DNA from: Octopus vulgaris
Lineage: Eukaryota
Direction of reading: 5' to 3'
Assembly (NCBI GenBank): GCA_951406725.2
Contig: OX597814.1
Coordinates: 214,644,001 to 214,708,000 of the forward strand
Length of the DNA stretch: 64,000 bases
The position numbers and the translations under genes are program-made. Below the pieces are notes generated by a model that worked only from the letters and a program-made list of their open reading frames with translations, had not been told where the DNA came from and made no database searches. Of the stretch, positions 1 through 64,000 are shown piece after piece (positions within the stretch are counted from its first letter, which is position 1; each line of letters opens with the position of its first letter).

Positions 1-9
1 CAGACAGAC

Positions 10-71
<62 letters not shown>

Positions 72-72
72 T
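1..72. repeat. (GATA)n microsatellite
   Basis: Direct tetranucleotide run. Confidence 0.95.
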
Positions 73-177
73 ATATTCTGGTGTATATATATATATACAC
101 CAGAATATACTTCAGTACACCAGGAACTCACATAAAGAATCTTGCAAACCAAATCCCAAAACGAAATATATATATGT

Positions 178-395
178 TAAAATTGGGGAAGGCCGGTTTA
201 TGAGATTACCTTAGGTTTCCCATCCATAAAGGGTTTAGCTTTATGGCATATCATCAGATCCATGACCTCTTAAAAATATTTTTAAGAGGTTATGGGCCGA
301 CAGGTTTTTGGGAACTGACAGTATGCCATAAAGCTAAACCCTTTATGGACGGGAAAACTAAGGTAATACCATAAACCAGCCTTCCCCATTTATAA
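178..395. mobile_element. Fold-back HHR-bearing element (PLE-derived or retrozyme-like) between TA-rich tracts
   Basis: Arms ~183-250 and ~322-390 are imperfect inverted repeats; internal palindrome catgacctcttaaaaatatttttaagaggttatg at 261-294. Confidence 0.65.
200..263 (-). ncRNA. Type I hammerhead ribozyme motif
   Basis: Minus strand: atggat CTGATGA tatg-ccataaag-ctaaacc-ctttatgg-atgg GAAA cctaagg TA atctcat. Core intact, stem III ACCT-A-AGGT, GUA triplet. Confidence 0.8.
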
Positions 396-524
396 TATAT
401 ACTGCTCTACATCTTAGAGTAGTCTTCTTCTTTTGGATTTATGTTTTTTACAAAAGATATATATATACATGTATATATAATGTACATATATATATATACA
501 TACACACACACATATATATATATT

Positions 525-750
525 AATAATATAGGGTAAATAATTATGAATTTTAAAAATTAACAATTATTACCAAGTAGTTTCGTTATGGAAATAGAAC
601 CATTATCGGTAGGAACTTTTACAAAAAGCTCTTTATATTTATATCTATAAATAAATAGGGTTAAGCAACAAGTTGCTTAGCCACATACCGAAAATTTAGA
701 AATAGCAGTCAAAGACCGCTTATTCTTATTTTCTACAAATATAGCTCCAC
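525..750 (-). mobile_element. Diverged fragment of the 48823-49809 HHR element family
   Basis: Reverse complement aligns by eye to ~49155-49330 (ctttgactgctatttctaaa...ggtgtgtgg...ctacttggt...accctatattatta). Confidence 0.65.
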
Positions 751-798
751 ATATAACATTTACTTGTAACTCACATATGCAAATATCTATCTACCATG

Positions 799-1098
799 AA
801 GGCACGTGGCTCATGATTGTAATGTCGTGAGTTCAATTCCTGGTGATACGTTGTGTCCTTGAGCAAGACACTTTATTTTATGCTGCTCTAGTCCACTCAG
901 CTGGCAACAAAGAGTAGTACCTGTATTTCAAGGGCCAGCCTTGTCACACTTTGTGCCACGCTGAACATATCTGAGAACTACGTTAAGGGTACATGTGTCT
1001 GTGGATTACTCAGTCACTTGCACGTTAATTTCATGAGCAAGCTATTCCATTGATTGTATCAGCTGGGACCCTCGTCATCATAACTGAAGGAGTGCTCC
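799..1098 (+). mobile_element. tRNA-headed SINE (body 2 + tail X)
   Basis: B-box-like gagttcaattcc; 3' part gtacctgtatttcaagggcc...ggagtgctcc shared with 4216-4600. Confidence 0.75.
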
Positions 1099-1102
1099 TT
1101 TC

Positions 1103-1148
<46 letters not shown>

Positions 1149-2236
1149 AAATATACATAGTGAGAGAGAGACAGGGGGGAGAAAGAGGGAGAGAGAGAGA
1201 GTGCTGAATCTCTTATCTGGTTTCCAGAAATCCAGGAACACCATGCAGTATACAGTTCACTGTATTGAGTAAACCAACCCTGTTTTTGAAATTTGTTAAT
1301 TTTTGAAGTGGTTTGATTGAGATTAAACATTCTCCGATTTAGAATAGCATTGAATTGTACCTGTATCTGTTAAATAAAATTATGTTCTTTACTTTTGGTC
1401 ATTCAATTTTCTAATTTTCAGCCTATAAATATTAGACATGGTACACAATGTAATCAGATGTGTATTTTATCGGTACTTTTTTTTTCACATAAAGGACATA
1501 AACATTTCTTCAAGATGATGAACATGCCATTTTTTTTCTTGCATTGATAAAAAGACAAAAAGTTTCGAAAGTGTACAATGAATGGGTGTAGATGAGTGAA
1601 TAAATTCTCGGTATTATAAAGCTCTCATTTTGTGGTTCTGAAGGGACCAGCAGATTTGAACCCAGAACGAAAGCAAAGTTTTATCATAGTATTTCTGCAT
1701 TATTTCTGTTCACAAATCTCGGCTGCATATCGCCGCTTAGATCGACCTTAGTACTTGACTGATAAAGCGTAAGATTAACTCCGTCAAGATTTGAACTTCA
1801 AACGCAAAAGGTCATTAAAAACCACAAAGCAATTTGTATGAGATACCAAACATAAAATAGTAATTGCAAGAGGTTGATTATAGTAAGTTACTTCCCTTAA
1901 GTGATAACATTTTTCAGAGTCACTTCCCTTGCATTAATGCTAGAAGAGTATATTTTATTACAAGTTTTACACAGACGTTTGAATTAATTGTACCACTGAG
2001 GAAAAAAATGTATAAAAGATGGAACAAAGACAAAAATTAGAAAACTTCCTTGAATTCTGGTAGATATTATAGATAAAATATCTGAAAATAAATTACATCG
2101 TCAGCCTTGATAGCTTTTTAAAAATCTTTTTGAAAATGTCCTGCTTCTGAGATTGGTGATCTTTTTACTGGAAGAAAGGTTTCTGAATAGTTCCTTTAAG
2201 AACATTAAGATGATTCCATAAACTTGTTTGAATATT

Positions 2237-2629
2237 GGATGGATTGGAAGCACTCCGTCGGTTATGACGACGAGGGTTCCGGTTGATCTGAATCAACGGA
2301 ACAGCCTGCTCGTGAAATCAACGTGTAAGTGGCTGAGCATTCCACAGACATGTGCACCCTTAACGTAGTTCTCGGGGATATTCAGCGTGACACAGAGAGT
2401 GACAAGGCCGGCCCTTTGAAATACAGGTACAACAGAAACAGGAAGTAAGAGTGAGAGAAAGTTGTGGTGAAAGAGCACAGCAGGGATCACCACCATCCCC
2501 TGCCGGAGCCTCGTGGAGCTTTAGGTGTTTTCGCTCAATAAACACTCACAACACCCGGTCTGGGAATCGAAACTGCGATCCTATGACCGCGAGTCCGCTG
2601 CCCTAACCACTGGGCCATTGCGCCTCCAC
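2237..2629 (-). mobile_element. tRNA-headed SINE (body 1 + tail X) with TSD
   Basis: Near-identical to 4216-4600 and 59152-59529; 12-bp TSD tgtttgaatatt at 2225-2236 and 2630-2641. Confidence 0.92.
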
Positions 2630-2924
2630 TGTTTGAATATTAAAATATTGCACAAAAGAATATGGTCTTTTATTTTGTTCAATGTCTGCTATGATTTTTA
2701 CATAGATAGATCTGACTGAGATTAATGGAGGATTAAAGTTTTAGTTTATCTCTTGAATCTTCCCATTAATTTTTTCCATCTCTGATTAATTATACTTTTA
2801 CCAAATGAGTCAACTTGTGAAAGATCTGGAACAATCTATATTTTCTATTTCCTTCTTTTGCTAATTCATCTGCTTTCTTACTTCCCTTGATATCTGTATG
2901 GTTAACTATCCAAATTATTGTTAC

Positions 2925-3336
2925 TTACTCTTTTACTCTTTTACTTGTTTCAGTCATTTGACTGCGGCCGTGCTGGAGCACCGCCTTTAGTCGAACAAAT
3001 TGACCCCAGGACTTATTCTTTGTAAGCCTAGTACTTTTTCTATCGGTCACTTTTGCTGAACCGCTAAGTTACGGGGACGTAAACACACCAGCATCGGTTG
3101 TCAAGCGATGTTGGGGGTACAAACACAGACACATAAACATATTCACACACGTACATATATATATACATATATACGACAGGCTTCTTTCAGTTTCCGTCTA
3201 CCAAATCCACTCACAAGGCTTTGGTCGCCCCGAGGCAATAGTAGAAGACACCTGCCCAAGGTGCCACGCAGTGGGACTGAACCCGGAACAATGTGGTTGG
3301 TAAGCAAGCTACTTACCACACAGCCACTCCTGCGCC
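2925..3336 (-). mobile_element. SINE family A (tRNA head, internal TA/TG tract, (AAAGAGT)n tail)
   Basis: Full-length match to many copies in the window, e.g. 34544-34960; A/B-box-like tggctgtgtggt and ggttcagtccc. Confidence 0.9.
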
Positions 3337-3539
3337 TTGTTTACTATTTTTCACTAAATAATTATCTAGTTTTAGAAGAACACTCTTACGTATTTTTTTT
3401 TTCCTTCTTAATTTGATTTCTTTTTTTCATGGTTGAAATATTTCTAGGTTCAATAGTCCATTAATAAATAGAAAAACCTAGTGTTACAACTAAGGGTAAT
3501 ACTCCTATGTGCTTTGACTGATGCCTGTGTCACATAACC

Positions 3540-4125
3540 GGCTCATTTAAAAGTACCCTTCAATTGTCAGGCAATAGGCTATGCTTGAGAAAGCCTGTTG
3601 AGTCAAGAGAAGCCTGTTTAAAAGTACTCAGCAATTATCGGGCAATATGTTGTGCTTAAGGAGACCTGTTGAGTCAAGTGAAATCTTATAGTGGCCGATG
3701 CTAGTGTTGCCTGACTGGCACCTGTGCCTTTGGGATGTAGAAAGCACCATTTGAGCATGGCCAATGCTGGTGGCAGTTAAAAATCACCATTTAAATGTGT
3801 ATTTCTTTACTACCCACAAGGGGCTAAACACAGAGAGGACTAACAAGGACAGAAAAACGGATTAAGTCGATTATATCGACCCCAGTGCGTAACTGGTACT
3901 TCATTTATCGGCCCCGAAAGGATGAAAGGTAAAGTCAACCTTGGCGGAATTTGAACTCAGAACGTAGCGGCAGACGAAATACGGCTACGCATTTCGCCGG
4001 GTGTGCTAACGTTTCTGCCAGCTTGCCGCCTTTAAATGTGGTCGATACCAGTGCCACCAGACTGACCCTCCCATTCCGGTGGCATGTAAAAAGCACCCAC
4101 TACACTCTTGGAGTGGCTGGCGTTA
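3540..4125 (+). mobile_element. RTE LINE 3' UTR fragment interrupted by SINE B
   Basis: Contains ggtggcatgtaaaaagcacccactacactc...ggcgttag as in 8000-8488. Confidence 0.7.
3801..4030 (-). mobile_element. SINE family B (central gactttgcctttcatcctttcggggtcgataaa domain)
   Basis: Matches 13224-13455; TSD tttaaatgtg at 3790-3799 and 4031-4040. Confidence 0.88.
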
Positions 4126-4215
4126 GTCAGTATTGCTTTTGAATGTATTTTGAATCTAAGTAGTACAGTTATCAAAACTGGTGCAATTGCTGTGTGAAAT
4201 AGTTTCGCCAGAAGT

Positions 4216-4600
4216 GGAGGCGCAATGGCCCAGTGGTTAGGGCAGCGGACTCGCGGTCATAGGATCGCGGTTTCGATTCCCAGACCGGGCGTTGTGAGTG
4301 TTTATTGAGCGAAAACACCTAAAAGCTCCACGAGGCTCCGGCAGGGGGTGGTGGTGATCCCTGCTGTACTCTTTCACCACAACTTTCTCTCACTCTTACT
4401 TCCTGTTTTCTGTTGTACCTGTATTTCAAAGGGCCGGCCTTGTCACTCTCTGTGTCACGCTGAATATCCCCGAGAACTATGTTAAGGGTACACATTGTCT
4501 GTGGAGTGCTCAGCCACTTACACGTTGATTTCACGAGCAGGCTGTTCCGTTGATCAGATCAACCGGAACCCTCGTCGTCGTAACTGACGGAGTGCTTCCC
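4216..4600 (+). mobile_element. tRNA-headed SINE (body 1 + tail X)
   Basis: A box tggcccagtgg, B box gtttcgattcc; three near-identical copies in the window. Confidence 0.92.
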
Positions 4601-4972
4601 TTTCAAAAAGTTTCTCCAGACACGAGTAGATACAGTGAAGAAACTGAAGTAAATGGATTGCAATTATAATAATAAAATAAATAAAAAGACAATGAAAATC
4701 CATGCAAAAAACAAAAAAATCTGTCATCAAAATCAGACACAGACTTATGTAGACCAAAGACAACTTACCAGTCTGACTCTCCTCATTATTCTAGTGATAG
4801 ACTAGGTGGTATCCAGATTGAACCTAATGTAGATGCCAAAGCAATATTCGAGACACATCAAAGCTGAAAGAGAAGAAATTACACAGATTAGAAACAGTTC
4901 TTTCAATATTTCACTAATGACTTATCATCATTATTATTTTTTTTTAGTTTCAGTGTATCTTATAATCTTTAA

Positions 4973-5194
4973 CCCTTTAGTGTTCGCATTATTCTGCCAA
5001 AATTAATCCTTTTTTATCCACATTGCTTTGAACTAATCATGCGTTAATCTTGTAGCTATGAGATTTTGATGAGGTAGCTGTTAATTTTTAAAACGATATT
5101 GTAGAGTTGGTGTGAGAGACCAGATCTGGCCAGTTTGAACATAAAACAGGCAGAATACTTCAGGCTGGATATGGCCGGTTTAAATGCTAAAGGG
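4973..5194. mobile_element. piggyBac-type MITE (family P1)
   Basis: TTAA|CCCTTTAG...CTAAAGGG|TTAA; related copies at 12744 and 24796. Confidence 0.85.
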
Positions 5195-5459
5195 TTAAAG
5201 GAATGCTGTCTTATGGAAAATTCAATAGATTATCTATAATCTGTAAAAGTAAACAAGATTAATTTAAATTAGTTTTTATGGAAAACTTGCACTTAATTCA
5301 ACTTGTATATTAATTTGCTTGTATATTTATAAACATGTATTAAGATTTTTGTATATATTCTATGTATGTGTGTGTATGTGTATGTGTGTGTATACGTGTA
5401 TATCCATATCTGTCTATCTATCTATCAACATACATTCGCCCCAACCCTCATTTACATAT

Positions 5460-5700
5460 TTTACTCTTTTACTCTTTTATTTGTTTCAGTCATTTGACAC
5501 CGGCCATGCTGGAGCACCACCTTTAGTTGAGCAAATCGACCCCAGGACTTTATTTTCTTAAGCTTAGTACTAATTCTATTGGTCTCTTTTGCTGAACCAC
5601 TAAGTTATAGGGACATTAACACATGAACATAAGTTGACAAGTGGTGGAGGGGTACAAACACAGACACAAAGACACACACACACACATAAACACATACATA
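5460..5700 (-). mobile_element. SINE family A, 3' portion
   Basis: Matches the family A tail. Confidence 0.8.
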
Positions 5701-5709
5701 CATATGTAC

Positions 5710-5754
<45 letters not shown>

Positions 5755-5755
<1 letters not shown>

Positions 5756-6010
5756 TGGCACTTGTGCTGGTGGCATGTGAAAAAACATTCGAGTGAGGTC
5801 GTTGCCAGTACCACCTGACTGGCCCTCATGCTGGTGGCATGTAACAGCACCCACTACACTCTCAGAGTGGTTGGCATTAGGAAGGGCATCCAGCTGTAGA
5901 AACTCTGCCAGATCAAGATTGAAGCCTGGTGCAGCCATCTGGTTCACCAGTCCTCAGTCAAACCTTCCAACCCATGCTACCATGGAAAGCGGACGTTAAA
6001 CGATGATGAT
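5755..6010 (+). mobile_element. RTE LINE 3' end with (GAT)n tail
   Basis: Ends gcggacgttaaacgatgatgat. Confidence 0.85.
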
Positions 6011-6012
6011 AT

Positions 6013-6525
6013 ATCATCATCATTGTTTAACGTCCGCTTTCCATGCTAGCATGGGTTGGACGGTTCAACTGGGGTCTGGGAAACCAGGAGGCTATACCAG
6101 GCCCAGTCTGATCTGGCAGTGTTTCTATAGCTGGATGCCCTTCCTAACGCCAACCACTCCGTGAGTGTAGTGGGTGCTTTTTACGTGCCAGCCGAGGTTG
6201 GCAACGGCCATGATCGATTGGTGCTTTTTATGTGCCACCGGCATGGAGGCCAGTCGGGGCGGCTCTGGCAATGGCCACATTCAGATGGTTCTCTTATGTG
6301 CCACCGGCACTGGTATCACAACTACAATTTCCATTGATTTTGATCGATTTCGATTTCACTTGCCTCAACAGGTCTTCACAAGTAGAATTTTGTGTCCCAA
6401 GAAGGAAAGGTATGCATAAGTGGACTGGCTACATCCCAGGTAGAGGCCATGGGTTATGGTCTCACTTGTCCTGCCGGGTCTTCTCACGCCCAGCATACTT
6501 CCAAAGGTCTCGGTCACTAGTCAAG
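6013..6525 (-). mobile_element. RTE LINE 3' end including last codons
   Basis: Reverse complement of the 7940-8488 type; minus-strand TSDRDLWKYA; (GAT)n tail. Confidence 0.85.
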
Positions 6526-6602
6526 GTATCTCCATGTATATATATTTATATCAAATTATAAGGTCCACCTTTTCAACCCTATTGAAGTGGTTTGAGTTAA
6601 TA

Positions 6603-6808
6603 TTGATTTCAAATTTTGGCACAAGTCCAGTAATTTGGGGGGAATTGGGAAGTTGATTATATTGACCCCAAGTGTTCAAGTGGTACTTATTTTATCGACC
6701 CAAAAGGGATGAAGGGCAAAGTTGACCTTGGCAGAATTTGAAAGACGGATGAAATGCCACAAAGCATTTTGTCCAGCATGCTAATGAATCTACTAGCTCA
6801 CTGCTTTA
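6603..6808 (-). mobile_element. SINE family B (diverged)
   Basis: gtacttattttatcgacccaaaagggatgaagggcaaagttgacc. Confidence 0.75.
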
Positions 6809-7072
6809 GTTTGAGTTAATATTGAGACTAAGAATAAATGTAGAATTATTAGTTTCGGTACACTCAAAATTACTATACTTCTGAAAAGTTGTAAATGCCA
6901 TAATTGTATTAATACAATCGTTGGTAACTAATTTCCTGAGTTATTTGGAAGTAGAAAAAGATGCCTTGCAGTATTTATTCTGGTTCTCTGGTCTCAATTT
7001 AAATGCTACCAAAATTAACTTTGCCTTTTACCCTTATGGAGTTTGTTAAAATAAACTATTGGTTCAGATTTC

Positions 7073-7310
7073 ACTCTTTTACTCTTTACTCTTTTACTTG
7101 TTTCAGTCATTTGACTGCGGCCATGCTGGAGCACCGCCTTTTAGTCAAGTAAATCAACCCCAGGTCTTATTCTTTGTAAGCCTAGTACTTATTCTCTCTG
7201 TCTCTTTTGCCGAACCGCTAAGTTATGGGGACGTAAACACACCACCATCGGTTGTCAAGCGATGTTGGGGGAACAAACACAGACACACAAGCATATATAC
7301 AGACACATCC

Positions 7311-7348
<38 letters not shown>

Positions 7349-7510
7349 ACGGGCTTCTTTCAGTTTCCGTCTACCAAATCCACTCACAAGGCTTTGGTCA
7401 GCCCGAGCCTATAGTAGAAGACACTTGCCCAAGGTGCCATGCAGTGGGAATGAACCCAGAACCATATGGTCGGTAAGCAAGCTACTTCCCACACAGCCAC
7501 TCCTGTGCCT
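7073..7510 (-). mobile_element. SINE family A
   Basis: Full-length match to family A. Confidence 0.9.
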
Positions 7511-7717
7511 AATGGATTAATGGAACTGTTTGATAACTGGGTGGATTGTCTTGAAATACTTATTCAGTTCTTTTCATTCTGAATAGTTATTATTTGTTGC
7601 CTCATTTAATATGCCCATCTGGTCCCTGAGTTTCTTAACTTCACATTGTCATAAATACTTGAGTCAAATCTCCAGTTTGAAGAAAGCTTTCTTCCTTTCT
7701 CTCATCAGTCTCATCAG

Positions 7718-8486
7718 TGTAAGTACCTTGAAAGAAATGTTGGACCTAAGAAGCATCAGCTGTGGTGTGCAAGAGAGACGATTGCGCTGGTATGGTCATG
7801 TGGCGAGAATGGATGAAGATAGGTGTGTGAAAAAGTGCCAATCCCTAGCAGTTGAGGGAACCTGTGGAAGAGGCAGACCCAGGAAGACCTGGGACGAGGT
7901 GGTGAAGCATGACCTTCGAACTTTAGGCCTCACCGAGGCAATGACTAGCGACCGAGACCTTTGGAAATATGCTGTGTGTAAGAAGACCCGGCAGGACAAG
8001 TGAGTCCAGCCCACTTATGCATGCCTTTCCTCCCTTGGACACACAAAGACCTGTTGAGGCAAGCGAAGTCAAAATCGAACCTCATCTGACGACAGGCACC
8101 CATGCCAACCTCCCTTCATTGGACACTAAACTCTGCTTACGAAGACCTGTTGGGGCAAGTGAAATCGAAATTGAACCAATCCTATGACTGGCACCCGGCA
8201 GTTGCCAGGACCGCTGGACTGACTCCTGTGCAGGTAGCAAGTGAAGAAACACCATTTCGACCCTGTGCTTGAGGAGATCCATTGAGTCAAGTACACCAAC
8301 ATCAAAATCAATGGAAACTGCAGTTGTGATCCCTGTGCCGGTGGCATGTAAAAAGCACCATCCGAACGTGGCCGATGCCAGCGCCGCCTCGACTGACTTC
8401 TGTGCTGGTGGCACGTAAAAAGCACCCACTACACTCACGGAGTGGTTGGCGTTAGGAAGGGCATCCAGCCGTAGAAACACTGCCAG

Positions 8487-8488
<2 letters not shown>
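7718..8488 (+). mobile_element. 5'-truncated RTE-clade LINE (ORF C-terminus plus 3' UTR)
   Basis: ORF end RRLRWYGHVARM...GRGRPRKTWDEVVKHDL...DRDLWK (stop at 8003) is typical of the RTE ORF C-terminus; it is followed by the UTR seen throughout the window. Confidence 0.9.
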
Positions 8489-8537
<49 letters not shown>

Positions 8538-9091
8538 GAGTGAGAGAGCAGTTCATGCCATCAAAGTGACACTGGGGTAAAATATACGAAGCCCAATATA
8601 CCCATCATGACTACCCGTCTGATAAGGGTACACCAGGCACATGCATCACAACCATATGTGCGCGACATGGTGATCTTATATCAAGATAAACAGCACATGA
8701 CCTTGCAGGTGGGGCCCAGTTAGAATTTTCTTCAGGTTGAGTAGCTCATCCCGCTCAAAAGGTCCCTGAATAAGGGTTGTTTAAGGATGTTGAAAGAACC
8801 ACCCAGGTTTCCAGAGGCGAATTATTCAAACCCCAAAGAATCCCTCTCAACACATGGCTATGATGCTCCCCCACTACTTCTGCTCGTGATCAGAGATGCA
8901 CATATCGTCAGCCACTAAGGGACATGCTCAACTGGTTAAGGTCAAACAACTGACAAGCAAATCTGTGGTATTGAGCAGAATATTTGCTGTAGCCCACCTT
9001 TTATACCAAAACAAAACAATGTACATGATAACACTTCCAATCAGTTAAGATCAGAAGCCATGAAAGCCACTGCCTGGTACTGCATCAGGGC

Positions 9092-9094
<3 letters not shown>
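8538..9094. mobile_element. ~555-bp non-coding insert between (TTA)n tracts, probable TAA-targeted non-autonomous element
   Basis: Higher-complexity block flanked by pure (TTA)n at 8488-8537 and 9093-9168; only one copy in the window. Confidence 0.45.
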
Positions 9095-9169
<75 letters not shown>

Positions 9170-9528
9170 CATCATCATCATTATCATCATTATTATTATT
9201 CATAGTAGAAATATTAATAATAATAGTGATTTTTAATATCAAATAATTGACTTCAGAATAATAAATTCATTAAAAATGTCTTTGAAAGCAGAGATGCCTT
9301 CCTTTTCCCAGTTGATAATATAATATGTAAAAGACAGCAGGTATCATAAATACTTTCTTTGAAAGTGATGTTTCCATAGTGAAGGATATTTATTCCTGAG
9401 TTTTGGAATAATGTATTCTAATAACACTGGGAGACACTGTCAACATTGAAATTGAAAAAGCAATAAACAAAAATTGAAAAAGCTTTTAAATAATGAGACT
9501 GTTCTCAAAGCTGAACAAGACCAAAATT

Positions 9529-9913
<385 letters not shown>

Positions 9914-10056
9914 TATACCTGTCAATGTGCATATATCCTAAAAGAGTACTCATTTGTATTTATTGTGTTTTTTCCTTTACTAGAGAGTGGGGTTTCACTT
10001 CATCTCTGAGGGAAATGGAAAACTCAGAGTAGCAAAGGAGTGATACCTCAATGAAT

Positions 10057-10378
10057 GGGCATGGCTCAGTGGTTAGTGCATCGGGCTCACAGTCATGAGG
10101 TTATCAGTTCGATTCCTAGACCAGGTTGTGTGTTGTGTTTTTGAGCAAGCCACTTTATTTCATGTTCCTCCAGTTTACTCAACTGTAGAAATGGGTCACT
10201 GGTGCCAAGCTGTATCGGCCTTTGCCTTTCCTTTGGATAACATCGGTGGAGTGGAGAGGAGAGGCTGGTATGCATGGCCAACTACTGGTCTTCCATAAAC
10301 AATCTTGCCTGGACTTGTGCCTCAGAGAACTTTCTAGGTGCAATCCCATAGTCATTCATCACTGAAGGGGGGTCTTTA
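10057..10378 (+). mobile_element. tRNA-headed SINE (body 2 + tail Y)
   Basis: A box tggctcagtgg, B box gttcgattcc; matches 44826-45151. Confidence 0.85.
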
Positions 10379-10501
10379 CTATAAACTCTCTGTGGAAGTC
10401 AACTCGTGACTGAGTAAGTCTACTTCCTAAACTCAGTGAGTCCATGCAAATATTCCGAGAGTCCAAGAAGTTTCTGTGTGTGAATTTGGTTTGAGTAGAC
10501 A

Positions 10502-10725
10502 AGTAGGAAAGTGAACAGTGTATGAGTCATGATATACATGTGTACATGCATATGGAGGGGAAGATATCAGGTGTGGTGTTGGTGAACTTCAGGAAGCATG
10601 GAGGTTTTAAAGGATGTACTGTCTTAGCAGCTAACAACTGATGCAAGTAGTCTGTTCCATGTTTCAGTAACTCTGAGTGTGAAAAAATGTTTCCAAAAGT
10701 CATGAGAGCTGTGCTGTTTTTTGCA
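10502..10725 (-). mobile_element. CR1-clade LINE 3' fragment
   Basis: Homologous to 26250-26607. Confidence 0.75.
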
Positions 10726-11420
10726 AACTTGTATGAAAACCTAGTTGGTCTCTGGTTGTCTCAACCTCTGTGTGTGCCACAGGTGTTATAGCTGATTGTG
10801 CTGAAAAATGGGTTCAGTGCTGTGCAACACTACTACTCACCTTGTACTTTGAGGTGCCGCCAGGACACCTCATCAGGGCTATCACTTTGGAGATATCATT
10901 ATTTCATTCTCATTCTCTCTCCTAAATGTGAATAGCCATGTAGCTCTTCTACAACTTGAATGTGATTTACCCCAATCTCTTCTCTCATACCTTAATCGCC
11001 ATTTGACATATGGACATACCTGCTCCATTCCTTGGGCTTTGTAGATATTGTGAGCTGCATGGCAACTTTGAGAGTACATACTACCGAGCATCCAGTATAC
11101 ACTGCAAAGTAGTTGGTGTTGGAAAGATATCCAGCCAAAGATACCAAACCAGAGCAGCCACAGGAACATGATGCAGTCCTTGGACCCATCAGATCCTTTC
11201 AAACCATTCAACCCATGCCAGAATGCAACATGCACATTAAACAGTGGTGGTGATGTTGACAATGATGATGATGATATGAATGATGGCTGTCCACTTTCGA
11301 TCAAGGAAGACCATCACTGACCATTGCCCATGCAAAATGCCAGCAACACCTGTGCATAAGGTTATTGCACTGGATTCCATGTTACCAGCTGCACTCATGA
11401 GCAATCTTACAAGTGACGTG

Positions 11421-11460
<40 letters not shown>

Positions 11461-11542
11461 AATTGCAGCGTGGAAGGTGTTTGTAAGCCATTTAAGAAAC
11501 ACACAAAAGCCGTTTGATTCACTTCGACATTTAAGTTTAATA

Positions 11543-11589
11543 TGTCAAAATATTTTCGTCGCTTTAAGACCATGACCTGTTCACTGACA
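11543..11589 (-). ncRNA. Hammerhead-like motif, G3:C8 core variant
   Basis: tgtca GTGAACA ggtcatggtcttaaagcgac GAAA atat TT tgaca. Confidence 0.6.
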
Positions 11590-11635
11590 AAAATCCATGA
11601 TGCATCACGGATTTTTGAGATGCAGCACGGATTTT

Positions 11636-11682
11636 TGTCAGTGAACAGGTCATGGTCTTAAAGCGACGAAAATATTTTGACA
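11636..11682 (+). ncRNA. Hammerhead-like motif, G3:C8 core variant
   Basis: Helix I tgtca/tgaca, core GTGAACA 11641-11647, GAAA 11668-11671, palindromic stem III AATATT. Confidence 0.6.
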
Positions 11683-12099
11683 TATTAAACTTAAATGTCG
11701 AAGTGAATCAAACGGCTTTTGTGTGTTTCTTAAATGGTTTACAAACACCTTCCATGCTGCAATAGTTTTCGTTCCAGTACATGATCTCAGATCAAATCAC
11801 TTGCTATGCAAGTACATCTCCGTATATATATATATTTATATATATATAAACACATACATTCATACACACACACACACATGATGTATGAATATACTCCATT
11901 GATGCTTTCTTTAACCCATGTTGCCAAATGTAACATTGGTGGCTTCTTCTTTATCTCTTGATTTCCAAATGTTCTGAAAGCATCTGTCTTAGTCTCCTTG
12001 TATTGCTGATGAAATATTACTGTTTTCTGGGTAGGAGTAAGATACTTTCCAGTTCTGCATGCATCCAACAATTCTGCTTACTGCATAATTAGTGAAGGC

Positions 12100-12100
<1 letters not shown>

Positions 12101-12132
<32 letters not shown>

Positions 12133-12140
12133 CATCATCA

Positions 12141-12230
<90 letters not shown>

Positions 12231-12340
12231 CCACCACCATCACCACCATCATCACCACCACCACCACCACCACCACCACCACCACCACCACCACCACCAC
12301 CACCACCACCACCACCACCACCACCACCACCACCACCACC

Positions 12341-12385
<45 letters not shown>
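12101..12385. repeat. Compound (TCAA)n-(CAT)n-(CGT)n-(CAT)n-(CAC)n-(CAT)n microsatellite
   Basis: Direct reading; abuts a minus-strand RTE 3' end at 12385-12465. Confidence 0.95.
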
Positions 12386-12386
<1 letters not shown>

Positions 12387-12743
12387 GTTAATGTCCATTG
12401 TCCATGCTGGCATGGGTTGGATGGTTTGATCAGAGCTGGTAAGCTGAGGGGCTGCACCAGACTCCAAGTATAAAAATAATTCCTTTTCATGACAATTGCT
12501 TTTTTTTGTGGGGGGGGAAAGGATTATAGATGTTTTTATGCGTAAGTTGATAGCCTCAACTCTTGCCCAAGGGACTACACATAAAACATGTCTGGAGAAT
12601 TTTCTTTTATTTCTCTCCAAGCAAAGATTAACAATATATTTTCATGTTCATTTAAAGTTTTATTCTGAAATGTTTAAAAACTTCAGTTTAACTACTCCTA
12701 GATTATCTTAAAAGTTTTCAAATACAGGCCATGAAGTGCTTAA

Positions 12744-12964
12744 CCCTTTAGTGTTTAAACTGGCCATATCCGGCCGAAGTTTTCTACCTACTTTATGTTC
12801 AAACTGACCAGATCAGGGCTCTCACACCTAACCTACATTGACATTCTAAAAATAAACAATCACGTCACTGAAACCTCAAAGCTATAAGATAATGCATGAT
12901 TAATTAAAAACAATTTGAGTAAAAAAAAAATTACATTTAACAGAGTATTCTGAACACTAAAGGG
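12744..12964. mobile_element. piggyBac-type MITE (family P1)
   Basis: TTAA|ccctttagtgtt...aacactaaaggg|TTAA. Confidence 0.85.
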
Positions 12965-12995
12965 TTAAACATTCATTAATATATCTGTGCGTGAA

Positions 12996-13204
12996 GATGG
13001 CGAGTTGGCAGAAACAACACACTGGGTGAAATGCTTAGCGGTATTTCATCTGTCTTCATGTTCTGAGTTCAAACTCTGCTGAGGTCGACTTTGCCTTTCA
13101 TCCTTTCGGGGTTGATAAATTAAGTATTAGTTGTGTACTGTGCTTGATCTAATCGACTGGCCCCCTCTCCCAAAATTTCGGGTCTTGTGCCTGGAGTAGA
13201 AAAG
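12996..13204 (+). mobile_element. SINE family B
   Basis: Family B core; flanked by aatatatctgtgYgtgaa duplication. Confidence 0.88.
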
Positions 13205-13223
13205 AATATATCTGTGTGTGAAT

Positions 13224-13455
13224 ATGGCGGCGAGCTAGCAGAACCGTTAGCACGCCGGGCGAAATGCTTTGCGGTATTTCGTCTGCCGTTACGTTCTGAG
13301 TTCAAATGCCACCGAGGTCGACTTTGCCTTTCATCCTTTCGGGGTCGATAATTTAAGTACCAGTTACGCACTGGGGTCAATGTAATCGACTTAATCCGTT
13401 TGTCTGTCCTTGTTTATACCCTCTGTGTTTAGCCCCTTGTGAGCAGTAAAGAAAT
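13224..13455 (+). mobile_element. SINE family B (younger subfamily)
   Basis: CpG-rich, near-identical to 3801-4030. Confidence 0.9.
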
Positions 13456-13612
13456 ATATATCTGTGTGTGAATGTGTGTGTGTGTATGTGTATGTGTGTG
13501 TGTGTGTGTGTGCATGCATGTGTGTGTAAGTGTGTGCACATGTGTGTATGTGCACCTAGACAAATTCCTCTAAGGAATACTTGATAAAGCACCTTACTTG
13601 AACACACACACA

Positions 13613-13659
<47 letters not shown>

Positions 13660-14966
13660 TCACATGCTCTTACACAAGCACACGCCCAGACACATAAAAT
13701 ACAGAAGAAGATAGAAAAAGTTTTAATATCGCCCATGAGACTCAGTAAATATATGATTGTGCATTGTGTTTGTGTGTGTGTGTGTATGTGCGTGTGTGCA
13801 TGCATGTGGGTGTGTGTGAATGTGTATGTGTGAGTGTGTGTGAGTGCGTGTGTATAGGTGCATGTAAGTGTGTGTGCGTGTGCGTGTGCGTGTGTGTGTA
13901 TGTGTGTGCGTGTGAGTGAGAGTGTGTGTGTGAGAGTGTATGTATGTGTGTGTGGGTGTGGGTGCATGTGAGTGTGTGTGTGCGTGTGGGTGTGTACATG
14001 CGTGTGTGTGTGTTTTCTTATATACGTTAGCAGTTTGGCATATTCTTCTTGTTAGCAAAATCCCGATAAAAGTGCAGTCGTGTATATTTTATTTGAATAA
14101 GTTCATAACAAAAACAAAAGTAAAAAAATAACAAGCCTGGCATTGTGCCATAGACATTTATATACATTTGTGTGTGTGTGTGTGTGTGTGTGTGTGGAAA
14201 TGCATGAATGTGTGTGTTTGTATAGTGCGCATTATATATTTATACATGTGTGAGAAATGGCATCAGAGACTAAGGTCATCTTCAGCTAAATACATATTCC
14301 CTCAAACTTCAAGCAATTTAAGAGTTTATAACCAATCACAACATAAGTAATGTCAAAATTTGGTAGAAAGCCAGGAAAAAGAATCTTTTCATGACTCAAA
14401 AGATAACAATTTGTTGTTTGTCCAGTTTCTTTTTTTTTCTTTTTTGGTATTTTAGATAACTTTTGATGATTCAAAGCTGCCTTGATGAAAAATTGCAACC
14501 ATCTTTTGTTTTTCATTTTTGTGCGCAGTATAATTTGATAAAATGTAACTGCAATAAAACAATCAGAAGTTTCATATATTTTAAATTTGATTGTATATTG
14601 ATTGATTGGCTTGAATTATTATTTAATCATTTTAGTTTATTTTCTTTTATATAGGTGCAAGCATAACTGTATGGTTAAGAAGGTCATTCTTGACCACATG
14701 GTTTTGAATACAGTTCCACTACTTGGTCAACTAAACCTGCATGAATGACTTTGGCTGAGGGAAACTAAAAGATTCTTGACCATATGGTTTTGAATACAGA
14801 TCCGCTACTAGGTATTTTAGGCAAATGTCTTAGATGATGATGATGATGATGATGGTGATGATTGAATGGAATAAAGTAGACTCCAGGTATAGTAAAAGAA
14901 GGAAATAGCAACTTCTTGGCCGCATTACTTTCTAGTTCATACTGAATATCTTTCATTCATGTATAC

Positions 14967-15001
<35 letters not shown>

Positions 15002-15274
15002 TGTATGTATGTATGTATGTATGTGTGTGTGTATATATATATATTGTGTATATATATATATATATATATATATTGTTGCATTTTGGGATGGTCATTTTTT
15101 TTTGCTAAATTAACACACACACTAAATTTTTTTTTATTCACTCGTTAATTACTCTTCTTATTTTATTACTTTAACTCATGTCCATGAGTTAAAATAATAA
15201 AATAAGAACAGTAATAAATGAGTGAAGAAAAGTGTATATAGTGTGTGTGTTTATTTGGCAAAAAAAAAATGACT

Positions 15275-15425
15275 CTGTGTGGTAAGTAGCTTGCTTATCA
15301 TCCACAAGGTTCCAGGCTCAGTCTCACCATGTGGCACCTTAGGCAAGTGTCTTCTGCTATAGCCTTGGGCTGACTAAAGCCTTGTGGGTGGATTTGGTAG
15401 ACAGAAACTGAAAGAAGCCTGTCGT
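15275..15425 (+). mobile_element. SINE family A, 5' half
   Basis: Matches the family A head up to the internal microsatellite. Confidence 0.8.
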
Positions 15426-15587
15426 ATACATACATACATACATACATACATACATACATGTGTGTGTGTGTGTATGATAACTACATTATTAGTAGTAGAA
15501 TAACCAACTCCAAAATCATTACTAGAAAAAATGTTAAATTTTTTATTTCTAATGAATACTTCAATTATAGTTAAAATCTCTTTAATA

Positions 15588-15680
<93 letters not shown>

Positions 15681-15879
15681 CATTGTGTACAGTGCTCAAG
15701 TGCACTACAACTCATCTAAAGTGTATGTATAGTACATAGGGTAATGTACAAGCGTCAGGAAAAGAACAGTGCATGAGTCATGTTTGTTTTAACTTGAGCT
15801 CCATAAGGAATAATTATAATTAGTATAAGTTAATATAAGTAAATTTATTCTATTATTATTTTTCATTATTTATTATCTT

Positions 15880-15999
15880 AAACCTGATGAGTGACTATAT
15901 TTTTAAATAGAATTAATTTTAGTTCGATTTAATTTTGAATCGAATTGATTTTATTATTATTATCTATTTTAAAATACAGTCAGGAAATGTGCGTAGTCT
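15880..15999 (+). ncRNA. Type I HHR motif with long AT-rich stem II (decayed)
   Basis: aaac CTGATGA(15884-90) g-tgact-atatttttaaataga...tctattttaaaata-c-agtca-g GAAA(15984-87) tgtgcg TA gtct. Confidence 0.7.
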
Positions 16000-16128
16000 T
16001 TTTACTACTATTTACTATTTATTGTACTTTATTGATTTAAAATAAGGTTTTTTATTTTTATAGTATGTTTTCTATATGGTGTGAATAACATCTTTCTTTA
16101 TTGAATTGTTTAATAGTGGTTTTTCTCT

Positions 16129-16184
<56 letters not shown>

Positions 16185-16223
16185 CATATACTTTATTTAA
16201 AAGCAGAAGAAATATAACAAAAG

Positions 16224-16261
16224 CTGTTACTCAGAGTTTCATGTTCCCGTTCATCGGACAG
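16224..16261 (-). ncRNA. Minimal type I HHR motif (U4C variant)
   Basis: ctgt CCGATGA acgggaacat GAAA ctctgag TA acag; same family as 52444-52672. Confidence 0.7.
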
Positions 16262-16510
16262 TTTTATATATATACATATATATATACAAAGTATGGAGGT
16301 TTAATTCACAGGTGATCTAAACAATTAGGTACGCTAGGTAAGTCCTGTAATGGATTACTAGGGTTCCAAGGTTATAGCCGAGATGGTAGTTATGGAGCCG
16401 TTGCAGATTTCTGATGCAGCGGATGTATAATTGTTAAAGAGGACAACAAACATTAAGGCAAGGCAAACACCTCAAGTCATATGCATTATTATTATTGGAA
16501 GAAATTCAAA

Positions 16511-16566
16511 GTCTTGCAACTATTTCTGGGATATTCCAGAGTATGGGATATTCCATCATCAGAGAC
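16511..16566 (-). ncRNA. Type I HHR motif (decayed cleavage triplet)
   Basis: gtct CTGATGA tggaatat...atatccca GAAA tagttg CA agac; helix I and II pair, U16.1 is C. Confidence 0.65.
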
Positions 16567-17449
16567 AAATAGGGAAAAATAGGGAAAATGAGAAGGATGC
16601 ATATTAATGAAAGGACAACATAGAAGAAGGGAGTAAAGGAGTAAGGAGATGAAGAGAGAAAAGAAAAATGAAGCATAAAAATTCATAGTTCAACTTTCCG
16701 ATGATATAGAAAGAAGGACAGGTGCAATCTTGTGTAGATCCATGTGGGTTAAAGTCCTGATATTGTAAACATCCAGAGAAAGACGATGCGAACATATCAA
16801 CGTTCAATAACAGAATGATAGCAGGGTGGGGTGGAGGTGGCTATTAAATGGTAAAAGGAAAGGAAAGTAAATAAACAGAGGGGTTAAAGATTGGCTTTAG
16901 GATAAAGTAAGGTGTATAAACATACAGTGTCAAAGAATATTGTGTACAAGGGTTGCCGAGAAGATAAGAGGGAAGGCGAGGAGGTAGAGGAAGATAGCAT
17001 AGAAAAATAAACAAAATAGAGCAAAATGAAATTAATTTAAAGGGCCGAGTAGTAGGCATCATTGGTATTCCTATAGTCTATAGGTATTAGGGAGGAAGTC
17101 TAGTAGTAAATACTTGTGTCCATTCTGGCTAAGGTCAGTGGCTGGAGAGTTATTTTTTGTTATTTTTAGCAATGGGGTTATGGGTGTGTAGGTAGTTGAG
17201 AATGAAGGAGTTAGTTGAAGGTTAAATTATTTAGGAGTGGGAGTTAGAATTAGATATTATGGGATTTATTGGGTTATGGTTTAAAAATAAAGATGAATTA
17301 AGGGATTAATATTTATCACATAAAGTGATGAGGTAAGGTAGATAGGAGAGATAAAGTAGAGAGATAGAAGCGATATAGAGGGGTATGTGTCAATGATCAT
17401 AGGGGTTTGTATGTGGGTACTATTCGGGGTGGTGGCGAACTTACATTTA

Positions 17450-17900
17450 GATTTATGAAAGAATTTAAAAGTGTTGAAGAATCTGTGCTTACATGTAGTG
17501 AAGGCTTCGTTGTGGTTATCAAGCAATTGTGGTGAGTTATGGGTTAAAATTTTGAGGGCTTCTTTTAAGCAGAGTCTACAAATGGAGTGTTGGCCCAGAT
17601 ACAGGATACTTGAGTCTATTATAGCCCAAGAAAATTTATATTATATTTTTCTATTAATTAGATGGTGTATGTGGCTGGCTAGTGATGTGGAATTGCTATT
17701 CTCTTTATATTTAAATGAATTTAAATGTGCATAATATCTTTGTTTTTAAAATTTGTGGTAGATCCAATGTGGTAGCTATAGGAGTCATTTACTATGTTGT
17801 GAATGGTGCATTTGTATATGATGTTGAATCTTCTGCAATGGCATTGCAGTGGGCAGTCTGTCCTGGATCTGAAGTTGCAGTTATCAGTTCTATGATGGTT
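17450..17900 (-). pseudogene. Penelope-like GIY-YIG endonuclease, frameshifted
   Basis: CNFRSRTDCPLQCHC..NIIYKCT...IGSTTNF / KQRYYAHLNSFK..STSLASHIH...WAII...CRLCLKEA..IL; homologous to 40676-41060. Confidence 0.82.
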
Positions 17901-17982
17901 AAATATATATATACACACACATACACTCATAGCTATATATCTATATCTCACACATATGCATGTATGTATCTATCTATATGTA

Positions 17983-19285
17983 TCATCATCATCATCATTT
18001 AATGTCCGTTGTCTATGCTGGCATGGGTTGGACAGTCTGACCGGGGCTAGCAAGCTGGGAGGCTGCACCAGACTCCAATTTGATTTGGCATAGTTTCTGC
18101 AGCCCAATGCCTTTCTTAACACCAACCACACCAAGAGTGTAATGGGTGCTTATACATGCCACCAGCATTGGTATCTGCCATGATTGCAATTTTGCTCTGC
18201 TTGATGGATCTTCTTCTCAAGCATGACATAATGCCAAACGTCTTGGTCACTGCCTCCATGAAGCCCAACATTTGAAAGGAGCTCAGTCACTTTGCTTCTG
18301 TAAGGCCCATCGCTCAAAAGGTGCATTTTATGTGCCACTGGCATGGGTGCTAGTTACATGACACTACAATTTAACTTGGCTTGAGGGTTCTTCTGAAGCA
18401 CAACATATTGCCAAAGGTCTCAGTTACTAGTGATTGCCTCTGTAAGGTCCACAGTTCAAAGATTATGCTTCAATACCTTGTCCCACATTTTCCTAGGTCT
18501 ACCTCTACCACAGGTTCCCACCATAGTCAGAGATCAGCACTTCTTTACACAGCTAAGCTCATCCATATGCATCACATAACCATACCAGTGCAGTTGTCGC
18601 TCTTGCACACCACATCTGATGCCTCTTATGCCTAACTTTTCTCTCAAGATGCTTACACTCTGTTGATCATTTACACTGACACTGCACATCCACTGAAGCA
18701 TGCTGGCTCAATTTGTTTCAAGCCTATGCAAGTCCTCTGCTGTCACAGCCCATGTTTCACTGCCATGTAGCATGACTGTCTGCACACATGTATCATACAG
18801 TCTGCCTTTCACTCTGAGGGAGTGACCCTTTGTTGCTGGTAGAGGTAGGAGCTCTCTGAACTTTGCTCAGTTTAACCTTATTCTCACAGCTATACTCTTG
18901 GAGCGTCCACCTCCACTACTAACTCAGTAACCTAGGTAATAGAAGCTATCTACTACCTCTAGCTTACCTACCTGGCAGTTGATGGAGTCTATTTTCTGTA
19001 AATTTTTGGTGTTTATTGTACCTGTGCAGCTTCCACATACAAATGCTATTTTCATTATTAACTTGCCTCTGATATTGCTGCACCTTTTATGTGTCCAAAA
19101 CTTACACTGGGTGCATCTCATGGAGTTTCTACCTACACCTTTTCTACAGATTGAGCAGGGCCATCTACCTGAAGGGATTTGTGATTTGTCTGCCTTCCTA
19201 CTTACTAAGACTTCAGTTTTTGCTAGGTTAACTCTAGGGCTCTTTGATTCTAGACCTTGCGTCCATACCTGGAACTTCTTGTCTT
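17983..19285 (-). mobile_element. RTE-clade LINE remnant (RT end, PHD-like finger, ORF C-terminus, 3' UTR)
   Basis: LRVNLAKTEVL...WPCSICRKGVGRNSMRCTQCKFWTHKRC...FVCGSC...LEVVDSFYYLG; later MLHGSETW and RLHWYG; (GAT)n tail at 17983. Confidence 0.85.
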
Positions 19286-19834
19286 TGACTCTGGGCTATA
19301 GTAAGAGGCTTACCCAATGTGTCACACACTTGGGCTGAACTCAAAACCATGTGGTTGCAAAATGTGTTTATTAACCACACAGCCATGCCTATGCTTATGT
19401 TAAAAATATTTAGAACCAATATGAAACAGAGAATGCTAATGTTCTGGAGAAAATACTTTACAGAATACCAGCTTCAATAAATGAAATTAAGAACCAATAA
19501 AGATGAACTAAAATGAGGGGGAAGAGACTAAATATCTAATTTATTATCTTTTTAACAATTGGATTTTTTATGGCAATAAATTTTACTATTCTCTATAGAT
19601 ATATACTCTCTTCCAGAACAAGAAATAATATTATCAACTTAAAATACTTTAGAATTGAAGAAATGCTAGACTTTTGATATGCATCCAAGATAGATATCCA
19701 ATGAGTAGTTTATTCCTAGCAGACATGGAGTTTCTAACTTGTGTATAAATACACGGAAGTAATTCCTGATGGAATCAGAAGCAGATGTTATGGATAAGCA
19801 GAGATAATAATCATAGAAGGTAGCCAAGTGTATG

Positions 19835-19899
<65 letters not shown>

Positions 19900-20031
19900 G
19901 TATATATATATATCTATCCATGTGTGTGTGTATATAACATGAAGAATTAATCGTTTATTCCAAGCAGTTGAAAGGAGTTATAGTGTAGACAGATAGAGAG
20001 AGAAAGAGAGAAGAGGAGAAAAAAGAGAGGA

Positions 20032-20064
<33 letters not shown>

Positions 20065-20417
20065 GGGAGAGAGAAAGAGTGCAAAGGAGGGAGTGAGAGG
20101 GGGAGCAAGTGAGTGAGAGAGAGAAATAGAAAAGGGAAGAGAAGGTGAGACGGGGGGAAGTGGGCACTTTCTATTTCAAGAAATTTGCTGGCATCGCTTT
20201 CGGCAATTCAGCCAATTCTTATTTTTTCTTAAAAATCTTTATTATTTTTCTTTTTTATACATGAAGAATTCTACACACTTGATACACCTATGCTCGTGAG
20301 TTCATATCATAACATATTTTTCTATTCACTTCTTTTCACTTAATCGTATATAAATTTCTACTCTAAAACCCATTAAGAGTATATAAATGGTCAGTTAAAG
20401 GAGTTAGAATTATTTTA

Positions 20418-20833
20418 TACTCTTTACTCTTTTACTCTTTTACTTGTTTCAGTCATTTGACTGCGGCCATGCTGGAGCACCGCCTTTAATCGAGCAACTT
20501 GACCCCGGTACTTATTCTTTTGTAAGCCCAGTACTTATTCTATCGGTCTCTTTTGCCGAACCGTTAAGTGACGGGGACGTAAACACACCAGCATCGGTTG
20601 TCAAGCAATGCTAGGGGGACAAACACACTCACACAAACACACACACGCATATATATATATACATATATACGACGGGATTCTTTCAGTTTCCGTCTACCAA
20701 ATCCACTCACAAGGCTTTGGTCGGCCTGAGGCTATAGTAGAAGACACTTGCCCAAGGTGCCACGCAGTGGGACTGAACCCGGAACCATGTGGTTGGTAAA
20801 CAAGCTACTTACCACACAGCCACTCCTGTGCCT
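20418..20833 (-). mobile_element. SINE family A
   Basis: Full-length match. Confidence 0.9.
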
Positions 20834-20859
20834 ATATTATTAATATTTTCCAGTTTCTT

Positions 20860-21282
20860 CAGCATGCCAAGCAAAATGCTAAGCAGTATTTTGTCTGTCT
20901 TTTTGTTCTGAATTAAAATTCTCTGAGGTTGACTTTGTCTTTCATCCTTTCGGTTTCGATAAAATAAGTACCAGTTGAACATTGGGGGCCAATGTAATTT
21001 ACTTATACTCTTCCCTGAAATTGCAGGCCTTGTGCCAAAATCTGAAAGCAATATTTTTCAATTTCTTGAATAATAATTGGTGAGCTGGGTGAATCGTTAG
21101 TGAGTCAGACAAAATGCTTAGTGGAATTTCTTCTACTCTGGGCTCAAATTCTGCTGAAATCGACTTTGCCTTTCATCCATTTTGGTGTTGATAAAATAAG
21201 TACCGATTAAAGACTGGAGTCAATGCAATCATCTTACCCACTCCATCAAAATTGCTTGTCTTGAGCCAAAATTTGATACCGA
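20860..21282 (+). mobile_element. Two diverged tandem SINE family B copies
   Basis: gactttgYctttcatcc...gataaaataagtacc at ~20930 and ~21160. Confidence 0.7.
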
Positions 21283-21325
21283 TATTTTTCAATTTCTTGT
21301 GGCAAGGATGGTACAGAGGCTAGAC

Positions 21326-21986
21326 CAGTGGTTCTCAACCAGGGCTCATATGACCCCTGAGGGTCCATATAAGATTTTTGGGGATCTACACAACAAAGTA
21401 GGAAATTGGGGATCTACAATAGTATTTCAAGGGGCCCTGAAAAAAATGTTGCTTTAGATGTATGTATTGGTATGTATTGTAAGAAACAGCTCAGTTTCTT
21501 TCTCTAATATTTTACAGAGTTCAATTTCCTTCTCAAGCCATGCCTGGCTCATAAGGGCCAGTTTCCCGGTTTCCTGGGTGTATAGGTTCCCCAACCTGGA
21601 CGGGACGCCGGTCCGTCGCAGGTGAGCTGCAAGATGCAGGAGGAAAGAGTGAGAGAAAGTTGTGCCAAAAGAGTCAGCAGAAGTTCACAATTACCTTCTG
21701 CCGGAGCCACACGTGGAGCTTAGGTGTTTCACTCATAAACACACACATCGCCTGGTCTGAGATTTGGGCCTGTGATCCCTTGACAGCGAGTCCGTTGCTC
21801 TAACCACTAGGCCATGTGCCTCCACTAGAGTTCAATTTACACAAGTTAATGTGTGAAAAACAAAATAGGAATTTTGAAAGATGTTCCTCTAAAACCTGTT
21901 TATAAATATTGAATGGTTAAGGGGATCCACCAGAAAAGAATAATAACCAAAGGGGTCCATTGGTAAAAAATGGTTGAGAACCCCTG
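21326..21986. mobile_element. hAT (Charlie-like) MITE interrupted by a SINE
   Basis: TIRs CAGTGGTTCTCAACC and GGTTGAGAACCCCTG; 8-bp TSD ggctagac/gactggac (6 of 8 match). Confidence 0.82.
21528..21826 (-). mobile_element. tRNA-headed SINE (body 1 + tail Z) with TSD
   Basis: TSD agagttcaattt at 21516-21527 and 21827-21838. Confidence 0.85.
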
Positions 21987-22304
21987 GACTGGACAATTGA
22001 ATCAGATACCTTATATTATCTTCTATGATATTTCCTATTTCTGATTTCAAACCCCATTGATTTCATTCTTCCAGGTCTCATGAAATAAAATGGAATTTGG
22101 TCATTGGTTATACTCATGAAAATCAAACAGAAAATCAACATTCTAAAAAAAAAAAAATTTTCTGGGTTTGTTTAGAAATCTTGGAAATTATGTTGTTATT
22201 GTTGTTTAATGGACTGAGCATCTTTTGATAGTCAGTCATACTTCTATGACAGCAAGGTGTTATTTAAGAGGGAATTCATTCTGTTACAAATTACAAGGGC
22301 TTAA

Positions 22305-22585
22305 ACAAACCAACACCGATTGTCAAACAGTGGCGAGGAACAAACACAATACAAAGACACATATATAGATATGTATATGCACAGACGCATACACACACAC
22401 AAACATGTATATACTTATAAGACAGGCTTCTTTCAGTTTCCATCCATCATATCCACTCACAAGGCTTTGGTTGGCCTGGAGCTATGGTAGAAGATACTTG
22501 CCGGAGGTACCTCAAAATGAAACTGAACCCAAAACCTCATGGTCAGGAAGCAAAATTCTTACCTACATAACACACCTGCATCTGT
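22305..22585 (-). mobile_element. SINE family A (diverged, partial)
   Basis: gacaggcttctttcagtttcc...ccactcacaaggctttgg. Confidence 0.7.
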
Positions 22586-22972
22586 AAAGTATCTCGCCAT
22601 AAAAAAAACCAAAAAACTTTAAGGTGCTTCCTCTGTATATAAAGTAATACTCCAAAGAAAAATTTGGAAAGCAATCTAGAGGTTGTTTTAGGTGTTGTTG
22701 AGTTTGTTACTGTCAAATAGTCTCTGTCAGATATTTTAAATTAGCTTATGATACAAGCATAACCAGTCACCCCTTCAAATCACTCCTTCAAACAGGATTG
22801 CAATCTTGAGTCTTTGGTGCCAATTGTGTCATAAGATATACTCCTGAAAAATGAGGCTATGTTTTAAAAATGAAAGAAATTTATCTTTTTTTTAAAGTGG
22901 TTTTGCTGCCATGTTTCATTCCCTATGAGGCTCAGACTATACAGGCTTGAGTAAAAACAAAAAAATTAAAGT

Positions 22973-23186
22973 TACCTTCTCAAGTCATGTCTACTCATAA
23001 GGGCCAGTTTCCCAATTTCATGGCATATAAATGACCTACCTAATTTTTGCCAGCTGATTGGATTGGAGCAGCGTGAAAATGAAGTGTTTTGTTCAGGAAC
23101 ACAATGTGTTGCCTAGTCCAGGAATCGAAACTACAATTTTATGATCATGAGTCCAACACCCTAACCACTAAGTCATGCACCTCCAC
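22973..23186 (-). mobile_element. tRNA-headed SINE (body 2 + tail Z)
   Basis: Head ccctaaccactaagtcatgcacctccac; tail shared with 21528; flanking atacaggYttgagta repeat. Confidence 0.75.
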
Positions 23187-24186
23187 ATACAGGTTTGAGT
23201 AGCAAGTACAACTTGTTCATATGAGTCAGATCCTGGTTGCAGGGTTGAAGTGTTTCTAATTTAACATGAATATCAAGATACAGAAATATGTAGCCAAGCA
23301 TTTTGTGTAGTGCCATTAACAATCCTCATCAAAAACAATATGACTGTGTGACAAGGCTTGGCCTTCATAAAACAGATATTTTAAGGGCACATGGTTGAGT
23401 GTTTAAGACATTTGGCATGCAAATATGAGGTTTCATTTACAATGTAATTCAAGGATTATGTAGTTCAGTTGATCAAAGAACTGGACTACCAGTTCATTAA
23501 AACTAATGAGAGTACCTCTCCTCAGTATTCTCTCTATATATATATATATATAGGTGCAGGCATTGTCATGTAGTTCTGTCTTCAGCTGCACCCTATTTTC
23601 TCTCATAGTTTTGAATCAACCAAACCTTGTGAGTGAAATTTGATACACAAAAACTGGGAAAAGAATATCATGTGTGTGCCTACACACACACACCCATCCA
23701 ACCCATGCCATCATGGAACATGGATGTTAAATAACGATGTTGATGATGATGATAAATAAATATATGAACAGAGTAACTCAGAAGTCACTTCAGCATTTGA
23801 ATGACTTATTTTTTCTATTTTCTTACAGTTTTGAATTTAATTTACTTTTTGCTATTTCATTTTGAGTATCTTTTGATGTTGTGTGTGTGTGTGTGTGTGT
23901 GTGATGATTGCCTCATCTTGTCAGATGATAGCCATTTCACATCCAGCCTGACTTCTGATTTATTTTCATTCTTGCATGTGCACAAATATGCTGCACACAC
24001 CACAACCCATCCATTGAAATAGGACTTCATAAAATACAAAGTGAATCAAGAAATGCAATGGTAATGAGACATTTGCATGTCATTAGATTTAAATGACAAA
24101 AGCCTGTACAGAATTTTTGCCACTCTCTCAGTCACCATAATGGGTTCCAGTGACAAGTATTGCAAGATAACTAGTATTATTTTGAC

Positions 24187-24715
24187 TGCAAGTTTTATGT
24201 CAGAGTATAATCCGTTTTTTTTTCCCCAAAATTTAAAGGTCAAAATCCCTCGTGCATACTATATACGAGGTTAAAAATGAAAATTATTTTCTAGGCAATG
24301 TCCGAATTTCTATTTGCTGTCCGGCAATGTTTATTCAGATGCATTTTGTGATGTGGGGCACGAAAATACCTTAAGCTAAGCCTGAAAGCAATGAAGTCAT
24401 AAAAGAATCTTCTATAACTTGCAGTAAGCAACATTTATTAAAATAAAAGTATTCAGAACACAGAATAACATGTAACAAACACAATGTGCAAACATATTTA
24501 CATTCCCATATAACAGTTAAGAACATCACCATTATTGTATTACACACGCTCGGAAGTGTTTGTTCAACTAGGTGCTGCTGGCTTAATTACGCACGACTCA
24601 AGTTAGAGAAGGAGTGTGTATTATACACAAGGTTTAGGTCTTTCAGAGGTACAGCCCCCAAAAAATCCTCTGCGTATTATATTCAAGGGCGGACTATACT
24701 CGAGGATTTACGGTA
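24187..24715. mobile_element. pogo/Tigger-like non-autonomous DNA transposon
   Basis: Right end ggcggactatactcgaggatttacggTA; degenerate left end with gagtataatccg; subterminal repeats. Confidence 0.55.
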
Positions 24716-24795
24716 TCTTTCTCCTAGAAGAGCTGCCTTCCCCTGCCTTTGTCAAAAACAACAGGATCATCTCTAGCCCTGGGAAATCCGTTCAA

Positions 24796-25317
24796 CCCTT
24801 TAGCATTTAAACCAGCCATAACTGGCCCAAATATTGTTTCATGTTTAAAATGGCCAAATCTGGCCCCTCACACTTACCCTACATTGTCATTCTAAAAATA
24901 AACAATCACATTCGAGCGAGGTCATTGCCAGTGCCGCTGGACTGGTTCCTGTGCAGGTGGCACATAAAAAGCACCATTTGAGCATGGCCATTGCCAGTAC
25001 TGCCTGACTGGCCCTCAGGCCAGTGGCACGTAAAAGCACACACTACACTCTCAGAGTGGTTGGCGTTAGGAAGGGCATCCAGTTGTAGAAACTCTGCCAG
25101 ATCAAGATTGGAGCCTGGTACAGCCATCTGGCTTGCCAGACCTCAGTCAAATCGTCCAACCCATGCTAGCATGGAAAGCGGATGTTAAAAGATGATGATG
25201 ATGATGATGATGATGATGATATAATCAAACTCTTGAAGTTACAAGATAATGCATGATTAATTTAAAACAACATGAATGAATAAGAATTCCATTCAGCATA
25301 TTCTGAATGCTAAAGGG
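24796..25317. mobile_element. piggyBac-type MITE (P1) split by an RTE 3' end (24908-25220)
   Basis: ccctttagcattt...aatgctaaaggg; the two halves match 12744-12964. Confidence 0.8.
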
Positions 25318-26167
25318 TACTACCTGGGAGTTATGGTAATTAAGGAGTTTGTTACTGTTAAATAGTCTCTGTCAGATATTTCTAATGAGCTTATGATACA
25401 AGCATAACCTTGGAGTTATGGTAATTAAGGAGTGACTCTATACTCTCCATGACTCCAGAACTCCTGAACTGGAGACTCACCCCTGAATGCAGTTTAATGT
25501 TATGTGTTTAGTGTTGATTATTGGAAAAAAAGAGTACTCAGTACCATAGTAGAGATTGATGATATATTTTATTTTGGTAGAGTGAGGGTCCTCAGGTGAG
25601 TCATGACTGAAAAATGATGGAATGTGTACGTTTATTTATAGGGTGTGAAAGTGGAGAGAAAATATCATAGAGGGAGAAAAAGAAGAAAGAAAGAAGAGAT
25701 AAGAGAAGAAAAAGAGGAAAAAGAAATGAAAGTGAAGAAGAAGAAAGATAAAGGAGAAAAGGAAGAAAGAAGGAATAAGAAGAGAATTGGAAGCAGAAGA
25801 CAAAATGGATGGAGATAGTGGGGAATGATGTGGAGTGGGCAGGAATTTGAATGGTCAAAGACTGTAACGGAAAAATTCATTCAATGGCAAACTTGCAGAT
25901 AAGAAGAACAATGAACTTTAGAACTAGTGACATTTAAGAGCAGAAATAAAAGAATGAAAGAATAAATAAATAGATGAATAACTGACATGAAAGTAAAATG
26001 AGTAGGGGTGGTGTTTATTTAAAGGAATGATCAAAGATGAGGTGTTAGCAATTGAAGTAATAGCGAGTTAACAAAATTTGGAATAATATATATAAAATAT
26101 ATAAAGAGAAATAAATGAAGATATATACTGAGGAATATTGGAAAACATATTGAGGAAATATTAAAAA

Positions 26168-26216
26168 CTTGCCTAAAGACCCTGTGCACCAAACAGGTGA
26201 AACTCAGAGTAACAAG
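26168..26216 (+). ncRNA. Decayed type I HHR motif
   Basis: cttgc CTAAAGA c-cctgt-gcaccaa-acagg-t GAAA ctcagag TA acaag; G5 is A. Confidence 0.55.
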
Positions 26217-26249
26217 AGTCTAGATAAAATATAATAATATAATAATAAT

Positions 26250-26607
26250 GAAATTATTGTATACAGTGCTCAGGTGCCCCACAACTTGTGAAAAGTGTGT
26301 ATAAAGCATATGCATTAATGTACAAATGTCTGGGAAGTGAACAGTGTATGAGTCAGATACATGTTTGCGTGTGTATGGAGGGGAGAAAATCAGGTGTAGT
26401 GTTGGCAAATCTCAGGAAGCATGGAAGTTTTGAAGGATGCAGTGCTCCGACAACTAACAACTGATGCCAGCAGTTTGTTCCATGCTTCAGCAACTCTTAG
26501 TGTGAAAAAATGTTTCCTAAAGTCATGGGAGCTGTGCTGTTTTCTGACTTTGTAAACATGTCCACGGGTGTTAGACAGATGGAGTTTGAAAAGGTGCTCA
26601 GAGTTAT
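26250..26607 (-). mobile_element. CR1-clade LINE 3' end
   Basis: Minus strand NTRGHVYKVRKQHSSHDFRKHFFTLRVAEAWNKL..SVV....SFK, the typical CR1 ORF2 end. Confidence 0.85.
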
Positions 26608-26781
26608 AGTAAAATAAAATAACATGTTTGAGTGTGTGTGTGTGTGAGTTGATTGAATCTACTCAAACCCAGTAAAAGTTACGAGTGGTATCCTTTGTGC
26701 ACCTGTACTGGGCCTACTTCTCTTCCTAAGTATGCATAAATAACATCACAAAAGTCATCAAACACAGTTGAACAAAAATAT

Positions 26782-27155
26782 AGGTGTTGGAGTGGCTGTG
26801 TGGTAAGTAGCTTGCTTACGAACCACATGGTTGAGTCCCACTGCGTGGCACCTTGGGCAAGTGTCTTTTACTTTGGCCAACCAAAGCCTTGTGAATGGAT
26901 TTGGTAGACGGAAACTGAAAGAAGCCCTTCGTATATATGTATGTGTGTGTGTGTATATGTTTGTCCCCACCCAACATCGCATGACAACTGATGGTGGTGT
27001 GGTTACGTGCCCATAATTTAGCAGTTCTGCAAAAAGAGACCGATAGAATAAGTACTAGGCTTACAAAGAATAAGTCTTGGGGTCGATTTTCTTGACTAAA
27101 GGTGGTGCTGCAGCATGGCCACAGTCAAATGACTAAAACAAGTAAAAGAGTGAAG
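26782..27155 (+). mobile_element. SINE family A
   Basis: Near full-length match. Confidence 0.88.
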
Positions 27156-27239
27156 AGCGACTCTATGTTTCAGAAAGTTATCAATGAAAAAAAAATTTTT
27201 AAAATGATTGAATAAAACTCCATTCCAATCTGAATGTTG

Positions 27240-27530
27240 TAAGATAATGGACTGAAATGGAAAGATATTCTAAATAAGGGAAACTTTGAATTCATGCACT
27301 TTGGAAAATAAGATGTGTGTAAACAACCATGTTCTCTTCTTACAGGAGAATTGCTCATGGCTAAGAGCAATTGTTAATGACAACATCAGTTAGAGTGCCT
27401 ACATCAATAATAAAGTCAATATGGCTTGCAGGACAAGCTCCTGGATCCTCAGAAGTTTTCCATTTCAGAGATGTTATCACCATTCTCTTTTTTTTCCTTT
27501 GTACTGTGACAACTGGGATATTTTTGCTTC
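27240..27530 (+). pseudogene. Decayed CR1-type RT C-terminal fragment
   Basis: NFEFMHFGK...SAYINNKV..A..TSSWILR; resembles 36642-36830. Confidence 0.45.
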
Positions 27531-27639
27531 TTAAGGTTTCCCCATACTAAACGCAACATCATGAGAACCGAGGTGCCTCGGAGGGTAAGTACAAAATGGG
27601 AAAATAAGGGAATGAAAGGGAATGACAAAAGAGACAAAA

Positions 27640-28300
27640 GGACTGATTCTTGATGTTCAAGAACAAACTTTATGAACCAACTCAATCGTGTGTAGCATTG
27701 ATAAGACAGTAGTAACACCTTTATGGAGACTACATGAAAAATCATCTGAGACTGTTAGACATAATTAGCGGATGATCAAAACTGGCACAAAAGGAGTACG
27801 AAAAGTGGCAGTGCAAATACACTGGGAATTGTGCAAGAAATATGGGTTAGAATGTTCCAACAAGTGGTATGTGCACCAAGCTTTGCCAGTAGCAGAGAAT
27901 TATCTGTTGGAACTCACATAGGATATGGCAATCTACACAGATAAGAGGCTGCAACATAACCAACCAGATATCACTCTTCTTTGGAAGGAGTCCAAAGAAT
28001 GGACCTTCATCAATATAGCTATACCTGCTAACCAGAATACTGTGAAGACCAAGGAGGAGAAAGTCAGGAAGTACACAAGACCTAGTATTGAAGTGGAATG
28101 CATCCATAGAGCTTCTAAAGTGATTGTGGTACCTATTGTAATTGGTGCAGTTGGGACCATCTCAAAGAAAGCAATATTCTGGCATCAAAAGCAGCAAATA
28201 CCAAACTTTATAGGATGTACTTTGTTGGCAGCAATACTTGGAGCAGCTCAGGTGTTGCATCTCTAAGCTGTGGGATGGAGCTGAGAGGTGACAGGAGAAG
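27640..28300 (+). pseudogene. Decayed R4/Dong-type LINE restriction-like endonuclease region
   Basis: IYTDKRLQHNQPDI...FINIAIP...KEEKVRKY...VVPIVIGAVG. Confidence 0.75.
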
Positions 28301-28334
28301 TTAGGATAAAGAAAATGATTTTATTCATAATAAT

Positions 28335-28548
28335 GGTTTCAAATTTTGGCAAAGGGCCAACAGTTTGTGTGGGGAGAAGGAAGTCGATTACATTGACCTC
28401 AGTATTTGAGTGGTACTTATTTTATTGATTCCAAATGGATGAAAGGTAAAGCTGACCTCAGCAAAAATTGAAACCAAAACATAAAGACAGATGAAATGCC
28501 ACTAAGTATTTTGGCTGGTGGGCTAATAGTTCTGCCAGCTCATCACCT
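28335..28548 (-). mobile_element. SINE family B (diverged)
   Basis: Family B core. Confidence 0.7.
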
Positions 28549-28550
28549 TA

Positions 28551-28551
<1 letters not shown>

Positions 28552-28617
<66 letters not shown>

Positions 28618-28659
28618 TAATGATAATAATAATAATAATAATGATAATAATAATAATAA

Positions 28660-28707
<48 letters not shown>

Positions 28708-28773
28708 TGATAAATAATGATGATAATAAAAATGATAATAATAATAATAATGATAATAATAATGATAATAATG

Positions 28774-28804
<31 letters not shown>

Positions 28805-28809
28805 AAATG

Positions 28810-28860
<51 letters not shown>
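28552..28860. repeat. (TAA)n microsatellite
   Basis: Direct reading. Confidence 0.95.
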
Positions 28861-28861
<1 letters not shown>

Positions 28862-29860
28862 GCTGACAAATACAAACAAGAAATCATACCACCTAATAAA
28901 CACAAAGAAGAAGAAGAAGATGATGAAGAAACAACAAAAGCTATAAAACAAATGAAATCCAAACTAAAAATAGAACAGCAACGAGCCATGATAAAACGAT
29001 GGCAAGAAAAACCCCTTCATGGTAAATACTGCACCAAACTAAACGCAAAAGAAATAGACAAAGAAAGATCCCAGCAATGGTTGAGAAGCTCAGGACTCAA
29101 AACAGAAACAGAGGGATTTTTAATTGCAGCACAAGACCACAGCCTCCCCACCAGAAATTACCAAAAACATGTAATGAAAAGAAATATTACAAGTAACTGC
29201 AGAATATGTGGAGATGGACAAGAAACAATAAATCATATTATCTCTAGCTGCCCAGTCCTGGCTAAGAAGGAATATATTCACAGACATGACAGAGTTGGAA
29301 CCTACATACATTGGAAGCTATGCCAACATTATGGAATAACAACAGAAAAAAGATGGTATAGGCACACACCAGAAAAGGCCACAGAAAACGAGAAAGCAAC
29401 CATACTCTGGGATATGCCGATACATACAGATAGAGAAATTAAGGCCAACAGACCAGATATAGTTGTCAGAGATCATGAAGAAAAAAATGCTTTCTAATTG
29501 ATGTATCAATACCGGCAGATGACAACGTGTCTCTAAAAGAAATGGAGAAACTCTCAAAATACAAAGACCTGGAAATAGAGGTAACTAGAATGTGGAACCT
29601 GAAAACAGAAACAATTCCTATTATAGTAGGTGCATTAGGCATGATAGAAAAATATTCAGACAAATACATAACAAAAACACCAGGACTTACAAACACATAT
29701 AACATACAGAAAATTGCACTATTAGATACTGCACACATCCTACGCAGAACACTTTCCATACAATAACCATCAGAGCATCACAACAAATCACAGCACATAC
29801 CCAAGGCACACAGAGCTGCGCTCGGTAGTGAAGTGAAAGCACGCTATAAAAATAAAACTA

Positions 29861-29864
<4 letters not shown>
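28861..29864 (+). mobile_element. 5'-truncated R4/Dong-clade non-LTR retrotransposon in (TAA)n
   Basis: Flanked by (TAA)n on both sides; ORF plus ~100-bp 3' UTR. Confidence 0.88.
28952..29766 (+). pseudogene. R4-type ORF C-terminus: CCHC knuckle and PD-(D/E)xK restriction-like endonuclease, one frameshift near 29485
   Basis: KPLHG...ETEGFLIAAQD...CRICG..ETINHIISSC...YIHRHDRV...RPDIVV / LIDVSIP...KEMEKLSKYKDL...PIIVGALG. Confidence 0.9.
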
Positions 29865-29919
<55 letters not shown>

Positions 29920-30172
29920 TAATAATAATAATAATAATAATAACAATATTTTTTACTTTTTATTTATTTTTAAATTTTTTTTATTTTTATGTATTAGACA
30001 TTCACTAGTACAACACCAAAAAAAAACCCCAAAAAAACCCAAATATGTGGCACAGAACTTCCAATCTGTTGTCTCTTGAGGTCTCTGGGTGAGACTTGGA
30101 GCCAACTTGTACAGACATAAAGCAAAAGTCAAACATAGAATAATAATAATGATAATAATAATAATAATAATA

Positions 30173-30381
30173 TTCCTTTCTATTATAAGCATAAAGAGCC
30201 GTGAAGTTTTATGGGAGGAGCTAGCCAATTACATCAATCCCAGAATTTCACTGCTACTTAATTTATCGGCCCCCCAAAAGGATGAAAGGCAAAGTTGACC
30301 TTGGCAGAATTTGAACTCAGAACGTAGCATTGGGTGAAATACCACTAAGCATTTCGTCCAGCATGCTAGCAATTCTGCCAA
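30173..30381 (-). mobile_element. SINE family B
   Basis: Family B core. Confidence 0.75.
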
Positions 30382-30412
<31 letters not shown>

Positions 30413-30415
30413 TTT

Positions 30416-30454
<39 letters not shown>

Positions 30455-30939
30455 GTATGTGTGTATGTATTTATGAATGTATACAATTTTCTAAATAGCT
30501 ATTTGCATTTCTTCAGACTATGTCTCAGGCATTGACTGAAAAATTGCACATGGGTACATATATATGTTTTAGTGTGTGTGTCTTTGTGTTTTGCATCTGT
30601 GCACCACCGTTTGACAGCTTTCGTTTGTGCTCCTGCAATTTAGCAGTTCGGCAAACGAGACTGATAGAATAAGTATCAAACTTAAAAACAAATACTAGTG
30701 TTGATTTTTGAGTGATTAAATCCTTCAGAGCTGTGCCTCAACACAGCTGCAGCTTGGTGACTGGAACAAGTAACAGTACGAATGAATAAGAGAATATTTA
30801 TATATATCTTCATCGTTGCTACCATCATTTTATATCTGATTTTTCCATGCTGGCATGATGGACAGGTCTCAATGTCATACTAACTTTGACTTCCTTTATC
30901 ATGGACTGTTGTCATCTGGCACATATAACCGAAAAAATT

Positions 30940-31538
30940 TAGTCAACCTTGTGGTTAGACCATAGCCAGTGCCAGGCCGTAGCCAGCGCCGCCCGACTGA
31001 CCTCCGTGCTGGTGGCATGTAAAAAGCACCATCCGACCGTGGCCGTTTGCTAGCTTTGTCTGGTCCCTGTGCCAGTGGCACGTAAAAAGCACCATCCGAT
31101 CGTGGCCGTTTGCCAGCCTTGTTTGGCACCTGTGCCGGTGGCACGTAAAAAGCACCATCCGATCGTGGCCGTTTGCCAGCCTCGTCTGGCACCTGTGCCG
31201 GTGGCACGTAAAAAGCACCATCCGATCGTGGCCATTTGCCAGCCTCGTCTGGCACGTAAAAAGCACCATCTGACCGTGACCATTGCCAGCTTTGTCTTGT
31301 CCCCGTGCTGGTGGCACGTAAAAAGCACCATCCGATCGTGGTCGTTTGCCAGCCTCGTCTGGCACCTGTGCGGGTGGCACGTAAAAAGCACCCACTACAC
31401 TCACAGAGTGGTTGGCGATAGGAAGGGCATCCAGCTGTAGAAACACTGCCAGATCAGACTGGGCCTGGTGCAGCCTTCTGGCTTCCCAGACTCCAGTTGA
31501 ACCGTCCAACCCATGCCAGCATCATAAGCGGATGTTAA

Positions 31539-31573
<35 letters not shown>
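30940..31573 (+). mobile_element. RTE 3' UTR with seven tandem ~63-bp units and (GAT)n tail
   Basis: taaaaagcacc recurs at 31020, 31083, 31146, 31209, 31257, 31319 and 31382. Confidence 0.88.
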
Positions 31574-31574
<1 letters not shown>

Positions 31575-31919
31575 TGGAGGTTAGAAACTGCATTGCAGCT
31601 TGGATTGAGTGCATTTCATTACACAACCTGCACTAAAATGGCTATCATTATAAAATTTGAAGAGACCCTCTCTACTGTTCATTATCTCTGTTCTATTGTT
31701 CATTGGTCCTAGGTAAATTGTCATATTTCTGACAAGGCTGGAAAAACCCCTTCTTTTCACTGTGTCTGCTAATTTGTTCCATTCTGTTTTTTCATTGTTG
31801 CATGCCCTTCTTACAACAGATCATTTTGCACTGTGAAGAGGGTGCATCATTAAGTAAACTGTCAGCAACTGGATTAAAGAGATCCTTCTGTTTTGTATTA
31901 GACTTTTGTATTACTACTC

Positions 31920-32392
31920 ATAAAATCGAAATCAAATTCGATGACCGGCATCCGTGCTAGAGCACCATCTGAACGTGATCATTGCCAGAGCGGCTAACTG
32001 GTTTCCGTGCCGGTGGCACGTAAAAAGCATCATTCAAGCATGATCGTTACTGGTGTCACCTTACTGGCACTTGTGTGGGTAGCACGTGAAAAAACATTCG
32101 AGTGAGGTCATTGCCAGTGCCGCAGGACTGGCTCCTGTGCAGGTAGCATGTAAAAAACACCATTTGAGCATGGCTGTTGGCAGTACCGCCTGTCTGACCC
32201 TTGTGCCAGTTGCACGTAGAAGCATCCACTACACTCTCGGAGTGGTTGGCGTTAGGAAGAGCATCTAGCTGTAGAAACTCTGCCAGATCAAGATTGGAGC
32301 CTGGTGCAGCCATCTGGTTTGCCAGTCCTCAGTCAAATCGTCCAACCCATGCTAGCATGGAAAGTGGACGTTAAACGATGATGATGATGATG
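31920..32392 (+). mobile_element. RTE 3' UTR fragment
   Basis: Same UTR units and tail. Confidence 0.85.
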
Positions 32393-32697
32393 GTGAAGTT
32401 AGGAAGGGTGTTCAACGTTTCATGATGGTTGCCTTCATTACAGCTGTGATCTCATGTACCTCCATGTTGTACAGAGGAGTTTAACTACCAAAAGGTTCAT
32501 AGCAGCTGCTTAAGACAATTGGGTATAAAAGTTGTCTGTTCTGTAGGTGAGTAGGGGTAACAAGTTTTAAATGGGGTAATAGAAAGTGAAGCTGTCTCCA
32601 TGGTGCTTAACCAGATAGCCTAAAAGTTTGAATATACTTGTGGGGATGGAGATGGCAGGGTATGGGTACTCAGCCGTGCAAAATAACTTTTGTTAGG

Positions 32698-32753
32698 CAT
32701 TCATACATACACACATATATACATACATACATACATATATACATATATACATT

Positions 32754-32785
<32 letters not shown>

Positions 32786-33100
32786 CATACATACGTACAT
32801 ACATATATATACATTCATACATACATGCATACATACATACATACGCACATACATACATACATACGTACATACATATATATACATTCATACATACATACAT
32901 TCATACATACATACATACATTCATACATACATACATACATTCATACATACATACATACATATATACATTCATACATACATACAGACATACATACATACAT
33001 ACATACATACATACATTCATACATACATACATACATACATACATACATACATACAGACATACATACAGACATACATACATACTCACATACACACATGTCT
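32698..33100. repeat. (CATA)n microsatellite
   Basis: Direct reading. Confidence 0.95.
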
Positions 33101-33210
33101 ATATGAGATAACAAAGGAAAAAACAGCTGTCTTATGAATTTCATTAGCTTATATATGTATATATATGAAAGTGAGTGTGTGTATATGCATATACTGTATA
33201 TGAGTGTGTG

Positions 33211-33255
<45 letters not shown>

Positions 33256-34368
33256 CATGCACACACACATGCACGCGCACACACACATGTATATAATGAA
33301 GGTCTTATGGAATGGAAATTAATGTGAAGAAAATGAAAATCAAAGGGAATCAGCAAGTTACAACTGTCACCAACTGAAAAGAGACCAACAATAATATACC
33401 TGAGATAAACATAATAGAAAAATGGGGAAATGTGAAACAGAAAAAAAGATGTGAGATAGAAGAAGGCAGTGGAAATCATCATCATCATCATCATCATCAT
33501 TGAGCGTCCGCTTTCCATGCTAGCATGGGTTGGAGGGTTCAACTGGGGTCTGGGAAGCTGGAAGGCTTCGTCAGGCCCAGTCAGATCTTTAACATCAACA
33601 AACATTAATATAGCAACCATGTAAAGATTTATTTAAGGAGTTACGTATGGCCCTCAGTCAAACCATCCAACCCATGACAGCATGGAAAGCAGACGTTAAA
33701 TGATGACAACGATAATGATTATGATGAAATAGAAATTGAACTGACATCATTCAATTAAAGCCTAAAAGAAAAGAAAAATAGTAGACATGCATTTCGTGTG
33801 TGTGTGTATATACATATATATATATATATACATGTACATACATTTATATATTAGTACACACACAAACACACATGTAAATGTATCTATCTGTAAAACACGA
33901 ATAAGATGCTACAGGAAGTAAAAAGAAAAATAATTGTAGCCTCTTTCATCTAAGCATCTCAATATCAACTCTCGTTAGCACTCCTCAACTCATATGCAAA
34001 AAAAAAAGTTCTGTGTGGAGTTAATTACTGTTGATGCTATGAAAATAATACCGTAATGACATGGTTCTGTAAGTGTTAGGACTTCCAGGGCTAAACCTCT
34101 TAACGATATGCCAAAAATTATTAAAATAAATGAAACCATCTTTGAATAACATAACTGACCTCACGTTATTGCCATATCACTATTAAAACTCCAATTAGTA
34201 AGTGGCAAGGAAGCAACATACACACACACACACACACACATAAACACACACATACATAAACATGCACACACATAAACACGCACTCATAAACATGCACACA
34301 CAAATATATATATATTTCTCCCTCTCTCTCTCTCTCTTTCTATGCATGTACATATACATACATATATT

Positions 34369-34431
<63 letters not shown>

Positions 34432-34444
34432 ATATATATATATT

Positions 34445-34490
<46 letters not shown>

Positions 34491-34506
34491 AATATATGTA
34501 TGTATA

Positions 34507-34537
<31 letters not shown>

Positions 34538-34543
34538 TTACAT

Positions 34544-34960
34544 AGGCGTAGGAGTGGCTGTGTGGTAAGTAGCTTGTTTACCAACTACATGGTTCCGGGT
34601 TCAGTCCCACTGCGTGGCACCTTGGGCAAGTGTCTTCTATTATAGTCTCGGGCCGACCAAAGCCTTGTGAGTGGATTTGGTAGACGGAAACTGAAAGAAG
34701 CCTGTCGTGTATATGTATATATATATATATATATGTATGTGTGTATGTGTTTGTGTGTCTGTGTTTGTCCCCCTAGCATTGCTTGACAACCGATGCTGGT
34801 GTGTTTACCCCCCGTCACTTAGCGGTTCGGCAAAAGAGGCCGATAGAATAAGTACTGGGCTTACAAAGAATAAGTCCCGGGGTTGATTTGCTTGACTAAA
34901 GGCGGTGCTCCAGCATGGCCACAGTCAAATGACTGAAACAAGTAAAAGAGTAAAGAGTAG
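34544..34960 (+). mobile_element. SINE family A (extra tail copy at 35063-35180)
   Basis: Full length: ggcgtaggagtggctgtgtgg...aagtaaaagagtaaagag. Confidence 0.92.
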
Positions 34961-35036
34961 AATAATATGCATGTATATATATATACATATATAAAGAAAT
35001 ATATATAAATAAATAAATATATATATATATACATAC

Positions 35037-35067
<31 letters not shown>

Positions 35068-35695
35068 TAGAATCAGTACTAGGCTTACAAAGAATAAGTC
35101 CTGGAGTTGATTTGTTTGACTAAAAGCGGTGCTCCAGCATGGCTGCAGTCAAATGACTGAAACAAGTAAAAGAATAAAAGAATATATATATCTATATGTG
35201 TGTATATTTATATGTGTGTGTATGTATAAGTCTGTATATGCATGCATGTCTGTGTGTCTGTGTGTTTGTTTACATTTGTGACTTAGTTTGGAAGTGTGAC
35301 AGGTGTTATTGTCAGTTTCTGTTGTCAACAAATGGCTTCATCACTTTGTGCTTTTGAAGCTAAGTGGAATAAGATGCACCTTAATTGTAAAGCAGATAAA
35401 GTCTAGCATCTCGAAGAGCATCTGGCTGTAAAATAATGCCTCAAATAACATATTTGACCGACCGAGGCAAGCAGGCAAAAAATTGGTGTAAAAATGAGCA
35501 AATTAATGAATACTATACATAGATATGCATATACCCATATATAGAGAATGTGTATGTATGTGTGTGTGTGTATGCATGTATATATGTGTATATGTGTGTA
35601 TATAGTGTATGTAAGTGTGTCTGTATATGTATATATATATGTGTGTATATATATAGAGAGAGAGAGAGAAAGAGAGAGCGAGAGAGAGAGTAAGA

Positions 35696-35908
35696 GAGGG
35701 TGTTCATAAATTATCTTTACAGCTTCCACAATTTATTGTATTTATTAAATATTAGATCCATCAATCAACTTGTTTTGCTGGAGCCCATGTAAAAGTGTTT
35801 TGATATTTCTAAAAAGTCTTTGTTTTCCAATAAATTCTGCTGACTTATAATTATTTTTCCTTTTTTTCTGAATTTTCCATTTTGTAAAGGTAATTTATGG
35901 ACACCTTG
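35696..35908. mobile_element. Tc1/mariner-type MITE
   Basis: TIRs agggtgttcataaattatctttaca and tgtaaaggtaatttatggacacctt followed by gTA. Confidence 0.7.
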
Positions 35909-35974
35909 TATGTTTGTATATACATATATGTATATATATATAATAAATATATATATATATATATATATAAACTT

Positions 35975-36830
35975 GGATATGCCTTGACCAAAGACGGGTC
36001 CAGGCCATGTCTAACTTAGTAGCACCACCTGATAGGATTATCTAAATCCTGTTTAAGTCAAGTTTTGTTTATGGTCCATTCAAGTAGTGAGTTCTTGTTG
36101 AGTGAGTTGTATCTAGGTATGGGTGGCTTATCTGGTATTCCTTGAAGAAATCTGTCCAGACTCCGTTTAAAGATGATGGGATCCTTTTCCTCTTTGATAT
36201 CTTTCGGGACAATGTTAAACAGAGCAAGGCCAGTTGAGGAAAAGAAATTATGTCGCAGTGTACCTATATGCTGTGATCCTGAATTGGGCAGGGGACGTAT
36301 GGCCCGTGGTCCCAGTCTTGGATGAACCTTGAAACTGTTCAGGTTGTTTGGGAAATGCTGGTGGTATATTCTCCACATCGTACAAATGATGTACCGCTCA
36401 CGGCGATGCTGGAGAGAGTAGAGTTTCAAGGCTTTAACCCTTTCATTACCAACCTGGCCAAAACCGCCTCTGGCTTTGAGTAACAAATGCCTTGTTTTCA
36501 TAAGTTTTGAATTAAAATCTTCCACCAAACCTTAGTAACAATTTATGTTTCTAACACTAGCTGAATGATAACTAAGTTATTTTACTAAATTCTAAAGAAA
36601 CACAGAACATCTCAAAATAAATACAGTAACGAAAGGGTTAAGGCGATCCCAATAATCAAGAGCAGCCATGCCTTCAATTTGTTTAGTGAGTACCCTCTGG
36701 AGTGATTCAATCCTCGAGATGTTTTGTTTTGTACAGGGAGACCACAAGGGGTAGCAGTATTTGAGGTGTGGCTGTACAAAGGAGAAAAATGGAATGATGA
36801 CACCTTGTTCTCTGGACCGGAAGGTTCTTA
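35975..36830 (-). mobile_element. CR1-group LINE 3' end interrupted by a piggyBac MITE
   Basis: VQPHLKYCYPLWSP...IESLQRVLTKQIEGMAALDYWDR|LKALKLYSLQHRRERYII...FKRSLDRFL; stop at 36058. Confidence 0.88.
36438..36637. mobile_element. piggyBac-type MITE (family P2)
   Basis: TTAA|ccctttcattac...gtaacgaaaggg|TTAA; excision restores the LINE reading frame. Confidence 0.9.
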
Positions 36831-36867
36831 AGATCTATGAACTATATTGACCTTATGCATGTATACA

Positions 36868-36973
<106 letters not shown>

Positions 36974-37079
36974 TATATATATGTATGCATATGATTATAT
37001 ATATATATATATAAATGGTAGTTGATAGCTTAGTAGTTAGGGTGGTGGGACCAAAATAAATTATGTTCTTGAGCAAGGT

Positions 37080-37492
37080 AGGCGTAGGAGTGGCTGTGTG
37101 GTAAGTAGCTTGCTTACCGACCATATGGTTCCGGGTTCATTCCCACTGCGTTGCACCTTGAGCAAGTATCTTCTACTATAGCCTCGGGCCAACCAAAGCC
37201 TTGTGAGTGGATTTGGTAGATGGAAACTGAAAGAAGCCCATTGTATATATGTATATATACATATGTATGTGTGTATTTGTTTATGTGTCTGTGTTTGTCC
37301 CCACACCATTACTTCACAATCAATAGTGGTGTATTTACATCCCTATACATTACCGGTTCAGCAAAAGAGACTGATAGAAATAAGTACTAGTCTTACAAAG
37401 AATAAGTCCTGGGGTCGATTTGCTTGAATAAGGGGGTGCTCCAGCATGGCCGCAGTCAAATGACTGAAACAAGTAAAGGAGTAAAAGAGTAA
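37080..37492 (+). mobile_element. SINE family A
   Basis: Full-length match. Confidence 0.9.
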
Positions 37493-37979
37493 GGTACTTC
37501 ATTCCATAGGCAGTAGCAGCAGCTGCAGGGGTGGTTAACCCGGCAATAGCCTGCCGTCCCCTCCTGTGTAAGGTCTTGTACTTAGTGTTGTTTCACTCTC
37601 AGAAACCAAATTAAGCTCCTGTTTAATGAGCCTGTGTGCTTCAGAATGATTTCGACACACACACATACACACACACACACACACACACATACACACACAC
37701 ACACGTGCGTGCAGGCATCCAAACACACACACATTTCTTTTTTTAGAATAGTGAATTTTCAAAAACATCACAAAGGGCTATAAATAGTAGCAAGTAAAAT
37801 ATTGGGTTGGAAAACCCTTTTGAATAGAAAAAAAGGTTCAACGCTGCCTTGTGGGACCTAAACCCACATCTGTGGTAACTATCACATACAGTTCCCCCCT
37901 CCTCACATAAATGTACACACACACACACACACACGCAACAGAATTATTCCCATTTAACATAATCAATGTTATCTGATGT

Positions 37980-38068
37980 TTCATATATACACACATACAA
38001 ACATACATCATACACATCATACATACATACATACATACATACATACATACATACATACATACATACAT

Positions 38069-38099
<31 letters not shown>

Positions 38100-38435
38100 T
38101 GCATACATGCATACATGCATACATAAATACATACATACATACATACACACATACATACATACATACATACATACATACATACACACATACATACATACAT
38201 ACATACATACACACATGCATACATGCATACATGCATACATAAATACATACATACATACATACACAGATACATACATACATACACACATACATACATACAT
38301 ACATAATACATACATAAATACGTACGTCCAACCCATGCTAGCATGGAAAACGGACGCTAAATGATGATGATGATACATACATACATACATACATCATACA
38401 TACATACAAACATGCATACATACATACATACATAT
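37980..38435. repeat. (CATA)n microsatellite with a 50-bp RTE tail inside
   Basis: RTE end cgtccaacccatgctagc...gatgat at 38325-38373. Confidence 0.9.
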
Positions 38436-38558
38436 AATCATGAAATTTTTCCTTTGTGTTATTATATTGCACCTAGGTTTTTATATTAATTTATATATAT
38501 AAGGTCTGATTGTATGCCTATCTAAAGTATATAAAATGTATTAACATACAATTTATAC

Positions 38559-38606
<48 letters not shown>

Positions 38607-39512
38607 TACATATATGTATGTATATATGCATATATATATATATATATTATTTATATGCATACATACATGCATATATATATATTTATATATATATGTATAA
38701 GGTCATATATGCCTATTTATAATATATAAAATGCATTAACATACCATTGTAAACATGATATATTAACACACTGTATACATCATTTTTATGAAAGTCATAA
38801 TACTTTATACTGCATGATGTACAAAGTATGAGCTACAATGTACATAACAAATTGTAATGAATTGAGGATTGGATAAAGTATTGATGTTCTACAAATTAAT
38901 CAAACTAAATTTAATTCAAGATAGATATTTAGCAATATCAGAATGAAAAACAATCTTGTTTTAAATCTGTTAATTTAAATTAAAGAATATGTTTAATAAA
39001 AGAATTTAGCTTAATTATATTTTCTGAATTATACAGTTTGTTTATTATATTTTGTTTGCTCAAATGTAGTAAAATGCATGTAGTTTCTGTTTGGGAATGT
39101 TTATACCTGTCAATACCAAAAATAGTCTAAAGAATTCTTTCTAAAACAATACAGAAATAATACAATATCCTTTGGAAAATAGTGATAGAACTTTGTGAAT
39201 GTTTTGCATTCATAATGTTATTGTTTTCCTTTAAATAAAGTTTTAATCTAGAATGGAAGCAATAGATAGCATCATACCTTTCAATGTGTGGGTCATCAAA
39301 GAATTCTCTAAAAGAGTTATTGTAGTGTTTAGGTTTTTTTCTCCCCTGAGTTTATAAATGTAAATAGTTATTCTTCATTCTTGAGGTTCTTTGTAAAGCA
39401 ATCCATAATTGAGGAAGTAAGTGTTTCAGCTTAGTGGCTGACTGATGGTAATGTAATGCCAGCCAAATATACTAGTCCAGTGTTGAGACATACCACAGTT
39501 AAGGAGAAGGGC

Positions 39513-39578
<66 letters not shown>

Positions 39579-40035
39579 AAAAAGACTGTAGAGGAAATTA
39601 CTGTTAGATTCATGAAAAGAGTAAAGCAAAATAAGAGAGTGGAAACTTATGAAACAGACAGGGAAGGAGAGAGAGAGAGAAAGAGAGAGAGATAGATAGA
39701 TAGAAGGATAGATAGAGAGAAATGGAGAGATGCCGAGTGAAAAGTAACAACTGTGGACAGGGAAAAAGTTAAGTAAAGACAAATGTGAAAGGAAAATTCA
39801 TAAGATAGAAATATAAGAAAGGAAGAGAGAAGACTGCTGCAAAAAGTGTGGGGTTGGGAGTTGGGGGGTGGGGGGTGGGGGTCTGGCGTTGAGGGCAAGG
39901 GATGAGAGGGAAGGGGGCTGGTTTGTAGAAAGGAAGAAAGCAGAAAAAAACAGCTATAAAAGGACAAACCATGTATATACCCTGGAAAAACAAATGAATA
40001 TGTGTGTGTGTGTGTACTGGTCTGTGTGTGTGAGT

Positions 40036-40071
<36 letters not shown>

Positions 40072-40256
40072 CTGTGTGTGTGTGCATCTACACAGACACA
40101 TGCAAATGTATACACACAAGCACTTTAACTGAATCTGTATTATTCTGCTCTTGGAGAGATATGTGTGTGTGTGTATGTATGTGTATATGTGTGTGAGTAC
40201 GTGTGTTTGCGAGTGTGTGTGCATGTGTATGTGTTGTATGTGTGCATGTATGTATA

Positions 40257-40342
<86 letters not shown>

Positions 40343-40443
40343 TGTATATATACATGCATGTATATATACATATACATGCATGCATATAGAAATATATATT
40401 TATATATATATTATTATTTAAAGGTCACAATACATGTATTAAA

Positions 40444-40496
40444 GCGCTACTAATAGTTTCATGTGTAGAGAGAACTCAAACATATTCTTCAGATGC
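40444..40496 (-). ncRNA. Type I HHR motif downstream of PLE endonuclease
   Basis: gcat CTGAAGA atatgt-ttgagttctctct-acacat GAAA ctattag TA gcgc; stem III ACTA-T-TAGT. Confidence 0.72.
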
Positions 40497-40675
40497 AAAC
40501 CACATATCATAACAAACAAAAAAATTGAATAGATAGAAGAACCATGATGAAGCTGAGACCTGCAGCATATAGAAACTGCAGGCAGTAAACAACAGAAAAC
40601 AAAACAAAGGTGTCAGAAGGAAAAAAAGTGCCCTCCTCCTTAGGCCTTAAATGATAAGGCTGGAGAGATATCAAG

Positions 40676-41060
40676 TCATTTAGGAATAGGCAAAATTTTC
40701 CAATTCTTCAGAATATATTTATACATATGTATGCAACTACTGAAAATTTCTGATCTGGAGTTCAATAGAGAGTTATGGATCTTAGATCTGAACAGGATCT
40801 GCGCTCTTTCAGCCAAACAAAGTCTACATTTATTCAGTGTATTCACATAAGGTATGGATTTCTCAATTGCTTTCCATTTAATCGCATGCAGTGTTTTGTT
40901 ATCTTTCAAAGTCCATACGTAGCTAGCCAACTTTGTAGCTTTACTTTTGTCCCTATGTTGGAAGGAGGTTATGTGACTGGCATAGTGATTTTTAAATTCT
41001 CCTTCACATGATCCAATATATGTCTTCTTATCAGTTGTATTATTATATCTATATCTATAT
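40676..41060 (-). pseudogene. Penelope-like GIY-YIG endonuclease, 5'-truncated but open
   Basis: KTYIGSCEGEFKNHYASHITSF...TKLASYVWTLK...IKWKAI...CRLCLAERAQIL...LLNSRSEIFSSC. Confidence 0.88.
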
Positions 41061-41114
41061 GTATGTATGTATATATATATAATCAAAATAAGCAACAAGA
41101 ATGACTCCGGTAAT

Positions 41115-41200
41115 TTGGTACGATCATTTCATACTACATCATTTTATTAAATGTTGTAAGTATTACAACAGTTTTAAAATGCTGAGCACTCATCAGCCAA
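41115..41200 (-). ncRNA. Type I HHR motif
   Basis: ttgg CTGATGA gtgct...agtat GAAA tgatcg TA ccaa. Confidence 0.8.
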
Positions 41201-41402
41201 TTATAGAGGTTTTCTATTAATACAAAAATTTTCATATCAAGTGGCAACATTGTAGAGAAGGTAGATACATATTCAAAGATGTGGATTTAAATTTTAAGAA
41301 CATTCTTGAAATTTAAATCCACATCTTTGTCTATATATCTATCTTCTCTATAATGTTGCCCCTTGATATGAAAATTTTTGTATTAATAGAAAACCTCTAT
41401 AA

Positions 41403-41488
41403 TTGGCTGATGAGTGCTCAGCATTTTAAAACTGTTGTAATACTTACAACATTTAATAAAATGATGTAGTATGAAACGATCGTACCAA
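41403..41488 (+). ncRNA. Type I HHR motif, intact
   Basis: ttgg CTGATGA(41407-13) gtgct-cagcatttta-aaac-tgttgtaa-tac-ttacaaca-tttaa-taaaatgatg-t-agtat GAAA(41473-76) cgatcg TA ccaa; stem III palindrome ACGATCGT. Confidence 0.88.
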
Positions 41489-41662
41489 ATTACCGGAGTA
41501 ATTCTTGTTGCTTATTTTGATTATAATCACCCCGCGAATTTTTATGGATAACACCATACAGACTTCTGGTGCATCTAAATTAAGTACCATATTCATTTGA
41601 ATCTAAGTTTTTGCTGAATGTATATATATATCTGTAAAATAATACATGACAATTATTCAATA

Positions 41663-41733
41663 GCCAAGATAAAACTCTGAGTTTTGGATGGTGAGGTGGA
41701 AATCCACAACACCATCTCTTCGATTATCTGGCC
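41663..41733 (-). ncRNA. Decayed HHR motif
   Basis: gccagataa TCGAAGA gatggtg...caccatc cAAAA ctcagag TT ttatcttggc; helices intact, core mutated. Confidence 0.45.
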
Positions 41734-41757
41734 ACCATTTTTACCAATATATATATA

Positions 41758-42183
41758 TCAAAATCGAAGTCGATCAACATCAATGGAAATTGTAGCTGTG
41801 ATACCAATGCCGGTGGCATGTAAGAGAACCATCCGAACATGGCCATTGCCAGCACCGCCCCGACTGGTCTCCGTGCTGGTGGCACGTAAAAAGCACCATC
41901 CGATTGTGGCCATTGCCAGCCTTGTCTGGCCCCCGTGCCAGTGGCACATAAAAAGCACCATCCGATCGTGGCCATTTGCCAGCTTCGTCTGGCACCTGTG
42001 CAGGTGGCACGTAAAACGCACCCACTACACTCACAGAGTGGTTGGCGTTAGGAAGGGCATCCAGCTGTAGAAACACTGCCAGATCAGACTGGAGCTTGGC
42101 ACAGCCTTCTGGCTTCCCAGACCCCAGTTGAACCGTCCTACCCATGCTAGCATGGAAAACGGACGTTAAACGATGATGATGAT
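41758..42183 (+). mobile_element. RTE 3' UTR fragment
   Basis: UTR units and (GAT)n tail. Confidence 0.85.
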
Positions 42184-42307
42184 ATCAGGAAAGCAGAAAA
42201 TGGAGTTAAAATTGATGAATAACAATTGATTTACATCGATTATCATTTATCAATTAATTACAAAAATTTATCAATTTATCAATTAATTACAAAAACACAG
42301 TATCTCA

Positions 42308-42422
42308 ACTTACAGCTGTTAACGTGATTCCCAGGCTTAACCACCACAATGATAATAATAATAATTGTTATCATTGTAAGTAATTAATTATACCAATTTG
42401 AATCATGGAACTTCATCAGCGT
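42308..42422 (-). ncRNA. Decayed HHR motif with long stem II
   Basis: CTGATGA agttc-catgattc...gaatcacg ttAA cagctg TA; palindromic ACAGCTGT, GAAA damaged. Confidence 0.4.
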
Positions 42423-42525
42423 AAAAAGAAAAAGAAAAAGAAAGAGAAAGCGTGAATGGTGATAATCAATTCATGCTACATGCTGACCCCCTGGGAAACT
42501 TCCAACTGACTAGAATTTAGAAATA

Positions 42526-42571
<46 letters not shown>

Positions 42572-43087
42572 TCATCATCATCATCATCATCGTTTAGCAT
42601 CCGTTTTCCATATATGCTGTGATTGAGAAAAGTCCCGAAGTAAAGTGAGATCACAGCCGTAAACTATGCCAGTATCGCATAACCAGACCATTTAAAAAGT
42701 ACCTTTGAATCATTGGGCGACACGCTGTGCTTGAGGGGACCTACTGAGTCAAGTAAGATCAAAATCAAAATTGCAATCAGAATCTCAATCAAATTGAAAT
42801 CCAAATGGAAATTGTAGTTGTGGATGATGCCAGTACTGCCTGACTGGTTCCCATGCTGGTGGCATGCTATAAGCACCATTCATACATAGGTCGATGTCAG
42901 TGCCACCTGACTGGCTTCCTGTGCTGGTGACATATAAAAAAGCATATGGTATATGCAAATATGTACATATATGTGTGTGTGTGTGTGTAGTTGTATTTTA
43001 CAGAGTTGATGATTCAGCAAAGAAACTCTTCTTGCACTAAATTCTTTCTCCTCTGAAACAGATTATTCTGTTTTGTGTGACTTTTAA

Positions 43088-43306
43088 CCTTTTTGTTACC
43101 AACCTGGCTGAAACTGGCTCTGGCCCTGTAGTACAAATGTCTTGCTTTCAAAAGTTCTGAATTAAAATCTTCCACCAAACCTTAGTCTTAATTTATGTTC
43201 CTAACACTAAGTTAATGATAACTAAGTTATTTTACTAAATTCTCTGTTATATTTAAAATAATTGAAAGAAACAAAGCATCTCAAAATAAATACAGTAACG
43301 AAAAAG
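43088..43306. mobile_element. piggyBac-type MITE (P2)
   Basis: Matches 36438-36637. Confidence 0.8.
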
Positions 43307-43317
43307 ATAAACCTAAC

Positions 43318-43723
43318 TTTACTCTTTTACTCTTTTACTTGTTTCAGTCATTTGACTGCGGCCATGCTGGAGCACCGCCTTTAATCGAGCAACTCGACCC
43401 CGGGACTTATTCTTTTGTAAGCCCAGTACTTATTCTATCGGTCTTTTTTGCCGAACCGCTAAGTTACGGGGACATAAACACACCAGCATCGGTTGTCAAG
43501 CGATGTTGAGGGCACAAACACAGACACACAAACATGCACACACATATATATACATATATACGACAGGCTTCTTTCAGTTTCCGTCTACCAAATCCACTCA
43601 CAAGGCATTGGTCGGCCCGGGGCTATAGCAGAAGAAACTTGCCCAAGATGCCACGCAGTGGGATTGAACTCGGAACCATGTGGTTGGTTAGCAAGCTACT
43701 TACCACACAGCCACTCCTGCGCC
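43318..43723 (-). mobile_element. SINE family A
   Basis: Full-length match. Confidence 0.9.
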
Positions 43724-44159
43724 TTTGATTCATAGCAATCAAAATAATTTCTCCTCAATATATGACATCAAAGAATTATAGGTAGACACTATTATCAAAT
43801 GATGTTATTTCACATTACTTAAAACAGTTGTATATAAAATGCCTGCTTCATAATCAATATTTAAAAATGCATATGCACTTACTAATATTGTAAATATGTA
43901 AATATACAGGTAAATAAAGTGATAATTGAATGAATATTTTACTGTAAATAGATACCTAATTAAATTAATGATAATAGATGTTAATAAACTGGAAGACTTT
44001 TTAAATGTATACAATCTATATACGACATATTTGCTGGCATATCCTTAACCATGTGCAAACAATTAGCAAATATTTGTGCATATCTAAATATATAAAAATA
44101 CCAGGAACCTTAATTTATGTTCAGTCGCACATTTTTATGCATATGCACTTCTGCATGTG

Positions 44160-45151
<992 letters not shown>

Positions 45152-45156
45152 ATATA

Positions 45157-45189
<33 letters not shown>

Positions 45190-45476
45190 TTATGTATGTA
45201 TGTATGTATGTATGTATATATATATATATATATATAGTCTTTTTGTAAATCATTAGTAAATAGTAATTGATGCAAATCAATTGTTGTTCATCAATGATAT
45301 CTCCATTTTCTGTTTTCTTTAAATTTTGATTCCTGATAAACTCCTGTTTATCCTTGGCTTTACCTATAATTTATGAGCATAATGTTTTTGCCCTTGTTTA
45401 AATATAGGTAATATAACAGTAGTATTTTGGATACTTTTATCCCTTAGATGGTTATTTTAAACTCTAACTCAACTAC

Positions 45477-45529
<53 letters not shown>

Positions 45530-45530
<1 letters not shown>

Positions 45531-46190
45531 ACGGCAAGCCAAGTGAGACCATAACCATGGCCTATTCCAGTGCAGCATTACTGGTCCATTTAAGAGTACC
45601 CTTTAATCATTTGGCAATAAACTGTGCTTGTGAAGACCTGTTTAGTCAAGTGAAGTCATTGTTAAGTTCGATGCCAGTACCACCTGACTGGCACCTGTGC
45701 CAGTGGCATGTAAAAGGCACCATTTCACCATGGTCGATACCAGTGCCACCTGACTGGTCCCATGCTGGTAAAAAGCACCATTCAAGTGTGGCTGTTGCCA
45801 GTGCCATATGAGTGGCTTGTAAAAGCACCATTTGAGCATAGTCATTGCCAGTGTTGCCTGACTGGCTCCCACGCTGGTGACATGTAAAAAACACCATTCA
45901 AGCATGGGTCATTGCCAGTGTCGCGCTGACCAGCTCCTGTGCCAGTGGCATGTAAAACGCACCATTCAAGCGTGGCCGAAGCCAGTACTGCCTGACTGGC
46001 CCTCATGCTGGTGGCACGTAAAAAGCACCCACTACACTGTTGGAGTGGTGGGCATTAGGAATGGCAAACAGCTGTAGAAACCTTGCCAGATCAGAGTGGA
46101 ACTTGGTACAGCCTTCTGGATTGCTAGTCCTCATTCAAACTGCCCAACCCAAGCCAACATGGAAAATGGATGTTAAACGATGATGATGAT
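45530..46190 (+). mobile_element. RTE 3' UTR with multiple units
   Basis: Repeated aaagcacca units and (GAT)n tail. Confidence 0.82.
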
Positions 46191-46304
46191 TATATATATA
46201 TATAAATCCTTTATCCAAAAAGAAGCATACTCTAAAACTTTTGAGCTCTAATACTTAAAAAGTTGGTTATGACCAGTTAGGAAGTGATGTGCCTCTTGTC
46301 AACA

Positions 46305-46363
46305 AGTCTGATGAGTCAATTATACTGCTCAAGAACTCTATAAATGTGAAACCTATAGTCACT
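46305..46363 (+). ncRNA. Type I HHR motif
   Basis: agt CTGATGA(46308-14) gtcaattata...tataaatgt GAAA(46348-51) cctatag TC act. Confidence 0.68.
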
Positions 46364-46563
46364 CCCTCTAACTGGCCTTAACCAACAACCTCTTAAATAT
46401 ATATATATATATATATATAAATATAAGAGAGTTAACGATAAGTGGCTAACTCTAGTGCTAGAAATAGCTCCTTTTTCTGGTATAGCCACCAAAGATTTTT
46501 TCCACAGCAGAAACAGCATTACTTTCAACATAAGGGAAGCGAAATACAACAAAAAGATAGATC

Positions 46564-46641
46564 AATGCTGAAAAATTGTTTCCTTATCAACATACTATGT
46601 AATCATACTCACATATTTGTCTATAATTCATCAGCAGCATT
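46564..46641 (-). ncRNA. Type I HHR motif (stem III mismatch)
   Basis: aatgctg CTGATGA attat...atgtga-gtatga-ttacat...ataag GAAA caattt TT cagcatt; 7-bp helix I. Confidence 0.7.
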
Positions 46642-46711
46642 TGTCCTTGATACAATATATATATATATATATGTATATATATATGTATACATATATACAT
46701 ACATATATATG

Positions 46712-46862
46712 ACTCTGTGGTAAGATGCTTGCTTCCCAACCACATATTTCCGGGTTCAGTCCCACTGTGTGGTACTTTGGGCAAGTGTCTTCTACTATAG
46801 TCTCGGGTCAAGCAAAATCTTGTGGGTGGATTTGGTAGATGGAAACTGAAAGAAGCCCTTTG
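46712..46862 (+). mobile_element. SINE family A, 5' half
   Basis: Matches the family A head. Confidence 0.8.
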
Positions 46863-47057
46863 TACATACATATATATATGTATGTGTGGGTATATATATA
46901 TATATATATATATATAATGGCATCCAGCCGTAGAAACATTGCCAGATCAAACTGGGCCTGGTGCAGCCTTCTGGCTTCCCAGACCCCAGTTGAACCGTCC
47001 AACCCATGCCAGCATGGAAAGCGGACACTAAACGACGATGATGATGATGATGATGAT

Positions 47058-47089
<32 letters not shown>

Positions 47090-47101
47090 ATGTTTGTGTG
47101 T

Positions 47102-47135
<34 letters not shown>

Positions 47136-47691
47136 CAGACAGAAATAACAAGATGTATCAAAAAGTAAATGTTATAGATAAAATGCAATGTTATCTTGTT
47201 GACATCAGGAGGATTTAAATAAATCTTGAATGCCCAGAAAGATTTGGCCGTTAGGCATCCAATTGTTGAGTTCTGAATAACTGCAATGGTAAAACGTCAG
47301 TTGGAACTATATTTACACATCATAGGAATTTATAAACTTTGGGATAATGTAAAATAATTCTTTTTTGGAATAGTAGATCTCAAAGCAGTAGAGCTAGAAA
47401 TAATAATGTATAGATATAGGGTAAAAAACCCTTTGGATAGGAAAAGTTGAAGATTGTTAATCATTCCCTTTGTATTTCAATATTTCAAGGTTAGGATACC
47501 TTCGGGAAATATTTGAAGAAATGGTGTTGTGAGCTGACTTCTCTGAAGAAGTAAAAAATATCAAAATATGAGGTAAATATATTAACCAGTGAGTTGCATT
47601 TGTTTCTTATAACTGGCATTATTTTGGCTTTATAAAAAAAATATTAAAAACATATATATCAGACAATGCTTCATGCAAACTATTCTACTCT

Positions 47692-47723
<32 letters not shown>

Positions 47724-48450
47724 TGTATGTATGTATGTATGTATGTATGTATGTATGTATGTATGTATGTATGCATGTATGTATGAATGTATGTATGTAT
47801 GCATGTATGCATGTATGTATGAATGTATGTATCTCCATACATGTATGAATGTATGAATGTATGAATGTATGTATCTACATTTTCATACATACATACATAC
47901 ATACATACATACATGCATACATACATACATTCATACATACATACATACGTACGTCCATACATACATACATACATACATACATACATACATACATACATAC
48001 ATACATACATACATACATACATACATACATACATACATGCCTGCATACATACATACATATATGTATATATATATATATTTATACATACACATATAATCCT
48101 GTATATGTATATATGTATATATACATACACACACACATAATATATATATATATATATACAGTGTATGTATATTTGTATGTGTGTGTGTATGTGTATCTGT
48201 ATGTATATATGTATTTATGCGTTTTAGACATTGAAGATATGCTAAGATTGCTATGTGCATTCTCATGGGAGCTATTTTGAAGGGGATGATGCTGAAATAT
48301 AAATAATATGTGAAATACATTATTTACTGGAGTATAGGTGTACTTTTCCTCACGCCTAGTTTGGGAGCTTTCTGATACTGCTTCATAAACACACACACAC
48401 ACACATGCCAGCACATGCATACTGACATGCACACATAAACACACACACTA

Positions 48451-48486
<36 letters not shown>

Positions 48487-48624
48487 CGGAGATGTACTCG
48501 CATAGCAAGTAATTTGATCTGAGATCGTGTGCTGAAACGAAAACAATTGCAGCGTGGAAGGTGTTTATAAGCCATTTAAGAAACACACAAAAGCCGTTCA
48601 ATTCACTTCAACATTTAAGTTTAA

Positions 48625-48674
48625 TTTGTCAAAATATTTTCGTCGCTAAAATCCGCGACCTGTTCACTGACAAA
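48625..48674 (-). ncRNA. Hammerhead-like motif, G3:C8 variant, best-preserved copy
   Basis: tttgtca GTGAACA g-gtcgc-ggatttta-gcgac GAAA atat TT tgacaaa; 7-bp helix I, 5-bp helix II. Confidence 0.68.
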
Positions 48675-48689
48675 AATCCGTGCTGCATC

Positions 48690-48735
48690 TCAGTGAACAG
48701 GTCGCGGATTTTAGCGATGAAAATATTTTGACAAA
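48690..48735 (+). ncRNA. Hammerhead-like motif, G3:C8 variant (helix I cut by the inversion junction)
   Basis: tca GTGAACA ggtcgc...gcgat GAAA atat TT tga. Confidence 0.55.
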
Positions 48736-48959
48736 TTAAACTTAAATGTTGAAGTGAATCGAACGGCTTTTGTGTGTTTCTTAAATGGCTTATAAACACC
48801 TTCCACGCTGCAATTGTATATATTGGTGACACAAACTTTCATTCACACTTTGAATTTGGTGATACTGGTAACGGCTTTAGCTCGCTCTGATACTATGAGT
48901 TGAGGTGATGTCTTCTAGTACCTCGAAATTTAATATACAATTATTCATAATTGTAGAGT

Positions 48960-49050
48960 CCTACGCTGATGAGAAATATAGTTGGGTAAGACATAATTAT
49001 CTAATTCTTATGCTTTCCTAAAACTTAATTTCGAAACGTACGCCCGTAGG
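48960..49050 (+). ncRNA. Type I HHR motif (U16.1 is C)
   Basis: cctacg CTGATGA gaaat...atttc GAAA cgtacg CC cgtagg. Confidence 0.8.
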
Positions 49051-49536
49051 TGACTTAATATTGTATGATTGTCGTCATTTCTTTCTCTCTTGCCTGCGTT
49101 TGCCTTTCAAGTGCGGTGGTTTTACTGAGATCCCACTTTTAGTAGAAGGAATAGCTATAACTCTTTGACTGCTATTTCTAAACTCGGTGTGTGGTGAGGC
49201 AAATCGTTGCTAAACCCTTAATTACTTAGTATTACTTAAACTTTCCTCGAATGGGGCTTTTACATGCCGAAATCTACTTGGTGAAATTAATGATTATTCC
49301 AAATTAATTGATTTCACCCTATATTATTACTGATAACCATATTTCATCCCAGTAAATGACCACAACATCTTGTCCGGGCGGCACGCTGGTGGGAGGGGGT
49401 TGGTGACATAAACTTTCATTCACACTTTGAATTTGGTGATACTGGTAACGGCTTTAGCTCGCTCTGATACTATTAGTTGAGGTGATGTCTTCTAGTACCT
49501 CGAAATTTAATATACAATTATTCATAATTGTAGAGT

Positions 49537-49627
49537 CCTATGCTGATGAGAAAAATAGTTGGGTAAGACATAATTATCTAATTCTTATGCTTTCCTAAAA
49601 CTTAATTTCGAAACGTACGTCCGTAGG
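49537..49627 (+). ncRNA. Type I HHR motif, intact GUC
   Basis: cctatg CTGATGA(49543-49) gaaa...tttc GAAA(49610-13) cgtacg TC cgtagg; stem III palindrome ACGTACGT. Confidence 0.9.
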
Positions 49628-49805
49628 TGACTTAATATTGTATGATTGTCGTCATTTCTTTCTCTCTTGCCTGCGTTTGCCTTTCAAGTGCGGTGGTTTT
49701 ACTGAGATCCCACTTTTAGTAGAAGGAATAGCTATAACTCTTTGACTGCTATTTCTAAACTCGGTGTGTGGTGAGGCAAATCGTTGCTAAGCCCTTAATT
49801 ACTTA

Positions 49806-49840
<35 letters not shown>

Positions 49841-49844
<4 letters not shown>

Positions 49845-49962
49845 GGAGTAAACACATAAATGTGAGACAAGGTGGAGAAAAGAGTACTCAAATACCAGTG
49901 GTAGAGTAATATGCTTTATTTAAAGCATTTAAAGCATTATTGTCTGCTGCATTAAATAAAGT
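49841..49962. mobile_element. Truncated member of the 52444-52672 family
   Basis: ccggagtaaac...gagtactcaaataccagtggtagagtaatatgctttattt is the reverse complement of 52592-52672. Confidence 0.75.
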
Positions 49963-50148
49963 ATATATATATATATATATATATGCACGGGAGTGTCTGT
50001 GTTGTGATAAGTAGCTTGCTTACAAACCACATGGTTCTGGGTTCAGTCACACAGCATGGCACCTTGGGCAAGTATCTTCTACTATAGCCTCAGGTCAACC
50101 AAAGCTTTGTGAGTAGATTTAGTTGAAAGAAACTGAAAGAAGCCTGTC

Positions 50149-50210
<62 letters not shown>

Positions 50211-50551
50211 GTGTGTGTGTGTCTGTGTGTCTGTGTGTGTGTATGTTGCTGTGTTTACAAAACAAACCCCATTAGCATCCCCATCACCATCATCATCATC
50301 ACCATGTACAAGTTGACCTTTGCCTTTCTTCCTTTCAGGGCTGATAAAAGAAGTACCAGTTCAACACTGGTGTTAATATAATTGACTGACACCCCACCTC
50401 CGCAAAAAATAAATTCTAGCACTATACGAAAATTTGAAACCAATTTTAACATGAACATTTTTCTCTAAATATTCTCTTTCACATTCTCTCTCTCTCTTTT
50501 TTCCCCTTTCACTTGCTCTCTATTTCTCCTTCTCCTCCTTGCTCACATATA

Positions 50552-50583
<32 letters not shown>

Positions 50584-50591
50584 AATGTATA

Positions 50592-50623
<32 letters not shown>

Positions 50624-50833
50624 ATAAAGGGTAAAATTAATTAATTAATTAATAATTAATCATTTTACCATGTAGTTAGGTATGTTAAAAGAACCATTAT
50701 CGGTAAACTTAAACAAAAAGGGAGATTTTCTTATTGTTGTGAAATAGTTAGTTTTAACTGCTATTTCTAAATTTCGGTATGTGGTGAAGCAAATTTTTGC
50801 TGAACACTAATTATAATTATAATCATAATTATA

Positions 50834-50868
<35 letters not shown>

Positions 50869-50872
<4 letters not shown>

Positions 50873-51272
50873 CAGGAGTGGCTGTGTGGTAAGTAGCTTG
50901 CTAACCAGCCACATGGTTCCAGATTCAGTCCCACTGCATGGCATCTTGGGCAAGAGTCTTCTGCTATAGCCCCGGGCCGACCAATGCTTTGTGAGTGGAT
51001 TTGGTAGACGGAAACTGAAAGAAGTCTGTCGTATATATGTATATATATATATCTGTGTGTTTGTATGTCTGTGTTTGTCCCCCTAGCATTGCTTGACAAC
51101 CGATGCTGGTGTGTTTATGTCCCTGTCACTTAGTGGTTCGGCAAAAAAGAGACCGATAGAATAAGTACTGGGCTTACAAAGAATAAGTCCTGGGGTCGAT
51201 TTGCTCGACTAAAGGCGGTGCTCCAGCATGGCCGCAGTCAAATGACTGAAACAAGTAAAAGAGTAAAAGAGT
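50869..51272 (+). mobile_element. SINE family A
   Basis: Full-length match. Confidence 0.9.
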
Positions 51273-51289
51273 ATATGTATATATTCATG

Positions 51290-51770
51290 CGTGAGGTGGT
51301 CAAGCATGACCTCAGAGCATTGGGCCTCACTGAGGCAATGGCGAAGGACCGAGATCTCTGGAGATATGCTGTGACTACAAAGACCCGGGCTGCTTTCTGC
51401 AGCAATTCCACATACCCCCTACCCATTCTAAGTACCCCGGATCCCCAAAGTACCCTGGATCCCCAAAGTACCCCGATCCCCAAAGTACCCCGGACCTCGT
51501 TGCCCCCGTGCCGCTGACACGTTAAAATGCTCGAACCGATCGTGGCCGATGCCGGACCCTCCAGCCCCTGTGCAGGTGGCACGTAAAAAGCACCCAATCC
51601 ACTCACGGAGTGGTTGGCGTTAGGAAGGGCATCCAGCCGTAGAAACTCTGCCAGATTCAGACTGGAGCCTGGAGCGGCCCCTGGCTTCCCAGACCCGGTC
51701 GAACCGTCCAACCCGTGCTAGCGCGGAAAGCGGACGTTAAACGATGATGATGATGATGATGATGATGATG
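51290..51770 (+). mobile_element. RTE 3' end (distinct subfamily with an 18-bp minisatellite at 51430-51495)
   Basis: EVVKHDLRALGLTEAMAKDRDLWRYAV followed by UTR and (GAT)n. Confidence 0.85.
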
Positions 51771-52334
51771 TAATGCTTGTTAGACATATGACTAATAAAT
51801 GTTTGCAATAAACATACATGCATGCACTTACATATAGGTGTGTGTTTGCATGTGCATGGTTGTTTGTGTGAGTGAGAGAGAGAGAGAGAGAAAGAGGGAA
51901 TAAACAATGATTGGAATGTATGTACCTGTATGATTTTGTAGACGAAGAGTAGATATTGTGTATACATGTAGCTCCAGACACACAGACACACAGACACACA
52001 CACCTTCTTTGATCTACGTCTTTCTTGGACAGACTCCACCATTAAATTAACCAAAACTGTTGCCTGGTACACACGATCCGCTAACATCACATATCCATAT
52101 TAATACAGCTGGGTTTCTTGCACATGTTGACCAAAAACCTCTGAACTGTTTTTCTATTTACCTGCACTCAGCTTTCTTTGGAACTGAAAGTTAATTGCCT
52201 ATATCCATGTATATATATATATGTGTGTGTGTGTGTGTGCATATATATATATACACACACACACACACATATATATATATAGATAGATACATACATACAT
52301 ACATACACATATATAAATAAATATATATAGATCC

Positions 52335-52444
<110 letters not shown>

Positions 52445-52476
52445 TTTATTTTAAGCAGCAGAAAATTCAACAAAAT

Positions 52477-52514
52477 CTGTTACTCTGAGTTTCTCATTGC
52501 CGTTCATCAGACAG
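52477..52514 (-). ncRNA. Minimal type I HHR motif
   Basis: ctgt CTGATGA acggcaatga GAAA ctcagag TA acag. Confidence 0.8.
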
Positions 52515-52529
52515 TTATTCTAGCAAAAA

Positions 52530-52567
52530 CTGTCTGATGAACGGCAACGAGAAACTCAGAGTAAAAG
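52530..52567 (+). ncRNA. Minimal type I HHR motif
   Basis: ctgt CTGATGA a-cg-gcaa-cg-a GAAA ctcagag TA aaag. Confidence 0.78.
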
Positions 52568-52669
52568 ATTTTGTTGAATTTTCTGCTGCTTAAAATAAAG
52601 CATATTACTCTACCACTGGTATTTGAGTACTCTTTTTTCCACCTTGTTTCACATTTATGAGTTTACTCC

Positions 52670-52707
<38 letters not shown>

Positions 52708-53212
52708 TAGATAGATACATACATACATACATACATACATACATACATACATACATACACATATATAAATAAATATATATATATATATATATGCACATAT
52801 ATGTATGTATATGTACATATATATTTATACATATGTATGTATGTATGTATCTATCTGTATATATGTATGTGTGTGTGTGCATGTGTATGTGTGTGTATCT
52901 AAGTATGTATGTGCATGCATTTCTGTATGTGTGTATATGTTATTTTCTATGTGTTTCTATGCCTGTTGATCTCCATATTTTTTAATCTTTTTTTGTTTTA
53001 GTTATTTTATAATTAGTTTTCCTTCTTAGTGTAAGTCACCCAGCCATTAAAACATGAAACATTAATCCCAAAATGCCGTTCCATATTCAGCAGACAATAA
53101 AGGTTCCTCACTTTCTAGTCATTGCAGATCTGTATTAATTTCTCAGGGTTTGGCGCATACTTCTTAAATGTAATCTGTATTATGTAACATACAACAGAGC
53201 TATTATCTTACA

Positions 53213-53417
53213 CTTTTACTTGTTTCAGTCATTTGACTGTGGCCATGCTGGAGCACCACCTTTAGTTGAGCAAATCGACTCCGGGACTTATTCTTTGTAA
53301 GCCCAGTACTTATTCTATCGGTCTCTTTTTGCCGAACCGCTAGGTGACGGGGACGTAAACACACCAGCATCGGTTGTCAAGAGATGTTGGGGGACAAACA
53401 CAGACACACAAACATAT

Positions 53418-53477
<60 letters not shown>

Positions 53478-53638
53478 GACAGGCTTCTTTCAGTTTCCGT
53501 CTACCAAATCCACTCACAAGGCATTGGTCGGCCCGAGGCTATAGCAGAAGACACTTGCCCAAGATGCCATGCAGTGGGACTGAACCCGGAACCATGTGGT
53601 TGGTAAGCAAGATACTTTACCACACAGCCACTCCTGCA
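53213..53638 (-). mobile_element. SINE family A
   Basis: Full-length match. Confidence 0.9.
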
Positions 53639-53945
53639 CTGATGTCACTCATTACATAGCAGCCATGCTGGAGCACCACCTTCATGGGTCTTTAGTCAAT
53701 GACTTACTCAGTTTTTTTTCCTTTATTCTCTTACTTGTTTCAGTCATTTGATGTGGCCATGCTGGAGTACCACCTTGAAGTGTTTTTGTTGAACAATTTG
53801 ACCCCTGGACTTATTTTCAAGCCTAGTGCTATTGGTATCTTTGTCGAACTGCTAAGTTACGAGGATGTAAACACACCAACACCGGTTGTCAAGCGATGAT
53901 GAGATAAAAAAACACAGTCACAAAGACACACACACACAGATATAT

Positions 53946-54059
<114 letters not shown>

Positions 54060-54068
54060 CACACACAC

Positions 54069-54389
54069 ATACTGTTGTGTCTGGGGAGAGTCATTTTCTT
54101 TTTGTGCCTTATAATGTAACACACTCACCGGTAACATTTCCACTTATTTCTTACTTTTATTTTCCTAAAATTTTCATTGTGCCTTGCAACTTTTTTAATA
54201 GTCTTGACTCTGTCCGTAAATAACAGACAGAGTCAAGACTATTAAAAATGTTGCAAGACAATGAAAATTTTACCGGTGAGTGTGTTAAATTATAAGGCAC
54301 AAAAAGAAAATGACTCTCCCCAGACACAACAGTATATGCTTCAACACACAGACTCACATAAAGAATCTTGCAAACCAAATCCAAAAATG

Positions 54390-54392
<3 letters not shown>
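54069..54392. mobile_element. Fold-back element in (TA)n context
   Basis: Arms ~54069-54214 and ~54226-54335 (right arm lacks ~33 bp); tail also present at 103-165. Confidence 0.8.
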
Positions 54393-54455
<63 letters not shown>

Positions 54456-54457
<2 letters not shown>

Positions 54458-54610
54458 GATGGGCTTCTTTCAGTTTCTGTCTGCCAAATCCACTCACAAG
54501 ACTTTGGTTGGCCTGAGGCTATAGTAGAAGACAGTTGCCCAAGATGCCATGCAGTGGGACTGAACCAGAAACCATGTGGTTGGGAAGCAAGCTTCTTGCC
54601 ACACTGCCAT
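54456..54610 (-). mobile_element. SINE family A, 5' half
   Basis: Matches the family A head. Confidence 0.8.
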
Positions 54611-54879
54611 TTTATCATTATTTATTAAATGGCTACGTGCACCTCTCAGACATAAAAGGATACAACTCAACATAATATACTAGTTTATTTAATGTAGGAA
54701 TGTTTCTGCACAGTTTTCTTTCTTGAATTTAATTCATGAGGTATTTTTCAGCTAGAAACTACAGTAAAAGACACTTGTTCAAAGAGTTGGGCAGTGGAAT
54801 CAAATGCTGAACCAAAACGTTGCAAAACAAACTTCTTCACTTCATGGCCTTGCCTGCATCTAAATATAGAAAGAATTAA

Positions 54880-55162
54880 TCTTTATATATAAAAGTGAAG
54901 TTGTGTGTCTGTCTCCTACGATTTAGATTCCTAACTACTCCCACATTTTGCGGTGCAGTTTATCTTATAGTCGTGATTCATATCGAGCCCTTCTGGGTAT
55001 TAGCGCGTGTCTACGATGAGTCTACAATTTAAAAAAAAAATTACCATAATTTTTTTCCCATTTTTAATGCATTTTTTTGCTATTTTTTGGCTATAACTCT
55101 CTAAAAATGCTTATATAGTTATTTCCCTTACAAACCCGAGCAACACCGGGCGATACTGCTAG
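54880..55162 (+). mobile_element. Non-autonomous Helitron
   Basis: A|TC start (tctttatatataaaag), subterminal hairpin cccg-agcaacac-cggg, CTAG|T end, no TSD. Confidence 0.8.
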
Positions 55163-55368
55163 TTCTGTATAAAAAAAGTCCTTCTAGCTTTGTTATAAAA
55201 ACATTGAATAGTTATGTGTATAGGCATTGGTTTGTGGCAAAAAAGTTTAGTTTGCAATTATGTGGTTTAGGTTCAATCCTTCTGCACAGTTCCTTGGGTA
55301 GATGTCTTCTGCTGTAGTCTTGCTTGACCAAAGCCTTGTGAGTGAATAATTTGGTAGAGAGAAATTAA

Positions 55369-55600
55369 AGGCGGCGAGCTGGCAGAATCTTTTACATGCC
55401 AGGCGAAATGCTTAGCAGTATTTTGTCTGTCGCTACGTTCTGAGTTCAAATTCCGCTGAGGTCAAGTTTGCCTTTCATCCTTTCAGGGTCGATAAATTAA
55501 GTACCATTTACGCACTGGGGTCGATGAAATCGACTTAACCCCTTTCTCTGCCCTTGTTTGTCCCCTCTATGTTTAGCCACTTGTGGGCAATAAAGAAATA
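55369..55600 (+). mobile_element. SINE family B
   Basis: Full-length match; agaaattaaa repeated on both sides. Confidence 0.88.
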
Positions 55601-55657
55601 AGAAATTAAAAGAAACTCATTTTCTACGCATGCACACGTGTGCGTGTGCATGCGTGT

Positions 55658-55718
<61 letters not shown>

Positions 55719-56111
55719 GGTGAGTATGTATGCATACATATAGATATATCTGTGTGTGTTTGTATTTGCTTGTCTTGATAACGTGTGGTAATTGTAAACA
55801 AGCTTCAATGTCATACAAGTGGTGTCATTTGTTTAAAATCTTCCATGAAACAATTTCCAGCCAACATGCTGTTTATGTTTGAAGGATTAGTGGAAATATT
55901 CAGTATTACCTTATTTGGAATTAAGTAAGAGTTGGCAACTGGAATAGCATCTAACCATAAAAAAAACTGCCTCGTTGAATTTCATTTGAACTATAATGAT
56001 GATGATGATGATGATTCTCTAGTGAGAATGTATGAATCTACAATGAGAGATTAGAGTTTTTTTTTTTTTTACCTAACTAGAGCTTAGCTACAATTTGAAT
56101 CCCATATGCTC

Positions 56112-56169
<58 letters not shown>

Positions 56170-56611
56170 ACTTTAGATAACTATCAATACTTGAGCTAAT
56201 GTATGTGAGGTATAAATTTTGTAAACAGTTTAAAAAGAAAAAGACACCGCAGAGTATATGGATTAATTAATTAATTAGCAAAATGTAGATTTGAATATTT
56301 TTAGATTTCGTGGAAAAAAAAAATGTAATTTCTTATCCTATTATTCTTTCATTCTCTTTCTCTTTCTTTTATTCTTTTTTCCTTTTTTTTTTGCCTCATA
56401 ATCTCTTCCTTTATCTCCTTTCTCTCACTTCTTTCAGCACCCACTCATTTCAACATTATTAACAAATAGATGATTAATTGCTGTCAGAAACAAAATTCCA
56501 AATATCAAAAATTGTATAAGAATTTGTAATTCGTTTGAAGAGATTCAATGTGGGTAAATGATATAAATGTTTGAAAAACCTGTAAGTAATGTAGGTGAAA
56601 GAATCTGTCAT

Positions 56612-56981
<370 letters not shown>

Positions 56982-57609
56982 TATATACGCAACCTTGTGT
57001 AGAACCTCCAAGACTAAATATGCAAAGCAAGAACCCTTAGAGGTTCTCTTTTGTATGGAAAACATGAGCAGAGCACATATCACAGAAAGTTGTCTGTTTA
57101 GAACAATCTTTGGAATGAAACACTCCAAGAATGATGACAAGAGGTGATAAATATCAATTGGGTGGCATTGCACAGAATGGTACATCTCTTGGTAGTTTTT
57201 CTGAGAAAGAACAATTACAGATGAGGACCATTGTAACTTGTAGCAAGGAATGTTGTAGAGGGAACCAATGGGAAATCATAGCTTTATTGGTGGACTGGCA
57301 GTTACTGCATGATGAGGAGAGAGGCTTTGTCAGTTAGTCAGATGGTCTACATCTGTATTCTAAGGTGACAGTTTATCTAACCATTTGAATAATGATGATG
57401 ATGATGATGATGGTAGTAGTGATGGTGGTGGTGGTGGTGGTGGTGATGTTGCTGATGGTGAGGATAATGTAGGTGGTGGTGATGGTGATGGTGATGGTGA
57501 TGGTGGTAGTGACTTTCATCCCTGAAAGGGAAATGCAAAGCTATGTGATTGAGTCTTCAGAAGAGAGAATAATCGAGGTCATCCAACCATTTTTTGTTGA
57601 TGACCTTAA

Positions 57610-57830
57610 CCCTTTCGTTACCAACCCGGCTAAAACCGGCTCTGGCTCTGTAGTACAAATGTTTTGTTTTCATAAGTTTTGAATTAAAATCTTCCACCAA
57701 ATCTTAGTTACAATTTATGTTACTGACACTAGCTGAATGATAACTAAGTTGTTTTATTAAATTCTTTGTTATATTTAAATTAATTGGAAGAAACACAGAA
57801 CATCTCAAAATAAATACAGTAGTGAAAGGA
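57610..57830. mobile_element. piggyBac-type MITE (P2)
   Basis: Matches 36438-36637. Confidence 0.82.
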
Positions 57831-57989
57831 AGTTGTATTTGAGTAATATTCCTGACACCAAGAGATGGTGAGAACTGGTCACAACATTCTTGTGAGATAC
57901 AGGAATGATGTTTGGTCAGGAAAAGTGTTCGTATTTGGTAGCTAAACAAAGAAAGATTGTTAATCAGTAAAAGAATATGGATACTAATG

Positions 57990-58330
57990 GCTTATCTACC
58001 TCCCCTATCGCTAGTAATAAATGATACAGATACTTTAGAATTGATGAGAATGTTGAATATGTTGGTACAGTGAAGAAATCTAAGAAATGACAAAAGAATA
58101 TTTCAAAAGATTTCTGGTGAAATGGAAGTCCGAGCTGTCTGCATTCAATAAAACCATTTCTCACAATATTTACACAGTGCCAGTGCTAGTACCACAATTT
58201 GGGATTCTGGGTTGGTCACTTGAAGAAATTACAAATTGGACATCAGAATTAGAAAGATACAGACAACTATTGGTAACTTCCACATCAGCAGTGACACTGA
58301 TAGAATCTATGTTAGATGGAGGAGGAATGA
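57990..58330 (+). pseudogene. Decayed R4-type LINE RT C-terminal region
   Basis: KEYFKR....KSELSAFNKTISHNIYTVPVLVPQFGILGWSLEEI. Confidence 0.7.
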
Positions 58331-58483
58331 ATGTAGCAATCGGTTTAGTTAGCCTTTAGATCAACTATTTTTGCCTATGGCATCCGCCCCCCCCTTTGAC
58401 TTATATAGACCCCCTTTGATTCCTATGTCACTTGAGTGTAGTCTCATACACGTTCAAAGTTTAAAAAATTCTTCCATACTTTT

Positions 58484-58906
58484 ATACTCTTACTCTCTTT
58501 TACTCTTTTACTTGTTTCAATCATTTGACTGTGACCATGCTGGAGCACCGCCTTTAGTCGAGCAAATCGACCCCAGGACTTATTCTTTGTAAGCCTAGTA
58601 CTCATTCTATCGGACTCTTTTGCCGAACTGCTAAGTTACAGGGACGTAAACACACCAGCATTGGTTGTCAAACGATGTTGGGGGTAAAAAACACAGACGC
58701 ACAAACACACACACACACACATATACATATAAACATGTATATGACGGGCTTCTTTCAGTCTCCGTCTACCAAATCTACTCACAAGGCTTTGGTCGGTCTA
58801 AGGCTATAGTAGAAGACACTTGCCCAAGGTGCCATGCAGCGGGACTGAACCTGGAACCATGTGGTTCGTAAGCAAGCTACTTACCACACTGCCACTCCTA
58901 CGCCTA
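58484..58906 (-). mobile_element. SINE family A
   Basis: Full-length match. Confidence 0.9.
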
Positions 58907-59006
58907 TAATTAACTATTATTAAGAATTATCTTTAAAAAGTTGTTAAAATATTTTGTGTAGTGTATAAGTATAACCAGTTCATTTGCACATAAATCTTAA
59001 CAATAA

Positions 59007-59056
59007 AATCTTATATGGACCCCTAAGGGATGTACAGACCCTGGCTGAGAACCACT
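59007..59056 (-). mobile_element. End fragment of the hAT MITE family at 21326
   Basis: aaatcttatatggaccc...ggctgagaaccactg is the reverse complement of 21326-21377. Confidence 0.6.
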
Positions 59057-59151
59057 GACTCTAGACGGGGTGTTGCATCTTTTAGGCAACAGCTACTGAG
59101 CAGAAAAAGAGAAATGAGTATATCATGTGTATAGTCACCCTCAAAAGTAAT

Positions 59152-59529
59152 GTGTGGAAGCACTCCGTTGGTTACGACGACGAGGGTTCCAATTGATCCG
59201 AATCAACGGAACAGCCTGCTCGTGAATTTAACGTGCATGTGGCTGAGCACTCCACAGACACGTGTACCCTTAACGTAGTTCTCGGGGATATTCAGCGTGA
59301 CAAGGCCGGCCCTTTGAAATACAGGTACAACAGAAACAGGAAGTAAAAGTGAGAGAAAGTTGTGGTGAAAGAGTACAGCAAGGATCACCACCATCCCCTG
59401 CCGGAGCCTCGTGGAGCTTTTTAGGTGTTTTCGCTCAATAAACACTCACAACGCCCGGTCTGGGAATCGAAACCGCGATCCTATGACCGCGAGTCCGCTG
59501 CCCTAACCACTGGGCCATTGCGCCTCCAC
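59152..59529 (-). mobile_element. tRNA-headed SINE (body 1 + tail X) with TSD
   Basis: caccctcaaaagtaat at 59136-59151 and 59527-59542. Confidence 0.92.
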
Positions 59530-59544
59530 CCTCAAAAGTAATAA

Positions 59545-60330
59545 CATCATGAGATTAGATGAAGAACTCCCAAACAAGTACTCTGAGTGTACAACCATTC
59601 TGTGTGACCCCAAGAGTGGCTGGACTAATGTATTTAAACAGAGGCTTGAAGGAGAAATACTCAGCATACTAGCAGAAAGTTATGCATCCTGCGAGCTTGA
59701 GAACACTAATTATAATGACAAGAATAGTAGCCTCACCTGAGCCTGTGATAAATATATCATATCTTACCTAGAACAGGTGAGGCTACTATTCTTGTCAGGA
59801 ACAGGAGATAGCTACTAAGTATCTGATCAACAAGAAAGATAAGGAAGCTTCTAGATTTCCACAATGTGATAAGAAATGTTGATTGTGCCATACCTGTATG
59901 GAAAATATCGACTACATCATTAGCAGCCGCCTAAAAATGTCTGCAAGATACTATCTTCCCACAAGACATGATATTGTCACTAAGATTACCTAACATACTA
60001 TACTCAGGAAGGATTGTTCTGATGGCCATACCAATGTTACATAAGAATCGTAATGTTATCACATCTTTAAAAATAAAGAATACAGGTGGAACATTCCACC
60101 ACCCCAACAAAAAAAAACAAAAAAATCTAAAACAGCAACCTTGTGTTAACAAAGTGAGCCAAATATTGTTCCATGAGACAGAGATTAAAAGTTATGCACT
60201 GTTGTAGAAATCAGTTGCCTAGGAGATATGAACGTTTCATTAGAATTTGGAAAAAGAAGGGAACATCCATAGAGAACAAAAGAGAAACTTATAGTTCTAA
60301 TATTCAGGCTGTAGACTTTCATTATGTCTA
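59545..60330 (+). pseudogene. Decayed R4-type LINE zinc-knuckle/endonuclease region
   Basis: KKC*LCHTCMENIDYIISSRLKMSARYYLPTRHDIV near 59870-59980. Confidence 0.65.
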
Positions 60331-60444
60331 TTATCATATATGTATCAGAGCTATGATGTTCATCTTGCTCTGATATATATTGTGTTTTTAACACATGTCT
60401 ATAATAGGATGTCGTCTCAGACAATCACCCTGCGTCATGCTCTT

Positions 60445-60910
60445 TAAAGATGTATAACATACAGAGTGGCCGCTGGCAACAAGACTCTGCACCATACCAA
60501 CACAAGAAGGAGAACCCAGTCATGGCTGTCAGACAATTTCTGCGACCACATTACCCTTAACATCTGACCATATACCTCACCAAACTGTAACACCTTGATC
60601 ATTATGTGTAGGGCGCAGGTGAGCGAGAGACCAACAAACTCCTTGTAACACCAAAGATGAAGTGAAGGCAAGGATTATGGGCAGCATTCACCAACTTAAA
60701 CAAGGAGACCATTCAGAAGAGTTGTAGGAGATTCCAAAGTCATCTGTGGGCCATAGTTGAAGCCAATGGCGATTTTATTGAATTTATTTACTCTTTAGTA
60801 TTTCAAGATATTTCAAAGTAATTTTAGTAAATATATCTGTTAAAATGAGATGTCAGTATTATTTTCATTTTTGCATAATTTAGATGACAGTTTATTCACT
60901 GCACCCTGTA
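60445..60910 (+). mobile_element. maT (DD37D) Tc1/mariner-type transposon 3' part
   Basis: WQQDSAP..T..RTQSWLSDNF....NI*P..SPNCN.LD (D-37-D spacing after frameshift repair), VEANGDFIE, TIR end caccctgTA. Confidence 0.78.
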
Positions 60911-61047
60911 TATATATACATATCCAACTCCATACCTACCTTCTTATCTACCTACCCATATCTTCTTATCTACCTTCTTATCTACCTACCCATCAATCTA
61001 CATATTTACATATCTAGCTATTTACCTATTCATCTATCCATCTACAT

Positions 61048-61087
<40 letters not shown>

Positions 61088-61090
61088 ATA

Positions 61091-61122
<32 letters not shown>

Positions 61123-61123
61123 C

Positions 61124-61166
<43 letters not shown>

Positions 61167-61175
61167 CATCTATCC

Positions 61176-61218
<43 letters not shown>

Positions 61219-61227
61219 CATCTATCC

Positions 61228-61284
<57 letters not shown>

Positions 61285-61286
<2 letters not shown>

Positions 61287-61555
61287 ATCATCATCATCAT
61301 CATTGTTTAGCGTCCGCTTTCAATGCTAGCATGGATTGGACGGTTCAACTGGGGTCTGGGAAGCCAGAAGGCTGCACCAGGACCAGTCTGATCTGGCAAT
61401 GTTTCTACAGCTGGATGCCCTTCCTAACGCCAACCACTCCATGAGTGTAGTGGGTGCTTTTTACGTGCCACCGGCACAGGTGCCAGACGAGTCTGGCAAA
61501 CGGCCACGATCGGATGGTGCTTTTTATGTGCCACCGGCACGGGGCCAGGCGAGGC

Positions 61556-61556
<1 letters not shown>
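61285..61556 (-). mobile_element. RTE 3' end inserted in (CTAT)n (61050-61695)
   Basis: UTR units and (GAT)n tail. Confidence 0.85.
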
Positions 61557-61586
<30 letters not shown>

Positions 61587-61630
61587 GTCTATCTATCTGT
61601 CTATCTATCTATCTATCTATCCATCTATCC

Positions 61631-61695
<65 letters not shown>

Positions 61696-62242
61696 CTGGT
61701 CTATCTGTGTGTGTGTATGTGTGTGTGTGCCCTTCCCTCACCAGATGGATCTGTTTACCTCAAGCTAACACCTCCTACCTCTGCTATTATCGTCCCAGCT
61801 ATCCAATTGTCTACTATTTATTGCATATTGCACCACTGACAGTCATTAACAATAGCTTCTAACCCCCCTCAACTCACTCACACAGAAAACATATTCACTG
61901 CACCCTTCTTAACCATCCCTAAAAATAGCATCTTGGTATTTCCAAACGGTTTCTTATCATTATCACCTGAAAAAGGATTTCGTTAATCTTATTAATAACG
62001 GCTCCCACCTCAATCTGGCACCTCCATTTATGTGATTTACACTTCATTCACCTGTTCATAATGATTTTGTTTCAAGGAATTTTCCTCAAGTATTTACGTA
62101 TTTATTTATAGAAACGTTAATTGTTGTCAATTTTAAACTAGTAGAAATTGTTTTACAGACAGGTGTGGCAGTAGTGTTGCCATACCTCATGTGTGTGTGG
62201 AATTCCCCTTCTATAAATAGAAGCCACGCAGAGGTATCACCA

Positions 62243-62280
62243 GCTGACTGATGAAGCAGAAATGAGAAACTTGAGTTAGC
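62243..62280 (+). ncRNA. Minimal HHR-like motif (imperfect helix I)
   Basis: gctga CTGATGA agcagaaatga GAAA cttgag TT agc. Confidence 0.5.
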
Positions 62281-62333
62281 AACACGTTCAGCTTAGACCC
62301 TCATTAAAACGATGGTGATGATGATGATGATGA

Positions 62334-62433
<100 letters not shown>

Positions 62434-62901
62434 ATATATATATATATAATATATATAATATATATATATATATATATTGGTAAAAACAGTAAGATAACAA
62501 AAGAAAGAAAGAGACCTCAATATTATGTAAATAGAGGAAATTTATCTATAAAATAATATGTACAATTACTCAATAGTCAAGATAAAATTTGCATGTATAT
62601 ATATATATATATATATATAGATAGATAGATAGATAGATAGAGATATACATAGGCGTACATACATACTTGCATACATATGTACATATATAAACATACACAC
62701 ATATAAATATATATATATATATGTATATTTATATATGTATATATATATATATATGTATGTATATATTTATGTAGATATACACAGAGATTGATAGATACTG
62801 GACAAGTTTGTAAATAAACTTATGTCCACATGTTAACAGGCAAATAATATTTACAAATTTATCCACAAATATGCTGTCCCTGTACTCTAGTTAATTAGTT
62901 A

Positions 62902-62939
<38 letters not shown>

Positions 62940-63125
62940 ATGCATACATATATACTGTATACATACTTACATAAGCATAAGTGTGAAAACAAAATTTGCT
63001 TAGGGGGTGCAAAACCAGTTTTTCAGGTGGAAATTCAATGCATTTTCATTGCCCCACCCCCATAGCAAAATTTTAGGGGGTGTACTTGCAGCTCCTGCAT
63101 CCCCTGTTCTCCAGCCTATGTACAT

Positions 63126-63508
63126 AGGTACGGGCATGGTTGTGTAGTTATAAAGTTTTACTATAGCCTCGGGCTTTGTGAGTGGATTTGGTAGATGGAA
63201 ACTGAAAGAAGCCTGCTGTATATATATATTATGTATATGTATATATATGTATATATGTATATATATTATGTATATGTATATATATGTATGTGTATATGTT
63301 TGCATATCTGTGTTTGTCCCCCCACCATCACTTGACAACTAATGCTGGTGTGTTTACATCTCTGTAACTTAGCAGTTCGACATAAGAGACTGATAGAATA
63401 AGTACTAGGCTTACAAAGAATAAGTCCTAGGGTCAATGTGTTTGACTAAAGGCGGTGTTCCAGCATGGCCATAGTCAGATGACTGAAATGAATAAAAGAA
63501 TAAAAGAA
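63126..63508 (+). mobile_element. SINE family A with internal deletions
   Basis: Family A body and tail. Confidence 0.82.
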
Positions 63509-63540
63509 TATATATATATATATATATATAGATACATACA

Positions 63541-63937
63541 TACAGGGTGCGATGGGTAAATTGTCGCCATTTTATACTTTTAATGTTGGACATGCGCATT
63601 GTTTGTTTCCGATTTTGGTGAGTATACAGTATAGTAGGGTCAGTTGGGCACCGTTTGTGAGAAAAACAATACCATGTCACAATTTACTCTGCCAGAAATT
63701 TGGAAATGGCATGCTGTACTGCTTGGCATTCACACCAGAAGCTCCAATACGAAAATTTCAGAGTGTTTGGGTGTCAATGTGAGGACAATGCAATCTAAGG
63801 ACATGTACCAAGAGTGATAAAAATCAAACATCCAGTCAACATCATGGTATTTGGAGCGATCACTATGACTCCATTTATCTTTAAAGTTATTTTAATTTTT
63901 GATTAATTTAGACAACAGTTTTTCACCACACCCTGTA
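63541..63937 (+). mobile_element. Internally deleted maT-type element
   Basis: TAcagggtg...caccctgTA ends; KHPVNIMVFGAIT remnant; same right end as 60445-60910. Confidence 0.8.
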
Positions 63938-64000
63938 TATATATATATGCATATATATATATACATGCATACATACATTCATATATACATTCTTTTATTC

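Follow-up and report, generated by a model that had tools for sequence, protein, structure and literature searches.

The stretch of DNA analysed here, called the window below, comprises 64,000 nucleotides of the Octopus vulgaris genome and contains two fold-back copies of one short repeated element, each composed of two inverted arms placed head to head. Direct reading of the window sets the true limits of the first copy at 11457-11824 and those of the second at 48483-48817, and the features described at the first fold-back by an earlier, sequence-only reading are indeed present in the sequence. Element positions are numbered throughout on a real copy of 209 bases (L007:1493-1701). On this scale, the right arm of the first fold-back covers positions 1-208 and its left arm runs from 152 down to 3. 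The motif GTGAACA...GAAAATATTT occurs on both strands of each copy, at 11641(+) and 11584(-) in the first and at 48693(+) and 48667(-) in the second. That the two loci have different inversion junctions and a common one-sided extension can be seen directly, the extension being the tail of ~57 bases. The arms of the second fold-back differ at 2 CpG sites and have no rare variant in common, while no target duplication is readable at the first, because both of its flanks consist of (TA)n. The coordinates are collected in Table 1.

Table 1. Features of the two fold-back copies in the window
Feature	Position	Strand	Remarks
(TA)n target, left flank	11428..11456	.	(TA)-rich again from 11823
Inverted arm, positions 152 down to 3, without tail	11457..11606	-	Begins at the inner one of two end points typical of the family
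Ten-base templated junction insert	11607..11616	+	Extra copy of element positions 11-20, read from sequence
G at element position 1	11617..11617	+	C or T in long copies; probably a copy of the RNA cap
Direct arm, paired part, positions 2-152	11618..11768	+	The autonomous element's terminal repeat (pLTR)
Minimal type I hammerhead motif	11634..11684	+	G3 (11641), C8 (11646); mirror copy on the minus strand from 11584
First codons of the element ORF	11734..11824	+	ATG is element position 118; by comparison with L283, L284 and L285
One-sided tail, ~57 bases	11769..11824	+	Final letters CATCTCCGTA
Second fold-back, younger subfamily (loop II ATTTTA)	48483..48817	-	Same plan, opposite orientation, another junction
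Arms of the second fold-back	Tail arm 48691 to 48483; inverted arm 48690-48817		Tail arm, positions 1-209; inverted arm, positions 22-150

Other features lie elsewhere in the window. The minus strand at 40400-41128 carries the 3′ end of another, older Penelope-like family, with 20221 candidates genome-wide and a GIY-YIG-type frame that has no Pfam match; sister copies of this family contain a minimal hammerhead with the canonical C3:G8 pair, and their two end points are ~60 bases apart. Beside a (TA)n run, at 41078-41525, there is a palindrome with 223-base arms (96% complementary) and a 2-base spacer, in which neither a match to the neighbouring Penelope-like element (PLE) loci nor a long frame was found. 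Two frames, at 28862-29497 (+) and 7587-8003 (+), resemble C-terminal parts of non-LTR retrotransposons (possibly R4/Dong-like and RTE-like), and dispersed repeats of 229-244 bases are present in 6-8 copies each (D16, D18 and D19, e.g., at 3123, 7296, 20619 and 43510).

Undamaged copies of the family are predicted to fold as a minimal type I hammerhead with a 7-bp stem I, the core GUGAACA, a bulged G, a 5-bp stem II, GAAA, an AAUAUU palindrome and U17. The Watson-Crick 3:8 pair, stems I and II, the GAAA, a UH site and the palindromic dimer loop are thus in place and the canonical C3...G8 core is absent. At 11457-11824 the palindromic AATATT replaces helix III and the cut is predicted after U17 (11677/11678); both stem I and stem II of this copy are damaged. 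The sole motif in the window accepted by a stem-pairing descriptor is that at 48667(-), in the tail arm of the second copy, both motifs of 11457-11824 being rejected. The swapped core had been read as a family trait and not as decay of one copy, and this holds, since G3 was found in 125/126 and C8 in 120/127 similarity-chosen arms. The related refuting condition, a core as variable as its flanks, was ill posed, since non-CpG positions of dead copies decay alike whether or not they belong to the core, and constraint can be judged only from lineage-defining changes. Of 22 columns with such changes, 0 fall within the core, stem II or stem I, with the exception of a T-run length change at column 20, which is modest evidence of constraint. 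The ends of family copies do not accumulate at the predicted cut, and Rfam gave no hammerhead match at 11300-12000, the 36 matches up to E 10 being all below the gathering score and mostly to microRNA hairpin models.

The C3:G8 pair is kept in some relatives and neighbours of the family. A hammerhead family with near-identical stem I/II flanks, a canonical core and C at the cut site (L365-L368, on contigs C2, C3, C5 and C14) provides a natural comparison for the core swap. Canonical-core matches in the same flank numbered 7, and the 5 that were fetched belong to other families. Of 17 metagenome relatives scanned, 3 have a detectable hammerhead, always with C3:G8, and 14 have none, several of them with little flank. 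C3:G8 is found in the sister family with similar flanks, in the other PLE family of the window and in these 3 metagenome relatives. A natural U3:A8 pair has been reported (PMC3088659, PMC4209133), an engineered 3:8 swap is described as partly restoring cutting (PMC11167929) and as working better without C17 (PMC3884650; further background on hammerheads in PMC6765202). A natural G3:C8 pair was not found in the literature searched; the supplementary hammerhead lists of two papers (PMC4209133, PMC8557442) may bear on this. The natural G3:C8 core of a recently active element offers a ready test of how plastic the hammerhead core is.

A DNA search of the 2.8-Gb genome returned 2103 candidates, and among the 40 that were scored the best other match to the locus reached 95%. 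The two-core fold-back pattern, with cores facing apart and 4-34 bases between them, is present at at least 837 loci and at 0 in a reversed control, so that the fold-back family lies far above chance. In a sample of 171 distinct loci, drawn from six differently chosen sets, 162/171 tail arms end at positions 204-209 and 109/137 inverted arms at positions 145-158, which gives the one-sided extension of ~57 bases. Exceptions to the one-tail rule were also noticed: in L202 and L203 the inverted partner has a tail as well (to position 209), and in L106 both arms are without it. Over half of the loci (85/162) are set in microsatellites. At the readable, non-microsatellite loci a target duplication of at least 8 bases surrounds the whole unit in 57/77 cases, compared with 5/300 mismatched flank pairs; the duplications are variable in length, 8-16 bp, and mostly 12-16 bp. 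Tabulation of the inversion breakpoints, as the sequence-only reading had proposed, gave 35 kinds of junction in 50 fold-backs chosen by position. Forms that mirror each other, e.g., (1,12) and (12,1), occur with equal frequency, an overlap of 1-4 bases is found in 29 of the 50, and many junctions use the TGCA palindrome at element positions 5-8.

The short piece occurs in tandem arrays too, with four units, each with a tail, in L005/L027 and nine units, with a tail on the last one only, in L022; the units of both arrays are separated by (TA)n and a fixed spacer. Several pairs of loci (L009/L010, L191/L192, L371/L372 and L255/L256) have common flanks or identical breakpoints and are probably segmental or assembly duplicates.

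When contigs were aligned to the element, a recurring sequence appeared upstream of position 2, and a pattern made on that sequence detected 565 arms with a 5′ extension. The extension leads through a (TACA)n-rich 3′ UTR of ~1 kb into an ORF of ~1070 codons (~1000 open codons in L282). The translation contains the RT motifs GGAIG and YVDD, then a linker CQSNCAVC (CxxxCxxC; in L250, L251 and L282) and, at the C-terminus, a GIY-YIG domain (Pfam PF01541, 25.5 bits at a cut-off of 22.6). Pfam RVT_1 has no match to the L282 protein and matches 3/21 aligned relatives. The protein has 28 homologues, the best at 52%; the nearest named one is an Octopus vulgaris protein labelled only as an RT-domain protein, and solved structures yielded a single weak RT match. 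The autonomous PLE with RT, GIY-YIG and this pLTR, for which a search had been suggested, is thus present in the same genome. The pLTR stands at the 3′ end of the long element and, in partial tandems (L283, L284 and L285), at the start of the ORF, where it continues unbroken past position 209 into the ORF with the ATG at position 118. In these copies the frame continues into the RT-endonuclease region, so that the piece in the window comprises the pLTR together with the first part of the reading frame. The long copies are young, some being 0-0.2% apart on different contigs, and they often fold back as well, with breakpoints all along the element. In 20 long fold-backs (those with two scorable arms among 25 loci supplied) the arms disagree at 5/839 polymorphic sites, against 23% for other loci. 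The main haplotypes, from the oldest to the youngest, are common to short and long copies, which makes the short copies offspring of the autonomous lineage. On sequence comparison, the element at 11457-11824 is confirmed as a short head-to-head copy of the pLTR of an endonuclease-bearing Penelope-like retrotransposon.

Some other candidates and readings were set aside. The GIY-YIG fragment at 40676-41128 is not the parent, having no DNA similarity to the element and a canonical C3:G8 core, and a 3.4-kb tandem on contig C2 (L247, L248) is not a full-length element. That nothing extends 5′ of position 1 (132 loci) was an artefact of locus choice, and the long form surfaced through the loose ends of contigs. 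An open frame of 68 codons across the short piece is broken in the ATTTTA subfamily, the real frame starting at position 118.

With its long inverted arms, its target duplications and its AT-rich target, the element could also bring to mind a MITE or a foldback DNA transposon with long terminal inverted repeats. The arms of such a transposon should group by side. Instead, as the tree proposed by the sequence-only reading was meant to reveal, they pair by locus. Partner arms show 0.039 differences per site and arms of different loci 0.077, and between loci the tail-tail, inverted-inverted and cross distances are 0.075, 0.078 and 0.077 (87 of 102 fold-backs, those with enough overlap). A tree of 38 loci joins the two arms as exclusive sisters at 12 loci, 11457-11824 among them, against 0.25 (maximum 2) after shuffling, and the side label changes 31 times compared with 25.6 in shuffled trees, i.e., there is no grouping by side. 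A transposon of this kind is thereby excluded for practical purposes, and further points speak against it: junctions are variable, the tail is on one side, many copies are single-armed, arms of long copies reach kilobases, and the parent encodes RT and GIY-YIG and no transposase. The sequence-only reading had listed target duplications as a sign of a MITE; they do exist, but are of the variable retrotransposon kind and not short and fixed in length, so that the test was ill posed. Its view of the element as Penelope-like, without transposase terminal inverted repeats, is borne out.

The sharp 5′ end, the high copy number and the two tandem arrays might in turn suggest a separate non-autonomous family, SINE-like or a retrozyme, that has its own master and is moved by a Penelope-like enzyme; retrozymes have been argued to come from pLTRs (bioRxiv 10.64898/2026.07.22.740005). 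We regard this as very improbable, given that the short copies follow the haplotypes of the long element at every age. Tail arms chosen by their 3′ part start at positions 1-38 in 21/22 cases, and at 64 in one, and not at the predicted cut (position 62), whereas tandem monomers, the main form of retrozymes, are represented by just 2 arrays among 132 loci, with units that include the target (TA)n. An end-to-start joint, a sign of circular RNA, was absent from the joints listed in a search of contigs, which by their nature cannot show ends or strand, and in a search of sequencing runs the stretch was contained in contigs from four organisms, with no RNA data among them.

Where do the short copies begin, and on what template? 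In long copies the letter before position 2 is C, or T in the youngest subfamily. In the first 100 of 1067 listed matches this letter is G in 60, A in 9 and T in 31, and 8/9 of the T cases checked are long copies; C before position 2 outside long copies was found 79 times in all. Among single-armed copies G is present in 12/15, i.e., in 6/7 of one set (after removal of the false matches L009 and L010 and of two long copies) and in 6/8 of another (with one duplicate merged). The short copies stop at one base, mostly with an added G that is foreign to the long element and likely comes from an RNA cap, which would imply a capped sense RNA starting at position 2. Full-length L1 insertions are reported to gain a G from the mRNA cap (PMC11702581), and transcription of Penelope and Chlamys is described as starting within the pLTR (PMC2377424, PMC8557442). 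The count of G has to be read with the caveat that the other arm of a fold-back often supplies a G at the same place, and that in the single copy L383 the G coincides with the target duplication. Upstream of position 2, the loci L217-L246 look like a splice acceptor, with a branch-point-like CTAAC, a pyrimidine run and AG directly before the element; donor-like sites lie ~300 bases further upstream, compatible with a possible 5′ UTR intron as in Penelope, whose intron is reported to end near helix I (PMC4209133). The 5′ end may thus be linked to splicing instead of a capped start at position 2. In the predicted fold of L007 the first five bases pair with the end of the tail and bases 6-10 with 140-144, so that both end points of the family are engaged; the fold of the whole element is no better than that of shuffled sequences (z -0.72), so this pairing is a lead only.

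The earlier proposal that the inverted arm is made anew at each insertion is supported by these data. How it is made is, in our opinion, probably explained by both ends of the cut target priming reverse transcription separately on capped sense RNA, with a head-to-head double copy of the pLTR as the product. The endonuclease would make a staggered cut, after which one DNA end would prime at position 209 and the other at ~150, resulting in a 57-base tail on one side only. When the sites near the 5′ end of the RNA are used for priming, each cDNA would reach the capped start in less than 200 bases and run off it, perhaps with an extra C opposite the cap, i.e., a G on the sense strand. Head-to-head joining of the two cDNA ends would follow, in most cases through a microhomology of 1-4 bases; both arms would usually copy one source sequence and in a minority of cases two. 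After insertion the arms would decay, and template switching or conversion between them would make stretches identical. Parts of this scheme have counterparts elsewhere: the PAc protein is reported to cut and extend both strands, beginning at two internal sites that delimit the tail (PMC11167929), and in L1 opposite-facing cDNAs are described as being joined end to end (PMC11702581).

The main competing account is self-priming, either by snap-back of the first cDNA or by an antisense RNA, as proposed for rotifer Penelope elements from junction palindromes and intron retention (PMC3846280). It would accommodate the many junctions at TGCA and the nearly constant match of the arms in lineage, and a single template would account directly for the variants common to both arms. 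However, a snap-back of the tail cDNA cannot yield an inverted arm longer than the tail arm, and such arms are seen in about half of the copies. Of 20 long fold-backs, 11 have a longer inverted arm, 8 a longer tail arm and 1 has arms of equal length (compiled table with two tail sides inferred; L255 and L256 are probably one duplicated locus), and very young ones, with 0-3 differences over 1-2 kb, are also among those with the longer inverted arm. At 114 loci the 5′ end is kept by the tail arm in 32, by the inverted arm in 28, by both in 4 and by neither in 50. Template switching is reported to flip the spacer between the arms of inverted repeats (PMC8604942); by itself, such flipping would randomise which arm looks longer and could imitate the symmetry where copies are old, to a lesser degree where they are very young. 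Snap-back also leaves the fixed start near 150 unexplained, and it is this start, together with the fact that either arm can be longer, that favours two-ended priming. Moreover, both arms may reach positions 1-3 with 0-1 base or a short insert between them (11457-11824; L389/L390), 24 loci have arms of two subfamilies, and a capped sense template is suggested by the G found at the 5′ end of the sense strand. On this evidence we hold self-priming to be improbable.

The 24 mixed loci come from a genome-wide comparison of loop II in 344 fold-backs, in which ATTTTA is on both arms in 266 and TCTTAAA on both in 54; by arithmetic, random pairing would give ~107 mixed ones. The youngest 5′ marker is absent from all 24 and present in 28 of the first 50 matched loci (counted by eye), and mixing therefore follows overlap in time. 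Loop II and the tail marker that belongs to it are uncoupled at 10/22 mixed loci, compared with 5/83 elsewhere, and in mixed loci outer variants are often common to both arms. Recombinant tail arms (30 fetched of 50) belong to 25 fold-backs (12 mixed, 9 matched and 4 unscorable) and 5 single copies. Mixed arms may reflect two templates followed by flipping or homogenisation, or else patch conversion from another copy. Exchange of the 5′ half at the ribozyme cut is not supported as their source, as loop II is the only part changed in L065 and L205, and a difference in outer markers is seen in 3/23 mixed loci. A patch-like exchange, with loop II of one subfamily in a much older or younger background, is visible in L065, L176, L193 and L205. 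One may imagine a dimeric enzyme with two capped sense RNAs, paired via the palindromic loop of the natural G3:C8 hammerhead, where each cut end copies one RNA from its own fixed start. Each jump would then use two templates, of which the mixed fold-backs (24/344) would be a direct fossil record, and the short hammerhead copies that animal genomes contain by the thousand would be strong-stop-like cDNAs of the capped start of an mRNA; we offer this as a speculation that is more doubtful than the two-ended priming itself.

A further claim was that the arms of 11457-11824 share private variants. The shared letters are present: the arms differ at 5/150 paired columns (9, 12, 122, 139 and 148) and have 5 non-majority letters in common (36, 37, 67, 83 and 94). 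However, the loop-II difference between the two loci is a subfamily mark, and two of the common changes are recurrent CpG transitions, found at 23 and 16 of 167 other loci. The changes in 'aatatgtc' and 'ttcgac' are rare (1/167 and 1/168 other loci), and together they have 2 exact matches in the 2.8-Gb genome, namely the two arms. CpG transitions arise in genomic DNA and not as RT errors. Among 171 loci no other one carries more than two out of the four private changes, and the genome-wide exact-match search found no sibling or source copy, a search that could miss a source mutated since and that concerns an assembly of one haplotype. All five arm differences fall outside one identical block of 109 of the 150 columns (P=0.008); pooled over 48 loci, the clustering of arm differences gives P=4e-5, a value open to alignment artefacts. 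Three of the four private changes weaken stem I or II and two of the four are CpG transitions. Family-wide, 66/389 rare or CpG variant sites are on both arms, against 7.5 by chance (116 fold-backs); 37 of these 66 are CpG transitions, and a runs test of shared and unshared sites indicates weak clustering (P=0.07).

The identical block, the missing sibling and the damaged ribozyme fold make later homogenisation likely, and arms of inverted repeats are reported to homogenise by template switching (PMC8604942). Judging from the sequence, we therefore consider it fairly probable that the common private changes arose by decay after insertion and were then passed from arm to arm. Alternatively, the changes could have been in the source RNA already, if a decayed short copy was transcribed and moved in trans, with no homogenisation afterwards. 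The family-wide excess of shared variants agrees with that, as do the long fold-back L250, with 8 private changes on both arms compared with 4 on one, and the report that hammerhead cleavage is unnecessary for insertion in vitro (PMC11167929), so that a damaged source could move. Yet the two rare changes occur together nowhere else, the best other match (among 40 scored) is at 95%, and the position of the arm differences, the CpG transitions and the weakened stems all speak against a mutated source, which we find rather unlikely. The shared private mutations, together with the existence of mixed arms, do not support the earlier use of them as proof of copying at insertion. Mutations mirrored in a palindrome are not such proof in general, and this matters for the dating of insertions.

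The layout of the insertion has already been published for endonuclease-bearing PLEs, and the family described here combines it with a variant ribozyme core. What is added is the stop at one base with a G, the fact that either arm can be longer and the arms of two subfamilies, which favours two-ended priming over snap-back. Both the origin of the inverted end and the choice of a sense or antisense template are stated to be open for PLEs (PMC3846280, PMC11167929). With hundreds of fold-backs, marked subfamilies and very young long copies, this family can separate the models: the added G argues for a capped sense template, and the symmetric, sometimes mixed arms argue for two-ended priming. The Penelope-like insertion unit, as described for Adineta Pen2a (PMC3846280), for other elements (PMC8557442) and for Penelope of D. 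virilis (PMC2377424), has in common with the present one a shorter inverted head-to-head pLTR, a one-sided tail, a pLTR over the first codons, partial tandems, (TA)n targets and inverted repeats of variable size. The tail is ~57 bases here and 30-40 in the published units, and the target duplication is mostly 12-16 bp here and 8-10 in Adineta. Most copies here are pLTR-only, ending at one base with an added G, and some have arms of two subfamilies, features that were not found in the published literature searched.

By linker motif and domain order, the family appears to be of the Neptune/Nematis type (PMC8557442), with which it has in common an RT, a CX2-5CxxC linker (CQSNCAVC here), a C-terminal GIY-YIG and microsatellite targets, and compared with which the ORF length and the (TACA)n-rich 3′ UTR of 1 kb are its own. 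PAc (Poseidon of Anolis, PMC11167929), which belongs to another clade, is also reported to have the ORF start in the pLTR and two start points a short way into the ORF that bound the tail; here these lie ~33 and ~92 bases into the ORF. Uncut RNA is described as the substrate of PAc, and the copies here keep sequence 5′ of the predicted cut; the ATG is 56 bases behind this cut, whereas in PAc it precedes it, and the swapped core, natural here, is an engineered double mutant in the PAc system. The minimal dimeric type I hammerheads of metazoan PLEs (PMC4209133) similarly have no real helix III, a palindromic loop, a bulged base before stem II, G10.1-C11.1 and pairs on opposite strands 100-700 bp apart, and differ in having C3:G8 in place of G3:C8. 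Finally, the twin-primed, two-template inverted insertions of L1 (PMC11702581) resemble the fold-backs in the priming of both ends, a target duplication of 12-18 bp, junction microhomology and the cap G; the arms of L1 cover separate parts of the RNA, whereas those of the fold-backs overlap in full, each from one of two fixed internal start sites.

What the first reader, a model, noticed from the sequence alone, without database searches (positions are those of the whole stretch)
48625..48735. Hammerhead family with a swapped G3:C8 catalytic-core pair (best-preserved copy)
Seen: the minus strand reads tttgtca-GTGAACA-g-gtcgc-ggatttta-gcgac-GAAA-atat-TT-tgacaaa. Helix I (7 bp), helix II (5 bp), GAAA, a palindromic stem III (AATATT) and an NUH triplet (UUU) all fall where a type I hammerhead needs them, apart from one extra G before helix II. 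The CUGANGA box reads GUGAACA, with only positions 3 and 8 changed. Established: C3 and G8 form a tertiary Watson-Crick pair in the active hammerhead fold. Inference: the reciprocal C3G/G8C change preserves that pair, so this may be a natural G3:C8 ribozyme lineage. CUGANGA-based searches would miss it. I do not know of it as a described mobile-element family, but could not search.
Basis: partly seen in the sequence, partly recalled or inferred. Interest (0 to 1): 0.92.

Follow-up and report, generated by a model that had tools for sequence, protein, structure and literature searches.

The report
Swapped-core hammerhead in Penelope-like retroelement
A jumping-gene family with thousands of copies in this animal genome carries a self-cutting hammerhead RNA in which two paired core letters have traded places, a swap kept across several related families while sister families keep the usual pair; whether it still cuts has not been shown.

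Summary
Observation confirmed. The minus strand at 48625-48674 holds a minimal type I hammerhead with box GUGAACA (G3, C8). It is the pLTR end of a Penelope-like element (PLE): a 5'-truncated fold-back copy with a tail, inserted in (TA)n. Longer copies join it to a reverse transcriptase + GIY-YIG ORF. G3:C8 is the lineage state, not decay: 5,990 genome matches, 0 in the control, against 377 and 177 single changes. Older relatives, 56-78% alike downstream, also read G3 (18 of 19) and C8 (17 of 19) when the box is left free. Homologous sister families read C3:G8. Against strict need: a minor G3:G8 excess, an A9C sister family, a U17 site, and no pile-up of copy ends at the cut site (1 of 34). 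Cleavage is untested. In the papers I could read only U3:A8 is reported as natural and G3:C8 only as an engineered rescue; four key papers were not held. The scan noted G3-C8 hammerheads before in two other genomes (microbial-eukaryote PLEs). Verdict: new variant of a known kind.

The parts
48625..48674 (-). Minimal type I hammerhead, G3:C8 variant (whole motif, helix I to helix I)
48661..48667 (-). Core box GUGAACA: G3 at 48667, N7 at 48663, C8 at 48662, A9 at 48661
   Evidence: family state
48642..48660 (-). Extra G (48660), helix II (48659-48655 with 48646-48642) and loop II
   Evidence: compensatory G-C/A-U change among families
48632..48641 (-). GAAA, palindromic stem III (A15.1 48638 to U16.1 48633) and U17 (48632); predicted cut between 48632 and 48631
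   Evidence: cut site inferred from hammerhead numbering, not shown
48483..48691 (-). Long arm of the insertion: 3' end of the PLE pLTR from the common 5' start (A at 48690, with a G before it) through the hammerhead and 5' UTR to the end of the tail
48483..48575 (-). First 31 codons of the PLE ORF (MAYKHL...), whose distal part (48483-48543) is the unpaired tail
   Evidence: the same frame runs on into the ORF in L163
48690..48817 (+). Short inverted arm (second 5'-truncated copy, no tail) with a damaged hammerhead, G3 at 48693
48452..48484 (.). (TA)n target microsatellite next to the tail
11457..11857 (+). Second, older fold-back copy of the same family in the window, G3:C8 boxes at 11641 (+) and 11584 (-)

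Best explanation
The motif is the minimal type I hammerhead in the pseudo-LTR of a C-terminal-endonuclease Penelope-like retroelement (CxxxCxxC linker and (TA)n targeting point to Neptune/Nematis type). The window holds a dead 5'-truncated fold-back insertion. In an ancestor of one PLE sub-clade the tertiary C3:G8 pair became G3:C8 and has been kept since. Shown: sequence, element anatomy, family-wide state, reciprocal state in sister families. Inferred mechanism: transcription starts about 15 nt before helix I; a lone hammerhead cannot close its palindromic stem III and stays uncut, so short transcripts are copied with their 5' end intact; in a pLTR-ORF-pLTR or tandem transcript two motifs pair through the palindrome (double hammerhead), G3:C8 holds residue 8 in place as C3:G8 does, and slow, probably protein-assisted cleavage after U17 releases unit-length element RNA. 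Odds: PLE hammerhead homologue with a lineage-level swap about 0.93; measurable self-cleavage as dimer or with extended stem III about 0.6.
For: Anatomy: fold-back arms plus one tail in (TA)n in 30 best genome matches; 3' ends fall in two clusters, 80 and 96 of 198 hits, as for the two RT start sites of PLE tails (PMC11167929). L163 has hammerhead - ORF - hammerhead, period 4,261 nt, ORF starting 90 nt after the box; GIY-YIG PF01541 above its cut-off in 2 of 2 family proteins scanned; a YVDD motif and a 1,025-aa open frame in L161. State: 5,990 G3:C8 matches vs 0 control, 377 with position 8 changed and 177 with position 3 changed. Depth: older families D1/D2 read G3 18 of 19, C8 17 of 19, C3 0, G8 0 with the box left as N; they differ at N7, loop II, stem III length (AAUU vs AAUAUU, both palindromes) and an outer helix I pair (G-C vs U-A), and are 76-78% and 56-60% alike downstream. 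Sister families B, C, E share the tail and read C3:G8; on 18 hand-picked rows the 3:8 pair is GC 11, CG 7, unpaired 0. Double-hammerhead model -28.8 vs two monomers -30.8 kcal/mol. Print: engineered C3G/G8C partly restores cleavage in a PLE hammerhead that needs its protein (PMC11167929); the general acid is the 2'-OH of residue 8 (PMC6155905 passage); G3-C8 is less active with C17 (PMC3884650 passage), and the G3 families carry U17.
Against: No cleavage data. Only 1 of 34 unanchored arms begins at the predicted cut, 8 of 34 begin 5' of the ribozyme. G3:G8 copies are in excess of C3:C8 copies (hand count 36 of the first 100 of 377 vs 15 of the first 100 of 177), and both pLTRs in L175 read G3:G8, so broken pairs can transpose. 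The young intact sister family B has A9C and family C has an imperfect base of helix I: cores in this clade tolerate damage. U17 is a weak cleavage site (recalled). Hammerhead mutants did not affect insertion in vitro (PMC11167929). The swap appears to be one event: the tree needs 3 changes, support is weak (65/91) and one origin is only not excluded, so covariation counts are not independent. Pfam RVT_1 was not hit by the two family fragments scanned; the RT call rests on motifs and homology.
Confidence: 0.68

Rival explanations
1. Hammerhead-derived but catalytically silent: the fold (helices I and II, GAAA) is kept as a binding or translation/transcription signal at the transcript's 5' end, and G3:C8 is kept for structure, not for cutting.
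For: No end pile-up at the cut site; A9C in the most intact sister family; G3:G8 excess; cleavage dispensable for insertion in vitro and no RNA ends at the cut site in Anolis (PMC11167929); low activity of PLE minimal hammerheads (PMC4209133).
Against: U4, G5, A6, G12-A14, A15.1 and U16.1 are invariant in 18 of 18 rows across families about 50% alike downstream, while N7 varies; the stem III palindrome is kept through a length change; the 3:8 pair forms only in the active fold (PMC3884650).
Confidence: 0.24
2. Mutational accident fixed in one founder: the motif was already decaying, C3G came by inversion of the small palindrome TCA-C-TGA (which gives TCA-G-TGA exactly), G8C was an unrelated hit, and the pair is coincidental or is kept for another signal such as the CAG of a splice acceptor.
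For: The inversion reading follows from the sequence; one apparent origin; a branch-point and pyrimidine-tract-like stretch lies just upstream in 443 longer copies.
Against: Both changes persist through families that differ by 22-44% downstream, with no other core change; a chance pair of core hits falls on 3 and 8 and is complementary roughly 1 time in 165 (my estimate, post hoc). The inversion explains how the valley could be crossed, not why C8 stayed.
Confidence: 0.06
3. A MITE-like fold-back DNA element or microRNA-like hairpin with a chance hammerhead resemblance.
For: 275-bp inverted repeat; weak mir-1295 match far below its gathering score (46.5 vs 100).
Against: Variable centre, one-sided tail, and direct linkage to an RT/GIY-YIG ORF; canonical hammerheads at the homologous place in sister families.
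Confidence: 0.02

Closest known systems
Minimal type I hammerheads of metazoan Penelope-like elements (Cervera and de la Pena 2014, PMC4209133; parts 1-2 of 4 read, supplement searched)
   Same: pLTR location, extra nucleotide between 9 and 10.1, G10.1-C11.1, palindromic stem III, thousands of scattered single or inverted copies, a natural 3:8 covariant (U3-A8) in Schistosoma.
   Different: G3:C8, a double transversion, is not described in the parts read; their descriptor begins ^cuganga. Helix I is longer here (7 bp vs 4-5) and stem III carries a 4-nt palindromic insert.
Poseidon PAc hammerhead of Anolis and its engineered C3G/G8C mutant (Frangieh et al. 2024, PMC11167929; parts 1-2 of 4 read)
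   Same: Hammerhead at the pLTR-ORF junction, two RT start sites in the ORF start giving a tail, AT-rich targets; the same double change partly rescues cleavage.
   Different: There the swap is a laboratory mutant; here it is the wild-type state of a lineage. The ORF starts after the hammerhead here, inside it there; this element has a CxxxCxxC linker that Poseidon lacks.
Natural U3:A8 core covariants (Perreault et al. 2011, PMC3088659; section 8 read)
   Same: Natural compensatory change of the 3:8 tertiary pair.
   Different: U3:A8 is reached by two transitions through a wobble; G3:C8 needs transversions through mismatches.
Neptune/Nematis-type EN+ PLEs (Craig et al. 2021, PMC8557442; passages read, supplement searched)
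   Same: RT then C-terminal GIY-YIG, CX2-5CxxC linker, inverted 5'-truncated copies, tail, (TA)n bias.
   Different: Clade placement was not tested with reference sequences; tail here about 60 nt rather than 30-40.
Small PLE hammerhead variants that cleave as dimers (Lunse, Weinberg, Breaker 2017, PMC5785218; title only, from reference lists)
   Same: Short stem III, dimer cleavage (as summarised in PMC6765202).
   Different: Not readable here; it may already list G3:C8 variants.

Membership tests
Type I hammerhead ribozyme | Three-way junction with helices I and II and A15.1-U16.1 | tested here: met
   helix II covariation
Type I hammerhead ribozyme | Core U4 G5 A6, A9, G12 A13 A14 | tested here: met
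Type I hammerhead ribozyme | Literal C3 and G8 (CUGANGA) | tested here: not met
   G3 and C8
Type I hammerhead ribozyme | Watson-Crick pair possible between 3 and 8 | tested here: met
   GC 11, CG 7, unpaired 0 on 18 picked rows; unbiased box search
Type I hammerhead ribozyme | NUH cleavage triplet | tested here: met
   UUU, U17 at 48632
Type I hammerhead ribozyme | Rfam hammerhead model match | tested here: inconclusive
   none among the 150 of 246 rows shown
Type I hammerhead ribozyme | Site-specific self-cleavage | not testable with these tools
   only contigs were available; copy ends show no pile-up at the site
PLE minimal hammerhead | Extra nucleotide between 9 and 10.1, G10.1-C11.1, palindromic stem III | tested here: met
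   definition PMC4209133
Penelope-like element (EN+) | Single ORF with RT and C-terminal GIY-YIG endonuclease | tested here: met
   GIY-YIG; RT by YVDD motif and homology; RVT_1 not hit on the two fragments scanned
Penelope-like element (EN+) | pLTRs from partial tandem copies, inverted 5'-truncated copy, one-sided tail | tested here: met
   L163 and L161; window copy
Penelope-like element (EN+) | Intron in the pLTR/5' UTR (some PLEs) | tested here: inconclusive
   acceptor-like stretch in 443 copies; no spliced joint seen, the laid stretch lacked any donor
Neptune/Nematis clade | CX2-5CxxC linker and (TA)n targeting | tested here: met
   CxxxCxxC before GIY-YIG; (TA)n flanks
Neptune/Nematis clade | RT phylogeny with reference clades | not tested
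   no named reference PLEs were at hand (searches gave unnamed relatives only)
Non-LTR retrozyme | Short head-to-tail tandem repeats, each with a hammerhead, no ORF | tested here: not met
   copies are fold-backs or ORF-linked; no such tandem array in the window

The most novel reading that the evidence does not exclude
An active natural hammerhead lineage whose catalytic 3:8 pair is inverted to G3:C8 and has been held by selection through the radiation of a whole PLE sub-clade, next to sister families with C3:G8. If so, cleavage chemistry matters to PLE survival even though it is dispensable for a single insertion, and, with the two earlier scan notes from microbial-eukaryote PLEs, GUGANCA hammerheads may be a recurrent class that CUGANGA descriptors have missed, including in elements now called hammerhead-less.
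Probability: 0.45. Interest if true: 0.76.

Novelty: new variant of a known kind. Interest (0 to 1): 0.62.

Why it matters
The C3:G8 pair is the hallmark of the active hammerhead fold, proven with laboratory swaps; a natural, high-copy G3:C8 lineage is evolution's version of that experiment. It bears on an open question, whether PLE hammerheads need to cut at all: reciprocal retention of the pair argues that the active geometry is selected over the long run, while the G3:G8 copies and the A9C sister family show short-term tolerance. One genome supplies a matched natural panel (C3:G8, G3:C8, G3:G8, A9C) for cleavage assays, and the result says that hammerhead searches should allow any Watson-Crick 3:8 pair.

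Tried and rejected
Rfam scan: only low-complexity microRNA-like matches below gathering scores among the rows shown. Search of the genome with the tail alone returned nothing; very common words are skipped. Search for other large G3:C8 families with a different base before G3: 1,422 matches vs 2,086 control, so none, but it led to families D1/D2. Metagenome scan with the clade pattern: 14 stretches, all GC-rich with no helix I, read as chance. Sequencing runs: no RNA holder listed; 21 rows under 4 organism labels hold the stretch. Laying 4 runs gave contigs only, so no RNA ends; no variant at positions 3 or 8 among the rows shown, 38 rows not shown. Protein relatives: 6,997 hits, top 150 listed, the 8 clusters looked up had no names, so no clade or host assignment and no flanking DNA. 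Tree on downstream DNA was noisy, bootstrap unsettled, flanks partly included. Spliced-template reading of the common 5' start was considered; no matching donor was seen by eye, and an untemplated cap-derived G fits better (20 of 25 copies; 11 of 16 after dropping 9 that share the query's junction), but fold-back microhomology is not excluded. Papers not held: PMC5785218, PMC1986816, PMC2151028, PMC4447102. File 1 of the PMC4209133 supplement could not be searched and may bear on novelty. MITE, microRNA and retrozyme readings rejected (see rivals, membership).

Full report
Observation. Alone it folds into helices I and II (z -3.9). A descriptor that allows any Watson-Crick 3:8 pair finds this one site in the window and one non-G:C hit in 20 shuffled windows. 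Rfam shows no hammerhead among the 150 rows listed of 246.

Setting. The window is G000:C1:214644001-214708000 of a 2.8-Gb, 227-contig genome; size and repeat content suggest an octopod (my inference). The motif sits at the centre of a 275-bp inverted repeat with a tail on one side and (TA)n beside it. The 30 best genome matches have the same build with a variable centre. Of 198 hits in the loci held, 80 end at a first 3' point and 96 at a second about 58 nt further. This is the inverted-copy-plus-tail signature of Penelope-like elements (PMC8557442 passages; PMC11167929 parts 1-2).

The autonomous element. [quoted passage not shown] L161 has a 1,025-aa open frame, cut at its 5' end; L163 holds hammerhead, ORF and hammerhead with a period of 4,261 nt, the ORF broken by a stop and frameshifts. 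The ORF starts 90 nt after the box, and the window's tail is its first codons. Pfam RVT_1 was not hit by the two family fragments scanned; the RT call rests on motifs and on homology to a sister ORF (55% over 815 aa) and to an RVT_1-positive PLE ORF (28%). Linker and target suggest Neptune/Nematis type; this was not tested against references.

Is G3:C8 the lineage state? Yes. The G3:C8 pattern has 3,039 + 2,951 matches and 0 in the reversed control (arms are counted, not elements). With position 8 changed there are 377, with position 3 changed 177. In the 30 best loci 55 of 57 arms read GTGAACA (two places were fetched twice). Freeing N7 revealed older families D1 and D2 with N7 = C and other loops. 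To avoid circularity I searched their helix II with the box as N: G3 in 18 of 19, C8 in 17 of 19, both in 16, never C3 or G8. Downstream of the motif the family consensuses are 76-78% (D1, 21 copies) and 56-60% (D2, 7 decayed copies) identical to family A. D1 has a shorter but still palindromic stem III and a G-C for U-A change in helix I.

The reciprocal state. The same pattern with C3:G8 gives 101 matches, mostly a family C that shares the tail. The young intact family B (many 1,312-aa frames) and a small family E also read C3:G8; they are 52-54% alike to A downstream. On 18 hand-picked rows the 3:8 columns are GC 11, CG 7, unpaired 0, and one helix II pair swaps G-C for A-U; relatedness inflates such counts. 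A tree of 88 downstream sequences clusters the label (3 changes vs 27 shuffled) but is weakly supported; a single origin is only not excluded.

Results against. By hand count 36 of the first 100 position-8 variants are G, against 15 C among the first 100 position-3 variants, and L175 reads G3:G8 in both pLTRs: some sources with a broken pair transposed. Family B carries A9C, family C an imperfect helix I base. Among 34 arms not anchored by my patterns, 1 starts at the predicted cut and 8 start 5' of the ribozyme. Of 25 copies that start there, 20 have a G before the start where the genome has C or T (11 of 16 after dropping 9 with the query's junction), which fits copying of a capped, uncut transcript. 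No RNA ends could be read.

How it most likely works. Shown: anatomy and conservation. Inferred: a transcript starting about 15 nt before helix I carries one motif that cannot close stem III and stays uncut; two motifs in a tandem transcript pair through the palindrome (model energy -28.8 vs -30.8 kcal/mol for two monomers), G3:C8 positions the 2'-OH of residue 8 (general acid; PMC6155905 passage), and slow, likely protein-assisted cleavage after U17 trims element RNA to unit length. The engineered double change partly rescues a PLE hammerhead, and G3-C8 works worse with C17 (PMC3884650 passage), which the G3 families avoid. C3G could have arisen in one step by inversion of TCA-C-TGA (inference).

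Comparison with print. Natural covariation at 3:8 is reported as U3:A8 only in what I read (PMC3088659 section 8; PMC4209133). Searches for C3G/G8C, G3-C8/G3C8, GUGANCA and octopus with hammerhead gave no natural G3:C8 report; four central papers were not held, so absence from print is not established. Published PLE descriptors begin with ^cuganga. The scan's own notes hold two G3-C8 hammerhead candidates in PLEs of microbial eukaryotes in other genomes (unchecked here), none in this genome.

Verdict. Real feature; a known element class and ribozyme class; a core variant that is lineage-wide, old, and matched by reciprocal sister families. New variant of a known kind, interest 0.62; 0.76 if cleavage and pair dependence are shown.

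Noticed in passing
L167-L170 (e.g. L168:2263-6198), G000 family B: Very young PLE family with many open 1,310-1,312-aa frames; its pLTR hammerhead keeps C3:G8 but has A9C (box CUGAUGC) in 3 of 3 distinct sequences seen: a second unusual core in the same clade.
   Followed up: partly
L175:4076-4246 and 7951-8120; one search list: G3:G8 in both pLTR copies of one element and an apparent excess of G3:G8 copies genome-wide; may be a minor sub-lineage, a hot spot or exchange with family C.
   Followed up: partly
L245:1352: A family A copy whose one arm reads C3:G8 while its inverted arm reads G3:C8; double reversion or conversion by family C.
   Followed up: no
window 52444-52700: Another fold-back element with a tail and canonical CUGAUGA minimal hammerheads at 52510 (-) and 52534 (+); its tail matches 49809-49900.
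   Followed up: no
window 48823-49809: Partial tandem repeat (410-bp direct repeat, 98.5%) with a tail, directly beside the finding; looks like the pLTR of another PLE family.
   Followed up: no
window 171-401, 5835-6190, 15091-15273, 41078-41525: Further long inverted repeats; 171-401 has a CUGAUGA box at 257 (-), and 15091-15273 resembles the family C downstream region.
   Followed up: no
L124:7640-7664: Branch-point and pyrimidine-tract-like stretch ending in CAG just before the common 5' start of copies; could be a splice acceptor, an initiator, or both.
   Followed up: partly
L125:1927-4365; L122:1-607; L178:6096-7088: A different, Penelope/Poseidon-like PLE (RVT_1 and weak GIY-YIG hits) lies next to or nested with family A copies at several loci.
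   Followed up: no
window 31006-31392, 41808-42022, 45812-46029: Abundant 62-68-bp tandem-unit repeat family found many times in the window.
   Followed up: no
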